Shown here: positions 1 through 11,480 of the stretch, in pieces | How positions within the stretch are numbered: position 1 is the first letter of the stretch | Layout: each line of letters begins with the position of its first letter | Position numbers and translations under genes: made by a program | Source of the DNA: a virus | Virus genome (UHGV): UHGV-0171102 | Strand: one strand, 5' to 3' | DNA length: 11,480 nucleotides | The notes under the pieces: model-generated | Database searches by the model: none | The model's input: the letters and a program-made list of their open reading frames with translations, nothing else | Told to the model about the DNA's origin: nothing

Positions 1-1
1 G

Positions 2-427
2 TTACAGGCTGCATTTCCTGCAAGCGTTTCGACCATAAGGGAGCAGAACAAACTTAATGAATTCCGTAAGCAATGGATGCTTGCGTTTCTGGAGAATGGG
101 ATCACTACAATGGAACAGGTTAACGCTGGTATGCGCCACGCCCGCGCCAGTGAGTCTCCGTTCTGGCCGTCGCCAGGGCAATTCATCAAGTGGTGTAAAG
201 ACAGCAAGATGGTTCTTGGCGTCACCATTGACGATGTGATGGCGGAGTTTCACCGGTACAGCAAGGAAAAAAGTTTATATCCTGGTGGTCCCGAAAGATT
301 CCCGTGGCGGCATCCGGTTATGTACTGGGTCGTATGTGATACCCGCCGTGCAATGTATCAGCGCCAGCTTAGCGAGATTGAGGTTGTGAATGACGCGCGG
401 AGGCTGCTCGTTGATTGGGCGAAATAG
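2..427 (+). CDS. P: Replication protein P-like (helicase-loader family), 5'-partial, ending at an in-frame TAG at 425-427
   Basis: Frame 2 is open from the window start. Translation ...FPASVSTIREQNKLNEFRKQWMLAFLENGITTMEQVNAGMRHARASESPFWPSPGQFIKWCKD... closely parallels the lambda P segment as I recall it (FPASLANRDQNEVNEIRRQWVLAFRENGITTMEQVNAGMRVARRQNRPFLPSPGQFVAWCRE). Confidence 0.8.
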   Translation, partial: LQAAFPASVSTIREQNKLNEFRKQWMLAFLENGITTMEQVNAGMRHARASESPFWPSPGQFIKWCKDSKMVLGVTIDDVMAEFHRYSKEKSLYPGGPERFPWRHPVMYWVVCDTRRAMYQRQLSEIEVVNDARRLLVDWAK

Positions 428-643
428 GTGGCTTCCGGACAGCAGATACCCGATCCGGTGATCAGCATACAGGCAAAGCCAGAACCCATGAGTACGCCTC
501 CGGACACAGGGAGAGACGTTTACCACCCGCCAGGGCGAAGTTTCGGGTGCATGCCTAACGCCGCCACCCTGGGGGGAATAACACCGGCGCAGTGGCTGAT
601 GGAGGAATACAGGCGGGGAAAGGCGGCAGGATTTATCAAGTAA
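428..643 (+). CDS. In-frame continuation of the P-like frame after the TAG (likely C-terminal tail of P, or remnant); ends TAA 641-643
   Basis: Same frame as 2..427 and begins at the codon directly after TAG. No Shine-Dalgarno precedes GTG 428. Contains QQIPDPV, resembling the lambda P tail (EAIPEPV) as I recall it. Confidence 0.4.
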   Translation: MASGQQIPDPVISIQAKPEPMSTPPDTGRDVYHPPGRSFGCMPNAATLGGITPAQWLMEEYRRGKAAGFIK

Positions 644-648
644 TACCA

Positions 649-668
649 GCGCGATAGCGCATTTTTTT
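649..668 (+). terminator. Candidate weak intrinsic terminator after the P-like frame
   Basis: GCGC-GATA-GCGC hairpin (649-660) followed by a T7 run (662-668), a few nt after TAA 641-643. The stem is only 4 bp. Confidence 0.3.
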
Positions 669-676
669 ACGTCTCG

Positions 677-760
677 GTAATTACCTTGGAGGTAATAAAA
701 TATTCTAAAATCTATTGATTTCGTGTCTTATGTGGTTTTTAATTACCTAAGGGGTAAATC
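677..760 (+). promoter_or_regulatory. Candidate promoter/operator region upstream of the DUF1064 gene
   Basis: AT-rich intergenic region. TAATTACCT occurs twice (678-686 and 742-750), the first within the perfect palindrome GGTAATTACC (677-686). Possible -35 TTGATT (715-720) and -10 TTTAAT (738-743) with 17 bp spacing. SD AAGGGG at 749-754. Confidence 0.25.
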
Positions 761-1108
761 ATGAGAAAACAGATGCAGGCTCTTGGTCGACTCAAAACAG
801 GCCAGATGAACAAAACAGAATCTGCGTATTGCCAGCACCTTGAGCTGCGTAAACGTGCAGGAGAAATCGTCTGGTATCGATTTGAGGGTATCAAGCTGCG
901 GTTAGCTGACAACACGTTCTATACGCCAGATTTTGCTGTGATGCTCGCCACCGGCGAGATGGAACTGCACGAAGTGAAAGGGGGATTCTGGACCGATGAC
1001 GCCAGAGTGAAAACCAAAGTAGCCGCAGATCAGTATCCGTTCCGAATCATCGGGGTAACGGTTAAACCAAAGAAAGCAGGTGGCGGCTGGAACATCGAAG
1101 AGTTCTGA
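761..1108 (+). CDS. DUF1064-like phage protein with a PD-(D/E)xK nuclease-like motif
   Basis: ATG with SD AAGGGG 6 nt upstream; 115 aa. Motif YTPDFAV...ELHEVKG fits a PD...ExK nuclease signature. Position is typical of the nin region. Confidence 0.85.
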   Translation: MRKQMQALGRLKTGQMNKTESAYCQHLELRKRAGEIVWYRFEGIKLRLADNTFYTPDFAVMLATGEMELHEVKGGFWTDDARVKTKVAADQYPFRIIGVTVKPKKAGGGWNIEEF

Positions 1109-1169
1109 ATCGACGATCTTTTTAGTTATCAATGTAATCAATAAGTTATGTGGATAAGCGAGGGTAAAG

Positions 1170-1673
1170 ATGGAAAGTAATATCAAAGGGTTAGTTGCCG
1201 CCGGGCATGAGATGGCTTCGGAACTGAAAGCAGAATGTGGTGCCGTTGATATGCGCAGTGTGGCAAAGCTGATCAGCGATTTGGCAACGCAACTGGAAGT
1301 GCAACTGGTGCGTGCTAATGCGCTGGCGGCGGAGAATGCGGGGCTGAAGTCTGCACACCCTCAACCATTCGGACCTGAGATGATGAAGGCTCTTGATGCG
1401 TATGAGAAGCATCAGGATGAAGTGCCGGAGACTGGGATGCTTGATGCATTTTTCATCTTGCGCGACAGCATCCGTGTTGAAACCCCAGCCACCGACGCTT
1501 TTCTGGCTGAAGTACGGGCGCAGGGCGTGGAGATGCTGGCAAAAAATCATCAAAGTATCGTCAATGCACTTAAGGGGGATTCTTTATTTTCTGATGGTGA
1601 ATACCGGCATGCAATTATCGCTTCCGCAGCAACATCTTTCGCCGCAGAGCTTCGCAAAGGAGGCAACCAGTGA
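1170..1673 (+). CDS. Hypothetical phage protein (167 aa, predicted helical)
   Basis: ATG preceded by GAGGG. Long ORF in the same orientation as its neighbours; its stop overlaps the next start (GTGA at 1670-1673). Confidence 0.75.
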   Translation: MESNIKGLVAAGHEMASELKAECGAVDMRSVAKLISDLATQLEVQLVRANALAAENAGLKSAHPQPFGPEMMKALDAYEKHQDEVPETGMLDAFFILRDSIRVETPATDAFLAEVRAQGVEMLAKNHQSIVNALKGDSLFSDGEYRHAIIASAATSFAAELRKGGNQ

Positions 1674-1894
1674 GCGGAAAAAGAATGACTAACAGAGAGC
1701 TTGTCGATGCCGCGATTAAGCTTGCTGGTGATTTTTATTCAATGATGGGGTACACGCATCGCCCAGGCTTCAAATATTGGGCGTCTCCTCACCCGCAAGA
1801 GCAACTGGTATTTCAAATGGCCTGCCGTGCTTTTGAGGTTATTCGCGGTTCTGATGTGATGGACGCCGTTGCCGACTTGGAGGATGAAGAGTGA
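1670..1894 (+). CDS. Hypothetical small protein (74 aa, acidic C-terminus)
   Basis: GTG start with a strong SD AAGGAGG (1657-1663) 6 nt upstream; alternative ATG at 1685. Translationally coupled to both neighbours (GTGA overlaps). Confidence 0.7.
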   Translation: MSGKRMTNRELVDAAIKLAGDFYSMMGYTHRPGFKYWASPHPQEQLVFQMACRAFEVIRGSDVMDAVADLEDEE

Positions 1895-2625
1895 GCGAAA
1901 TTAATTATCAGGCACTGCGTGAGGCGGCGGAGAAGGCAACGTGGGGAGACTGGGACTCATATAAACCACACCGTGGCGCACGTGGTTATGAGGTCCGACT
2001 AAGTAGTCAGGCCATTGCGCAACACGTTCTGAAAAACAACGCTGAATTTATTGCTGCCTTTAATCCAAAGATTGCTTTGGCACTACTGGATGAACGGGAA
2101 AGGAACCAGCAATACATCAAATCCCGCGACCAGGAGAACGAGGAAATTGCGCTAACGGTAGGGAAGCTGCGCGTTGAGCTGGAAGCAGAAGAGAAAACAT
2201 CAGCAGCTAGACTTGAGGCGCTCGACCGCACCCACAAAATGTTCCAACGGGAACAATGCAGGGCAGAGGCCGCAGAGAAGCGCATTGCTGAACTGGAGAA
2301 AAGCGAAGAGCAACTCATTAATGAGCGTGACCATGCTGAGTCTGCTTTAGCTGATATGTATTTTGCAGCAACCGGGGATAGGCCTGAGTGGAGTAACTGG
2401 TTCGGTTTTTCAGATGCAGTAGATGCCGTAGTTGACAGAATTGCTGATTTAGAAGCTAAACAGCCATCGCCAGTAGTACCTGAAGGACTGATTAAAGCGG
2501 TGCGTTTTTATGAGCAGGTAAAACGTGAGAACCCGCCAGTCGAAACAGGAGCATGGAAAGACGCTGTTGACTGGGTGCTCAAAGAGGCTTGCCAGGCTGT
2601 AAACATTGGCATCAAAGGAGAGTGA
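1891..2625 (+). CDS. ead/Ea22-like coiled-coil protein (244 aa)
   Basis: GTG start with SD GGAGGA (1879-1884) 6 nt upstream. N-terminus ...YQALREAAEKATWGDWD... resembles ead/Ea22-like prophage proteins as I recall them. The central region is E/K/R-rich and heptad-like. Confidence 0.7.
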   Translation: MSEINYQALREAAEKATWGDWDSYKPHRGARGYEVRLSSQAIAQHVLKNNAEFIAAFNPKIALALLDERERNQQYIKSRDQENEEIALTVGKLRVELEAEEKTSAARLEALDRTHKMFQREQCRAEAAEKRIAELEKSEEQLINERDHAESALADMYFAATGDRPEWSNWFGFSDAVDAVVDRIADLEAKQPSPVVPEGLIKAVRFYEQVKRENPPVETGAWKDAVDWVLKEACQAVNIGIKGE

Positions 2626-2626
2626 G

Positions 2627-2932
2627 ATGATTCACTATCACGGTGGGCCTATTACTCCTGATACGTGCGCCATGAGAGCATGGAAAGGGCGACATGCGTT
2701 TATCAGTTTTGCGCATTCAGGCCAGATCAATCTCGCGGCTGAATACTGTCAGTCGTTCGCGCTGGACAACGGTGCATTCACCGCCTGGAAAGCAGCTGGC
2801 AAAAACAAAATCGACTGGAGCGATTACTACGAGTTTGTTGCTCGCTGGAAGAATCACCCAGGATTCGATTTTGCCATTATCCCTGATGTTATTGATGGCG
2901 GAGAGGAAGAAAATGATGCGCTTCTGAATTAG
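2627..2932 (+). CDS. tRNA-guanine transglycosylase-like (DpdA-family) protein, N-terminal segment, ending at an in-frame TAG at 2930-2932
   Basis: ATG 2627 with SD AAGGAG (2615-2620). Motifs HGGPITPD and LDNGAF resemble the TGT family G-x-V-x-TP and L-x-D-S-G-G-F substrate-binding motifs. The frame continues after TAG. Confidence 0.65.
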   Translation: MIHYHGGPITPDTCAMRAWKGRHAFISFAHSGQINLAAEYCQSFALDNGAFTAWKAAGKNKIDWSDYYEFVARWKNHPGFDFAIIPDVIDGGEEENDALLN

Positions 2933-3382
2933 TGGCCTCACGGAAAACTAGCTGGCGTTCCAGTGTGGCACATGAATGAAAGTGACGAGCGATTTATTCA
3001 TTTGTGCAATGAGTTTCCGCGAGTGGCTATCGGTAGTTGTGGCGACTATGACGTAAAGCGCCCAACTCTTGCGGTAGCCAGAATGAAAGACCTGATTCGT
3101 CACATTGTTGATGAGTATGGTCAGCCGGTTGCGAAACTACATGGATTGCGCATGTTAAATCCGCAGATATTCACAAAATTACCCTTAGCCAGCGCAGATA
3201 GTACGAACGTCGCTCGAAACATCGGTATTGATAAAGCCTGGTCTGGGGCTTATGCACCTGCAAGTAAAGAGACACGAGCAGCATTAATGGTAGAACGGAT
3301 TGAGGCACACAATAGCCCTGGTTCTCTTGCGTATTGTGAACAACGCGACCGCTTTGAAATGCAATTGCAACTAGCAGTTTAA
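2933..3382 (+). CDS. In-frame continuation (C-terminal segment) of the TGT/DpdA-like gene after the TAG; ends TAA
   Basis: Same frame as 2627..2932 with no intervening stop other than TAG. No SD before the internal GTG 2963 or ATG 2972, so independent initiation is unlikely. Confidence 0.55.
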   Translation, partial: WPHGKLAGVPVWHMNESDERFIHLCNEFPRVAIGSCGDYDVKRPTLAVARMKDLIRHIVDEYGQPVAKLHGLRMLNPQIFTKLPLASADSTNVARNIGIDKAWSGAYAPASKETRAALMVERIEAHNSPGSLAYCEQRDRFEMQLQLAV

Positions 3383-3392
3383 GGACTAACAA

Positions 3393-4175
3393 ATGACCAC
3401 TATTACCAAAGAACGTATTGAATTGTTCATTAAAAATCCGCTTGAAAACGGGCTTACTCGTGGCGAACAAATGGAACTGGCACGAATTGCACTGGCATCA
3501 CTGGAACGCGAACTGATTCGCCACGAGCATGCCAAATGGTCTGACTCCACATTTGGCTGCGTTGGCCCCATTGGTCCACTGAAACACCTCTCAAAAGAGG
3601 CTCTGGAAGCCGCAGCCGAACCAGACGATCTCAGCGAGTGGGCTGATATGCATTTCCTGTTGTGGGATGCACAGCGCCGTGCTGGCATCAGCGATGCTGA
3701 AATTACCGCTGCTATGGAAGATAAATTGAAGATCAACATGGAGCGCCAGTGGCCTGAACCAAAAGATGGTGAGCCTCGCTTGCACATTAAAGAACCCGGC
3801 AACTCTCCGGTAATTCCGGATGGTTTATCCACGGTATGCGCTGAGGCTTATCAGGTTGTAGGAGTTATGGCAGATGCGCTTGGTGTATTCGGTGATGCAG
3901 CAGTACAGAAAGTTCTGGATAACCTGTCACAGCAAAAACTTGTTCACAGAGATGTGCTGCCGTTCTCGCTTCCGGTGACTCCGGATGGTTGGATAAGCTG
4001 TAGTGAGCGAATGCCCGCTCAAGATGATTGGATTTTAATTTATTCAAAGCACGGCGAGTATATGGCAGGACAGGTACAAGGGGAATACGTGGAGTTGAGC
4101 GACGGCACTTTATCGTGGTTAGGGAACGCCTTGTACTGGATGCCTCTACCGGAACCGCCGCAGGAGGTGAAGTGA
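3393..4175 (+). CDS. Phage protein with N-terminal MazG-like nucleotide pyrophosphohydrolase-like region (DUF550-like) and C-terminal DUF551-like domain
   Basis: ATG with SD AAGGA 7 nt upstream; 260 aa. Helical segment LSKEALEAAAEPDDLSEWADMHFLLWD...AMEDKLKINMERQW fits the MazG/HisE-like acidic-helix pattern. C-terminal ...DGWISCSERMPAQDDWILIY...WMPLPEPP is typical of DUF551. Confidence 0.8.
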   Translation: MTTITKERIELFIKNPLENGLTRGEQMELARIALASLERELIRHEHAKWSDSTFGCVGPIGPLKHLSKEALEAAAEPDDLSEWADMHFLLWDAQRRAGISDAEITAAMEDKLKINMERQWPEPKDGEPRLHIKEPGNSPVIPDGLSTVCAEAYQVVGVMADALGVFGDAAVQKVLDNLSQQKLVHRDVLPFSLPVTPDGWISCSERMPAQDDWILIYSKHGEYMAGQVQGEYVELSDGTLSWLGNALYWMPLPEPPQEVK

Positions 4176-4297
4176 TGAACAAGTGCAACGCTCTGCTTTA
4201 TGCCATGGTGATTGGTTTCGGCCTGGCTGCTGGTATCCGGGTTTATATTACCTGGGAGTCATTAATCAATCTGGCGTGGAGTGCGATTCGTGGCTAA
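4175..4297 (+). CDS. Candidate small hydrophobic (single-TM) peptide, 40 aa
   Basis: ATG 4175 overlaps the stop of the upstream gene (GTGATGA). Translation MNKCNALLYAMVIGFGLAAGIRVYITWESLINLAWSAIRG is a hydrophobic helix. The longer track ORF 4028..4297 overlaps the upstream gene out of frame. Confidence 0.35.
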   Translation: MNKCNALLYAMVIGFGLAAGIRVYITWESLINLAWSAIRG

Positions 4298-4628
4298 ATC
4301 CCCCGCAGAACGCAAAGCCGCGCAGCGCGCTCGGCAGTCCGCCGCCGGTGAGCGCAAAATTGAACTGGTGCTGGATAAGCAGGAGCAGGAAATGCTGGAG
4401 CGTAACTGTGCCACGCGTCGCCCCGGGCGTGCGCCTTACGAATTTGGTGAGTATATAGCGTTACTGACCCGCCAGGATGATGCACGCGTGCGCGGGCGTA
4501 TAAAATCGATCAGCAGAAAACGTTGCGGTAAGTGCGGCGAGAGAGTTCCAGTTAATTCATGCCCGTGTAATGGTGACTCGCAATGCTGGGTGACCAAAGG
4601 CTGGCATGAAACGAAATTAATAGTGTGA
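4281..4628 (+). CDS. Hypothetical protein with basic N-terminus and Cys-rich C-terminus (possible zinc ribbon)
   Basis: ORF of 115 aa. Start uncertain: GTG 4281 or GTG 4290, the latter with GGAG 8 nt upstream. C-terminal CGKCG...CPCNG cluster. Stop TGA lies inside the 12-bp palindrome. Confidence 0.55.
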   Translation: MRFVAKSPAERKAAQRARQSAAGERKIELVLDKQEQEMLERNCATRRPGRAPYEFGEYIALLTRQDDARVRGRIKSISRKRCGKCGERVPVNSCPCNGDSQCWVTKGWHETKLIV

Positions 4629-4648
4629 CATGTCACGAAGGTGTTATG
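4624..4648. repeat. Copy 1 of a palindromic repeat: TGTGACATGTCACG + GAA + GTGTTAT
   Basis: Perfect 12-bp palindrome GTGACATGTCAC at 4625-4636. The same 14-mer and following GTGTTAT recur at 7075-7095. Confidence 0.6.
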
Positions 4649-4858
4649 CCAAAAATACGCTACGACCTTGAAGATATGAGAGATAACTCAGCAAATTTTC
4701 CGAAAGAGGTTAAATTTCTCATGCATAAGTATGGTTGCGCCAGGAGGGATATAGTTATCGACAGTCAGCACCCTTGCGGCGAGGATGTAATTTTCATTCG
4801 CGGTAAATGGGAAGGGTATCTTGACGAGAGTTTTTACGATGAATTTGATGGACTTTGA
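4625..4858 (+). CDS. Hypothetical small protein (about 70-77 aa)
   Basis: ORF immediately upstream of terS. Start is either GTG 4625 or ATG 4646 (MPKIRYDLEDMRDN...). Contains AGA and tandem AGG AGG codons. Confidence 0.5.
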   Translation: MTCHEGVMPKIRYDLEDMRDNSANFPKEVKFLMHKYGCARRDIVIDSQHPCGEDVIFIRGKWEGYLDESFYDEFDGL

Positions 4859-4893
4859 ATACTGCCGCCAACTATGGCGGCTTTATTTTGCAT

Positions 4894-4925
4894 GGTACTA
4901 TTACCACAACGGTAACTATTACCAC
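4894..4925 (+). repeat. Tandem direct repeat GGTA(A)CTATTACCAC x2 directly upstream of the terS start
   Basis: ACTATTACCAC at 4897-4907 and 4915-4925 (period 18 bp), followed by GGTGG and ATGATG. Confidence 0.5.
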
Positions 4926-4932
4926 GGTGGTT

Positions 4933-5529
4933 ATGATGCCTGCTGAACCTAAAACCTATAAACGCAAATCAACGCAATTTAAGCCACTAACAGCAATGCA
5001 GGAGGCTTATTGCCAGTCATACATCAAAACGCCTGAAAACCAGACTCAGGCAGCGATTAACGCAGGATTCTCCCCAAATACAGCGGCAGTTAAAGCCAGT
5101 GTCATGATGCGCGATGAACGCATTCAAAAACGGATTGCCGAGTTGATGGAGGAGCGCAACAAACGAATGCGCGTCAGTGCTGATTACGTTCTCATGCGCC
5201 TGGTGGAGATCGACCAGATGGACGTGATCGACATCCTCAACGACGATGGGAGCCTTAAGCCAATCCGCGAGTGGCCGAAAATCTGGCGCACTACGCTTAG
5301 TGGCTTTGATCTGTCATCGACCATCATGAACATGAACGAGGATTCGATAGAGACAATCCTCAAAAAAATTAAATGGCCTGACAAGGTGAAGAACCTCGAA
5401 CTGATTGGTAAGCACGTCGACGTCAACGCATTCAAAGAACGCCTGGATGTTAATGTGAATGTGACAATTGCTGATCGCATAGCGGCAGCCAGGAAGAGAC
5501 TGAAAGAACGTCAGGATGGCAATCAGTGA
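4933..5529 (+). CDS. Terminase small subunit
   Basis: Protein ...INAGFSPNTAAVKASVMMRDERIQKRI... fits the small-terminase family pattern (AGYSxxxA...). Sits immediately upstream of, and overlapping, the large terminase gene. Start ambiguous (ATG 4933 or 4936; the open frame extends to TTG 4855). Confidence 0.8.
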   Translation: MMPAEPKTYKRKSTQFKPLTAMQEAYCQSYIKTPENQTQAAINAGFSPNTAAVKASVMMRDERIQKRIAELMEERNKRMRVSADYVLMRLVEIDQMDVIDILNDDGSLKPIREWPKIWRTTLSGFDLSSTIMNMNEDSIETILKKIKWPDKVKNLELIGKHVDVNAFKERLDVNVNVTIADRIAAARKRLKERQDGNQ

Positions 5530-7001
5530 CAGATACAGCGTTATCTCCTGAAGAGCAGTTAATCGAGGATATTGCAGGGTTCACTCACGATCCGCTTGGC
5601 TATGCCCTCTATGCGTTCCCGTGGGGGGAAGAGGGTACTGAACTGGCACATGCCACCGGTCCACGTCAGTGGCAGGCCGATGCGTTCCGAGAGATACGTG
5701 ATCACCTGCAGAATCCAGAGACGCGATATCAGCCGCTTATGCTGGCACGTGCTTCTGGTCACGGTATTGGTAAATCCGCATTCATCTCAATGCTGATCAA
5801 CTGGGGCATGTCCACTTGCGAGGATTGTAAGGTCGTGGTGACCGCCAACACCGACAACCAGCTACGAACGAAGACCTGGCCGGAAATTATCAAGTGGTCA
5901 AACCTTGCTATCACGAAAGACTGGTTTACCTGTACCGCTACCGCGATGTACAGCAATGACCCTGGGCACGACAAGCGGTGGCGAGCTGACGCAATCCCCT
6001 GGTCTGAGCACAACACTGAGGCATTCGCCGGACTACACAACGAGCGTAAACGCATCATCGTGGTATTTGATGAAGCGTCGAACATTGCGGATCTGGTGTG
6101 GGAAGTTGCCGAGGGTGCGCTAACGGACGAAGACACTGAGATTATCTGGGTGGCTTTCGGAAACCCTACACGTAACACCGGGCGTTTCCGTGAATGTTTC
6201 CGCAAATACAAACACCGCTGGAAAACTGCGCAGATTGACAGCAGGACGGTGGAAGGCACCAACAAACAGCAGTTGCAGAAATGGGTTGATGACTACGGGG
6301 AAGATAGCGACTTCGTTAAAATCCGTGTGCGTGGCATATTCCCTGATGCATCTGAATTGCAGTTTATCCCTACCGGTCTTACTGACGAGGCAATGAAACG
6401 GGTGGTAACTGCTGCGCAGGTGGCACATGCTCCGGTGATAATCGGCGTTGACCCGGCATACTCCGGCGTTGATGACGCTGTGATATACCTGCGGCAGGGG
6501 CTACACAGTAAGGTGCTGTGGACTGGCAACAAGACTACCGACGATCTGATTATGGCGAAGCGTATCGCTGACTTTGAAGACCAGTATCAGGCTGACGCGG
6601 TGTTCATCGACTTCGGTTACGGAACCGGTTTGAAGTCAATCGGTGACGGCTGGGGTCGTACATGGCAACTTGTTCCGTTCGGTGGCGCGTCTACTGACCA
6701 GCAGATGCTCAACAAGCGTGGGGAGATGTTCAACTCATGCAAGACATGGCTGAGGCTGGGCGGCATGCTTGATGACCAGGAAACAGCGGACGACCTGTCG
6801 GCGGCAGAGTACAAAGTTCGAGTGGACGGTAAAATCGTTATCGAACCGAAGGAAGATATCAAGGAGCGGCTTGGGCGTTCTCCTGGTAAAGGCGATGCGC
6901 TACTGCTGACGTTTGCGTTCCCGGTGTCAAAGCGCCTGCGAATTCCCGGGCAGCAGAACCAGCAAGGCAAGGCCATTACAGATTACGATCCCTATGCTTA
7001 A
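5526..7001 (+). CDS. Terminase large subunit
   Basis: 491 aa. Walker A ASGHGIGKS and Walker B IIVVFDEAS in the N-terminal half; C-terminal nuclease-like IGVDPAYSG. GTG start overlaps the terS stop (GTGA). Confidence 0.9.
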   Translation: MTDTALSPEEQLIEDIAGFTHDPLGYALYAFPWGEEGTELAHATGPRQWQADAFREIRDHLQNPETRYQPLMLARASGHGIGKSAFISMLINWGMSTCEDCKVVVTANTDNQLRTKTWPEIIKWSNLAITKDWFTCTATAMYSNDPGHDKRWRADAIPWSEHNTEAFAGLHNERKRIIVVFDEASNIADLVWEVAEGALTDEDTEIIWVAFGNPTRNTGRFRECFRKYKHRWKTAQIDSRTVEGTNKQQLQKWVDDYGEDSDFVKIRVRGIFPDASELQFIPTGLTDEAMKRVVTAAQVAHAPVIIGVDPAYSGVDDAVIYLRQGLHSKVLWTGNKTTDDLIMAKRIADFEDQYQADAVFIDFGYGTGLKSIGDGWGRTWQLVPFGGASTDQQMLNKRGEMFNSCKTWLRLGGMLDDQETADDLSAAEYKVRVDGKIVIEPKEDIKERLGRSPGKGDALLLTFAFPVSKRLRIPGQQNQQGKAITDYDPYA

Positions 7002-7027
7002 TCCGTTAGCGGGGATAATGACGGAGA

Positions 7028-7077
7028 TATCCTCTGGTGAGGATAAAACAAAGCCAGCTCATCGGCTGGCTGTTTGT
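7028..7077. terminator. Candidate bidirectional terminator between convergent terL (+) and the 123-aa ORF (-)
   Basis: Hairpin TATCCTC-TGGT-GAGGATA (7028-7045) and hairpin AGCCAGC-TCATCG-GCTGGCT (7052-7071). The second is flanked by TTTGTTTT on the minus strand and TGTTTGT on the plus strand. Confidence 0.4.
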
Positions 7078-7096
7078 GACATGTCACGGTGTTATT
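7075..7096. repeat. Copy 2 of the palindromic repeat: TGTGACATGTCACG + GTGTTAT
   Basis: GTGACATGTCAC at 7076-7087, identical to 4625-4636, with shared flanks. Abuts the stop codon (7092-7094) of the minus-strand ORF. Confidence 0.6.
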
Positions 7097-7463
7097 GCTC
7101 GCTTAACTTCTGCTTCAGCAAGTAACCTTCAAGCATCCAGATTTTGTTTACAGCATTCTGCCGGGCAATCTTCCGACCAATTTCCGCATCAAAGTTTTCT
7201 GGGCTTGCACAGGCGCTCTCTCCGGTGACGGTGAAGCCGTTGCGCAGCACCAGAACGCAGAACGTCAGCAGAGAAAGTGATTCGTTCGGCTGGTAGTTTA
7301 CCTCTCCGCCAGTATGTTTCGCTTTTATGGCCACGCCAAAGACACCATCTTCTGCTGTGAAATATGCCTCCTGAGCAATAATGCTCTCGATATGGTCTGG
7401 CGTAACGCGCGGCGCGGCTAAACCTTTAGCCTGAATTTCAGATTCAATGTCTTTGTCACTCAT
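7092..7463 (-). CDS. Hypothetical protein (123 aa), reverse-oriented moron; possibly N4 Gp49 / Sf6 gp66-like family (tentative)
   Basis: Minus-strand ORF with SD AAGGTGA about 9 nt upstream of ATG 7463. Convergent with terL and followed by a terminator hairpin. The family assignment is from memory and weak. Confidence 0.7.
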   Translation of the reverse strand: MSDKDIESEIQAKGLAAPRVTPDHIESIIAQEAYFTAEDGVFGVAIKAKHTGGEVNYQPNESLSLLTFCVLVLRNGFTVTGESACASPENFDAEIGRKIARQNAVNKIWMLEGYLLKQKLSEQ

Positions 7464-7479
7464 AGTCTATTCTCACCTT

Positions 7480-7504
7480 AAAAAAATGCCCGGCGAACCG
7501 GGCG
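7480..7504 (-). terminator. Intrinsic terminator-like hairpin (UUCG tetraloop) plus U7, directly abutting the RBS of the 123-aa ORF
   Basis: Minus-strand RNA GCCCGG-UUCG-CCGGGC followed by AUUUUUUU, then AAGGUGAGAAUAGACU-AUG. Confidence 0.5.
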
Positions 7505-7581
7505 AACTGGAGGCAATGAGTTATGCCTTCCGTGGCTGTACTGGTTTACAGCATGAAGTCATCGCAATGGCGTCCTGCTGT

Positions 7582-7624
7582 AAAAATGGCGGTGATAGTC
7601 CTTCAAGGGAAACCATCACCGCCA
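7582..7624 (-). terminator. Candidate tRNA terminator
   Basis: Perfect 10-bp inverted repeat TGGCGGTGAT / ATCACCGCCA (7587-7596 / 7615-7624) with an 18-nt loop, followed on the minus strand by UUUUU. Lies about 45 nt downstream of the tRNA 3' end. Confidence 0.45.
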
Positions 7625-7666
7625 AGCCCCTGGAACTTCTGGCATCACGGTCCTTAGGCGTGATTC

Positions 7667-7743
7667 TGGCGTGGCATGCAGGATTCGAACCTGCGACCAA
7701 CCGCTTAGAAGGCGGTTGCTCTGTCCAACTGAGCTAATGCCAC
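7667..7743 (-). tRNA. tRNA-Arg (anticodon UCU), phage-encoded, CCA encoded
   Basis: Reverse complement GTGGCAT-TA-GCTC-AGTTGGACA-GAGC-A-ACCGC-CTTCTAA-GCGGT-TGGTC-GCAGG-TTCGAAT-CCTGC-ATGCCAC-GCCA. Acceptor (7 bp), anticodon and T stems are perfect, with a 4-bp D stem and GTTCGAATC T-loop. Anticodon TCT. Confidence 0.9.
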
Positions 7744-8170
7744 AACGCTGAGAGCACTTAGCCTGTTAAGGCACCACACTTTGTCGCGGCTCCATAAATG
7801 CTCTCATCGTTGCACCCTCGTCTCTTCCGAGGTGTCACACCGAATCGCCGGGATGGTGAATCCCCGTGCGCGGAATAAAACCGCTCGACTTGCACATTCC
7901 GGCTACCTGGTTCGTTTGCCATAGCAAGGGAGGGTGCCCCTTAAACGTATCCAGACCGCTATCGGCGCATGTGCCATACACCGTACTGCTCAAAATAAAA
8001 GCTCACCCCACCTGTTCAATTTAACGACAAGCCAGTCAGGTTAATAACCGGAATGAACTCTTTGCTTACCTGAAAGGTAATAATTAGTGCGTTAAATGTC
8101 AAGTATCTACGATAAATAAATCACATGTGGTTAAATTGGTAATAATTTAATTGCGTACGGAGTCATTGAT

Positions 8171-8377
8171 ATGTGCATGGGTAGCTCACCATCAGTGCCT
8201 GCAACACCAGAAGTTCAGGCAGCACCACAGGAGCAGGATGCCGCCGTTGTTGATGCCCGCGACGAAGAAACTCGTCGCCGTCGCGCTGCTGCTGGTCGTA
8301 GTTCTACGCTGCTTACCGGTTCTCAGGGCGACACATCAACCGCTAATACCAGCGGTAAAACGCTGCTTGGTCAGTAA
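8171..8377 (+). CDS. Small low-complexity protein (68 aa) upstream of portal
   Basis: ATG with GGAG 8 nt upstream. Its translation-initiation region CGGAGTCATTGA-N-ATG is identical to that of the portal gene. Protein is rich in A/S/T/Q/R, likely disordered. Confidence 0.5.
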   Translation: MCMGSSPSVPATPEVQAAPQEQDAAVVDARDEETRRRRAAAGRSSTLLTGSQGDTSTANTSGKTLLGQ

Positions 8378-8391
8378 CCGGAGTCATTGAA

Positions 8392-10071
8392 ATGGCGGAA
8401 ACAACTAAAGAGCGATTGAACAAACAGTTCGCACAACTTGAAAGCGAGCGTCAGTCGTTCGAGCCGCACTGGCGCGAGTTGAGTGATTACATCAACCCGC
8501 GTGGTTCCCGCTTTCTGACTTCTGAGGTCAACCGTAACGATCGACGCAATACACGCATTATTGATTCGACCGGGACTATGGCGGCGCGCACTCTCGCCAG
8601 CGGCATGATGTCAGGCATCACAAGCCCCGCGCGTCCGTGGTTTCGCCTGGCTACGCCAGATCCTGAAATGATGGATTATGGCCCTGTTAAGTTGTGGCTT
8701 GAGGCGGTGCAGAACCGCATGAACGATATATTCAATAAGTCGAATCTCTACCAGTCTCTTCCGCAGTTATACGGAAGCCTCGGCACATACAGCACTGGTG
8801 CAATGGCGGTGCTGGAGGATGACGAGGACATCATTCGCACAATGCCATTCCCGATAGGCAGTTACTACCTGGCTAACTCACCTCGTGGCAGTGTGGACAC
8901 CTGTTTTCGCAAGTTCTCTATGACTGTTCGTCAGCTTGTTCAGGAGTTCGGGCTAAATAACGTCAGCGAATCCGTAAAAAGCATGTGGGAAAGCGGCACC
9001 TACGAGAAGTGGATTGAAGTGATGCATTCGGTTTACCCGAACATTGACCGCGATACATCGAAGCTGGATAGCAAGAACAAGCCATTCAAATCGGTTTATT
9101 ACGAGGTTGGTGGCGATAACGACAAGTTGTTGCGTGAGTCCGGATTCGATGAGTTTCCAATTATGGCTCCGCGCTGGGAAGTTAACGGCGAAGATGTTTA
9201 TGGATCATCATGCCCGGGTATGCTGGCGCTTGGACCTGTTAAGGCATTGCAGCTTCTCCAGAAGCGCAAGTCGCAGTTGATTGATAAAGCCACCAATCCG
9301 CCGATGGTTGCTCCGACTTCCCTCAAGAATCAGCGCGCCTCCCTTCTTCCTGGCGACATCACGTATATCGATCAGATTACTGGTCAGGATGGTTTCAGGC
9401 CTGCTTATCTGGTTAACCCCAGTACAGCAGATCTGGTAGCAGACATTCAGGACACCCGCCAAATCATTAACAGCGCCTACTTTGTCGATCTGTTCATGAT
9501 GTTGCAGAACATCAATACCCGCTCGATGCCTGTTGAAGCGGTGATCGAAATGAAAGAAGAAAAACTTCTGATGTTGGGGCCGGTTCTGGAGCGTCTGAAC
9601 GACGAATGTCTTAATCCTCTCATTGACCGCGCTTTCTCGATGATGGTGCGTAAAAACATGCTGCCGCCCCCGCCTGACGCGATGGAAGGTATGCCCCTGA
9701 AGGTCGAATACATTTCCGTCATGGCTCAGGCGCAGAAGTCTATCGGCCTGTCCAGTCTGGCGTCCACGGTTAACTTCATTGGTCAACTTGCGCAAGCGAA
9801 ACCAGAAGCTCTCGACAAACTCAACGTTGATCAGGCAATCGATGCATTCGCTGATATGTCCGGAGTGTCTCCAACCGTCATTGTTCCGCAGGAACAGGTT
9901 GAGCAGGCTCGCCAGCAACGGGCACAGCAGCAACAGCAGCAACAAATGATGGCGATGGGGATGGCGGCGGCACAGGGTGCCAAGACGCTAAGCGAAGCTA
10001 AAACTTCGGATCCGAGTGTTTTGTCAGCTATGGCGAATGCAGTTAGTGGTCAGGGTGGGCAATCACAATGA
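8392..10071 (+). CDS. Portal (head-to-tail connector) protein, T7-like family
   Basis: 559 aa. The Q-rich C-terminal tail ...QQQQQQQMMAMGMAAAQGAK... resembles the T7 gp8 C-terminus as I recall it. Sits between the terminase and the scaffold/capsid genes. Confidence 0.85.
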   Translation: MAETTKERLNKQFAQLESERQSFEPHWRELSDYINPRGSRFLTSEVNRNDRRNTRIIDSTGTMAARTLASGMMSGITSPARPWFRLATPDPEMMDYGPVKLWLEAVQNRMNDIFNKSNLYQSLPQLYGSLGTYSTGAMAVLEDDEDIIRTMPFPIGSYYLANSPRGSVDTCFRKFSMTVRQLVQEFGLNNVSESVKSMWESGTYEKWIEVMHSVYPNIDRDTSKLDSKNKPFKSVYYEVGGDNDKLLRESGFDEFPIMAPRWEVNGEDVYGSSCPGMLALGPVKALQLLQKRKSQLIDKATNPPMVAPTSLKNQRASLLPGDITYIDQITGQDGFRPAYLVNPSTADLVADIQDTRQIINSAYFVDLFMMLQNINTRSMPVEAVIEMKEEKLLMLGPVLERLNDECLNPLIDRAFSMMVRKNMLPPPPDAMEGMPLKVEYISVMAQAQKSIGLSSLASTVNFIGQLAQAKPEALDKLNVDQAIDAFADMSGVSPTVIVPQEQVEQARQQRAQQQQQQQMMAMGMAAAQGAKTLSEAKTSDPSVLSAMANAVSGQGGQSQ

Positions 10072-10364
10072 CAGATTACGAAGACGATCAACTGAAAGAA
10101 GAAAACGCCCGTAAGCAACGTGACATGGCACAGCGTGAAATTGATGACATTCGCTTTGTCATGAGCAGTGAACAGGGGCGTCGCGTTGTCTGGTCGGTGC
10201 TGGAGAAAGGCCGTGTGTTTTCTGCTATCTCACCGATGGACGCTATGGCTATGGCATTTAATGAGGGGCAACGCAATCTGGCGCTGGAACTGTTTCAGCG
10301 CGTTATGGCGCATTGCCCTGAACAGTATTTGAAGATGGCCAAAGAGGCCAGTGAACAGGAGTGA
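10068..10364 (+). CDS. Hypothetical head-module protein (98 aa)
   Basis: ATG overlaps the portal stop (ATGA); the scaffold-like gene starts 2 nt after its own stop. Confidence 0.7.
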   Translation: MTDYEDDQLKEENARKQRDMAQREIDDIRFVMSSEQGRRVVWSVLEKGRVFSAISPMDAMAMAFNEGQRNLALELFQRVMAHCPEQYLKMAKEASEQE

Positions 10365-10366
10365 TC

Positions 10367-11062
10367 ATGAATTTATTTGAGCGTTTGCTGTATCGCCGTC
10401 TTTGCAATGAGCAACCAGTCGATGGTGGAGCAGCTCCGGCTGCGTCAGAACCGTCAGCGCCTGCAGGTGATAACCCTGCTCCAGTTGGTGATCCATCACA
10501 ATCGGAAGGTGATAAGCCACAACCTGTTGCTGATGGCGATAAACCTGCTGATGACAAAAAGCCTGAAAACGATAAGCAGGATGAAAAAAAGGACGGCGAT
10601 AAACCAGAGGGTGCGCCTGAGAAGTACGAGTTTCAGGCTGCCGAAGGCGTAGAGCTGGATACAGAAGCGTTGAAGGAATTCGAGCCGGTGGCGCGAGAAC
10701 TAAACCTGACCAACGAGCAAGCGCAAAAGCTGGTTGATGCTTATCCGAAGATTCTGGCAGGTGTTCAGCAGCGCCAGGCAGAAGCCTGGCAGAAAACAAC
10801 CGAGCAGTGGGCTGCGGATGTAAAAGCTGACAAAGAAATCGGTGGCGACAAGTTGATTTCTAACCTTAGCGCCGCACAGCGTGCGCTTGACCAGTTCGGG
10901 ACACCTGAGCTCAAAGAATATCTGAACACCACCGGGCTGGGTAATCACCCTGATCTGGTCAAAACGTTCGTGAAAATCGGAAAGGCGATGTCTGAAGATG
11001 GCATGGTCACCGGTGGTAATGAAGGCCAGCGTAGTGCGGCCGAAGTGCTCTATGGCAAATAA
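10367..11062 (+). CDS. Acidic scaffold-like protein
   Basis: ATG with SD AGGAG 5 nt upstream. Highly acidic, P/A/D/K-rich low-complexity N-terminal half and helical C-terminal half, located between portal and capsid. Confidence 0.65.
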   Translation: MNLFERLLYRRLCNEQPVDGGAAPAASEPSAPAGDNPAPVGDPSQSEGDKPQPVADGDKPADDKKPENDKQDEKKDGDKPEGAPEKYEFQAAEGVELDTEALKEFEPVARELNLTNEQAQKLVDAYPKILAGVQQRQAEAWQKTTEQWAADVKADKEIGGDKLISNLSAAQRALDQFGTPELKEYLNTTGLGNHPDLVKTFVKIGKAMSEDGMVTGGNEGQRSAAEVLYGK

Positions 11063-11076
11063 GAGAGGAAATGACA

Positions 11077-11480
11077 ATGGCTGTTAAAGGCTTAACTGCG
11101 CTAACGCTGGCTGACTGGGGTAAGCGCGTCGATCCAAACGGGAAAGTCGATAAGATTATCGAGCTTCTCGGTCAAACTAACCCGATCCTTCAGGATATGC
11201 CTTTTGTCGAAGGGAACCTTCCTACCGGACACCGAACCACCATTCGTTCTGGTTTACCTTCAGCTACCTGGCGTTTGCTGAACTATGGCGTACAGCCAAG
11301 CAAATCAACCACAGTGCAGGTAACCGATTCCGTTGGCATGCTGGAAACCTATGCGGAAGTCGATAAGTCACTGGCTGATCTGAACGGCAATACCGCCGAA
11401 TTCCGCCTTTCTGAAGACCGCGCATTTATTGAAGCGATGAATCAGCAGATGGCGCAGACGCTGTTTTATGGTGATTCCAG
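11077..11480 (+). CDS. Major capsid protein, 5' portion (3'-partial at window end)
   Basis: Own translation from ATG 11077 (SD GAGG 8 nt upstream) gives MAVKGLTALTLADWGKRVDPNGK... with no stop to the window end. Position after the scaffold gene, plus a distant pattern similarity to T7 gp10. Confidence 0.65.
   Translation, partial: MAVKGLTALTLADWGKRVDPNGKVDKIIELLGQTNPILQDMPFVEGNLPTGHRTTIRSGLPSATWRLLNYGVQPSKSTTVQVTDSVGMLETYAEVDKSLADLNGNTAEFRLSEDRAFIEAMNQQMAQTLFYGDS

Follow-up and report, generated by a model that had tools for sequence, protein, structure and literature searches.

The window (the whole stretch of DNA analysed here, 11,480 bp) is an entire metagenome contig, ena:ERZ1304544:NODE_5703_length_11480_cov_2.625888. 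At its left end lies a lambda P-type replication gene in two pieces, separated by an amber codon that is real in the deposited sequence (Table 1). The frame is open from base 2 to the TAG at 425-427 and, as the sequence-only reading had described, continues in the same frame at GTG 428 for 71 codons, to the TAA at 641-643. The 5' end of the contig cuts the gene: the window begins 134 nt inside P, and P codons 1-45 are therefore absent. Just 3' of P is a possible terminator. One is annotated at the matching position in phiV10; a consensus terminator scan made no call there, the stem having fewer than five pairs.

Table 1. Coordinates of the features discussed, in window numbering.
Feature	Position	Strand	Remark
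Lambda-P-family replicative helicase loader, upstream piece	2..424	+	Codons 46-186 of a 258-codon gene
In-frame TAG	425..427	+	AAG (Lys) in every relative examined
C-terminal 71 codons of the same P gene, with TAA	428..643	+	Not an independent gene
Putative rho-independent terminator 3' of P	649..668	+	GCGC-GATA-GCGC, then a T run
Private patch of six substitutions	387..425	+	Bases found in none of the 19 relatives compared
DpdA-like / queuine-tRNA-ribosyltransferase-like gene (PHROG 887)	2606-3382	+	Split by an in-frame TAG at 2930-2932

The P gene and its relatives

The upstream piece alone matches the Pfam family Phage_lambda_P (PF06992) with 157.6 bits (cut-off 26; E=3e-46). Joined across the stop, the two pieces score 169.4 bits and the match reaches the last profile position. 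A match to PHROG 109 ('P-like helicase loader') was also found, with E=3e-62, and P passes the family threshold of PF06992 and PHROG 109. Its frame is interrupted in the window by the TAG at 425-427 and is intact in every relative examined. That a P-like frame, recognised earlier by near-identity to the lambda P core motif, ends at this codon is confirmed by the reading frame and the PF06992 match, and the ENGITTMEQVNAGMR core is indeed nearly identical in lambda P and the window P. Lambda P itself (PDB 6BBM, 8V9T; PF06992; PHROG 109) shares about 43% identity with the window P in alignment (phmmer E=7.5e-43 to PDB 8v9t, query residues 11-201). The domain order is the same and the window tail aligns with the region of domain IV, but this tail is longer (71 vs about 45 residues) and diverged, and its contacts with DnaB are putative. 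A further difference from lambda is that the partner initiator in relatives of the window is DnaT-like rather than lambda O; where relatives have the same P DNA, the start of P lies within the end of a DnaT-like gene.

The closest known proteins are those of phiV10-like (Uetakevirus) phages, e.g., WP_000843279.1 (258 aa), QTH80034.1 of ZX5 (vB_EcoP_ZX5) and AAZ95932.2 of phiV10. Identity of the P region to P genes in this phage group, and in over 500 prophages of E. coli, is 95-98%, and the gene order (DnaT-like gene, P, DUF1064, ea22 region, terminase, portal) is shared. Compared with the allele of WP_000843279.1, the DNA of window 1-643 is identical save for six bases. The differences from phiV10-like P are thus a six-base patch, which includes the change of AAG to TAG, and the first 134 nt of the gene, which lie beyond the contig end.

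The P genes of these relatives are mosaic. Alleles of 258 and 261 aa have unrelated 5' parts (window 1-124; 1609-1733 of relative L011) and are near-identical from about window position 113 onward. The window combines a P of the 258-aa type with a downstream region identical to that of L011, whose own P is of the 261-aa type; L011 matches window 627-11480 exactly. The junction between P and the downstream region, queried as a 70-mer, was found in no viral contig and is present in the metagenome contigs L025 and L028.

Continuity of the P gene across the stop

Several lines of evidence indicate that the frame on both sides of the TAG belongs to one gene. On the PHROG 109 profile the upstream piece covers positions 45-186 and the 71-aa tail covers positions 189-236 of 236, so that the two are collinear, and the tail alone matches the C-terminal end of the profile (E=9e-8). 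Lambda P can be aligned straight through the stop, its '...ARINRGEAIPEPV' facing '...DWAK*VASGQQIPDPV'. The QQIPDPV segment that had been noticed as resembling the lambda P tail falls here, 'GQQIPDPV' aligning with 'GEAIPEPV' of lambda P. A single P CDS of 777-786 nt is annotated in E. coli UTME-8, phage ZX5, phiV10 and TL-2011b; the 777-nt alleles start 134 nt before the window and end at the position matching window 643. Among relatives, the distinct codon variants of the tail are synonymous in 11 cases and non-synonymous in one, which indicates that the tail is translated in the P frame as part of P.

There is little to suggest a start at GTG 428. Predicted pairing of the preceding bases with the 16S anti-Shine-Dalgarno is -2.8 kcal/mol, and the window-wide background mean is -2.66. 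This agrees with the earlier observation that no Shine-Dalgarno precedes this codon. Ten of 11 other starts tested in the window score from -5.8 to -11.6 kcal/mol, the exception being TTG 4855 of the small terminase ORF (-2.4 kcal/mol). We therefore rejected independent translation of the tail, although weak reinitiation at the adjacent TAG-GTG may yield an untethered tail. Exact look-up returned no called gene on record anywhere for the 71-aa ORF, and was likewise empty for a 116-aa ATG-started ORF.

A short P followed by a separate 71-aa gene (e.g., ren-like) would account for the GTG-started ORF directly 3' of the stop. The position of the tail at the end of the PHROG 109 profile, its alignment with the lambda P tail, the single CDS in relatives, the lack of a Shine-Dalgarno and the absence of the 71-aa ORF from called genes all speak against this, and it has next to no chance of being correct. 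Homologues ending at the TAG position were sought and none was found; those of full length, with 258-261 aa, and lambda P itself continue through this position, where they have the sense codon AAG (Lys). Judged by these homologues, the two-gene reading is refuted, and the view of the sequence-only reading that this is one interrupted P gene stands.

The six-base patch

The stop does not occur alone. It is the last of six substitutions (A387T, A391T, C392G, C400G, A411T and A425T) within 39 bp, with the codon effects E>V, K>N, H>D, R=R, D>V and K>stop. Five of the six are non-synonymous or nonsense, as against natural variation in the P tail that is synonymous 11:1. All six swap a base for its complement, A for T four times and C for G twice. 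These sites are the only bases of the 11,480-bp window unseen in all 19 relatives compared, and each of the remaining 11,474 is matched by at least one relative with intact genes. Six random sites would lie this close together with a probability of about 3e-12, and would all be complement transversions with a probability of about 1.4e-3. So dense a group of private changes, in an 11.5-kb contig whose other bases are all matched, indicates a single local event.

The same P allele without the patch is widespread. Six relatives (L001, L009, L010, L012-14) are identical to window 1-643 save for the six sites. Over the upstream piece, these six and also L025 and L028 carry the window allele save for five patch sites, the sixth being the TAG itself. 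The latter two are independent metagenome contigs with the same mosaic as the window, retrieved through look-up of a DpdA fragment, a rare product encoded nearby; this look-up also identified the window as the contig NODE_5703. L025 (ERZ28654762, a 140-kb metagenome scaffold) equals the window over 7,932 bp and L028 (ERZ19219875, a metagenome contig, cov 7.9) over 4,925 bp, in both cases save for exactly the six patch sites, and both encode an intact P of 258 aa. All fetched relatives that cover the site have AAG. The same holds, by identity ceiling, for the 532 E. coli complete-genome records covering a 71-bp stretch around it, where the best identity is 65/71.

Searches for the variant elsewhere were negative. 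A 30-mer containing the TAG had no exact match in viral contigs or JGI metagenome contigs, and neither half of the patch had one in viral contigs. A scan of genome contigs returned the AAG form only, on a 422-bp, 0.84x contaminant contig of a Mesorhizobium assembly. This contig (L019, NZ_JAFCGY010000167.1, from Mesorhizobium caraganae) has 94.5% identity to P and the downstream spacer and is almost certainly contamination of that assembly. The reconstructed 186-aa truncated P is absent, by exact look-up, from about 15 billion proteins, and the 141-aa piece that the TAG terminates is recorded for ERZ1304544 NODE_5703 only, compared with at least 1000 contigs for the intact P allele. The variant is thus private to one low-coverage assembly, and sequence that is otherwise identical occurs elsewhere.

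Known sources of clustered change were also considered. Template switching at a quasi-palindrome was rejected, as no inverted repeat involves positions 380-430, as was origin in a hairpin, since predicted folding is no more stable with the patch than in the wild type and in neither case exceeds that of shuffled sequences. Gene conversion from an ectopic donor was discarded because the window contains no second copy of either patch half with up to three mismatches, and an outside donor because none of the complete E. coli genomes, viral contigs and JGI metagenome contigs searched has the variants. A diversity-generating retroelement does not fit either, since two of the changes are at C rather than A and no template repeat is present in the window.

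Possible origins of the amber codon

The window contains a second in-frame TAG, in the DpdA-like gene, for which no Pfam match was obtained. BTP1, SPN3UB, AH07 and Stx1a_EH2115 have GAG or GAA at this site, and a single protein of 251 aa where the gene is annotated. GAG is also kept in L006, L008 and L020. The TAG is common to L011/L024, L025, L026 and L028, which represent two different phage backgrounds and at least four independent assemblies (L011, L025, L026, L028). Unlike the P stop, it is a nonsense allele that is real and in circulation, in an accessory gene.

Two further observations concern the DpdA-like gene. Several draft-genome contigs (L029-L032; locus end 5304 / 4556) end one base after its codon 101 and so include only the first base of what is the TAG codon in the window; the TAG itself is not visible in them. 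This suggests an assembly-graph branch point at a module boundary common to several prophages. In addition, OR850331.1 (1,719 bp, 'Staphylococcus phage SA 1298 Kay') matches this enterobacterial gene at 81% identity, the same as Salmonella phages, and is probably mislabelled or a contaminant.

The presence of two amber codons on one contig, the second shared by several assemblies, and the GTG that adjoins the P stop might suggest that the P TAG is functional, with full-length P made in an amber-suppressing host or by programmed readthrough. The P stop, however, is conserved in no relative, all of which have AAG, and four further amino-acid changes arrived with it. A tRNA-Arg(UCU) is the sole tRNA of the window, which has no cognate suppressor tRNA, and a phage-encoded suppressor tRNA was rejected on this ground. 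TAG is the only stop codon within one base change of either AAG or GAG, and for this reason two ambers are no argument for suppression. A functional TAG in P is thus very improbable. There is scarcely any chance that both ambers (425-427 and 2930-2932) are real and read through in a naturally suppressing E. coli, with replication dependent on host suppression. The earlier suggestion of a phage dependent on amber suppression finds no support. The tRNA-Arg, at window 7667-7743 on the - strand, reads the rare codon AGA and has annotated counterparts in related prophages.

Laboratory amber mutants of lambda P, e.g., Pam3 (CAG>TAG), are grown on supE hosts (PMC4926192). They resemble the window in having a TAG inside P; dependence of growth on suppression would apply here only if the TAG is real. 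They differ in that they are single selected point mutations in cultured phage, whereas here the TAG accompanies five other changes in 39 bp and comes from an uncultured, low-coverage metagenome contig.

We consider a read error the probable origin of the patch, including its in-frame TAG, which would then not exist in the phage. The contig name is in the style of SPAdes, where 'cov' denotes k-mer coverage. With a mean of 2.6, a Poisson model leaves about 20% of covered positions, roughly one in five, with one read each, so that one poor read can set the consensus. On this reading the gene is an ordinary lambda-P-type helicase loader, intact in its phage or prophage, which would be an E. coli one of the phiV10/epsilon15-like group (Uetakevirus). 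The TAG and the five other changes would be base-calling errors in one low-quality read, the sole support for the stretch. In Illumina two-colour chemistry A is read as red and green, C as red, T as green and G as dark (PMC5374548). Loss of the red channel on a + strand read would give A>T and C>G and no other miscalls, and spurious red on a - strand read would give the same result in + strand terms. The changes are observed to be clustered and to comprise A>T and C>G only, which fits this coding if the platform of the run is assumed to be two-colour; a literature search for the accession ERZ1304544 returned nothing. That read error was the cause, and that the platform was two-colour, we infer. 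Because the same phage elsewhere has an intact P gene, the TAG is most likely a sequencing error.

Some points stand against a read error. No other error is visible in the contig, assemblers usually correct or trim isolated low-quality tails, and the ERZ1304544 contig is indexed in '2 samples', although these are perhaps not independent. In addition, a genuine multi-base mutation would give the same consensus. Such a mutation, very recent, made in one event such as error-prone repair synthesis and present in a minority population of the phage or prophage, is possible but unlikely. It would truncate P at codon 186 of 258 and remove the element that grips DnaB. The deposited sequence does carry the patch, and the same phage lineage already has one real, shared nonsense mutation in an accessory gene. 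However, no other assembly has the six changes as a set, coverage is about 2.6x, and the spectrum of A>T and C>G only, which fits a single-channel miscall, is the signature of no E. coli mutational process known to us. Nor does a hairpin, inverted repeat or ectopic template explain a templated event.

The position of the stop is compatible with loss of function. [quoted passage not shown] By alignment, the window tail would correspond to this lasso, and a P truncated before it is plausibly null. Toxicity of P to the host is documented (PMC4926192), and if the patch is genuine the host could tolerate or favour the defect because P-driven replication and P itself are toxic. The suggestion that the window derives from a defective or decaying prophage is at odds with the 11,474 other bases, which match relatives with intact genes, and with the restriction of the stop to a contig of about 2.6x. 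As the stop is private and lies in a 39-bp patch of complement-type changes that resembles read error, the decaying-prophage and amber-suppression readings are both unsupported.

These results call for caution with metagenome contigs of low coverage. In-frame stops should be checked against near-identical sequences and for read support, and such checks belong before any reading in terms of recoding, suppressor dependence or pseudogenes. A series of changes that are all A>T or C>G is helpful as a warning of a miscall in a single channel, and the diagnostic pattern here is a private cluster of such changes in a low-coverage contig.

P of this window is a known gene of a known phage group. Most likely the phage itself does not have the interruption, which is at most a private knock-out. 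If the stop is real, P would probably be dead as a helicase loader, and this would be one more prophage defective in replication, an outcome that would be unremarkable.

Follow-up and report, generated by a model that had tools for sequence, protein, structure and literature searches.

The two in-frame amber codons in this stretch of DNA, the 11,480-nt window analysed here, are best explained as unrelated events that share one contig: a natural nonsense polymorphism in a TGT-like gene and a base-calling artefact in a lambda-P-like replication gene. We assign this reading a probability of roughly 0.78. With one stop a natural variant and the other a probable artefact, no special amber-codon biology would be needed to account for the pair.

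Two amber codons in an epsilon15-like prophage contig

The window is a metagenome contig with a coverage of 2.63 (ENA ERZ1304544, NODE_5703_length_11480_cov_2.625888). A search of the literature with the ENA accessions returned nothing. A preliminary description of its sequence had noted that both internal stops are TAG and that none of its genes ends normally in this codon, and both observations are borne out. In an ORF check, the TAG at 425-427 was the only one within the lambda-P-like frame 2..643, read in frame 2, and the TAG at 2930-2932 was likewise the only one within the TGT-like frame 2627..3382. Among the remaining gene ends checked there, 17 in all, 11 are TGA, 6 are TAA and none is TAG. 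No gene of the window besides these two is disrupted, which amounts to two TAGs in about 19 genes. The features that bear on the argument are as follows.

2..643, plus strand: lambda-P-like replication gene (PF06992), C-terminal portion of about 213 codons, with its 5' end outside the window
387..425, plus strand: cluster of six substitutions found only in the NODE_5703 contig, defined by mismatches to assemblies L012 and L014
425..427, plus strand: amber codon in P, AAG (Lys) to TAG, with AAG in every relative
2627..3382, plus strand: gene of 251 codons with a TGT/DpdA/Cap10 fold (phrog_887), interrupted at codon 102
2930..2932, plus strand: amber codon in the TGT-like gene, GAG (Glu102) to TAG, by a G>T change
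7667..7743, minus strand: tRNA-Arg (UCU) detected by ARAGORN, a non-suppressor and the sole tRNA of the window, with an annotated counterpart at the matching position in relatives

The identities proposed earlier for the two interrupted genes were upheld. The first frame matched the Pfam family Phage_lambda_P (PF06992) at E=2.3e-50, scoring 171 bits where the Pfam gathering threshold is 26, and the product of the second is predicted to adopt a TIM-barrel fold whose closest structures belong to the TGT family. Genome-wide recoding of TAG had been considered improbable from the same sequence, and we concur: terL, portal and protease/scaffold are uninterrupted and free of in-frame TAG, and the encoded tRNA carries the anticodon UCU, not CUA.

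The closest relatives of the window are the Escherichia phages phiV10, vB_EcoP_ZX5, TL-2011b and O157 typing phages 9 and 10 (Uetakevirus, epsilon15-like), as well as related E. coli prophages located next to guaA. Across 70-86% of the window these relatives are 97-99% identical to it at the nucleotide level, and the gene order is common to all: DnaT-like, P, DUF1064, Ead/Ea22 region, terS, terL, tRNA-Arg (UCU), portal, protease and major capsid protein. They differ from the window at the two sites in question. Their P gene is uninterrupted, encodes 258-261 amino acids and has AAG at the position of the amber codon, while the TGT-like gene, where present, retains its intact 251 codons with GAG.

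The TGT-like amber allele and its product

The amber codon in the TGT-like gene is a real nonsense allele circulating in natural populations. At least 12 independent samples, isolates or metagenomes, contain it; among the carriers are GCA_030007045.1, ERZ28654762, ERZ19219875, SRR14679030, ERR4560797, ERR11560401, ERR10498899, ERR4034325, ERR4560798, DRR256926 and ERZ1311791. The gene was identical to that of the window in three assembled loci (L011, L012 and L014), and in a fourth (L013) the amber was carried on a recombinant haplotype within a different lambdoid prophage. Carriers were recovered solely through an exact-protein index; the allele was not found in IMG/VR, the JGI metagenomes, GTDB representatives or RefSeq complete E. 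coli genomes. Five further contigs (L016-L020) were rejected as carriers: they have the wild-type G and had matched the 101-aa fragment because they end at that codon. Wild-type relatives have GAG at the site and encode the 251-aa product. In the explanation we favour, this G>T nonsense polymorphism, converting Glu102 to amber, is passed down in a single clonal lineage of phiV10/epsilon15-like (Uetakevirus) E. coli prophages, and recombination has carried it into at least one further lambdoid prophage.

The two ambers are not linked in their distribution: wherever another locus with the TGT-like amber extends over P, P is intact, and across 20 kb of the same prophage (L012) the TGT-like gene is the only one with an in-frame TAG.

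The phrog_887 profile matches the TGT-like protein with E=1e-102, and no sequence match was obtained to Pfam, its TGT family included, to NCBIfam or to the PDB. The structure prediction used a 93%-identical protein (P0001) as a proxy for the read-through sequence. Compared with solved members of the DpdA/TGT superfamily (DpdA, PDB 7ui4; Cap10, 9ntn; ArcTGT, 1iq8; TGT, 3unt), the protein is short (251 aa vs 325-577) and shares 7-14% identity; unlike them, it is encoded in the window's lineage by a gene truncated at codon 102. The D47-N-G-A motif is invariant in the family, as are motifs located downstream of codon 102. Since the amber removes about 60% of the protein and most of these invariant motifs, the gene is most probably a pseudogene in this lineage. 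Inspection by eye revealed no Shine-Dalgarno-like sequence upstream of GTG 2963 or ATG 2972 from which a C-terminal fragment could restart, and the window contains no preQ0-synthesis genes.

The substitution cluster in P

The amber codon in P has a different setting. It is created by the last of six substitutions that lie within 39 nt (387 A>T, 391 A>T, 392 C>G, 400 C>G, 411 A>T and 425 A>T), the final A>T converting AAG (Lys) to TAG. In alignments of the window with L012 (over 11,480 nt) and with L014 (over 4,925 nt), both independent assemblies of this prophage, these six positions were the sole mismatches each time. Four other assemblies of this prophage that cover P (L011/L030, L012, L014/L033 and L034) have AAG and an intact P, and in eight additional loci from other samples the prophage segment has no substitution at all. 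For six differences placed at random over 11,480 nt, the chance of their spanning 39 nt or less would be about 3e-12.

The type of the changes points to their likely origin. In two-colour sequencing chemistry, A is read as red plus green, T as green only, C as red only and G as dark (PMC6129281). Loss of the red signal in two-colour Illumina chemistry would therefore yield exactly A>T and C>G, the pattern seen in six of six changes; the chance of all six falling into one single-channel class is about 4e-5. The cluster resembles known two-colour artefacts such as polyG tails, in that all six private changes fit a missing red signal (PMC6129281), although such artefacts are usually described as runs of G at read ends, and the partial, red-only dropout is one that we infer here. 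Within the 39-nt stretch just 4 of 12 A and 2 of 9 C are altered, so a channel fault would have to have been partial.

Two other sources of the cluster were considered and rejected. An inverted-repeat search of positions 250-600 returned no arm that could template the six changes by template switching at a quasi-palindrome. Nor did any sequence turn up that would support exchange with a divergent allele of P: the exact cluster sequence, searched with N at the amber position, had no match in IMG/VR, the JGI metagenomes, GTDB representatives or 5,426 complete E. coli genomes. Judged from the comparison with other assemblies, the coverage and the substitution type, a sequencing artefact is the most likely origin of the P amber. 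The red channel probably failed in the tail of a read, and the assembler retained that tail at a site with a depth of only about one read, in which case the real phage would have an intact P.

Amber usage and alternative readings

That both interruptions are amber is no more than chance. Of single-base nonsense substitutions placed at random in these coding sequences, 44-50% produce TAG, which gives a probability of about 0.2-0.25 that two of two would be TAG. The absence of TAG from the gene ends of the window is explained by the low usage of this stop in the phage group (~4%) combined with the small number of genes sampled. TAG terminates 2 of 51 genes in ZX5, 1 of 55 in phiV10 and 3 of 50 in the ST95-32 prophage, six of 156 in total, and all six lie outside the map region that matches the window. 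At ~4% usage, the probability of finding no TAG among roughly 18 genes is near 0.5.

The preliminary description had offered three explanations for the pattern: a phage propagated in or adapted to an amber-suppressing host, a laboratory amber mutant, and coincidental nonsense decay. The third came nearest, in that coincidence is involved; the decay it supposed probably does not extend to P, where the amber is better read as a sequencing artefact. A rival reading takes both ambers as real, with the P cluster left by a very recent, localised burst of hypermutation, such as error-prone synthesis during translesion bypass or repair, in one sample's copy of the prophage. Both TAGs are indeed present in the assembled sequence, loss of P would be compatible with a resident prophage, and the NODE_5703 contig is reported in 2 samples; were these independent read sets and not a duplicate deposit, the P cluster would be real. 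The prophage would then be replication-defective on top of an inherited TGT-like pseudogene, a case of ordinary prophage decay. Against this, the window shows zero differences elsewhere from independent assemblies of a lineage that is clonal across many samples, no other gene in it is disrupted, and its coverage is just 2.6x. Six transversions of complementary type within 39 nt, with zero transitions, would also be an unusual spontaneous spectrum. We regard hypermutation of this kind as unlikely, at somewhat less than one chance in five. As a broader alternative, there is only a slim chance either that the TGT-like amber persists because the gene is still useful, through low-level read-through at the tolerant residue 102 or through a host suppressor, as a dosage-tuned DNA-modification enzyme, or that the P cluster is genuine hypermutation.

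Adaptation to an amber-suppressing host, with both genes expressed by read-through of TAG, could draw on the identity of the two interruptions and on the lack of TAG stops in the window. Position 102 of the TGT-like protein is moreover variable in the family and should accept whatever residue is inserted there, which means that a suppressed product would probably be functional. Yet the two ambers co-occur in no other carrier, two of two TAGs has a chance probability of about 0.2, and ARAGORN detected tRNA-Arg (UCU) alone, and no tRNA with the anticodon CUA, in the window and in L011/L012, a scan reaching 20 kb of this prophage. Ordinary genes such as the Rz-like gene end in TAG in the relatives, where the ST95-32 prophage was used to cover the lysis end, and we infer the same for the window's phage; this too speaks against the idea. 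The TAG-T context, as at 2930-2933, is a strong termination context in E. coli and counts in the same direction, leaving suppression very improbable. Still less credible is a laboratory amber derivative or a phage with genome-wide TAG recoding, which the provenance of the contig and the distribution of the alleles refute. An amber inside a replication gene of the P family does recall conditional-lethal mutants such as the classical lambda Pam3 and Pam80. Unlike these, the amber in the window is a transversion within a six-substitution cluster on a 2.6x metagenome contig, lacks laboratory provenance and is missing from every other copy of the same prophage. The TGT-like amber, for its part, occurs in wild E. 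coli isolates and many unrelated metagenomes. Both AAG>TAG and GAG>TAG are transversions, unlike the transitions that give rise to classical hydroxylamine ambers, and the clean frames of terL, portal, protease and the other genes, together with the lack of a suppressor tRNA in the scanned sequence, argue against recoding.

On the preferred reading, the suggestive pattern of two ambers resolves into an ordinary nonsense polymorphism and a probable low-coverage base-calling artefact, and its value is mainly cautionary. Private substitution clusters in metagenome contigs below about 3x coverage should not be taken as biology, and comparison of independent assemblies of the same element quickly reveals those that are artefactual. 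The biological interest is modest: a successful prophage lineage of E. coli appears able to do without a short, unmodelled gene with a TGT/DpdA fold.

Provenance and gene map of the window

The window is identical to a metagenome contig, NODE_5703_length_11480_cov_2.625888 (ENA ERZ1304544), which has a k-mer coverage of 2.6. Megablast placed it among the phiV10/epsilon15-like temperate podophages (genus Uetakevirus) and related guaA-adjacent E. coli prophages, with 97-99% nucleotide identity over 70-86% of its length. At seven comparison loci (L024-L029 and L040), such prophages are integrated directly beside guaA with the integrase at the guaA end. The genes of the window run in the following order:

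2-643, frame 2: C-terminal two-thirds of P, the lambda-P-like replication gene (Pfam PF06992, E=2.3e-50)
next: DUF1064 gene, two small ORFs and an Ead/Ea22 gene
2627-3382: 251-codon TGT-like gene
next: DUF550/DUF551 gene
next: terS and terL
minus strand: Gp49-like gene and tRNA-Arg(UCU), the latter at 7667-7743
last: portal and protease genes, then the beginning of the major capsid gene

The tRNA lies between terL and portal, opposite in strand to the structural genes, and its position is conserved in relatives. Mosaicism is strong from Ead/Ea22 to DUF551 (about 1100-4800), where whole genes are swapped among relatives and the TGT-like gene itself is present or absent.

Amber codons and chance expectation

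The preliminary description had noted two in-frame TAG codons and no TAG serving as a normal stop. Both observations are borne out: the P frame is open except at 425-427, the TGT-like frame is open except at 2930-2932, and TGA or TAA stands at each of the 17 further gene ends examined. Relatives do use TAG, in 2 of 51 genes in ZX5, 1 of 55 in phiV10 and 3 of 50 in the closely related ST95-32 prophage; the genes concerned (an Rz-like DUF2514 gene, a DUF919 virion protein gene, a phosphatase gene and one hypothetical) all lie outside the map section covered by the window. At about 4% usage, the probability of zero TAG in roughly 18 genes is near 0.5. We also enumerated all stop-creating single-base substitutions across the window's coding sequences. 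Because TAG makes up 44-50% of these, depending on transition/transversion weighting, two amber codons in two nonsense events are expected with p of about 0.2-0.25. The pattern does not exceed chance, and the proposed amber specificity is not a real feature.

A natural nonsense allele in the TGT-like gene

The 251-aa TGT-like protein has a predicted TGT/DpdA/Cap10-like fold, yet no Pfam or NCBIfam model. It has more than 7,800 homologues; among the matches listed, nearly all measure about 250 aa, and the listed sequences belong to prophages of Enterobacterales, Vibrio, Aeromonas and Shewanella. The surroundings of the gene contain no preQ0-pathway genes. In wild-type relatives codon 102 is GAG (Glu102) and the protein is intact at 251 aa; the window carries G>T at 2930. 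Residue 102 itself is variable, but the stop precedes W103, P104 and most invariant motifs, so the truncated product should, judging from family conservation, be inactive. No ribosome-binding site for restart was seen after the stop, and the amber-carrying gene is most likely a pseudogene.

The same split gene, annotated as two products (101 and 136 aa), occurs on no fewer than 20 contigs, of which four exceed 1 Mb. TAG was confirmed in E. coli isolate GCA_030007045.1 and in loci from ERZ28654762, ERZ19219875, SRR14679030, ERR4560797, ERR11560401, ERR10498899, ERR4034325, ERR4560798, DRR256926 and ERZ1311791. In L013, a locus within a different lambdoid prophage, the haplotype is recombinant upstream of the stop and has T2930 and A3165 in common with the window; the allele is thus old enough to have been transferred by recombination. 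It is rare, being carried by 0 of 165 complete E. coli genomes matching this gene stretch and not found in IMG/VR, JGI metagenomes or GTDB representatives. The TGT-like amber is a real, inherited natural allele, and as a nonsense polymorphism of an accessory gene it is ordinary.

Two assembly features were seen at related loci. Five independent assemblies (L016-L020) have contigs ending exactly at the base matching 2930, all with wild-type G, which probably reflects selection by exact-product look-up or a common assembly-graph break where prophage modules diverge. The ERR4560797 locus differs from L012, another assembly of the window's prophage, solely by four single-A deletions (equivalents of window 1541, 2614, 3593 and 5362). 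As a result, Ead/Ea22 runs on into the N-terminal TGT-like fragment, and both the DUF551 gene and terS are broken in two. The deletions resemble homopolymer sequencing errors rather than decay.

A private substitution cluster in P

The codon at 425-427 is AAG (Lys) in every relative. Two independent assemblies of the same prophage, L012 (aligned over all 11,480 nt) and L014 (4,925 nt), disagree with the window at six sites, identical in both, and nowhere else:

387 A>T
391 A>T
392 C>G
400 C>G
411 A>T
425 A>T, creating the P amber

Other samples with this prophage are free of substitutions over 1-7 kb, and P is intact (258-261 aa) in all of them that cover it. The cluster allele, whichever base was set at the amber position, had no match in IMG/VR, JGI metagenomes or GTDB representative genomes, and complete E. 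coli genomes match the stretch at 93.4% at best. The P amber is private to the window contig, within an anomalous cluster: six random differences over 11,480 nt would span 39 nt or less with a chance of about 3e-12, and all six would fall in one complementary-transversion class with a chance of about 4e-5. No quasi-palindrome accounts for the changes. Cluster aside, the window's segment of this prophage recurs without a single substitution, over 1-11 kb, in assemblies from at least nine unrelated samples and studies (L012, L014, L033-L039). Such clonality suggests recent spread of an E. coli lineage or of the prophage.

In Illumina two-colour chemistry, A is read as red plus green, T as green only, C as red only and G as dark (PMC6129281). 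Loss of red signal thus converts A to T and C to G, exactly the observed set; on the opposite strand, spurious red signal would give T to A and G to C. At 2.6x coverage this stretch could plausibly derive from a single read, whose errors would then be carried into the consensus, and we infer such a step. Alternatively, though less probably, the cluster could be real; P would then have been inactivated, in one population, by a local burst of mutation that happened very recently. The main caveat to an artefact is that an index lists the contig in "2 samples", which we take to be a duplicate deposit. Most likely, the P amber is absent from the actual phage.

The two ambers are unlinked. Adaptation to an amber-suppressing host is unsupported: no CUA tRNA was found in the window or in 20 kb of the same prophage, relatives use TAG as a normal stop, and no other carrier has both ambers. 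A laboratory amber mutant is excluded by the metagenomic provenance of the contig and by the TGT-like amber in natural samples, and genome-wide TAG recoding, already judged unlikely, by the open essential genes. Coincidental nonsense decay, the remaining proposal, comes closest. Should the P cluster nevertheless be real, it would still represent ordinary prophage decay.

Follow-up and report, generated by a model that had tools for sequence, protein, structure and literature searches.

An amber-interrupted allele of a dpdA-family gene in Escherichia coli prophages

Singleton phage DpdA proteins and the locus

DpdA1 proteins of the type found in phages Iggy, CAjan and 9g modify 16–32% of G (PMC10484667, PMC6884629), and the dpdA gene of phage 9g alone, expressed in E. 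coli, suffices for the appearance of dPreQ0 in plasmid DNA (PMC6884629). Hutinet et al. 2019 (PMC6884629) described the singleton DpdAs of gamma-proteobacterial phages as a cluster of their own, and Supplementary Data 1 of that paper includes SPN3UB gp54 (YP_007011024) and the corresponding proteins of BTP1, SfI, HK106, SEN1 and 7-11. The family was thereby already catalogued in 2019, under the heading of DpdA-only phages. The level of modification reported for phages with a singleton DpdA is low: dADG amounts to ~0.02% of G in the DNA of phage 7-11 (PMC6884629) and to ~0.13% of G in that of MED16, which was not protected from the restriction enzymes tested (PMC8306585). A literature search found no functional work on the BTP1/lambdoid singleton DpdAs. 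More remote systems are S. Montevideo DpdA (PDB 7UI4), which has a Zn site, the Ins8 insertion and a DpdB ATPase partner (PMC10164549), and Cap10 (PDB 9NTN), a TGT-fold protein-deazaguanylation enzyme that works with Cap9 on the CD-NTase N-terminus (bioRxiv 10.1101/2025.04.06.647259).

The stretch of DNA analysed here (the window; 11,480 nt of UHGV virus genome UHGV-0171102) is a segment of an E. coli prophage or phage of the phiV10/epsilon15 type. It includes, in order, genes for a lambda-P-like helicase loader, a DUF1064 protein, an Ead/Ea22-like protein, a DpdA family protein that is interrupted by an amber codon, and a pyrophosphohydrolase-DUF551 protein, and then genes for a NinX-like protein and the small and large terminase subunits, a tRNA-Arg(TCT) gene on the minus strand, and the portal gene. 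The locus is of the same type as in the DpdA-only phages SPN3UB, BTP1, SfI, HK106 and SEN1 (group 3, PMC6884629), in which dpdA lies in the early/accessory region of temperate enterobacterial phage genomes, typically after an Ead/Ea22-type gene, and genes for preQ0 synthesis are likewise missing. An Ead/Ea22-like gene directly precedes dpdA in nearly all prophage contexts inspected, with SPN3UB as the exception, and a DUF550/DUF551/pyrophosphohydrolase gene follows it in most E. coli contexts. No folE, queC, queD or queE gene is present in the window, in agreement with an earlier interpretation made from the nucleotide sequence without database searches (the sequence-only reading). The dependence on host preQ0 that this reading deduced had been proposed in the literature for the DpdA-only group (PMC6884629). 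The coordinates of the gene, its parts and its neighbours are given in Table 1.

Table 1. Features of the amber-interrupted dpdA-family gene and its flanking genes in the window.
Feature	Position	Strand	Remarks
Upstream neighbour, Ead/Ea22-like protein	1891..2625	+	directly 5' of dpdA
Shine-Dalgarno AGGAG	2616..2620	+	6 nt before ATG 2627
Whole dpdA-family gene, amber-interrupted	2627..3382	+	251 codons with the internal TAG counted, followed by TAA
N-terminal segment, codons 1-101, predicted strands b1-b4	2627..2929	+	holds D47 (LDNGAF) and D87 (IPDVI)
In-frame amber TAG, codon 102	2930..2932	+	GAG in close relatives, GAA in Salmonella alleles
C-terminal segment, codons 103-251, predicted b5-b8 and terminal helices	2933..3379	+	PVWH115, G136-S137, H172-G173, S189-x-D191-S192
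Natural stop TAA	3380..3382	+	end of gene
Downstream neighbour, dATP/dGTP pyrophosphohydrolase and DUF551 protein	3393..4175	+	directly 3' of dpdA

Assignment of the gene to the phage DpdA family

The joined product of the window gene matched PHROG 887, the phage 'queuine tRNA-ribosyltransferase'/DpdA family, with an E-value of 4.2e-102 in a profile search. The TGT/DpdA-like identity put forward in the sequence-only reading was borne out by each half separately, with E-values of 6.5e-42 for the N-terminal and 1e-52 for the C-terminal segment. PHROG 887 also holds Iggy DpdA (5e-86), MED16 gp38 (3e-70) and the phage 7-11 protein (7e-74). Among sequenced phages, tblastn revealed homologues in BTP1 and SPN3UB (92% identity), SfI (68%), and HK106, SEN1 and SW9 (36–37%), and more distant ones in MED16 (gp38; 38%, E-value 6e-35), Salmonella phage 7-11 (36%, 1e-24) and Pseudomonas phage Iggy (DpdA; 25%, 1e-4). 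Comparison of the family alignment (A3) with Iggy DpdA using hhalign gave a probability of 98.8% (E-value 4.5e-17, 152 columns) and paired LDNGAF with LDSGAF, PVWHxxE with PCFHFGE, KLHGL with KVHGF, and SADST with SCDSS. Thus, of the two N-terminal motifs to which the earlier interpretation had drawn attention, LDNGAF has a counterpart in a validated DpdA, and no TGT counterpart was demonstrated for HGGPITPD.

A TIM-barrel TGT-like fold, as anticipated for the joined product, was also found. A search of BFVD returned 24 significant matches, many of them labelled queuine tRNA-ribosyltransferase. The family is large: it has >7,800 members with a length of ~250 aa, of which almost all are named 'hypothetical', and 1,591 clusters (50% identity) match it at E<=1e-3.

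The SPN3UB and BTP1 (SIU02687) genes, like the window gene, have 251 codons, and differ from it in having GAA or GAG at codon 102 where the window has TAG. SfI DpdA is likewise listed as DpdA-only. MED16 gp38 and the phage 7-11 protein share with the window protein the PHROG 887 membership, the singleton state and a similar size (234–261 aa), but their relationship to it is more remote, and their phages are lytic or unrelated. Iggy, CAjan and 9g DpdA1 have the same core as the window family (LDxGAF, HxxE, H-G and xDS) and also lack the Zn-binding CxCxxC, whereas they are longer (~310 aa), only ~25% identical, and encoded beside folE/queD/queE/queC; the Iggy gene is flanked by those for FolE, QueD and QueC. 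Together, these data support the assignment of the window gene as a dpdA of the singleton phage type, coding for a ~250-aa TIM-barrel relative of TGT.

Three other assignments were considered and rejected. Pfam TGT (PF01702) did not match the protein, either of its halves, or any of 53 family members; the Zn site (CxCx2Cx22H) and the large C-terminal insertion, as defined in PMC10164549, are absent from the family alignment; and comparison of the family profile with the single sequence of E. coli TGT by hhalign gave a probability of 0.7%. Hence, the protein is not a canonical TGT, and neither phmmer nor two family profile searches found a TGT among PDB sequences. It is not the DpdA of a bacterial Dpd system either, given that NCBIfam and PADLOC, including the DpdA models for defence annotation, produced no match at E<=1, that Ins8 is missing, the protein ending ~60 residues after D191, and that no dpdB (ATPase), dpdC or dpdD-K partner is found among the neighbouring replication, Ea22, pyrophosphohydrolase, NinX-like and terminase genes. 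Cap10 is the best structural match of the window protein, but the likeness is structural only (9% identity, with no sequence-level link), and membership in type IV CBASS was rejected as neither the window nor related loci include a Cap9 (QueC-like) or CD-NTase gene. The misses with curated models are not evidence against DpdA, since the Iggy DpdA, MED16 and 7-11 proteins likewise have no Pfam TGT match. Similarly, the lack of the Zn motif is no argument against membership in the phage DpdAs, as the motif is also absent from the validated Iggy DpdA.

In an alignment of 53 family sequences reaching down to 29% identity, D47, H172, S189, D191 and S192 do not vary, and D87, H115, E118, G136 and G173 are nearly invariant. 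P112 and H115 are kept even in Iggy DpdA, and both D47 and D191 align with Asp in that protein. D47 is a putative general acid/base and D191 a putative nucleophile; judging from strand positions, they would correspond to D95 and D256, respectively, of S. Montevideo DpdA (PMC10164549). By homology to validated phage DpdAs, the intact protein would be expected to act on double-stranded DNA and replace guanine by a 7-deazaguanine base in a double displacement using the two conserved aspartates. The base supplied would be preQ0 from the host queCDE/folE pathway, possibly ending as dADG.

The amber codon, its occurrence and its haplotypes

From ATG 2627, 101 sense codons (ending in ...EENDALLN) lead to TAG, after which 149 sense codons follow in the same frame, opening with WPHGKLAGVPVWHMNESDE. 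Frame reading and alignment to intact homologues confirmed the single in-frame amber codon that had been reported from the sequence. The start at 2627 and the TAG at 2930–2932 given for it also stand, and position 3382, given as the stop, is the last base of the TAA. The start codon lies directly at the TGA (2623–2625) that ends the Ea22-like gene upstream. This arrangement suggests that the translation of dpdA is coupled to that of its neighbour.

The two segments are consecutive parts of one profile (PHROG 887 positions 11–118 and 121–267) and both are collinear with the intact 756-bp genes of relatives; hence they are not chance neighbours. Intact genes of E. coli EC0026B, RM8352 and IAI39 and of a plasmid have GAG at codon 102, and in the nucleotide alignment this codon differs only by a G>T substitution, at nt 304 of the gene (position 2930 of the window). 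The interruption is thus accounted for by one transversion that converts Glu102 to amber. The question raised earlier of which sense codon relatives have at this position is thereby answered by GAG or GAA. Column 102 is variable in the family alignment (E, K, Q, C, D and A) and immediately precedes W103, which is invariant among 31 close homologues (alignment A2). The possibility that homologues naturally end here, with an independent gene downstream, does not hold, as 79 of the 80 copies in IMG/VR and all E. coli and Salmonella copies inspected are uninterrupted over 251 codons. The statement that the downstream segment has no ribosome-binding site of its own was also upheld, for no SD-like sequence lies within 20 nt before GTG 2963 or ATG 2972, the two downstream restart codons examined.

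The TAG allele was initially thought to be private to the window, and this was overturned by exact-protein look-ups in other assemblies, which located the 101-aa product in 50 index blocks and showed that 20 contigs carry the 136-aa ORF that follows it. An identical 756-nt allele (0 differences) occurs in the same prophage context in an NCBI isolate genome (GCA_030007045.1). It was found also in ENA assemblies ERZ28654762, ERZ19219875 and ERZ1311791 and in Logan assemblies ERR4560797, ERR11560401, ERR10498899, DRR256926 and ERR4034325 (contig in 16 samples), and TAG alleles are present in at least six Logan runs overall. Two other alleles, L015 and L016, were rejected as carriers because they have GAG, on contigs that end at gene nt 304.

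The TAG allele is rare. In the unbiased IMG/VR set (n=80), none of the copies has TAG at codon 102, and the single copy that is not intact has a different nonsense codon, W54*. A 73-nt probe around the TAG had no exact match in any of the 165 complete E. coli genomes that it matched, the best matches, in IAI39 and a 91.6-kb plasmid, being intact coding sequences that differ at the TAG base. Exact-pattern scans of genome, viral and metagenome contig collections were empty. A control with N at the mutated base was also empty in the genome collection, so the scan of genome contigs says nothing on allele frequency; the viral contig collection holds 51 near-identical GAG copies.

All TAG copies of the window haplotype are 100% identical over 756 nt. 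The nearest intact allele of this haplotype (L017/L018) differs by G304 and three synonymous sites. A second TAG haplotype, present in SRR14679030 and SRR30841439, lies in a different lambdoid prophage with genes for YdaT, a DnaC-like loader, Hok, a Q antiterminator and a holin, and agrees with the intact EC0026B/L019 allele at each of the six other sites by which the haplotypes can be told apart. Alleles L011/L012, which represent this second prophage type, correspond to the intact L001 allele with T304. Occurrence of the same G>T change on two haplotypes requires either short-patch gene conversion or two independent hits. The haplotypes are mosaic among 71 close alleles, with up to seven matching places per genome, and thus conversion between prophages is sufficient and recurrence is not needed; as judged by the allele sequences, a conversion tract within nt 283–504 between co-resident prophages would be a sufficient explanation. 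Alternatively, the base may have been hit twice independently, which would point to selection or a mutational hotspot. The sharing of one nonsense change by two haplotypes is in itself mildly curious.

Interpretation of the amber allele

The intact gene is under strong purifying selection, with a dN/dS of ~0.02 between E. coli and Salmonella alleles; the window allele differs from that of SPN3UB at 142 nucleotides but only 20 amino acids. In the TAG allele, translation would stop after 101 residues, with loss of strands b5-b8 and the putative nucleophile D191. A product restarted downstream would lack D47, D87, W103 and P112 and, if started from ATG 2972, also V113 and H115. The sequence-only reading had left two choices, namely that the gene is inactivated or that it is expressed only by amber suppression or readthrough; this pair is supported, and the former is the likelier. 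The window includes no suppressor tRNA gene, its sole tRNA being Arg(TCT), and no restart signal, and therefore loss of function is most likely. Both the small distance to the near-parent, which amounts to the nonsense change plus three synonymous sites, and the lack of secondary damage in the TAG copies fit a recent origin. Thus, the allele is most likely a pseudogene that arose recently, by loss of function in a dispensable accessory gene, in a circulating prophage lineage, which presumably does not express the enzyme.

Several other explanations were weighed against such a loss of function. The window is a metagenome contig (ENA ERZ1304544 NODE_5703) with a coverage of only 2.6, and the TAG could have been a sequencing or assembly error in a gene that is really intact. 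Resequencing had been suggested in order to exclude this; since the identical allele recurs in the separately assembled sequences of an isolate genome, three further ENA assemblies and no fewer than six Logan runs, error is ruled out for practical purposes. It is barely more credible that the 101-aa N-terminal and 136/139-aa C-terminal pieces are both made and combine to form an active TIM barrel in two parts. Each piece is called as an ORF by gene callers, and split barrels can complement in some engineered systems, but the restart codons have no Shine-Dalgarno sequence, either restart loses W103 and P112 and that at ATG 2972 also V113 and H115, and no homologue is naturally split at this position. 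The allele could also provide conditional or attenuated expression, by low-level UAG readthrough or, in full, in amber-suppressor hosts, so that DpdA would be host-dependent or deliberately low. Consistent with this, two haplotypes in two prophage backgrounds share the nonsense change, the TAG copies are free of additional damage, the allele occurs in many samples, and codon 102 is variable and should tolerate Gln, Tyr, Ser, Leu or Lys; any amino acid inserted by a suppressor would probably give an active protein, but there is no sign that suppressor hosts are the rule. Against it, the allele is rare (0/80 in IMG/VR and 0/165 complete genomes), natural amber suppressors occur infrequently in wild E. 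coli, a suppressor tRNA gene is missing from the window, recent clonal spread is the best explanation for the identity of the copies, and recombination among alleles, evident from the mosaic haplotypes, removes the need for recurrence. Conditional expression is therefore improbable, and recurrent selection for a suppressor- or readthrough-gated dpdA, i.e. a natural 'conditional allele', is even less probable. Should the latter be true, a potentially costly DNA-guanine transglycosylase would be kept nearly silent in most hosts and be expressible under UAG suppression.

A different kind of doubt concerns the family name, since the intact ~250-aa protein may be a TGT-fold enzyme with another substrate or role, such as protein modification, base exchange or hydrolysis; the amber allele would in that case have lost this other function. 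The best structural match is to an enzyme of protein deazaguanylation, the protein lacks two features of bacterial DpdA, namely the Zn site and the DNA-binding insertion Ins8 (PMC10164549), modification in singleton phages is very low or nil, with MED16 DNA unprotected (PMC6884629, PMC8306585), and functional divergence of singleton DpdAs was raised by Hutinet et al. 2019 (PMC6884629). On the other hand, the profile match to validated Iggy DpdA, itself without the Zn motif, is strong, both aspartates are conserved, dADG occurs in two phages whose sole deazaguanine gene belongs to PHROG 887, and no Cap9/QueC-like or CD-NTase partner is encoded nearby. A misnamed family is thus unlikely, though it deserves more weight than the explanations considered above.

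With the loss-of-function reading, the allele represents ordinary decay of a dispensable prophage accessory gene by a nonsense mutation and no new system. Given that the family was catalogued before and the type of mutation is ordinary, little new biology is involved. The TAG and GAG alleles do provide natural isogenic pairs, separated by 1 nt (from L001/L019) or 4 nt (from L017/L018), with which any DNA-modifying activity of the singleton DpdAs from temperate enterobacterial phages could be looked for. The evidence further supports annotation of the amber-interrupted gene as a DpdA-family pseudogene. At present, the E. coli gene is labelled 'hypothetical protein' in RefSeq, and in the TAG lineage it is called as two ORFs.

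Distribution of the amber codon

The G>T change that converts Glu102 of dpdA to an amber codon is present on a second haplotype as well. The copies from assemblies SRR14679030 and SRR30841439 (L011/L012) carry it, and at all six other distinguishing sites they match the intact EC0026B-type allele of L001 and L019. The host element is a lambdoid prophage unlike that of the window, with genes for YdaT, a DnaC-like loader, Hok, a Q antiterminator and a holin. Given the same change on two haplotypes and in two prophage types, either short-patch gene conversion or independent recurrence must be invoked.

Two NCBI draft assemblies, GCA_053431385.1 (L015) and GCA_024996485.1 (L016), include contigs that end exactly at gene nt 304, the polymorphic position, where the base is G. 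Their partial products are identical to the 101-aa query because the contigs end there. As the nearest upstream SNP is at nt 282, these ends may be assembly-graph breaks arising from two diverged copies of the gene within one genome.

Other lesions

Among the 80 IMG/VR loci surveyed, the only other disrupted copy is IMGVR_UViG_2695420914_000013 (L065), an independent nonsense allele in which G161A converts Trp54 to a stop codon. In Logan assembly ERR4560797 (L099), which belongs to the lineage with the amber allele, the upstream Ea22 gene was called as 346 aa, and the call continues into the N-terminal segment of dpdA and terminates at the TAG. Such a call points to an indel near the Ea22 stop codon, which could be an assembly error or an additional lesion.

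Genomic contexts of dpdA and the tRNA gene

In most E. coli prophage contexts, a dATP/dGTP pyrophosphohydrolase gene and/or a DUF550/DUF551 gene lies directly 3' of dpdA, with an Ead/Ea22-like gene on the 5' side. The trio seems to be a mobile module that occupies phiV10-like, lambdoid early-left and nin-region positions.

An intact copy is carried by a 91.6-kb plasmid of E. coli FDAARGOS_1289 (NZ_CP069886.1; L008). The 73-nt probe has 176 matching sites, 5 of them plasmid-borne; these plasmids are presumably phage-plasmids. A protein encoded by the 1,719-bp GenBank record OR850331.1, 'Staphylococcus phage SA 1298 Kay', is 92% identical to the enterobacterial dpdA product, and the record is probably mislabelled or a contaminant.

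The tRNA-Arg gene of the window is retained in relatives: the annotations of EC0026B and of O157 typing phages 9 and 10 include it. This tRNA is not a suppressor. When the whole window was compared with phages by megablast, 64 Synechococcus phage records matched part of it; the tRNA gene is one candidate region for the source of these matches.

Locations of the features discussed
Feature	Sequence	Coordinates	Strand	Remarks
dpdA	window	2627-3382	+	
dATP/dGTP pyrophosphohydrolase-DUF551 protein	window	3393-4175		
tRNA-Arg	window	7667-7743	-	anticodon TCT; between terminase and portal genes
dpdA, second haplotype	L011/L012	6001-6756		
Ea22 call	L099	1181-2221

Follow-up and report, generated by a model that had tools for sequence, protein, structure and literature searches.

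Why should a phage genome carry the same perfect 12-bp palindrome twice, on either side of its terminase genes? We addressed this question in an 11,480-nucleotide stretch of viral DNA (UHGV-0171102; hereafter the window), which is a stretch of an epsilon15/phiV10-like phage (Uetakevirus). An earlier note made from the sequence had pointed out the repeat and had offered an operator, a module-exchange boundary, or a packaging-related site as its role; its observation was partly confirmed and its interpretation partly supported. The reading that we favor, with confidence slightly short of an even chance, is that GTGAC-N2-GTCAC motifs are the sites of a ribbon-helix-helix (RHH) protein and act as boundary or roadblock elements. 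The features concerned are the following.

4290-4628, plus strand: gene for the putative cognate DNA-binding protein (RHH/Cys protein; epsilon15 gp49/phiV10 p55/N15 gp46 family, phrog_536)
4625-4636, no strand: site 1, perfect 12-bp palindrome GTGACATGTCAC, exact match
4646-4858, plus strand: region of the 77-aa ORF (about 70 aa when read from ATG 4646), inserted after site 1 and ahead of the terminator (PHROG match, phrog_1541)
4864-4889, plus strand: intrinsic terminator (GCCGCCAACTATGGCGGC and T-tract; RNA fold), closing the early-right unit 5' of terS
4900-4934, plus strand: two tandem repressor-operator-like sites (ATTACC-N5-GGTAAT, one mismatch each; motif scan)
4933-5529, plus strand: terS, likely from ATG 4933 (ORF and family matches)
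5526-7001, plus strand: terL (ORF and family matches)
7052-7071, no strand: bidirectional terminator hairpin (terminator scan and fold)
7076-7087, no strand: site 2, second perfect copy of the palindrome, exact match
7092-7463, minus strand: gp66-like ORF, N4 gp49/Sf6 gene 66 family (Pfam, PF13876), 3' end towards site 2

Both copies of the palindrome were exact, as first described, and a 14-mer, TGTGACATGTCACG, was common to the two sites (4624-4637 and 7075-7088). Site 1 spans the last sense codon and the TGA stop (GTG TGA) of the RHH/Cys gene, which bears out the reported overlap with the end of a Cys-rich ORF. The start region of the 77-aa ORF, also said to be overlapped, adjoins the site, but the site lies just 5' of the ORF if this begins at ATG 4646, the start we adopted because the PHROG match begins at residue 11. 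Site 2 is located past terL, 4 nt from the bidirectional terminator on one side and 4 nt from the stop of the gp66-like ORF (minus strand) on the other, in agreement with its original placement. The claim that the repeat exceeds chance held for the palindrome, since any 12-bp palindrome was present twice in only 5 of 1000 dinucleotide-preserving shuffles of the window, but not for the 14-mer, which had a counterpart in 244 of 1000 such shuffles and is unremarkable by itself. With up to two mismatches allowed, the window held three matches against 0.37 expected; the third of these (10120-10131), which has one mismatch, is within a coding region and had no conserved counterpart in epsilon15 or Tyrion. 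The flank match, put at about 21 positions, is present in the window, but epsilon15, Tyrion, and other relatives have no GTGTTAT at the corresponding sites. This flank coincides with the Shine-Dalgarno region and ATG of the 77-aa ORF at copy 1 and includes the stop codon of the minus-strand ORF at copy 2, and judging from these sequences the match looks like chance. The weight of the observation comes from conservation across genomes, not from the count within the window.

Two other identities were rejected for the palindrome. It is not an intrinsic terminator, as it has only a 4-bp stem and the fold around copy 1 gave z = -0.6; the true terminators are separate hairpins neighboring the palindromes. 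It is also not the operator of an epsilon15-like prophage repressor (ATTACC-N5-GGTAAT), which is a different motif.

The earlier note had staked its observation on recurrence in related phages, and both the motif and its positions were clearly conserved there. The GTGAC-N2-GTCAC core occurred about three times per genome in each phage lineage with a homologue of the Cys-rich ORF (Uetakeviruses, Pectobacterium ZF40, Yersinia P2-like, N15, Pantoea AH07-like, and Vibrio phages), and gene homologues and motif were found together in at least six unrelated phage types. Three sites apiece were identified in the whole genomes of phiV10, epsilon15, Tyrion, and ZF40, as well as in the 45.2 of 46.4 kb scanned of N15; for the Uetakeviruses, the third site, where the late operon ends, is outside the window. 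The spacing was strict. In 2.9 Mb of gene-bearing loci, we found 258 copies with a spacer of 2 (about 3 expected; median of 1 for composition-matched control palindromes), 0 copies with a spacer of 3, and at most 6 with any other spacer. Additionally, after an unbiased scan of IMG/VR for TGTGACATGTCACA, the RHH/Cys gene was recognized in 32 of the 120 short stretches, and 68 of 123 contexts were homologous to gene-bearing loci, the other 55 not being so tied.

The gene at 4290-4628 is the final gene of the early-right operon, directly 5' of the late operon, and its 112-aa product is counted from a GTG start at 4290 (4281 in the ORF list). In an AF2 model, a single basic N-terminal helix is followed by an RHH domain, a long helix, and, at the C-terminus, the Cys cluster. 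The RHH fold was predicted confidently, and the modeled protein shows the strand-helix-helix arrangement of the Arc/MetJ/CopG superfamily. Neither the window's protein nor 57 family members had a match in Pfam, and the RHH/Cys protein likewise had none in NCBIfam; RefSeq and PHROGs label the family "transcriptional regulator", and no report on a role of this protein with the palindrome was found in the literature searched. All phage hits for the protein had Vibrio, Aeromonas, or Enterobacterales hosts, which make up the clade possessing MatP and MukBEF. Among the three roles proposed for the repeat, an operator for a phage regulator is favored, with the Cys-rich ORF as the candidate regulator by virtue of its co-occurrence with the motif, and we consider it probable that the RHH/Cys protein binds the motif.

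The position of the sites relative to this gene was also conserved. In most gene-bearing lineages, the left half-site contains the TGA that ends the RHH/Cys gene, with different centers (Uetakeviruses AT, Yersinia P2-like GC, N15 TG, Pantoea AH07-like CT or AT), while the site begins 2 nt past the stop in ZF40 and 6 nt past it in one Yersinia sub-lineage. Site 1 stood at -3 relative to the stop end in nearly all 80 close relatives, and the same register was seen in Yersinia P2-like, N15, AH07-like, and other lineages. Measured from the stop of the regulator gene, most relatives had site 2 between +2214 and +2451, and it formed an invariant 13-nt island in an alignment with a mean identity of 58%. 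One lineage (L142-L166) had no site at the gene's stop, so that the overlap is not obligatory, a point against our preferred reading; lineages without a copy at the stop still had 2-3 exact copies close by. The central dinucleotide was mostly uniform within a genome and varied by lineage: all three N15 sites were centered on TG/CA, both sites of Vibrio K308 on AC, and all Uetakevirus and ZF40 sites on AT, with mixed centers in a few loci (L153, AT/AC; L159, AT/CT; some Yersinia, GC/CA).

These lineage-specific centers favor a phage-specific reader over a common host factor. A host protein, either MatP tolerating 12 bp or another enterobacterial protein, might nevertheless bind the motif, the link to the phage gene being merely positional. 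The half-sites are the same as those of matS, the SlmA site is likewise a 12-bp palindrome (GTGAGTACTCAC; PMC3020112), every host falls within the clade owning these proteins, and the 55 contexts of the unbiased scan mentioned above were not tied to a gene-bearing phage. This explanation appears highly improbable to us, however, as the register with the stop codon of one phage gene is kept in at least four unrelated lineages, the spacing is always 2 and never the 3 of matS, and the half-site is unlike the SlmA site at position 5. Furthermore, three phage loci whose hosts are related enterobacteria (Akira, 39.7 of 45.4 kb; a 2.3-kb P1-like stretch; a 3.4-kb pJN2-26 stretch) had no site at the 3' end of their gp66-like genes and no spacer-2 site anywhere in the sequence examined.

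Most of the sites occupy short non-coding gaps where transcription units end, and an intrinsic terminator often follows immediately. Among the 123 context clusters, 77 fell outside any open frame, compared with 27% of random positions. The motif preceded a hairpin and T-tract by 0-40 nt in 16 of the 123 clusters and followed in 3, against a background for this order of 0.9% at random positions and 2.6% at random non-ORF positions; terminator-adjacent contexts nevertheless make up only 13%, which counts against the boundary reading. Copies inside coding sequence (ZF40 gp08 and cII, N15 repA, and other phages) count against a roadblock, which would truncate those genes. In N15, genes 36-33 end on one side of a site, and on its other side a promoter-like TTGACG-18-TAGAGT precedes the antirepressor operon.

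In the window, sites 1 and 2 bracket the terS-terL transcription unit (4933-7001). The terminator at 4864-4889 (-16.2 kcal/mol, z = -4.1) was kept downstream of site 1 in phiV10, epsilon15, and Tyrion. The 77-aa ORF intervened in 26 of the 80 close relatives, and in the rest the terminator was within about 40 nt of site 1. The two repressor-operator-like sites lie directly 5' of the likely terS start and overlap it. Matches of this type numbered five in the window against 0.26 expected, and the epsilon15 record annotates ATTACC-N5-GGTAAT as repressor-binding, including one just 5' of terS. These results suggest that the terminase operon is under a separately controlled promoter. The presence of a terminator and two operator-like sites between site 1 and terS fits separate units that need insulation. 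At the far end, the hairpin at 7052-7071 has a strong T-tract for the minus direction and a weak GTTTGTG tract on its plus side, which site 2 abuts.

From this layout we propose that each palindrome is read by one RHH dimer and that the accumulating RHH/Cys product would fill the sites, turning them into transcription roadblocks or boundary elements. Occupation of site 1 would halt read-through of the early operon and limit the protein's own mRNA, as LacI does at O3, silence a downstream gene lying before the terminator (here the 77-aa ORF), and insulate the terS-terL unit, which apparently has its own repressor-controlled promoter. Occupied site 2 could reinforce the bidirectional terminator on its weak plus-strand side and keep terL transcripts from running antisense into the convergent gp66-like gene, and site 3 might block convergent traffic at the end of the late operon likewise. 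That roadblock or insulation is the consequence of binding is a tentative proposal, and we would not be surprised to see it fail. A roadblock 5' of a good terminator is superfluous for co-directional transcription; at site 1 it would be counterproductive if Uetakevirus late genes need read-through from the early operon, and a simple scan detected no strong sigma-70 promoter upstream of terS; and, by analogy, the near-identity to matS could mean a quite different, architectural function.

The other two roles suggested at the outset can be judged by the same distribution. The sites might be recombination or module-exchange junctions, short conserved linkers for cassette swaps that are possibly protein-aided. 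Variable cargo does adjoin them: the 77-aa ORF is present at site 1 in 26 of 80 relatives, Tyrion has an additional DUF551 gene at site 2, and the morons after site 3 differ. As a description the idea is right, for the sites mark junctions where the insertions of relatives differ, but with no sign of driving recombination. A length of 12-14 bp is insufficient for efficient homologous exchange, intergenic gaps tolerate insertions anyway, no associated recombinase accompanies the sites, and the strict palindrome, the spacing, and the in-gene copies are left unexplained; we regard this explanation as very unlikely. A packaging-related site finds no support: each genome has about three copies, which lie where transcription units end, and the motif is also present in phages with unrelated packaging systems (the cos phage N15, P2-like phages, and the myovirus ZF40).

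A conventional transcription-factor operator, at which the protein represses or activates promoters adjoining the sites, is another alternative that we consider unlikely. Such a protein could be a late-operon activator at site 1, a Q-like antiterminator loaded before the terminator, or a control of the N15 antirepressor. The order of last early gene, site, terminator, and late operon recalls lambda Q, qut, and tR'; site 1 of epsilon15 and Tyrion has a promoter-like GTGACA-N17-TAAATT; one N15 site is centered about 65 bp 5' of the likely start of the promoter-like element of the antirepressor operon; repression is the typical role of RHH proteins; and the database label points the same way. However, the promoter-like layout was not conserved in the window or in phiV10-type phages, where no plus-strand promoter was found, sites 2 and 3 mark the 3' ends of convergent units and are upstream of no operon, and the portal, tail-fibre, and lysis operons start without a site. 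The geometry is also awkward for an activator because the site center is 15 nt from the ATG of the 77-aa ORF and, in N15, about 27 nt from that of gene 47, distances too short for activation. Since N15 encodes a Q of its own and Ogr-like regulators are present in Yersinia P2-like phages, the RHH/Cys family is no general late activator; the protein is also unlike the Q families, with no Pfam (e.g., PF03589, PF06530) or NCBIfam match and a predicted RHH fold.

The half-sites lead to a further alternative, of about the same low likelihood, in which the RHH protein is a phage-borne analogue of the MatP/matS system and organizes phage DNA physically instead of acting on transcription. Its task might be to connect sites by bridging or looping, to set the position of the genome, or to shield it from SMC complexes such as the host's MukBEF, and the 12-bp spacing would hide the sites from host MatP. 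The matS sequence is GTGAC[AG]N[TC]GTCAC (PMC3603311; PMC8669397), and the motif of the window equals the E. coli consensus GTGACATTGTCAC less one central base. Comparison with known sites, a check recommended at the outset, thus found the half-sites of matS, but with one central base fewer, and a mismatch with SlmA at position 5. The sites are single palindromes kilobases apart (about three per genome), as are matS sites and not operator arrays; the 13-bp matS was not found in the gene-bearing loci scanned; prophages are reported to be without matS (PMC3603311); and the phage hits of the protein are confined to the clade noted above. On the other side, hhalign gave a probability of 0.1 for the family versus E. 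coli MatP, a result still compatible with very remote homology, and the protein had no match to PF06303 (N-terminal four-helix bundle) or PF17414 (RHH), both of which MatP homologues carry. Its model lacks the four-helix bundle and the C-terminal coiled coil and has the Cys cluster instead, the preference for non-coding 3'-end gaps and terminators is unexpected of a purely architectural site, and the sequence gives no basis for bridging or SMC interaction. In its fullest form, this idea would hold that temperate phages of Enterobacterales, Vibrio, and Aeromonas own a miniature MatP/matS-like system, its sites offset by one bp so that host MatP ignores them, which organizes, bridges, or positions the genome or unloads or excludes SMC (MukBEF) during lytic growth or plasmid-prophage maintenance; we find this quite unlikely.

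If the boundary reading is true, it would assign a cognate site, and hence a testable function, to a widespread family labeled "hypothetical" or "transcriptional regulator". This family, phrog_536, is not in Pfam and ranges over Uetakeviruses, N15-like telomere phages, and P2-like, ZF40-like, and Vibrio phages. The layout would be unusual, with an operator over the regulator's own stop and more copies at the terminator-side 3' boundaries of units, and would represent protein-assisted insulation of phage operons, for which there are few precedents such as lacI-O3. The offset of one base from matS raises the question of whether phages avoid, imitate, or compete with the host Ter-organizing system. 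In practice, module boundaries are marked by the motif, and annotators of these prophages have a useful marker in the gene-site pair.

Among known systems, MatP/matS shares with the phage pair identical GTGAC...GTCAC half-sites, an RHH fold (predicted in the phage reader), and isolated single palindromes kilobases apart. The phage site is not a matS, being 12 bp instead of 13 bp with 258 spacer-2 and 0 spacer-3 copies in the gene-bearing loci, and its reader has no detectable MatP sequence homology and differs in architecture as described above. The sites are in phage genomes, mostly at non-coding gene 3' ends, and one overlaps the reader gene's own stop codon. The SlmA-binding sequence is likewise a 12-bp perfect palindrome with a 2-bp center and GTGA...TCAC in common, but SlmA is a TetR-family protein, position 5 is G in its half-site and C in that of the phage (GTGAC, not GTGAG), and the phage center is AT, not TA; the two sites are not identical. 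Phage and plasmid RHH regulators (Arc, Mnt, CopG, omega, ParG, TraY/TraM) are similarly small mobile-element proteins with (pseudo)palindromic sites. Their operators, at promoters, centromeres, or oriT, are tandem or composite and usually take at least two dimers, whereas here single 12-bp palindromes lie at the 3' ends of units and the protein has an additional C-terminal Cys cluster. In the lambda Q/qut/tR' arrangement, the regulator is also the last early gene, followed by a cis site, an intrinsic terminator, and the late operon; the phage protein, in contrast, has no Q-family homology, its site has no conserved promoter, other copies lie at operon ends, and the family is accompanied by Q in N15 and by an extra small regulator at the Ogr position in a Yersinia P2-like phage. 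In lacI-O3, said to have been described by Abo et al. in 2000, a regulator has an operator across the 3' end of the gene that encodes it. LacI has the LacI/GalR fold and not the RHH fold, and O3 is an auxiliary operator that loops with O1 at the promoter, whereas the phage system has no evident promoter-proximal primary operator. In the window and in most lineages, however, the coding sequence of the regulator runs into the site just as lacI runs into O3, and, by analogy, RNA polymerase would be halted by the bound protein short of the stop codon, which would cut both the protein's own synthesis and read-through.

By megablast, the region covered by the window belongs to the epsilon15/phiV10-like podophages of the genus Uetakevirus, with 95-98% identity to E. 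coli O157 typing phages 9 and 10, phiV10, and ZX5; for Salmonella phage epsilon15, Enterobacter phage Tyrion, and Klebsiella relatives, identity is about 80%. The features surrounding the repeated palindrome are listed below.

Features of the window around the two copies of the palindrome
4281/4290-4628, plus strand: Cys-rich ORF of 112-115 aa (phiV10 p55, epsilon15 gp49; phrog_536, 'transcriptional regulator')
4625-4636: palindrome, site 1
4646-4858: region of the 77-aa ORF (phrog_1541), about 70 aa from the ATG at 4646
4864-4881: intrinsic terminator between the 77-aa ORF and terS
4900-4934: two prophage-repressor-operator-like sites between the terminator and terS
ending at 7001: terS and terL
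7052-7071: bidirectional terminator 3' of terL
7076-7087: palindrome, site 2
7092-7463, minus strand: gp66-like ORF (PF13876), convergent with terL

The Cys-rich ORF, hereafter the regulator, is the last gene of the early-right operon in the window. The 77-aa ORF is an insertion flanked exactly by site 1 and the terminator; 26 of 80 close relatives carry it, and phiV10, typing phage 9, epsilon15, and Tyrion lack it. Additionally, a tRNA-Arg gene (anticodon TCT; 7667-7743, minus strand), also annotated in O157 typing phage 9, was found in the moron region after terL, overlapping on the opposite strand the 3' end of an ORF at 7447-7737 with a strong phrog_4647 match. Matches of the early-region ORFs at 2963-3382 and 3393-4175 were to a fragment of a queuine tRNA-ribosyltransferase-like family (phrog_887) and to a PF04447 domain (dATP/dGTP pyrophosphohydrolase) fused to DUF551.

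A second motif, ATTACC-N5-GGTAAT, is annotated in the epsilon15 record as the prophage-repressor binding site. With 0-1 mismatch, five copies were present in the window (680-696, 742-758, 4900-4916, 4918-4934, and 8065-8081) against 0.26 expected, including two in tandem immediately before terS and one ahead of the portal operon. These positions suggest that the late operons are under the direct control of the prophage repressor.

The perfect palindrome GTGACATGTCAC reported in the earlier note was confirmed as an exact match at both sites, which have the 14-mer TGTGACATGTCACG in common. Two occurrences of any 12-bp palindrome were obtained in 5 of 1000 dinucleotide-preserving shuffles of the window, and a repeated 14-mer of whatever kind in 244 of 1000; the significance from the window alone is moderate. 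The matching flank GTGTTAT, which the same note had counted as part of the repeat, is present at both sites in the window and missing at the same sites in epsilon15, Tyrion, and other relatives; it is therefore treated as a coincidence and no longer as part of the element. At copy 1 it supplies the start signals of the 77-aa ORF (ribosome-binding site and ATG); at copy 2 it includes the stop codon of the minus-strand ORF. A one-mismatch copy, GTGACATGGCAC, at 10120-10131 lies within the ORF after the portal gene. It is kept in phiV10-type phages and lacks conservation in epsilon15 and Tyrion; it was therefore taken as probably coincidental too and not accepted as a third site. An RNA hairpin or terminator formed by the palindrome itself was rejected as well (fold z = -0.6, with a stem of 4 bp at most).

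The search of relatives proposed in that note showed that the motif keeps its syntenic positions in diverged Uetakeviruses. At site 1 it overlaps the regulator stop codon, 27-40 nt upstream of the terminator preceding terS, and at site 2 it lies at the gp66-like gene's 3' end, where TGTGACATGTCAC (13 nt) is the sole long invariant block in a six-genome alignment with a mean identity of 58%. A third site, beyond the window, lies right where the 17-kb late operon ends, immediately 5' of the late-operon terminator. Essentially all of the 80 close relatives in IMG/VR carry a perfect palindrome at the regulator stop codon, with or without the downstream 77-aa ORF. The motif was not a feature of the gp66-like moron gene: in three loci chosen on that gene, whatever their regulator-gene content (Akira, 39.7 of 45.4 kb, and short P1-like and pJN2-26 stretches), no site was found at its 3' end and no GTGAC-N2-GTCAC (spacer-2) site elsewhere.

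Regulator homologues were found in phages whose virion and replication modules differ widely, and the motif accompanies the gene there. In Pectobacterium myovirus ZF40, TTGTGACATGTCACA begins 2 nt past the regulator stop, and two further exact copies are present. In Yersinia P2-like phages, the TGA stop lies within the left half-site of TTGTGACGCGTCACA, and the same register is seen in gene 46 of the telomere phage N15 (GCGTGACTGGTCACG) and in Pantoea AH07-like phages (CGTGACCTGTCACG or CTGTGACATGTCACAG). Further IMG/VR lineages also have the motif at or next to the regulator stop, and Vibrio phage K308, with a protein 32% identical, has two CGTGACACGTCACA sites downstream of the gene, one of them 20 nt before terS. 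The lineage comprising loci L142-L166 has no palindrome at the regulator stop; instead, two to three exact GTGACATGTCAC copies are found at other places in the locus, 0.7-1.8 kb away on the upstream side and 2.8-8 kb away on the downstream side, where short gaps directly follow stop codons.

Other elements were observed near the regulator stop in some loci. In L142, L143, L147, and L158, a direct repeat, TGGTTGAC, has one copy at the stop and the other about 25 nt further downstream. Among the Yersinia P2-like phages, L113, L115, and L128-L137 have an additional element that is only half palindromic, (A/T)GCGCGTCACAA, about 40 nt past the full site TTGTGACGCGTCACA at the stop codon, and other members have a weak hairpin and T-tract in its place.

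In 2.9 Mb of gene-bearing loci, GTGAC-N2-GTCAC occurred 258 times against about 3 expected, and control palindromes of matched composition had a median count of 1. The spacing was strict, with 258 copies at spacer 2, none at spacer 3, and at most 6 at any other spacer. Despite their differing genome architectures, phiV10, epsilon15, Tyrion, and ZF40 (L001, L003, L004, and L005) each have three sites per whole genome; in N15, three sites were found in the 45.2 of 46.4 kb scanned (loci L007 and L294), as follows.

Sites in N15
L294, 28550-28561
L007, 214-225
L007, 6246-6257

One of these begins some 25 bp upstream of a promoter-like sequence, TTGACG-18-TAGAGT, one is inside repA, and one overlaps the gene 46 stop. 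The central dinucleotide varies among lineages and is mostly uniform within a genome (the asymmetric TG/CA at all three N15 sites, AC at both K308 sites), with a few loci mixing centres.

The three gp66-bearing loci above agree with a link between motif and gene, and so does a scan in the reverse direction. This unbiased scan of 2.9 million viral contigs, restricted to the TGTGACATGTCACA variant, returned 120 short stretches, 32 of which had the regulator gene in the same stretch. When all sites were clustered into 123 independent sequence contexts, 68 were homologous to gene-bearing loci. Several stretches not tied to such a locus, including L171, L186, and L203, have the common context TTGACTGTT-GTGACATGTCAC-ACCT, which may reflect another use of the palindrome in other phages, for example within a promoter spacer. 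The hosts were Vibrio, Aeromonas, or Enterobacterales in 150 of 150 records of phages with a regulator homologue; Pseudomonas and other hosts were absent from these records, though heavily represented in the database. These hosts make up the clade having MatP, MukBEF, SeqA, and Dam.

No Pfam or NCBIfam model matched the regulator protein, and a sequence search for relatives among solved structures gave noise only. An AlphaFold2 model from a 57-sequence alignment was confident (mean pLDDT 89); it predicts a basic helix at the N-terminus, then a strand-helix-helix core and a long helix, and a cluster of cysteines at the C-terminus. The cysteines and two arginines of the basic helix are among the residues invariant across the family. 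In the BFVD fold search, the one significant match, a fragment of 46 aa that shares 95% identity with the query, is labeled a ubiquitin-binding zinc finger and gave no functional lead. With this predicted ribbon-helix-helix (RHH) fold, a dimeric reader would fit a 12-bp palindrome. The most economical reading of the sequence comparisons is that the palindromes are probably the cognate sites of this RHH/Cys protein.

The sites are concentrated outside genes: 77 of the 123 contexts lie outside every open frame, against 27% of random positions. In 16 contexts, a GC-rich hairpin lies 0-40 nt from the motif with a T-tract on its far side (gap of 0-6 nt in 12 of the 16), which places the motif directly 5' of an intrinsic terminator. 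The reversed order was seen in 3 contexts only, and terminator adjacency had a background of 0.9% among random positions and 2.6% among random non-ORF ones. Site 2 of the window shows the same arrangement on the minus strand; on the plus strand, its hairpin is followed only by a weak GTTTGTG tract running into the motif. The N15 site near the promoter-like sequence lies between the end of genes 36-33 and that sequence, ahead of the antirepressor operon.

As to mechanism, we tentatively favor a role of the sites as a boundary or roadblock, because they mark the 3' ends of transcription units and not promoters, one site overlaps the regulator's own stop codon, and the next gene is too near the site for activation in the window, N15, and AH07-like phages. 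Protein bound at its own stop codon would stall polymerase just before the stop and thereby limit its own synthesis; LacI at O3 reportedly acts in this way, stalling polymerase short of the stop and limiting LacI synthesis (a finding ascribed to Abo et al. 2000). In the window, the order of site 1, terminator, and repressor-operator-like sites before terS also favors this role and implies separately controlled units that would gain from insulation. Against a roadblock, there are intragenic copies (ZF40 gp08 and cII, N15 repA), a roadblock would be redundant 5' of a good terminator, and no terS promoter was identified in the window.

A literature search found no paper containing the 12-mer, with the epsilon15 genome paper (PMC2698709), where an earlier mention is possible, lying outside it; likewise, no description of a phage matS-like system and no paper on the function of N15 gp46 or epsilon15 gp49 were found. 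An RHH regulator with a palindromic operator would be known in kind; the conserved placement of the sites is unusual, and the motif is strikingly like matS.

The layout of the phage module resembles that of lambda Q, qut, and tR', and the likeness ends there; a Q-like module was rejected, with no homology to Q and no conserved promoter. CRP/FNR-type sites have the form TGTGA-N4-TCACA, and this identity was dropped since the motif accompanies a phage RHH gene and its spacing suits neither host factor. The prophage-repressor operator is a different motif, ATTACC-N5-GGTAAT, and the SlmA site GTGAGTACTCAC, also a 12-bp palindrome (PMC3020112), has a half-site unlike that of the phage motif.

The E. 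coli matS site, GTGAC[AG]N[TC]GTCAC with consensus GTGACATTGTCAC (PMC3603311, PMC8669397), is read by the RHH domain of MatP (PMC12756933), and the phage motif equals matS less one central base. This likeness would suit a MatP-like architectural or anti-SMC role of the phage protein and its sites, which we consider unlikely. The phage spacing is strictly 2, the domain architecture of the protein is unlike that of MatP, MatP Pfam models did not match it, and hhalign against E. coli MatP gave a probability of 0.1. The MatP sequences returned by a protein database search were all near-identical ones from E. coli. On these grounds, the phage system is not a member of the MatP/matS family. Prophages are reported to lack true matS (PMC3603311), so the one-base offset could keep the phage sites invisible to host MatP, or it could represent convergence.

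Follow-up and report, generated by a model that had tools for sequence, protein, structure and literature searches.

Predicted repressor operators and a predicted extended -10 promoter upstream of terS in an epsilon15/phiV10-like phage

Introduction

The closest described counterpart of the locus analysed here is found in the Salmonella phage epsilon15, where a repressor site is annotated immediately before terS ('protein_bind', repressor, lysogeny, at 12-27; NC_004775.2). It is one of seven annotated repressor sites in that RefSeq record, and these have the palindrome ATTACC-N5-GGTAAT in common. Rep, the repressor of SPC32H (PDB 5D50), binds palindromic DNA as a tetramer according to a secondary report (PMC9638917), and over-expression of a phiV10-type repressor brought a fall of more than 99.9% in the transcripts for holin and endolysin (PMC9782041). 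The locus described below shares with epsilon15 and SPC32H the palindrome, its genomic position, a syntenic dispersed set of copies and a homologous repressor family.

The OL and OR operators of phage lambda, bound by CI and Cro, are similar in design, being tandem palindromic 17-bp sites over the -10/+1 region that act by steric occlusion, and in both cases adjacent sites could permit cooperative or oligomeric binding. Lambda repressor controls early promoters only and the lambda late genes depend on Q antitermination, whereas the operators here precede packaging, portal, tailspike and lysis units. Inactivation of the lambda repressor occurs by RecA-mediated cleavage; the repressor considered here is reportedly inactivated by an antirepressor, and not by such cleavage. 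The C1 operators of P1 and the gp71 'stoperators' of mycobacteriophage L5 are alike in another respect, namely that many intergenic repressor sites stand ahead of operons genome-wide, so that a prophage with dispersed sites of this kind would be silenced unit by unit. However, the P1 and L5 sites are asymmetric, and L5 stoperators are orientation-dependent elongation blocks inside transcription units, whereas the sites here are symmetric and at terS lie on the promoter itself. Sigma-70 promoters of the extended -10 form (TGnTATAAT) have TG one base before a TAnnAT-type hexamer and no recognisable -35. The promoter predicted here has the same arrangement, although its hexamer, TACTAT, matches at only 4/6 positions.

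The DNA analysed (the window) is an 11,480-nt stretch of virus genome UHGV-0171102 and belongs to a Uetakevirus of the epsilon15/phiV10 kind. Identity over the region is 98% with the E. coli podophages PH444, TL-2011b, phiV10 and others, and 80-86% with the Salmonella phages epsilon15, SPN1S and SPC32H and the Enterobacter phage Tyrion, all Uetakevirus. An earlier note on this DNA had pointed out a repeat directly upstream of terS. Comparison with related sequences suggests that this repeat is probably a pair of operators, O1 and O2, for the prophage repressor, placed on an extended -10 promoter that would drive terS-terL. The site at the first copy is already annotated in epsilon15; the small additions made here are O2 as a second site, the inferred extended -10 promoter, neither of which is annotated in the records compared, and a correction of the TerS start.

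Sequences and comparisons

The comparison covered 33 distinct terS upstream sequences from three sets, comprising phage records, 80 IMG/VR loci with identical TerS, and 10 prophages of other enterobacterial species whose TerS shows 68-91% identity, found by protein alignment against genome contigs. The identical-TerS loci were used for analysis of SNPs and not of divergence. Palindromes in the window were counted as ATTACC-N5-GGTAAT with at most one mismatch and compared with 200 shuffles.

The repeat and its palindromes

Positions 4894-4938 of the window read GGTACTATTACCAC-AAC-GGTAACTATTACCAC-GGTGGTT-ATGATG. A repeat search recovered the tandem repeat with an 18-bp period that the earlier note had placed before terS, as two exact 11-nt copies of ACTATTACCAC (4897-4907 and 4915-4925). 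The GGTA(A) prefix noted for the copies was also found; with GGTA included, they are identical except for one inserted A. As a bare direct repeat the element departs only weakly from chance, one or more 11-mer repeats within 40 nt having arisen in 11% of the Markov simulations, and TRF with a score of at least 30 did not report a repeat at 4894-4938.

Each repeat unit is part of a 17-bp palindrome, ATTACC-N5-GGTAAT, on which the earlier note was silent. The two palindromes abut, with a centre-to-centre distance of 18 bp (Table 1), and this spacing necessarily gives the direct repeat GGTAAC-T-ATTACC across their junction. In the terS frame the repeat reads TITTTVTITTVV and the 4894-4938 region ...HGTITTTVTITTVVMMPAEPK; abutting palindromes of this sequence produce Thr, Ile and Val codons (ACT ATT ACC / GGT AAC) by chance. 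O2 overlaps both the terS Shine-Dalgarno sequence and the first ATG (4933).

Table 1. Positions of genes, predicted control elements and operator copies in the window
Feature	Position	Strand	Details
Operator copy	680..696	.	ATTACCTTGGAGGTAAT; perfect match; directly after a terminator-like hairpin and T-run
Promoter-like element with operator	715..758	+	TTGATT (715-720), 17-bp spacer, TTTAAT (738-743), operator ATTACCTAAGGGGTAAA (742-758)
phrog_536 'transcriptional regulator' gene	4281-4628		Just upstream of the terS region
77-aa ORF	4625-4858
Terminator-like element	4864..4889	+	Stem GCCGCC/GGCGGC, loop AACTAT, then TTTATTTT
Predicted extended -10 promoter element	4893..4901	+	TGGTACTAT (TGnTAnTAT); last 2 bases are the first 2 of O1
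Operator O1 (predicted)	4900..4916	.	ATTACC-ACAAC-GGTAAC; 11/12 against consensus ATTACC-N5-GGTAAT
Operator O2 (predicted)	4918..4934	.	ATTACC-ACGGT-GGTTAT; 11/12 against consensus
terS Shine-Dalgarno sequence	4926..4930	+	GGTGG; inside O2; columns at least 90% conserved in the alignment
terS (small terminase, Terminase_2)	4936..5529	+	Pfam PF03592, E = 1.4e-29
terL (large terminase)	5526..7001	+	Annotation of orthologues; read here as co-transcribed with terS
Operator copy	8065..8081	.	CTTACCTGAAAGGTAAT; upstream of the gp3-like/portal operon

Conservation in relatives

An alignment of terS upstream regions from related phages had been proposed in the earlier note; in the alignment made here, O1 stands before terS in 33/33 distinct sequences. 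The O1 half-sites are essentially invariant across these sequences while the 5-bp spacer is free (ACAAC, AAAAC, TGCAT, TAAAA, ATATT and others), which is the constraint pattern looked for in an operator. O1 is kept even where unrelated sequence replaces the terminator (BUCT554, Kp4865, KpST11, L096 and L097). All ten prophages from other enterobacterial species also keep O1 before terS, and most of them keep O2. Among phages with identical TerS, variable positions within 4893-4934 make up 1-2/24 in the half-sites vs 7/13 elsewhere (Fisher p = 0.001-0.004).

O2 is weaker than O1 across relatives, mostly matching at 10-11/12 positions, and is degenerate in the Klebsiella phages and L100. The linker between O1 and O2 is 1-3 bp in relatives, giving a spacing of 18 to 20 bp. 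O2 may be auxiliary, or may be shaped partly by the constraints of the Shine-Dalgarno sequence and start codon that it overlaps. The window differs here from epsilon15-type phages, in which O2 (ATTACT-TCGGT-GGTAAC) matches at 10/12 compared with the stronger 11/12 of the window, and also in the third block of O1, which is GGTAAC and not the consensus GGTAAT.

Other copies of the palindrome and the likely binding protein

The window has five matches to the palindrome (starting at 680, 742, 4900, 4918 and 8065) against 0.26 expected, a count reached by 0/200 shuffles, and all five are intergenic. The copy at 680 is syntenic with an annotated repressor site at epsilon15 35906 and with phiV10 35069, and that at 8065 with the annotated epsilon15 repressor site 2931-2947 and with phiV10 3251. 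The promoter-like element at 715-758 directly precedes the DUF1064 gene (ATG 761), with its -10 hexamer and operator in the same register as at terS. Ead/Ea22-like genes and a dATP/dGTP pyrophosphohydrolase-DUF551 gene follow in the first part of the gene order. After terL come a Gp49/Sf6-66-like gene on the minus strand, a tRNA-Arg and then gp3-like, portal and protease genes, of which the 8065 operator is followed by an ORF at 8171 and the portal gene at 8392. In phiV10 a terminator is annotated after terL.

The epsilon15 genome has 18 palindrome matches against 1.15 expected, and no shuffle reached 18. Its annotated site at 12-27 aligns with window 4901-4916, and is thus the orthologue of O1. 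In epsilon15, SPC32H and phiV10 the palindrome copies occupy syntenic intergenic positions, with a cluster on each side of the repressor gene, the densest clusters holding 3-6 copies. Single or paired copies precede the DUF1064/RuvC-type gene, terS, the gp3/portal operon, the tailspike/antirepressor region, the lysis cassette and int. A complete prophage in E. coli SCU-125, 97.6% identical to the window, has 8/8 copies within the 9.7% of its sequence that is intergenic, and three of the eight lie around the gene for the HTH repressor. In all four of these genomes (epsilon15, SPC32H, phiV10 and the SCU-125 prophage) there are copies on either side of the repressor gene and over early promoters.

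The repressor gene itself is located outside the window. The phiV10-type repressor matches SPC32H Rep (PDB 5D50) with E = 4e-42, and is only 42% identical to epsilon15 gp38. The N-terminal HTH region is the best conserved part, which fits the half-site common to both repressors. Sharing of a half-site between repressors as different as these is unusual for immunity determinants. From database annotation and the genomic distribution of the motif, we infer that Rep, and not another protein, binds ATTACC-N5-GGTAAT, and a single Rep tetramer may span O1 and O2.

The same palindromes could instead serve a Cro-like protein, which is divergently encoded, or some other regulator. In one such reading, the palindromes are bound by the Cro-like protein or by the phrog_536 regulator for lytic timing or activation of the late operons, and not for silencing of the prophage. 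The phrog_536 gene lies immediately upstream of the terS region (a search of the PDB gave no homologue for its product), copies stand ahead of every late operon (terS, portal, tailspike and lysis), and the terS promoter is weak and without a -35, as is often the case for activator-dependent promoters. The assignment of the epsilon15 sites to Rep is moreover a database annotation. However, sites centred on -10/+1 repress and do not activate, and the densest clusters lie on both sides of the repressor gene and over an early promoter with a perfect TTGACA-17-GATTAT, as is classic for operators. SPC32H Rep has also been reported to bind palindromic sites (PMC9638917). Binding by a different regulator for lytic control is therefore unlikely, though it keeps some weight, and a prophage repressor is the preferred binder of O1 and O2.

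The distribution of the motif also bears on packaging, since the earlier note had offered a terminase binding or pac-associated site among its readings. The repeat adjoins terS, where several headful phages, including P22 and SPP1, have pac. TerL of orthologues is annotated as P1 PacB-like or Sf6 gp2-like, both headful types, and several GenBank records of the group begin within about 40 bp of the repeat. These record starts look conventional, though, and differ by a few bases between records; the literature searched had no packaging-end data for Uetakevirus. A pac site would be unique in its genome, whereas each genome has about 10 or more copies of ATTACC-N5-GGTAAT, scattered over intergenic sites that include the immunity region, and a motif so dispersed cannot by itself specify a unique packaging start. 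A packaging role for the repeat is thus unlikely, and it is very improbable that TerS recognises the repeat as the start of headful packaging.

Terminator-like element, predicted promoter and RNA structure

Between the upstream ORF and the repeat lies a terminator-like element (4864-4889), which the earlier note did not mention; its GC-rich hairpin and T-run scored as an intrinsic terminator in a terminator scan. Its epsilon15 orthologue is an annotated rho-independent terminator (39646-39672) at the very end of the record. The element is kept in most relatives and is absent from BUCT554, Kp4865, KpST11, L096 and L097. It probably ends the upstream (early-right/nin-like) transcription unit.

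Directly after it, TGGTACTAT has the features of an extended -10 element, with TG at -15/-14 and a hexamer that has A-11 and T-7. All seven specified positions of TGnTAnTAT are 100% invariant in the 33 distinct sequences and both n positions vary (G/T/A and C/G/T). Among the TerS-identical phages, none of the five specified positions that lie outside O1 is variable. The predicted promoter has no -35, and a two-hexamer promoter scan of 4000-5600 reported no promoter. An extended -10 promoter needs no -35, which accounts for the blank scan and allows the terminator to abut the promoter. At terS the -10 hexamer and ATTACC share an AT, which ends the former and begins the latter. This register is found again at the strong leftward early promoter next to the repressor gene of epsilon15, SPC32H and phiV10 (TTGACA-17-GATTAT or AATTAT, then TACC).

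Two other readings of this sequence were rejected. A promoter TTGCAT-17-GGTAAC has a -35 that is not conserved in the terminator-less relatives, and its GGTAAC is without A-11. The other reading made the upstream GGTACT a third half-site for the repressor; yet the two positions at which it varies are just those fixed in genuine half-sites, and T4893, though invariant, is part of no half-site.

Transcription of terS would start near A4908, which places O1 at about -8 to +9 and O2 at about +11 to +27, so that bound repressor would block polymerase. The proposed control is then as follows. A repressor of the SPC32H Rep / epsilon15 gp38 / phiV10 p40 family would bind O1 and O2. In the lysogen it would occlude RNA polymerase from the promoter that drives terS-terL, and the packaging genes would be off. 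Inactivation of the repressor by antirepressor would free the terS promoter. A separate promoter for terS fits the pattern of the genus, in which every transcription unit has a repressor site. In phages of the phiV10 type, which serve as O157 reporter phages, the genes for packaging appear to be under their own repressor-controlled promoter without a -35.

Control at the level of RNA was another suggestion of the earlier note. On transcripts that read through the terminator, the palindromes nest into a hairpin (4890-4943) that would bury the terS Shine-Dalgarno sequence and AUGs and limit translation. The hairpin has an MFE of -20.7 kcal/mol (z = -2.9), and 1/200 shuffles folds as well. Comparable hairpins are predicted in several relatives, the Kp4865 stem GGCATGGTA/TACCATGCC being perfect, and at one outer pair AU has changed to GC; the covariation score was reached by only 6/500 shuffles. 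Against this, the consensus fold over 32 distinct sequences amounts to no more than -5.35 kcal/mol (covariation term -0.39), pairs of the outer helix are disrupted in 10-17/32 sequences, and SNPs at 4895 are uncompensated. Pairing in the inner hairpin falls on the invariant half-sites of the operators, an RNA begun at the predicted start (~4908) has no 5' arm of the hairpin, and no Rfam family matched it. A hairpin is thus predicted in the window, but its covariation is marginal and it seems poorly maintained in relatives, and we regard RNA control of terS translation as quite unlikely. Of the regulatory readings offered in that note, the general one of a DNA element in the terS 5' region stands, while none of the specific proposals finds support.

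A combination of the two layers can be envisaged, in which a Rep tetramer lies across O1-O2 and the RNA hairpin silences TerS on terminator read-through transcripts. Translation would then be confined to transcripts initiated at the promoter, without the 5' arm, and the lysogen chromosome would be shielded from stray terminase. Such a two-layer failsafe on the terminase is distinctly improbable, and repression at O1 and O2 remains the preferred explanation.

Start of terS

The terS reading frame is open from TTG 4855 to 5529, as the earlier note had stated, and the 224-aa TerS that starts at this TTG is used in the phiV10 record and by PGAP (YP_512255.2, WP_001090120.1). Translated in this way, the repeat would form part of a Thr/Ile/Val-rich N-terminal extension of TerS. 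The TTG shares bases with the stop codon that ends the upstream ORF, and epsilon15-type relatives have the frame open as well. In other relatives, however, the frame is interrupted by a TAA inside O1 (three Klebsiella phages), by a TAG (BUCT554), or by a 2-bp insertion between O1 and O2 (BUCT554 and L097). The terminator hairpin lies within the supposed extension, conservation tracks the palindrome half-sites and not codons, and the Terminase_2 domain starts at residue 45 of the long form, past the start of the short form. A translated extension, as proposed in the earlier note, is therefore hardly credible.

The only start that is universal among relatives is the ATG before PAEPK/PKDPK (4936 in the window), with the conserved Shine-Dalgarno sequence GGTGG immediately ahead of it. 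The adjacent ATG 4933, an alternative start, has become ATT or ACG in three haplotypes that encode identical TerS, and of the two ATGs only the second exists in epsilon15-type phages. Judged from these alignments, ATG 4936 is most likely the true start of terS, and the TTG 4855 start of the RefSeq protein is most likely an over-extension. The extra 27 residues would then be an artefact of a frame that is open through the terminator-like element, the predicted promoter and both operators.

The likeness to Thr/Ile-rich attenuator leader peptides that had been remarked on also fails to hold, as the tract has no stop codon of its own before terS, the terminator is upstream of it and not downstream, and Rfam gave no match. 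Explained as a standard operator pair, the repeat is not one to pursue as a pac site, an attenuator or a novel TerS domain. In the Tyrion record, an RBS is annotated at the position equivalent to GGTGG 4926-4930.

Start site of terS and spacing of the operators

Public records place the start of terS at an upstream TTG, which gives a protein of 224 aa (YP_512255.2 for phiV10 in RefSeq, and WP_001090120.1 from the E. coli PGAP annotation). In this longer product, TAANYGGFILHGTITTTVTITTVV is terminator, promoter and operator DNA read as protein (window 4855-4935), the operator being a 17-bp palindrome and putative site of the prophage repressor. Comparison with relatives indicates that the true start is ATG 4936, giving a TerS of 197 aa.

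Operators also occur in pairs elsewhere. Rightward of the repressor gene, two operators lie without a linker, 17 bp centre-to-centre, in epsilon15 (33340-33373) and SPC32H (34389-34422), whereas the paired operators before terS are spaced 18-20 bp apart. Paired-operator spacing is therefore flexible in this phage family.

The arrangement at terS recurs before the DUF1064 gene (window 649-758), with a terminator-like hairpin and T-run followed by a perfect operator and then by promoter-like hexamers that overlap a second operator. This second operator has in its spacer the SD of the gene, whose ATG is at 761.

Further motifs, a mosaic insertion and a tRNA gene

Several operator copies are followed, at a distance of 25-60 bp, by a second repeated motif, CAT(A)TGTGGTTT. 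Copies of this motif lie within or beside promoter spacers before the DUF1064, gp3/portal, tailspike and lysis units, and the motif could be the site of another regulator, e.g. the protein of phrog_536, a predicted transcriptional regulator gene upstream of terS.

Features located in the window and in related phages
Feature	Position	Strand	Remarks
Terminator-like hairpin + T-run	about 649-669
Operator	680-696		perfect match
TTGATT-17-TTTAAT			promoter-like; overlaps second operator at 742-758
CAT(A)TGTGGTTT copy	730-738		ATGTGGTTT
CAT(A)TGTGGTTT copy	8126-8133		ATGTGGTT
CAT(A)TGTGGTTT copy	epsilon15 24754
CAT(A)TGTGGTTT copies	phiV10 20924, 24742, 35119
77-aa ORF, phrog_1541	4625-4858		between phrog_536 gene and terminator
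tRNA-Arg (anticodon TCT)	7667-7743	-	between Gp49/Sf6-66-like gene and gp3/portal operon

Epsilon15, TL-2011b and most relatives lack the 77-aa ORF, a small mosaic insertion that explains why the 80% BLAST matches come in two pieces. The tRNA-Arg is present at the same position in SPC32H and in the E. coli SCU-125 prophage; the phiV10 and epsilon15 records have no tRNA-Arg annotated at the matching position.

Positions 4625-4636 of the window, where the phrog_536 gene has its stop, form a perfect 12-bp palindrome, GTGACATGTCAC. It is kept in epsilon15, SPC32H, PAT1, TL-2011b and Tyrion, even where the flanks have diverged, with one mismatch in phiV10, and may be a further protein-binding site.

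Follow-up and report, generated by a model that had tools for sequence, protein, structure and literature searches.

Organization of the terL–portal interval

The window analysed here is an 11,480-nucleotide stretch of viral DNA (UHGV virus genome UHGV-0171102) from a phiV10-like (Uetakevirus, epsilon15-like) temperate phage, in which the interval between terL and the gp3-like and portal genes carries a minus-strand tRNA-Arg(UCU), several hairpins, and a 123-aa open reading frame (ORF) (Table 1). The terL label is also found in the phiV10 and epsilon15 annotation, terL is at least 99% identical across 80 IMG/VR loci, and the gp3-like ORF and portal follow one another in the same order in phiV10, epsilon15, SPN9TCW, and TL-2011b. 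A preliminary description of the same DNA, made from its letters, had reported the tRNA (on which ARAGORN and Rfam RF00005 agree), the minus-strand ORF, two terminator-like hairpins between them (7624-7587 and 7503-7488, the z-scores being relative to shuffles), one copy of a palindromic repeat on the terL side, and about 430 bp of non-coding DNA on the portal side, and each of these features was recovered where it had been placed, the last as 427 bp (7744-8170) without a supported ORF. It was also correct on the end of terL, but not in having the portal directly after the gap, which ends at the small gp3-like ORF. The annotated plus-strand ORF "PhiV10p04" (7447-7737) was rejected as coding sequence, as it overlaps the tRNA and the hairpins, is truncated in SPN9TCW, and contains 1-nt indels among near-identical relatives. 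The near-invariant block upstream of gp3 is probably a regulatory region for the head operon; default and relaxed promoter scans gave no sigma-70-like plus-strand promoter within it.

Table 1. Positions of the features between terL and portal, with their flanks, in window coordinates
Feature	Position	Strand	Basis and remarks
terL (large terminase)	5526..7001	+	Left-hand flank of the slot, conserved; matches phrog_2 (terminase large subunit), E=9.8e-53
GC-rich hairpin between convergent terL and cassette	7052..7071	.	Folds on both strands, z -3.1 and -2.5
Palindrome GTGACATGTCAC, repeated operon-end punctuation element	7076..7087	.	terL-side cassette boundary; exact copies at 4625-4636 and 7076-7087
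123-aa Acb4-family protein (PF13876, Phage_gp49_66); predicted cyclic-dinucleotide sponge against CBASS	7092..7463	-	Exchangeable cassette
Shine-Dalgarno AAGGTGAG	7472..7479	-	Read from sequence; conserved flank, common to most cassette types
Intrinsic terminator H2, GCCCGG-UUCG-CCGGGC, then A and U7	7480..7503 (stem 7503-7488)	-	-12.7 kcal/mol, z -3.1
Middle leader hairpin	7545..7584	-	Inverted repeat I20; consensus fold, pair 7574-7555 GC58/AU6
Long hairpin H1, then U5; terminator-like, just downstream of tRNA	7587..7624	-	-24.4 kcal/mol, z -5.2
Small hairpin H0, directly after tRNA 3' end	7644..7664	-	Consensus fold, invariant in 64 unique leaders
tRNA-Arg, anticodon UCU, CCA encoded	7667..7743	-	ARAGORN; Rfam RF00005, 73.3 bits against a 29-bit cut-off
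Hairpin with 18-nt arms, RNA immediately 5' of tRNA	7743..7812	-	Inverted repeat I11, 89% complementary; forms in MFE fold of 7744-8068
Palindrome TTACCTGAAAGGTAA, operator-like	8066..8080	.	5 sites in window against 0.13 expected; half-sites invariant
Candidate leftward promoter	8074..8102	-	-35 TTGACA (8102-8097), 17-nt spacer, -10 TACCTT (8079-8074); overlaps operator
Near-invariant block upstream of gp3	8107..8165	+	Conserved in E. coli, Salmonella, Klebsiella, Scandinavium, and Kluyvera relatives
gp3-like 68-aa ORF	8171..8377	+	Conserved right flank of the slot; phrog_831, E=2.4e-36
Portal	8392-10071	+	PF12236, E=4e-187

The palindrome GTGACATGTCAC has three matches in the window with up to two mismatches (0.37 expected), and in epsilon15 three exact copies (0.10 expected) each close a rightward gene block. 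The ORF had been placed within a single late operon; it lies instead at a type of operon-end junction, made up of palindrome, terminator, and operator, that recurs. The hairpin on the terL side is a terminator for the cassette transcript and perhaps for terL too; it had been described as bidirectional, which is plausible because it folds on both strands, is scored as a terminator by the scan tool (on the minus strand only), and is annotated on the plus strand in the phiV10 record.

The 123-aa ORF encodes an Acb4-family protein

The 123-aa ORF matches PF13876 over the whole profile (positions 1-82 of 82) with 121.2 bits against a cut-off of 27 bits (E=2.5e-35) and has more than 8000 database homologues, with PF13876 present in all homologues listed; it is therefore a real gene and not a chance ORF. 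PF13876 is equated with Acb4 in two papers, Table S3 of the Acb4 paper includes the phiV10, epsilon15, Sf6, and N4 proteins, and a Sequestin-Acb4 fusion (P0070) is found among the close homologues. The profile and structure searches proposed in the preliminary description also led to Acb4: the sole significant match in a PDB sequence search was 9e4w (E=0.007 with the single sequence and 1.5e-6 with a profile), and with an AF2 model of the protein (pLDDT 83, pTM 0.74) the top 13 Foldseek matches were all 9e4w chains at probability 1.00, the next match having E=0.24. The model has the Acb4 protomer fold, in which three antiparallel strands are flanked by N-terminal helices and followed by a long C-terminal helical extension (dsRBD-like). 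That such a fold binds RNA or the ribosome, as a dsRNA-binding protein or a mimic of a hibernation factor, and sequesters no cyclic nucleotide, is a reading that we regard as very unlikely. The preliminary description could assign no function with confidence, a view superseded by this strong match to a family with a published mechanism, in which the phiV10 orthologue is itself tabulated; among its three suggestions (lysogenic conversion, superinfection exclusion, and anti-defence), anti-defence, as an anti-CBASS sponge of the Acb4 family, is the best supported.

The founding anti-CBASS 4 sponge is Acb4 of Bacillus phage SPO1 (PDB 9E4W), whose protomers assemble into a pinwheel-shaped homotetramer with four ligand pockets where they meet. 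In the founding paper, 3'3'-cGAMP was bound by each of the eight homologues assayed, high-confidence tetramer models were reported in the Acb4 paper for all eight homologues examined, and ligand specificity varies within the family. Binding of CBASS dinucleotides and phage rescue are known for the SPO1 protein, the eight homologues, and the N4 and Bas69 proteins. The window protein is only about 25% identical to SPO1 Acb4; its N-terminus is longer and its strands 1 and 2 are separated by a variable insertion (approximately residues 37-64). The phages themselves also differ, SPO1 being a lytic Bacillus phage and the window phage a temperate phage of Gram-negative hosts. In the pocket of SPO1 Acb4, the aromatic and hydrophobic side chains of F48, F62, and I66 align with the conserved F77, F91, and I95, whereas other contacts are changed (E49→T78, V56→C85, Y57→A86, T70→I99, and K81→M110), N63, a backbone contact, becomes D92, and K36 has no conserved counterpart, so that guanine-specific contacts (K36, E49) and phosphate contacts (Y57, T70, K81) are both replaced. 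As several of the SPO1 ligand contacts are not conserved, the ligand preference of the window protein may differ. Closer to the window protein is the Acb4 of Escherichia phage N4, with 46% identity across 107 residues (E=5e-30); the two have in common an E. coli host and a small stand-alone form. N4 Acb4 is gp49, namesake of the Pfam family; it binds c-di-AMP with a Kd of 111 nM and is sensed by the guard systems PanDA and Panoptes. Unlike the window phage, N4 is lytic and carries its Acb4 gene in an early-region hot spot, and the Cys/Gly-rich C-terminal tail of N4 gp49 is absent from the window protein.

An exchangeable slot beside terL

In a tblastn-based census of 77 slots next to terL at least 99% identical, in which two slots with two cassettes were counted under both, Acb4 was found in 36 (66-100% identity to the window protein), a 140-aa family in 18, a TM-coiled-coil family in 11, a 110-aa family in five, and a 115-aa family in two, while two slots held fragments and five held none. 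Four unrelated families other than Acb4 occur at the ORF position. Across the slots, at least five cassette families or none are found, and slot length ranges from 819 to 1982 bp. The cassette boundaries are sharp: the conserved left flank stops at GTGACATGTCAC, just before the cassette stop codon, and the flank with the Shine-Dalgarno sequence is identical whether it precedes an Acb4, 140-aa, or 110-aa cassette or an empty slot. Comparison with relatives lacking the insertion, proposed in the preliminary description, revealed an accessory gene that varies among near-identical phages, some of which have no ORF there (phiv142-3 and five IMG/VR loci); in a Providencia prophage the distance from terL to gp3 is just 185 bp. 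Such conserved flanks with variable content among close relatives are a mark of an anti-defence hot spot, and no description of such a hot spot in Uetakevirus was found in the literature.

Records of phiV10, epsilon15, and other Uetakevirus phages share the order of terL, reverse ORF, gp3, and portal, as would be expected if the ORF were a conserved core gene of the packaging and head module with a structural or assembly role. Such a role is nevertheless extremely improbable, since unrelated proteins or nothing at all occupy the position in phages whose terL and portal are nearly identical, viable phages that have no cassette there (phiv142-3, for example) have been sequenced, and the Acb4 family occurs in phages as unrelated as N4, Sf6, and SPO1.

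Two known anti-defence families share the slot position, namely Acb4 (window, phiV10, epsilon15) and a Tad2-like protein (PF11195; locus L006). The latter (E=4e-26) lies in the equivalent position of Klebsiella phage ST512-KPC3phi13.3, with slot, orientation, and adjoining tRNA-Arg all as in the window. Tad2 (PF11195/DUF2829) is an anti-Thoeris sponge with a fold and ligand (gcADPR) unrelated to those of Acb4, and is absent from the window. In N4-like phages, a hot spot of anti-signalling genes (10.64898/2026.06.04.730250) likewise occupies a fixed place flanked by conserved genes and contains Acb4, Tad2, or genes of unknown function, depending on the relative; the present slot differs from it in usually holding a single cassette, in its shared leader, terminators, and Shine-Dalgarno sequence, and in belonging to temperate phages. 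The other occupants include membrane proteins with coiled coils and one HNH endonuclease, and the slot is therefore not exclusively devoted to counter-defence; families without known function (phrog_4846, phrog_27507, phrog_3163, phrog_4780, and phrog_11227) are also among them. PADLOC found no convincing known defence protein in the cassettes, giving only weak coiled-coil matches and a weak homing-endonuclease match to the HNH cassette, and the 140-, 110-, and 115-aa cassettes had no significant match when searched against PDB sequences.

The tRNA and the structured leader belong to the backbone

In the 77 relatives that share at least 99% terL identity, the tRNA and the leader stay fixed while the content of the ORF position changes. 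The tRNA is kept in 83 of 86 slots whatever the cassette, phiv142-3 has the tRNA but no ORF, the ORF occurs without the tRNA in epsilon15, Kp4865-1, and L051, and 0 of 13 more distant relatives have the tRNA. The tRNA is a backbone element separate from the cassette. The ORF and the tRNA had been regarded as one inserted unit, and it could be argued from their adjacency, common strand, and probable common direction of transcription that they are a single acquired module, with the tRNA decoding rare codons needed to express the ORF. This is highly implausible, because the two are separable as described above, and because the ORF contains no AGA or AGG codon, which rules out the codon link, all 13 AGA codons of the window being in genes upstream of terL. 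Coliphages and Stx phages commonly carry tRNA-Arg(UCU) genes, which supplement the decoding of rare codons. The window tRNA has the identical anticodon, and the AGA codons of the phage are concentrated in early genes; unlike the usual case, it lies within what appears to be a long structured transcript, running from a 320-nt 5' stretch to the terminator-bearing leader that ends at the cassette. About 500 records contain a copy at 95% identity or more, and the tRNA is 85.9% identical to a tRNA-Arg gene found in all E. coli genomes searched.

The leader between the tRNA and the ORF is about 200 nt long and folds into four hairpins, two of them intrinsic terminators, which are conserved with covariation. 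H0 is also found in relatives without the tRNA. In H1, the pair 7616-7595 covaries (AU56/GC7), and in H2 compensatory changes occur at 7499-7492 (GC57/AU4) and 7498-7493 (GC56/CG4). The counterpart of H2 is annotated as a terminator in epsilon15, and in Providencia its structure is retained with a different sequence. A terminator scan of the region found four sites against 1.6 expected. From the end of the H2 stem it is 8 nt to the Shine-Dalgarno sequence and 24 nt to the ATG. Rfam searches (the whole window at the gathering threshold and 7000-8200 at E<=1) found the tRNA alone; the leader is therefore not a described RNA family.

Promoter, operator, and the moron question

The candidate leftward promoter is the best sigma-70-like element on either strand of 7440-8175 in a relaxed scan; it falls below the default threshold of the scan tool, and the default scan of 6800-8500 gave nothing. 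The motif TTGAC[AC]-17-TACCTT is present in 90 of 99 slots with 23 different spacers. Between 7503 and 7464, no promoter-like site was found even at the relaxed threshold. The palindrome TTACCTGAAAGGTAA, which this element overlaps, is a putative repressor operator on the strength of the epsilon15 record, in which its equivalents are annotated "repressor" and three lie beside the repressor gene. Since the sole upstream promoter-like element overlaps an annotated prophage-repressor operator, expression from the repressed prophage is argued against. Literature on phiV10, SPC32H, and ZX5 gave no usable expression or operator data, and Pfam searches of the genes upstream of terS recognised no antiterminator in the window.

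Morons were reportedly defined by Hendrix and colleagues, and lambda bor and lom and HK97 gp15 are lambdoid examples. A classic moron, whose signature the preliminary description saw here, would be an autonomous unit that carries a promoter and a terminator of its own, is active in the repressed prophage, and serves the lysogen through lysogenic conversion or superinfection exclusion. Part of that description applies, in that the cassette is extra DNA between genes adjacent in some relatives (the empty slots and Providencia), is present in some relatives and absent from others, is reversed between forward genes, and has a terminator downstream (7052-7071), as in lambdoid morons; moreover, some alternative cassettes are coiled-coil membrane proteins that could act in exclusion, and one membrane cassette appears by eye to have its own upstream region containing TATAAT. 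However, the unit lacks its own promoter, there being a terminator upstream and no room for a promoter between the end of its stem (7488) and the ATG (7463), and the sole conserved promoter-like element overlaps the palindrome annotated as a repressor operator, so that, unlike lambdoid morons, the cassette is probably repressed in the lysogen. The atypical composition of a moron is also missing, as the cassette has a GC content of 0.49 against 0.508 for the window and a profile without anomaly, and the counter-defence role of the family has been demonstrated in the lytic phages SPO1, N4, and Bas69. A classic moron is therefore unlikely, and the cassette looks like a counter-defence gene in a variable slot.

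Proposed model and its significance

We consider it likely that the locus is, as a whole, an exchangeable slot in which an Acb4 CBASS sponge would be expressed by read-through behind a leader and tRNA of the phage backbone. By analogy with the family, the 123-aa protein would assemble as a homotetramer and bind cyclic dinucleotides from host CBASS cyclases, and this capture would prevent killing of the infected cell by the CBASS effector. The cassette position is bounded by GTGACATGTCAC, beside the terL terminator, and by the shared Shine-Dalgarno sequence and terminator hairpin; the backbone comprises the tRNA-Arg(UCU), the leader with its two intrinsic terminators, and the leftward promoter-like element over the operator-like palindrome. 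Because the cassette lacks its own promoter and lies behind two intrinsic terminators, its mRNA would have to arise by terminator read-through, most likely in lytic growth and not in the repressed prophage. A sponge must be abundant, yet the gene sits behind two strong terminators, with no promoter above the default scan threshold and no antiterminator recognised in the window, which counts against the model. A more far-reaching proposal, in which the leader is a cis-acting regulatory RNA that gates any cassette placed after the shared Shine-Dalgarno sequence by processive antitermination or conditional read-through and phrog_4846, phrog_27507, and phrog_3163 are new immune-signalling inhibitors, appears rather doubtful.

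The gene itself is one more sponge of the Acb4 family, already catalogued by sequence and ordinary on its own. Its value lies in its position, a sharply bounded site at which two known nucleotide sponges alternate with several uncharacterised small proteins in a widespread group of temperate phages of E. coli, Salmonella, and Klebsiella; this alternating content supplies a small number of candidate counter-defence genes that can be tested, and near-isogenic phages differing mainly in the slot cassette form a natural set. In addition, phiV10 is in use as a reporter phage for O157:H7, and the presence of a predicted anti-CBASS gene in phiV10 would be relevant to its host range, as would the ability of such genes to trigger guards of the PanDA/Panoptes type.

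Gene content of the slot between terL and gp3

The interval between the terL stop (7001) and the gp3-like ORF is a slot whose gene content varies among close relatives. The census covered 80 IMG/VR loci (terL at least 99% identical to that of the window), together with eight phages from GenBank and 13 more distantly related prophages of other genera; beside near-identical terL genes, gp3 lies 819 to 1982 bp beyond the terL stop. Cassettes were counted in 77 slots, two of which hold two cassettes and were entered under both. Alleles of Acb4, the anti-CBASS sponge family that includes the 123-aa ORF of the window, occupy 36 slots and form three groups with 66–100% identity to the window protein; the remaining entries are a 140-aa family (phrog_4846, 18 slots), a membrane and coiled-coil family (phrog_4780, 11 slots), a 110-aa family (phrog_27507, five slots), a 115-aa repeat protein (phrog_3163, two slots), fragments (two slots), and slots with no cassette (five). 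Klebsiella phage ST512-KPC3phi13.3 carries a Tad2-like protein (PF11195, anti-Thoeris sponge) at the same position, adjoining the same tRNA. In more distant relatives, among them loci L092, L095, L096, and L097, the slot is taken by an HNH endonuclease, by membrane proteins of other kinds (one of 148 aa), or by short ORFs without a known function (of 60 and 79 aa, for example), and the gap in a Providencia prophage measures only 185 bp.

None of the alternative occupants phrog_4846, phrog_27507, phrog_3163, phrog_4780, and phrog_11227 (loci L011, L014, L004, L053, and L003) has a known function. A weak bactofilin-like match was obtained for phrog_3163; phrog_4780 proteins combine a transmembrane segment with a coiled coil in 200–270 aa, and phrog_11227 is a membrane protein of 138 aa. 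By association, the small soluble occupants are candidate counter-defence proteins, and the main practical value of the slot is as a source of such candidate genes. In N4-like phages, hot spots are known at which Acb4, Tad2, Sequestin, and genes of unknown function replace one another (preprint 10.64898/2026.06.04.730250). The slot considered here differs in architecture, with usually one cassette placed after a common leader, two terminators, and a ribosome-binding site that the cassettes share; a literature search found no description of such a hot spot for Uetakevirus.

By its sequence, the window phage is assigned to the temperate podophages of the genus Uetakevirus, as a relative of Salmonella phage epsilon15. 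Over the 1.7 kb around the slot, it shares 98.5% identity with Escherichia phage phiV10 and two O157 typing phages, and the arrangement of terS, terL, reverse ORF, non-coding stretch, gp3-like ORF, portal, Bbp19-like protein, and protease is common to the window, phiV10, epsilon15, SPN9TCW, and TL-2011b. A 260-aa ORF with a dATP/dGTP pyrophosphohydrolase domain (PF04447, E = 1e-41) and DUF551 is a nucleotide-metabolism accessory gene of the early region.

The window cassette encodes a member of the Acb4 family

The 123-aa ORF matches Pfam PF13876 (Phage_gp49_66) with 121 bits against a cut-off of 27 and has more than 8000 homologues in database searches, mostly in enterobacterial prophages. 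A function is now known for PF13876: one of its members, SPO1 Acb4, is a tetrameric sponge sequestering 3′3′-cGAMP and related CBASS signals, and all eight further purified homologues bound 3′3′-cGAMP (Chang et al., bioRxiv 10.1101/2024.12.30.630793). A second preprint defines Acb4 by PF13876, and N4 gp49, the source of the Pfam name, binds c-di-AMP at 111 nM and triggers the PanDA guard system. The only PDB sequence match of the window protein is Acb4 9e4w (E = 0.007 for the sequence alone, 1.5e-6 for a profile of 46 sequences); its AlphaFold2 model (pLDDT 83, pTM 0.74) returned chains of 9e4w as the top 13 Foldseek matches, with no other close match. N4 Acb4 is 46% identical to the window protein, and the phiV10 orthologue Q287B5, which differs from it at two residues, is catalogued with the epsilon15 protein, Sf6 gp66, and N4 gp49 in Table S3 of the Acb4 study (Chang et al., bioRxiv 10.1101/2024.12.30.630793). 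The stacking and hydrophobic ligand contacts of SPO1 Acb4 are kept (F77, F91, I95), while the base-specific and phosphate contacts are replaced; family membership is therefore secure, but ligand preference may differ from that of SPO1 Acb4. The window gene is a catalogued Acb4 member and a predicted sponge. A 196-aa homologue (P0070), 72% identical to the window protein, fuses PF21825 (the Sequestin anti-Thoeris sponge) to PF13876, and dual sponges therefore exist within the close enterobacterial subgroup.

Boundaries of the slot and the structured leader

All the elements listed in the preliminary description (tRNA, ORF, two hairpins, terL-side hairpin, palindrome, and non-coding gap) were located again, the gap being 427 bp without a supported ORF. 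On the left, the conserved flank comprises terL, the hairpin, and the palindrome, up to the base preceding the cassette stop codon; on the right, it starts at the Shine-Dalgarno sequence, 8 nt ahead of the ATG, and is the same for the Acb4, 140-aa, and 110-aa cassettes and for empty slots. In empty slots (loci L026, L007, and others of 820 bp), the Shine-Dalgarno sequence remains and leads into an ORF of eight codons (MKYEFDGF and stop) between the terminator hairpin and the palindrome; this ORF is either a scar left by deletion or a minimal ancestral state.

Features at and around the slot in the window
Feature	Position	Strand
260-aa ORF	3393-4175	plus
Palindrome GTGACATGTCAC	7076-7087; second exact copy 4625-4636	
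70-77-aa ORF	4625-4858	plus
Hairpin adjoining terL stop	7052-7071	
123-aa ORF (Acb4)	7092-7463	minus
Shine-Dalgarno AAGGTGAG	7479-7472	minus
Terminator-like hairpin between tRNA and ORF	7503-7488 (hairpin of the canonical terminator in the next row)	minus
Canonical intrinsic terminator (GCCCGG-UUCG-CCGGGC, A, U7), directly upstream of Shine-Dalgarno	7503-7480	minus
Terminator-like hairpin between tRNA and ORF	7624-7587	minus
tRNA-Arg(UCU)	7667-7743	minus
PhiV10p04 frame (rejected)	7447-7737	plus
Candidate sigma-70-like promoter (TTGACA, 17 nt, TACCTT)	8102-8097, 8079-8074	minus
Operator-like TTACC-N5-GGTAA	681-695, 743-757, 4901-4915, 4919-4933, 8066-8080	
Near-invariant block CTACGATAAATAAATCACATGTGGTTAAATTGGTAATAATTTAATTGCGTACGGAG	8107-8165	
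gp3-like ORF	8171 (start)	plus

Upstream of the canonical terminator, the leader contains a middle hairpin, then one of 15 bp that carries a U5 tail, and a small invariant one, beyond which lies the tRNA. This ∼200-nt leader, of which 64 distinct versions were compared, is conserved across genera whether or not the tRNA is present; it folds far more stably than shuffled sequences (z −3.6, 0 of 200 shuffles), and compensatory changes occur in three hairpins, with few independent events. PhiV10p04 (phrog_4647), annotated as a hypothetical protein in phiV10, TL-2011b, and EC.W1-9, was rejected as a coding gene: its frame is antisense to the tRNA and leader hairpins, is truncated in SPN9TCW, and contains 1-nt indels or frameshifts among near-identical relatives, and it is almost certainly an annotation artefact. 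Even at the minimal Providencia junction, the corresponding place is taken by a minus-strand terminator, although its sequence is not the same. In this prophage (L100, 4082–4266), a leftward TTGACA-17 nt-TACATT lies ∼70–100 nt upstream of the terminator, which makes a short leftward transcription unit without a gene; the unit may produce a small RNA or serve to control the head promoter that diverges from it.

The tRNA is a separate module

The ORF and the tRNA had been taken as one inserted unit, a view that the survey contradicts: tRNA-Arg was present in 83 of 86 slots (first survey) regardless of the cassette, and the Acb4 ORF occurs without it in epsilon15, Kp4865-1, and locus L051, which indicates separate modules. 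None of the 13 distant relatives has the tRNA. The Acb4 ORF contains no AGA or AGG codons, and the 13 AGA codons of the window all lie in genes upstream of terL; its sequence shares 85.9% identity with a tRNA-Arg gene of all E. coli genomes searched, and near-identical copies of the tRNA occur in ∼500 records, in keeping with a common type of prophage tRNA that supplements decoding of a rare codon. In the Scandinavium locus L090, tRNA-like pieces (GGTTCGATTCCCC; GGTTCGACTCCGGCCACCACAACCA) lie on the minus strand just upstream of the leader, at the E. coli tRNA position, in which ARAGORN called no tRNA; L095 and L096 have similar ...CCACCACAACC(A/C)A ends, and the pieces may be what is left of a decayed tRNA or a tRNA-like element of another kind.

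Expression of the cassette and the moron question

The terminator stem ends 24 nt from the ATG and the Shine-Dalgarno sequence lies in the shared flank, so that transcription of the cassette has to begin farther upstream and read through both terminators. The candidate minus-strand promoter is the best sigma-70-like element on either strand in 7440–8175, although under the default threshold of the scan tool, and it is found in 90 of 99 slots with fixed spacing and 23 different spacer sequences. Its −10 element overlaps a TTACC-N5-GGTAA palindrome, five copies of which occur in the window against 0.13 expected, ahead of an early ORF, terS, and gp3. Equivalent palindromes are annotated in the epsilon15 record as prophage-repressor operators, three of them beside the repressor gene; by this annotation, the repressor would act directly on the packaging and head transcription units. 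The most economical reading, inferred from these elements, is that a leftward repressor-controlled transcript would yield the tRNA, and read-through of the terminators would give the cassette during lytic growth, a pattern more in keeping with counter-defence than with lysogenic conversion. The weak point of this model is that a sponge should be abundant, yet the gene sits behind two terminators; no antiterminator was found in the window, and literature searches found no expression data on the cassette. In the slot of L037 and other 1541-bp slots, ATGACC-17 nt-TATAAT was read by eye upstream, with a TTACCTTAAAGGTA palindrome in the spacer; this transmembrane/coiled-coil cassette apparently carries an upstream region with it and, unlike Acb4, may have its own operator-controlled promoter. 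The near-invariant ∼60-bp block upstream of gp3 is shared by E. coli, Salmonella, Klebsiella, Scandinavium, and Kluyvera phages; it contains no detectable sigma-70-like plus-strand promoter and thus may be a late promoter that depends on an activator, or a control site of a different kind for the head operon.

The preliminary description of the insert as a moron holds in part, as extra DNA lies between genes that are adjacent in some relatives, but the cassette has no promoter of its own and its composition is not atypical; the putative operator over the candidate promoter also argues against expression from the prophage. Nor does the insert interrupt a single late operon, since the site coincides with an operon-end junction. 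In epsilon15, the palindrome GTGACATGTCAC has exactly three copies (2142, 19517, and 39612) against 0.10 expected, each at the close of a rightward gene block; a terminator and an operator come next, ahead of the following block, and the same palindrome-terminator-operator arrangement precedes terS in the window. These copies lie after terL, after gp18 (then terminator, reverse gp19, operator, and tailspike), and after gp49 (then terminator, operator, and terS). The second window copy is followed by a 70–77-aa ORF absent from epsilon15 at that junction. The palindrome marks rightward block ends and adjoins accessory genes, and it may serve in regulation or delimit a region of recombination. 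The phiV10 annotation probably places the terS start too far upstream (TTG at 4855, 224 aa): within the first 80 nt of the phiV10-type terS (window 4855–4940) lie a terminator-like hairpin with a T-run (GCCGCC...GGCGGC, ∼4866–4891) and two operator-like palindromes, and the 197-aa terS of relatives fits an ATG at ∼4935–4938.

Follow-up and report, generated by a model that had tools for sequence, protein, structure and literature searches.

Features of the locus

The window, by which we mean the entire stretch of 11,480 nucleotides analysed, is from a phiV10-like Uetakevirus and has 98.4% identity to phiV10. In phiV10/epsilon15-like phages, a transcription unit carrying two terminator-like hairpins (here called hairpins 1 and 2) is located between the terminase and portal genes, and its last gene in the window is an open reading frame that we refer to as the cargo ORF. 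The features of the unit are as follows, in the predicted order of transcription.

8074-8102, minus strand: putative promoter of the leftward unit, with a -35 element TTGACA (8102-8097), a 17-nt spacer and a -10 element TACCTT (8079-8074)
8066-8080, no strand: operator-type palindrome TTACC-N5-GGTAA, overlapping the -10 element
7744-7986, minus strand: structured leader RNA domain of eight helices plus variable inserted hairpins
7743-7667, minus strand: tRNA-Arg, anticodon UCU, an optional module (found by ARAGORN; Rfam tRNA, 73.3 bits)
7644-7664, minus strand: short hairpin AUCACG-N9-CGUGAU, just 3' of the tRNA
7624-7587, then U5 at 7586-7582, minus strand: hairpin 1, of terminator type, closing the tRNA (or tRNA-like) module
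7545-7584, minus strand: hairpin A, a long irregular hairpin with the base UUUACAGCA/UGCUGUAAA and the top GCCAU[UGCG]AUGAC
7509-7531, minus strand: hairpin B, GGAAGGCA...UGCCUCC, in the variable part of the spacer and present in the minimum-energy fold
7503-7488, then A at 7487 and U7 at 7486-7480, minus strand: hairpin 2, an intrinsic-terminator module at the cargo-slot boundary
7479-7473 and 7463-7461, minus strand: ribosome-binding site (RBS) AAGGUGA and AUG, abutting the U tract
7463-7092, minus strand: cargo ORF, 123 aa, matching Pfam PF13876 (Phage_gp49_66), the Acb4 anti-CBASS sponge family
7076-7087, no strand: palindrome GTGACATGTCAC, conserved right-hand border of the cargo slot
7052-7071, minus strand: terminator hairpin ending the cargo ORF

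No published work on this element was found when the literature was searched by phage name and by sequence strings.

Anatomy and conservation of hairpins 1 and 2

The original prediction of two tandem terminator-like hairpins between the tRNA and the ORF was reproduced at these minus-strand positions, both by a consensus scan and by direct reading of the sequence. The stem of hairpin 1 consists of 15 pairs, G.U included, around the core GGCGGUGAU/AUCACCGCC, with a calculated stability of -23.6 kcal/mol in one calculation and -24.4 kcal/mol (z = -6.3) in another, and a T run that ranges from 3 to 8 (mode 5) across 138 unique variants. Hairpin 2 is GCCCGG-UUCG-CCGGGC, which has six G-C pairs and a UUCG loop, a calculated stability of -11.2 kcal/mol, and a T run of 5 to 10 (mode 7) in the same variants, 135 of which have at least 7; the epsilon15 record labels it a rho-independent terminator. 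In the consensus scan of the whole window, hairpins 1 and 2 ranked first and third among 15 terminator-like sites. The number of such sites is itself near chance (4 compared to 2.1 +/- 1.7 expected in 2 kb, and 15 compared to 10.8 +/- 3.2 in the window), and it is because of their conservation that we judge the hairpins to be real.

More than 150 viral contigs contain the segment running from hairpin 1 to the U7 tract, as do 504 of 5,426 complete Escherichia coli genomes (about 9%). Looking specifically at 38 diverse relatives, we found that 98.8% of the base-pair cells were paired, compared to 31-47% when the partners were slid, and that eight pairs had compensatory double changes (four in hairpin 1, two in hairpin A and two in hairpin 2); none of 500 shuffles matched the observed pairing or covariation score. 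Covarying versions of the hairpin 1 stem include GAUGG/CUAUC, GGCAG/CUGACC and ACCAG/CUGGU, and the hairpin 2 stem GCCCGG/CCGGGC is replaced by GCCCAC/GUGGGC in 10 of the 38 sequences. In every one of the 138 unique variants, a T run lies 3' of both hairpins, and only on the minus strand. Taken together, these comparisons indicate that hairpins 1 and 2 have the full anatomy of intrinsic terminators and are RNA structures under selection, that is, conserved terminator structures ending a long non-coding RNA/tRNA unit with transcript ends predicted at the U tracts.

Both hairpins lie at points of exchange. The hairpin 1 U tract is the exact insertion point of an extra ORF with its own terminator in three lineages, and in L012-type phages an ORF with its RBS is inserted directly after this tract (CCCTTTTTACCGGAGAAAAGTATG), which provides a second case of the hairpin, U tract, RBS and ORF arrangement. 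For hairpin 2, the homology with phage TL-2011b (window positions 8000-7480) stops at 7480, the end of the U tract, and mosaic breakpoints in general fall either exactly at the U-tract end or at the RBS/ATG. In another class of junction (20 loci), 7-10 T are kept and an operator-promoter (GCYTGRTGAC...TTACC-N5-GGTAtaat) follows instead of the RBS, two of these scoring as canonical promoters. Therefore, the U run belongs to hairpin 2 and not to the RBS.

The spacer between the hairpins

Hairpin A, whose base includes the last three U of the hairpin 1 U tract, was found in all variants, including epsilon15. Its TTTACA and TGTAAA are invariant in our alignment (A1), and two middle pairs covary, with AU and GC exchanged in 14 of the 38 sequences. 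A 15-mer in this hairpin, CGCCATTGCGATGAC, was considered as an invariant antisense seed and was rejected when a scan from an independent anchor showed that it varies, chiefly in the tetraloop (UGCG, UCCG, UGUG, UACG, CGCG, CACG, CCCG). Hairpin B has at least three sequence types, is outside the RNAalifold consensus and is deleted in one variant (L063); it seems dispensable. Variation is greatest in the single-stranded linker, which has indels of 1-2 nt. The complementarity of the spacer to the rest of the phiV10 genome was not above chance, with one match of 11 nt compared to 3.7 in shuffles.

Two possible reading frames in this region were discarded. A leader peptide, AUG ACU UCA UGC UGU AAA ... 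(13 codons), differs in frame and length between phiV10, E15, SPN9TCW and Kp4865-1. The plus-strand ORF 7447-7737 (phiV10p04), which runs antisense over the tRNA, is impossible in epsilon15 and is broken by 1-2-nt indels; we treat it as a spurious annotation.

Upstream promoter, operator, leader and tRNA

Transcription of the leftward unit is predicted to start near 8067, from a promoter proposed on the sequence TTGAC(A/C/T)-N16-TTACC-N5-GGTAA, which 134 of 136 unique relatives share. The -10 element is weak (three of six positions in the hexamer) and under the threshold of the promoter scan. Operator-type palindromes like the one overlapping it number five in the window compared to 0.13 expected, and 14 in phiV10 compared to 0.67 expected, or about 20-fold more; two of the phiV10 sites lie in the immunity region, between the HTH repressor gene p40 and p41, and the homologous upstream site is annotated as a repressor-binding site in the epsilon15 record. 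Because the promoter is overlapped by a dispersed repressor-type operator, the unit containing the cargo ORF is probably an early lytic unit rather than a prophage-expressed gene.

The leader was evaluated with RNAalifold on 22 diverse relatives, and it was found that 14 of its 48 pairs have compensatory changes and that 97.2% of its cells are paired compared to 32-45% when slid, with none of 500 shuffles reaching any of five measures. About 120 G.U cells assign the structure to the minus-strand RNA. Rfam searches gave no match for the leader or the trailer in the window at E <= 10, the tRNA alone reaching threshold, and no family was matched by 12 related loci or by the leader of phage mEp460. 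The leader is a structured RNA, well supported by its covariation, that is missing from current RNA family catalogues. A boxA-like sequence, UGCUCUUU, 5' of the tRNA slot was dismissed, since it forms one side of a covarying stem and another sequence takes its place entirely in one relative (L130).

Predicted RNAs of the leader unit range from 0.2 to 1 kb, with a length of about 590 nt in the window (median about 590). The tRNA-Arg is absent in epsilon15/E15, and in epsilon15 hairpin 1 is also destroyed; in other relatives the tRNA is replaced by a 100-200-nt GUGGUG...CACCAC module. Relatives from Salmonella, Klebsiella, Citrobacter and Erwinia retain the short hairpin 3' of the tRNA. The early-left operon of the lambdoid phages mEp460, cdtI and 2H10, which follows directly on cI and a PL/OL-like region, begins with the leader domain, a homologue of hairpin 1 and further terminator-like hairpins.

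No sigma-70-like promoter between hairpin 1 and the cargo ORF

The original prediction found no convincing promoter between hairpin 2 and the ORF, and the same result was obtained in the consensus scan and, for variants with the window's junction, in a scan of the 138 variants that extended from hairpin 1 to 30 nt past the U tract and used the sigma-70 consensus including the extended -10, a search that would miss activator-dependent or other promoters. From hairpin 1 to the AUG, neither the window nor any variant that shares its junction contained a sigma-70-like promoter; this includes the interval from 7505 to 7580, to which the original prediction had drawn attention. Candidate promoters noted by eye (TTTACA-17-TGACTT, TTGCGA-17-CCAGTA and TGcTGTAAA) all proved to be without key -10 positions, and a GG/GC pair of sigma-54 type is wrongly spaced and missing from the Salmonella variants.

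Therefore, read-through from upstream is the simplest route for expression of the ORF. In two loci (L013 and L099), hairpin 2 is absent and the cargo ORF is joined straight to the spacer, which fits transcription arriving from upstream. The proposal that the ORF is expressed by terminator read-through under attenuation-like control is thus supported in its first part by the lack of a promoter, whereas the regulated switch is not supported, as we saw no competing pairing: none of 90 parsed variants has, upstream of hairpin 2, a 5-nt stretch complementary to one or the other of its arms, and the median pairing probability of hairpin 2 was 0.998. As none of these 90 variants carries a competing sequence, hairpin 2 is not a sensing attenuator, and neither a conserved leader peptide nor a match to an Rfam family, as features of such a leader, was found.

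The suggested coupling to tRNA transcription does not agree with epsilon15, which is without the tRNA and hairpin 1 and yet keeps hairpin A, hairpin 2 and the ORF. A coupling through codon usage was also considered and dropped, as the ORF contains no AGA or AGG codon. The term moron, which had been applied to the ORF, is not supported, in that the ORF has no sigma-70-like promoter of its own and the unit starts at the putative operator-overlapped promoter.

The cargo ORF and its exchangeable slot

The cargo ORF matched PF13876 with E = 2.5e-35 (121.2 bits, cut-off 27), and there was a weak match to the Acb4 structure PDB 9e4w (E = 0.007). PF13876 has been equated with the Acb4 family (bioRxiv 10.1101/2024.12.30.630793; 10.1101/2025.07.12.664507). 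The predicted protein is therefore assigned by homology to the Acb4-family immune-signal sponges, and it is predicted to bind cyclic-nucleotide immune signals and to inhibit CBASS.

In 134 loci the junction AAGGTGA-N4-9-ATG is followed by ORFs of about nine unrelated families. Besides Tad2-like and Acb2/Tad1-like ORFs, at least six unrelated ORFs occupy this junction in related phages; the slot holds a single gene at once and is empty in some loci. On the right-hand side, GTGACATGTCAC comes after the stop codon of every cargo family, and a variant of it comes directly after hairpin 2 in TL-2011b; the window has two perfect sites and one with a single mismatch, compared to 0.03 expected. The hairpin at 7071-7052, annotated as a plus-strand terminator in the phiV10 record, probably also ends the convergent plus-strand terS-terL unit.

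Discussion

A model of leaky tandem terminators

The interpretation that we favor, and hold with about even confidence, is that the two tandem terminators leak and close an early transcript that is mostly non-coding, with the cargo gene fed by read-through past hairpin 2. The promoter, its repressor control, the efficiency of termination and the read-through are elements that we infer from the features described above. Transcription would start at the conserved promoter (8102-8097/8079-8074) under the dispersed operator, so that the unit is probably on early after infection or induction, and the polymerase would pass in order through the structured leader, tRNA-Arg, hairpin 1, the conserved hairpin A, the variable hairpin B and hairpin 2. 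Hairpin 1, with a long stem and only 3-5 U, would close the tRNA module and be leaky, and hairpin 2 would be where the non-coding RNA chiefly ends and would also form the constant left-hand boundary of the cargo slot. The Acb4-family gene, lacking a promoter of its own, would be translated solely from transcripts that read through hairpin 2, which would serve as a constitutive valve without a sensing function, setting how much non-coding RNA/tRNA is made relative to cargo mRNA, and would also insulate the slot where a cargo gene brings its own promoter.

Several points speak against this model. The proposed -10 element (TACCTT) is weak, and a promoter of another type, such as an activator-dependent one, would escape the sigma-70 scan. 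Simple termination leaves the strong and universal conservation of hairpin A unexplained. Furthermore, sponge proteins are expected to need high expression, which is difficult to reconcile with an upstream hairpin-U7 and would favor active anti-termination or a stabilizing role.

A broader interpretation, which we put forward tentatively, is that the hairpins form the 3' domain of an undescribed, modular, operator-controlled family of long phage leader RNAs that is itself functional, composed of the covarying multi-helix domain, an exchangeable tRNA or tRNA-shaped module, and hairpins 1, A and 2. Such an RNA might steer the polymerase through its own terminators or might be processed to a stable RNA. 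If this is true, passage through the terminators would switch on the counter-defence cargo early in infection, and the same RNA would head the early-left operon of some lambdoid phages.

Alternative explanations

It is possible, though we think it unlikely, that read-through is active, with the leader and/or hairpin A acting in cis or recruiting a phage or host factor, such that polymerase from the early promoter ignores hairpins 1 and 2 and expresses the cargo strongly while stray transcription is stopped; this would be processive anti-termination of the kind known from HK022 put or lambda nut/N. The covariation-supported leader structure on the same strand and the position of the universal hairpin A immediately 5' of hairpin 2 are consistent with this idea, as is a sponge cargo that plausibly needs high expression; in mEp460, cdtI and 2H10, moreover, the early genes downstream of the leader and terminator-like hairpins must be transcribed through them. 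However, epsilon15 is without the 240-nt leader domain and retains hairpin 2 and cargo, so that no upstream module is universal, the leader matches no Rfam family, and a resistant polymerase would not be stopped by the weak 7071-7052 terminator either and would go on to transcribe terL in antisense.

A rather doubtful alternative is that hairpins A, B and 2 constitute a small RNA of about 105 nt, or of about 190 nt as the whole 3' trailer of the tRNA, freed either through processing of the tRNA or because hairpin 1 is read through. Hairpin 2 would then terminate this RNA, possibly giving it a 3' end of Hfq type, and expression of the ORF would be a by-product of leakage. The segment from hairpin A to hairpin 2 alone is found in all variants, whereas leader modules, tRNA, hairpin 1 and cargo come and go, and this segment folds better than shuffled sequences (z = -3.2) and ends in a G+C hairpin with U7. 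The best-conserved part is nevertheless paired and has a varying tetraloop, which suggests that this hairpin has a structural role or binds a protein and does not serve as an antisense seed; the single-stranded linker varies most, the phiV10 genome offers the chance-level complementarity given above, and no sigma-70-like promoter is directly upstream.

That hairpin 2 is a 5' stabilizer on read-through or processed transcripts, with U7 serving as an A/U-rich translation enhancer and termination being secondary, seems improbable to us. The U tract and AAGGUGA are fused in an invariant geometry before some nine unrelated ORF families, and hairpin A resembles an irregular double-stranded processing site by its shape only. 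Hairpin 2 and the U run are, however, equally conserved where the RBS is absent, and the cargo ORF of L013 and L099 does without hairpin 2.

Conservation at the DNA level, with the inverted repeats serving as protein-binding or recombination "linker" sequences for cargo exchange, is very improbable, for although mosaic junctions cluster at the hairpins, loop inversions typical of DNA palindromes occur in hairpins 1 and 2 (L103, L081), and G.U versus A.C cells in the three hairpins (about 10 versus about 8) do not discriminate between strands, the T runs, the RBS and the ORF all follow on the minus strand, the adjoining leader is strongly G.U-biased for minus-strand RNA, and the compensatory changes keep pairing and not a fixed recognition sequence.

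Significance

The junction could be put to practical use. The string hairpin 2-U7-AAGGTGA is a searchable, fixed entry to a slot that holds Acb4-, Tad2- and Acb2/Tad1-family sponges, and because at least six further families share the slot, it could serve as a nucleotide anchor for new counter-defence genes in a type of prophage present in about 9% of complete E. coli genomes. The way in which promoterless anti-defence genes behind a strong-looking terminator come to be expressed would show whether these temperate phages rely on simple leakage or on an RNA-based anti-termination device, and the adjoining leader is a well-supported structured RNA absent from the present catalogues.

Comparison with known systems

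Internal partial intrinsic terminators within operons include T1, between rpsU and dnaG, and lambda tR1. The arrangement here is similar in that a G+C hairpin and U tract lie between an upstream gene and a promoterless ORF, which the read-through fraction would express. It differs in that the U tract is fused to the RBS, the upstream product is a non-coding RNA plus tRNA, and the junction persists in different genera as the gene after it is swapped among at least nine families.

In the HK97/HK022 concept, a phage moron consists of a promoter, an ORF and a terminator between essential genes. The cargo ORF resembles a moron as an accessory ORF of opposite orientation between terminase and portal, with its own terminator and a mosaic distribution, but it lacks its own promoter and is the last gene of a larger operator-controlled unit; the definition fits only those loci that have the other class of junction.

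The put RNAs of HK022 and the nut/N leaders of lambda mediate processive anti-termination. Like these, the leader is a structured RNA encoded between a putative repressor-controlled early promoter and the terminators that follow, and the homologous leader of mEp460 and cdtI sits after cI and PL. The domain here is much larger and modular, and the likeness is one of position, with anti-termination being only proposed.

The small RNA 3'ETS-leuZ derives from the 3' external transcribed spacer of a tRNA, and the spacer described here is likewise a conserved, structured trailer between a tRNA and the intrinsic terminator of the operon. In contrast, neither a conserved single-stranded seed nor an above-chance target in the phage genome was found for it, and it persists in phages without the tRNA.

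Counter-defence hotspots and the sponge genes Acb2, Tad1, Tad2 and Acb4 have been described (bioRxiv 10.1101/2023.05.01.538930, 10.1101/2024.12.30.630793, 10.1101/2025.07.12.664507). As in acr-aca and sponge loci, a single fixed position holds alternative anti-defence genes (Acb4-, Tad2- and Acb2/Tad1-family), whereas the anchor here is a conserved RNA/terminator element and not a gene for a regulatory protein as in acr-aca loci.

Lastly, GOLLD and ROOL are large structured phage RNAs found beside tRNAs. The unit described here resembles them as a long, ornate, prophage-encoded predicted transcript with an embedded or adjacent tRNA, and it differs in matching no Rfam model, GOLLD and ROOL included, in its modular make-up and in its enterobacterial hosts.

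Results

The 1.1 kb around the hairpins was 98.4% identical to Escherichia phage phiV10 (Uetakevirus, epsilon15-like podophages). The original prediction placed two terminator-like hairpins with U tracts on the minus strand between a tRNA gene and a 123-aa ORF, the second hairpin being fused to the RBS of the ORF, and the hairpins, U tracts, RBS and AUG were all found where it had placed them.

Features of the window
4855-5529, + strand, small terminase gene
5526-7001, + strand, large terminase gene
7071-7052, minus strand, terminator, between the terminase and portal genes
7463-7092, minus strand, 123-aa ORF, between the terminase and portal genes
7479-7473, minus strand, RBS AAGGUGA, directly abutting the hairpin 2 U tract (AUG at 7463)
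7503-7488, minus strand, hairpin 2, GCCCGG-UUCG-CCGGGC, then A and U7 (7486-7480)
7624-7587, minus strand, hairpin 1, then U5
7743-7667, minus strand, tRNA-Arg(UCU), between the terminase and portal genes
8102-8074, minus strand, candidate promoter TTGACA-17 nt-TACCTT, probable transcription start
681-695, 743-757, 4901-4915, 4919-4933 and 8066-8080, palindrome TTACC-N5-GGTAA, the last overlapping the candidate promoter
8171-8377, + strand, small gene beyond the terminase genes
8392-10071, + strand, portal gene

A 96-aa ORF at 7447-7737 (+ strand; phiV10 hypothetical protein PhiV10p04) runs antisense over the tRNA and both hairpins and is in all likelihood a false gene prediction.

A pattern scan of the window gave 15 terminator-like sites, of which the two hairpins took the first and third ranks, but the number of such sites was not above chance, so the sequence alone is no proof of hairpin function. 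With BLAST and two pattern scans, the hairpin stretch was traced to 35 phage records, over 150 viral contigs and another five enterobacterial species, and 504 of 5,426 complete E. coli genomes contained it. The RNAalifold consensus of 38 diverse copies included hairpins 1 and 2 and, between them, the long irregular hairpin A (7584-7545), with 98.8% of cells paired, compared to 31-47% with slid partners, and with compensatory double changes in eight pairs; none of 500 shuffles reached the observed pairing or covariation score. The hairpin 2 stem alternates between GCCCGG/CCGGGC and GCCCAC/GUGGGC, stem variants of hairpin 1 include GAUGG/CUAUC, GGCAG/CUGACC and ACCAG/CUGGU, and each of the 138 unique variants has minus-strand T runs 3′ of hairpins 1 and 2. 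Hairpin B (7531-7509) varies among the copies, and one contig has lost it.

Among the related loci (designated by L numbers), the hairpin 2 loop of L081 is inverted (CGAA, not TTCG) and the whole hairpin 1 loop of L103 is reverse-complemented, each with the stem retained, which suggests flipping of palindromes at the DNA level.

The 243 nt located 5′ of the tRNA (7986-7744, minus strand) form a multi-helix leader RNA with 14 covarying pairs and 97.2% pairing, relative to 32-45% in slid controls; about 120 G·U cells assign this structure to the minus-strand RNA. No Rfam family matched the leader in the window or in related loci. In L011, L124 and L177, the variable insert of the leader long stem, between GAGAGCAUU and AGUGCUCU, at times contains the tRNA T-arm-like sequences GGGTTCGAATCCC and GCGGTTCGATTCCGC.

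In many relatives a module of 100-200 nt, with GUUGUGGUG/CACCACAAC closing it, takes up the tRNA slot itself; its form is GUUGUGGUG...CCGGAGAUCAGCACCGG-CACCACAAC-CCA in L207-L211, L005, L008 and L139. This module folds into a cloverleaf-like, four-way structure and was recognised by neither ARAGORN nor Rfam. The leader, a tRNA-shaped module and a hairpin 1 homologue ending in TCTTTTTACA were also found in the lambdoid phages mEp460 (L213, 2503-2933), cdtI (L214) and 2H10. There they come immediately behind cI, the repressor gene, and a PL/OL-like region, and so stand first in the early-left operon.

Not all of these phages need the tRNA: in epsilon15 and E15 it has been removed by a deletion between two copies of the repeat UUCCCUUGAUGCU, of which one lies upstream and the other inside the hairpin 1 loop. 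Because this deletion also destroys hairpin 1, the hairpin is part of the tRNA module. In L006 (SPN9TCW; ~2265-2280 and ~2660-2675), the hairpin 1 loop and a leader hairpin share the direct repeat GGxUUCCCUUGAUGCU, whose copies flank the tRNA-containing segment; in a comparison with L004/L007, epsilon15/E15 look like products of a deletion between these copies. Three lineages carry one more ORF, with an RBS and a terminator of its own, inserted exactly at the hairpin 1 U tract.

Two kinds of junction follow the hairpin 2 U tract. In 134 loci it leads into AAGGTGA-N4-9-ATG, which opens either an ORF from one of about nine unrelated families or a remnant of 8 codons, whereas in 20 loci it leads into an operator-promoter (TTACC-N5-GGTA overlapping the -10 element) and a different gene. 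The U run is retained in both and therefore belongs to hairpin 2 and not to the RBS. Homology with phage TL-2011b ends exactly at 7480.

The 123-aa ORF occupying this slot in the window matches Pfam PF13876 at 121 bits, the family of Acb4, an anti-CBASS nucleotide sponge (preprints, bioRxiv 10.1101/2024.12.30.630793 and 10.1101/2025.07.12.664507); against the solved SPO1 Acb4 itself, the ORF scores weakly (E = 0.007). Other occupants include Tad2-like (PF11195) and Acb2/Tad1-like (PF24729) proteins, and the remaining families have no function assigned. Taken by family, the Acb4-, Tad2- and Acb2/Tad1-type occupants mark the slot as a probable hotspot for counter-defence cargo.

Every cargo ORF has, between its stop codon and the terminator hairpin, a palindrome, GTGACATGTCAC (window 7076-7087); a second copy (4625-4636) follows the regulator gene upstream of terS, and in phiV10 another precedes the terminator at 19505. 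Empty slots (L014, L029, L042, L090 and L113) retain an 8-codon ORF, MK(Y/D)EFDGF, resembling the C-terminal ...DEFD(G/R)(F/L) of epsilon15 gp50 and of the window ORF (~4840-4858) ending just upstream of the terS region (4625-4858); after each of these come a stop codon and a terminator hairpin, with the palindrome in the middle where the site is a cargo slot. Enterobacter phage Tyrion (L008) has, at 2066-2130 and immediately downstream of its cargo ORF, an Rfam int-alpA RNA match (44 bits, threshold 35.8) that is absent from the window.

The claim that no promoter separates hairpin 2 from the ORF was borne out, with no sigma-70-like match there, extended -10 elements included; the same search was negative from hairpin 1 to 30 nt past the U tract in all variants with the window-type junction. 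Across the whole window, sigma-70-like matches were depleted (3, compared to 11.4 ± 4.1 in shuffles).

Of 136 unique relatives, 134 retain the block of candidate promoter and palindrome at 8102-8066. Enrichment of the palindrome is about 40-fold in the window and about 20-fold in phiV10 (14 sites, 0.67 expected). In phiV10 it stands before most of the operons, as a rule right behind a terminator, and two copies lie in the immunity region, separating the HTH repressor gene from the divergently oriented gene next to it. It looks like a dispersed repressor operator, and the epsilon15 annotators called a site of this type a repressor site. The leftward unit would then be repressor-controlled, and so early lytic instead of a prophage-expressed gene. 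On the + strand, the 7052-7071 hairpin seems to close the terminase unit, with the head operon starting anew near the 8066-8080 operator, so that 7072-8066 would be transcribed leftward only.

Discussion

We regard the following as about an even call. A single early leftward transcript would carry the leader, tRNA, hairpin 1, hairpins A and B, and hairpin 2; hairpin 1, with its short U run, would be leaky, most transcripts would end at hairpin 2, and the cargo would be translated from those that read through. Against this mechanism, sponges are expected to need high expression, and simple termination leaves hairpin A, universal and well conserved, unaccounted for. Attenuation-like control, one of the two original proposals, did not hold up: hairpin 2 forms with a median probability of 0.998 among the variants, none of which contains a sequence that could compete with it, and the short spacer ORF is not conserved, so the arrangement is not a sensing attenuator.

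Active anti-termination through the leader or hairpin A seems unlikely; it is retained because, with the lambdoid copies following cI and PL, two unrelated groups of phages have terminator-like hairpins of this leader in front of early genes. Rather more doubtful is a discrete small RNA with its 3′ end at hairpin 2, and a role of the hairpin as a 5′ stabiliser and translation enhancer is improbable. A purely DNA-level linker, set beside the compensatory changes in the RNA consensus, is very improbable.

The hairpins are ordinary in kind, and one of the two was annotated before, hairpin 2 being already marked as a rho-independent terminator in the epsilon15 record. What is new is the conserved terminator-to-RBS junction that opens into an anti-defence slot, together with a large uncatalogued RNA for which the hairpins would serve as terminators.
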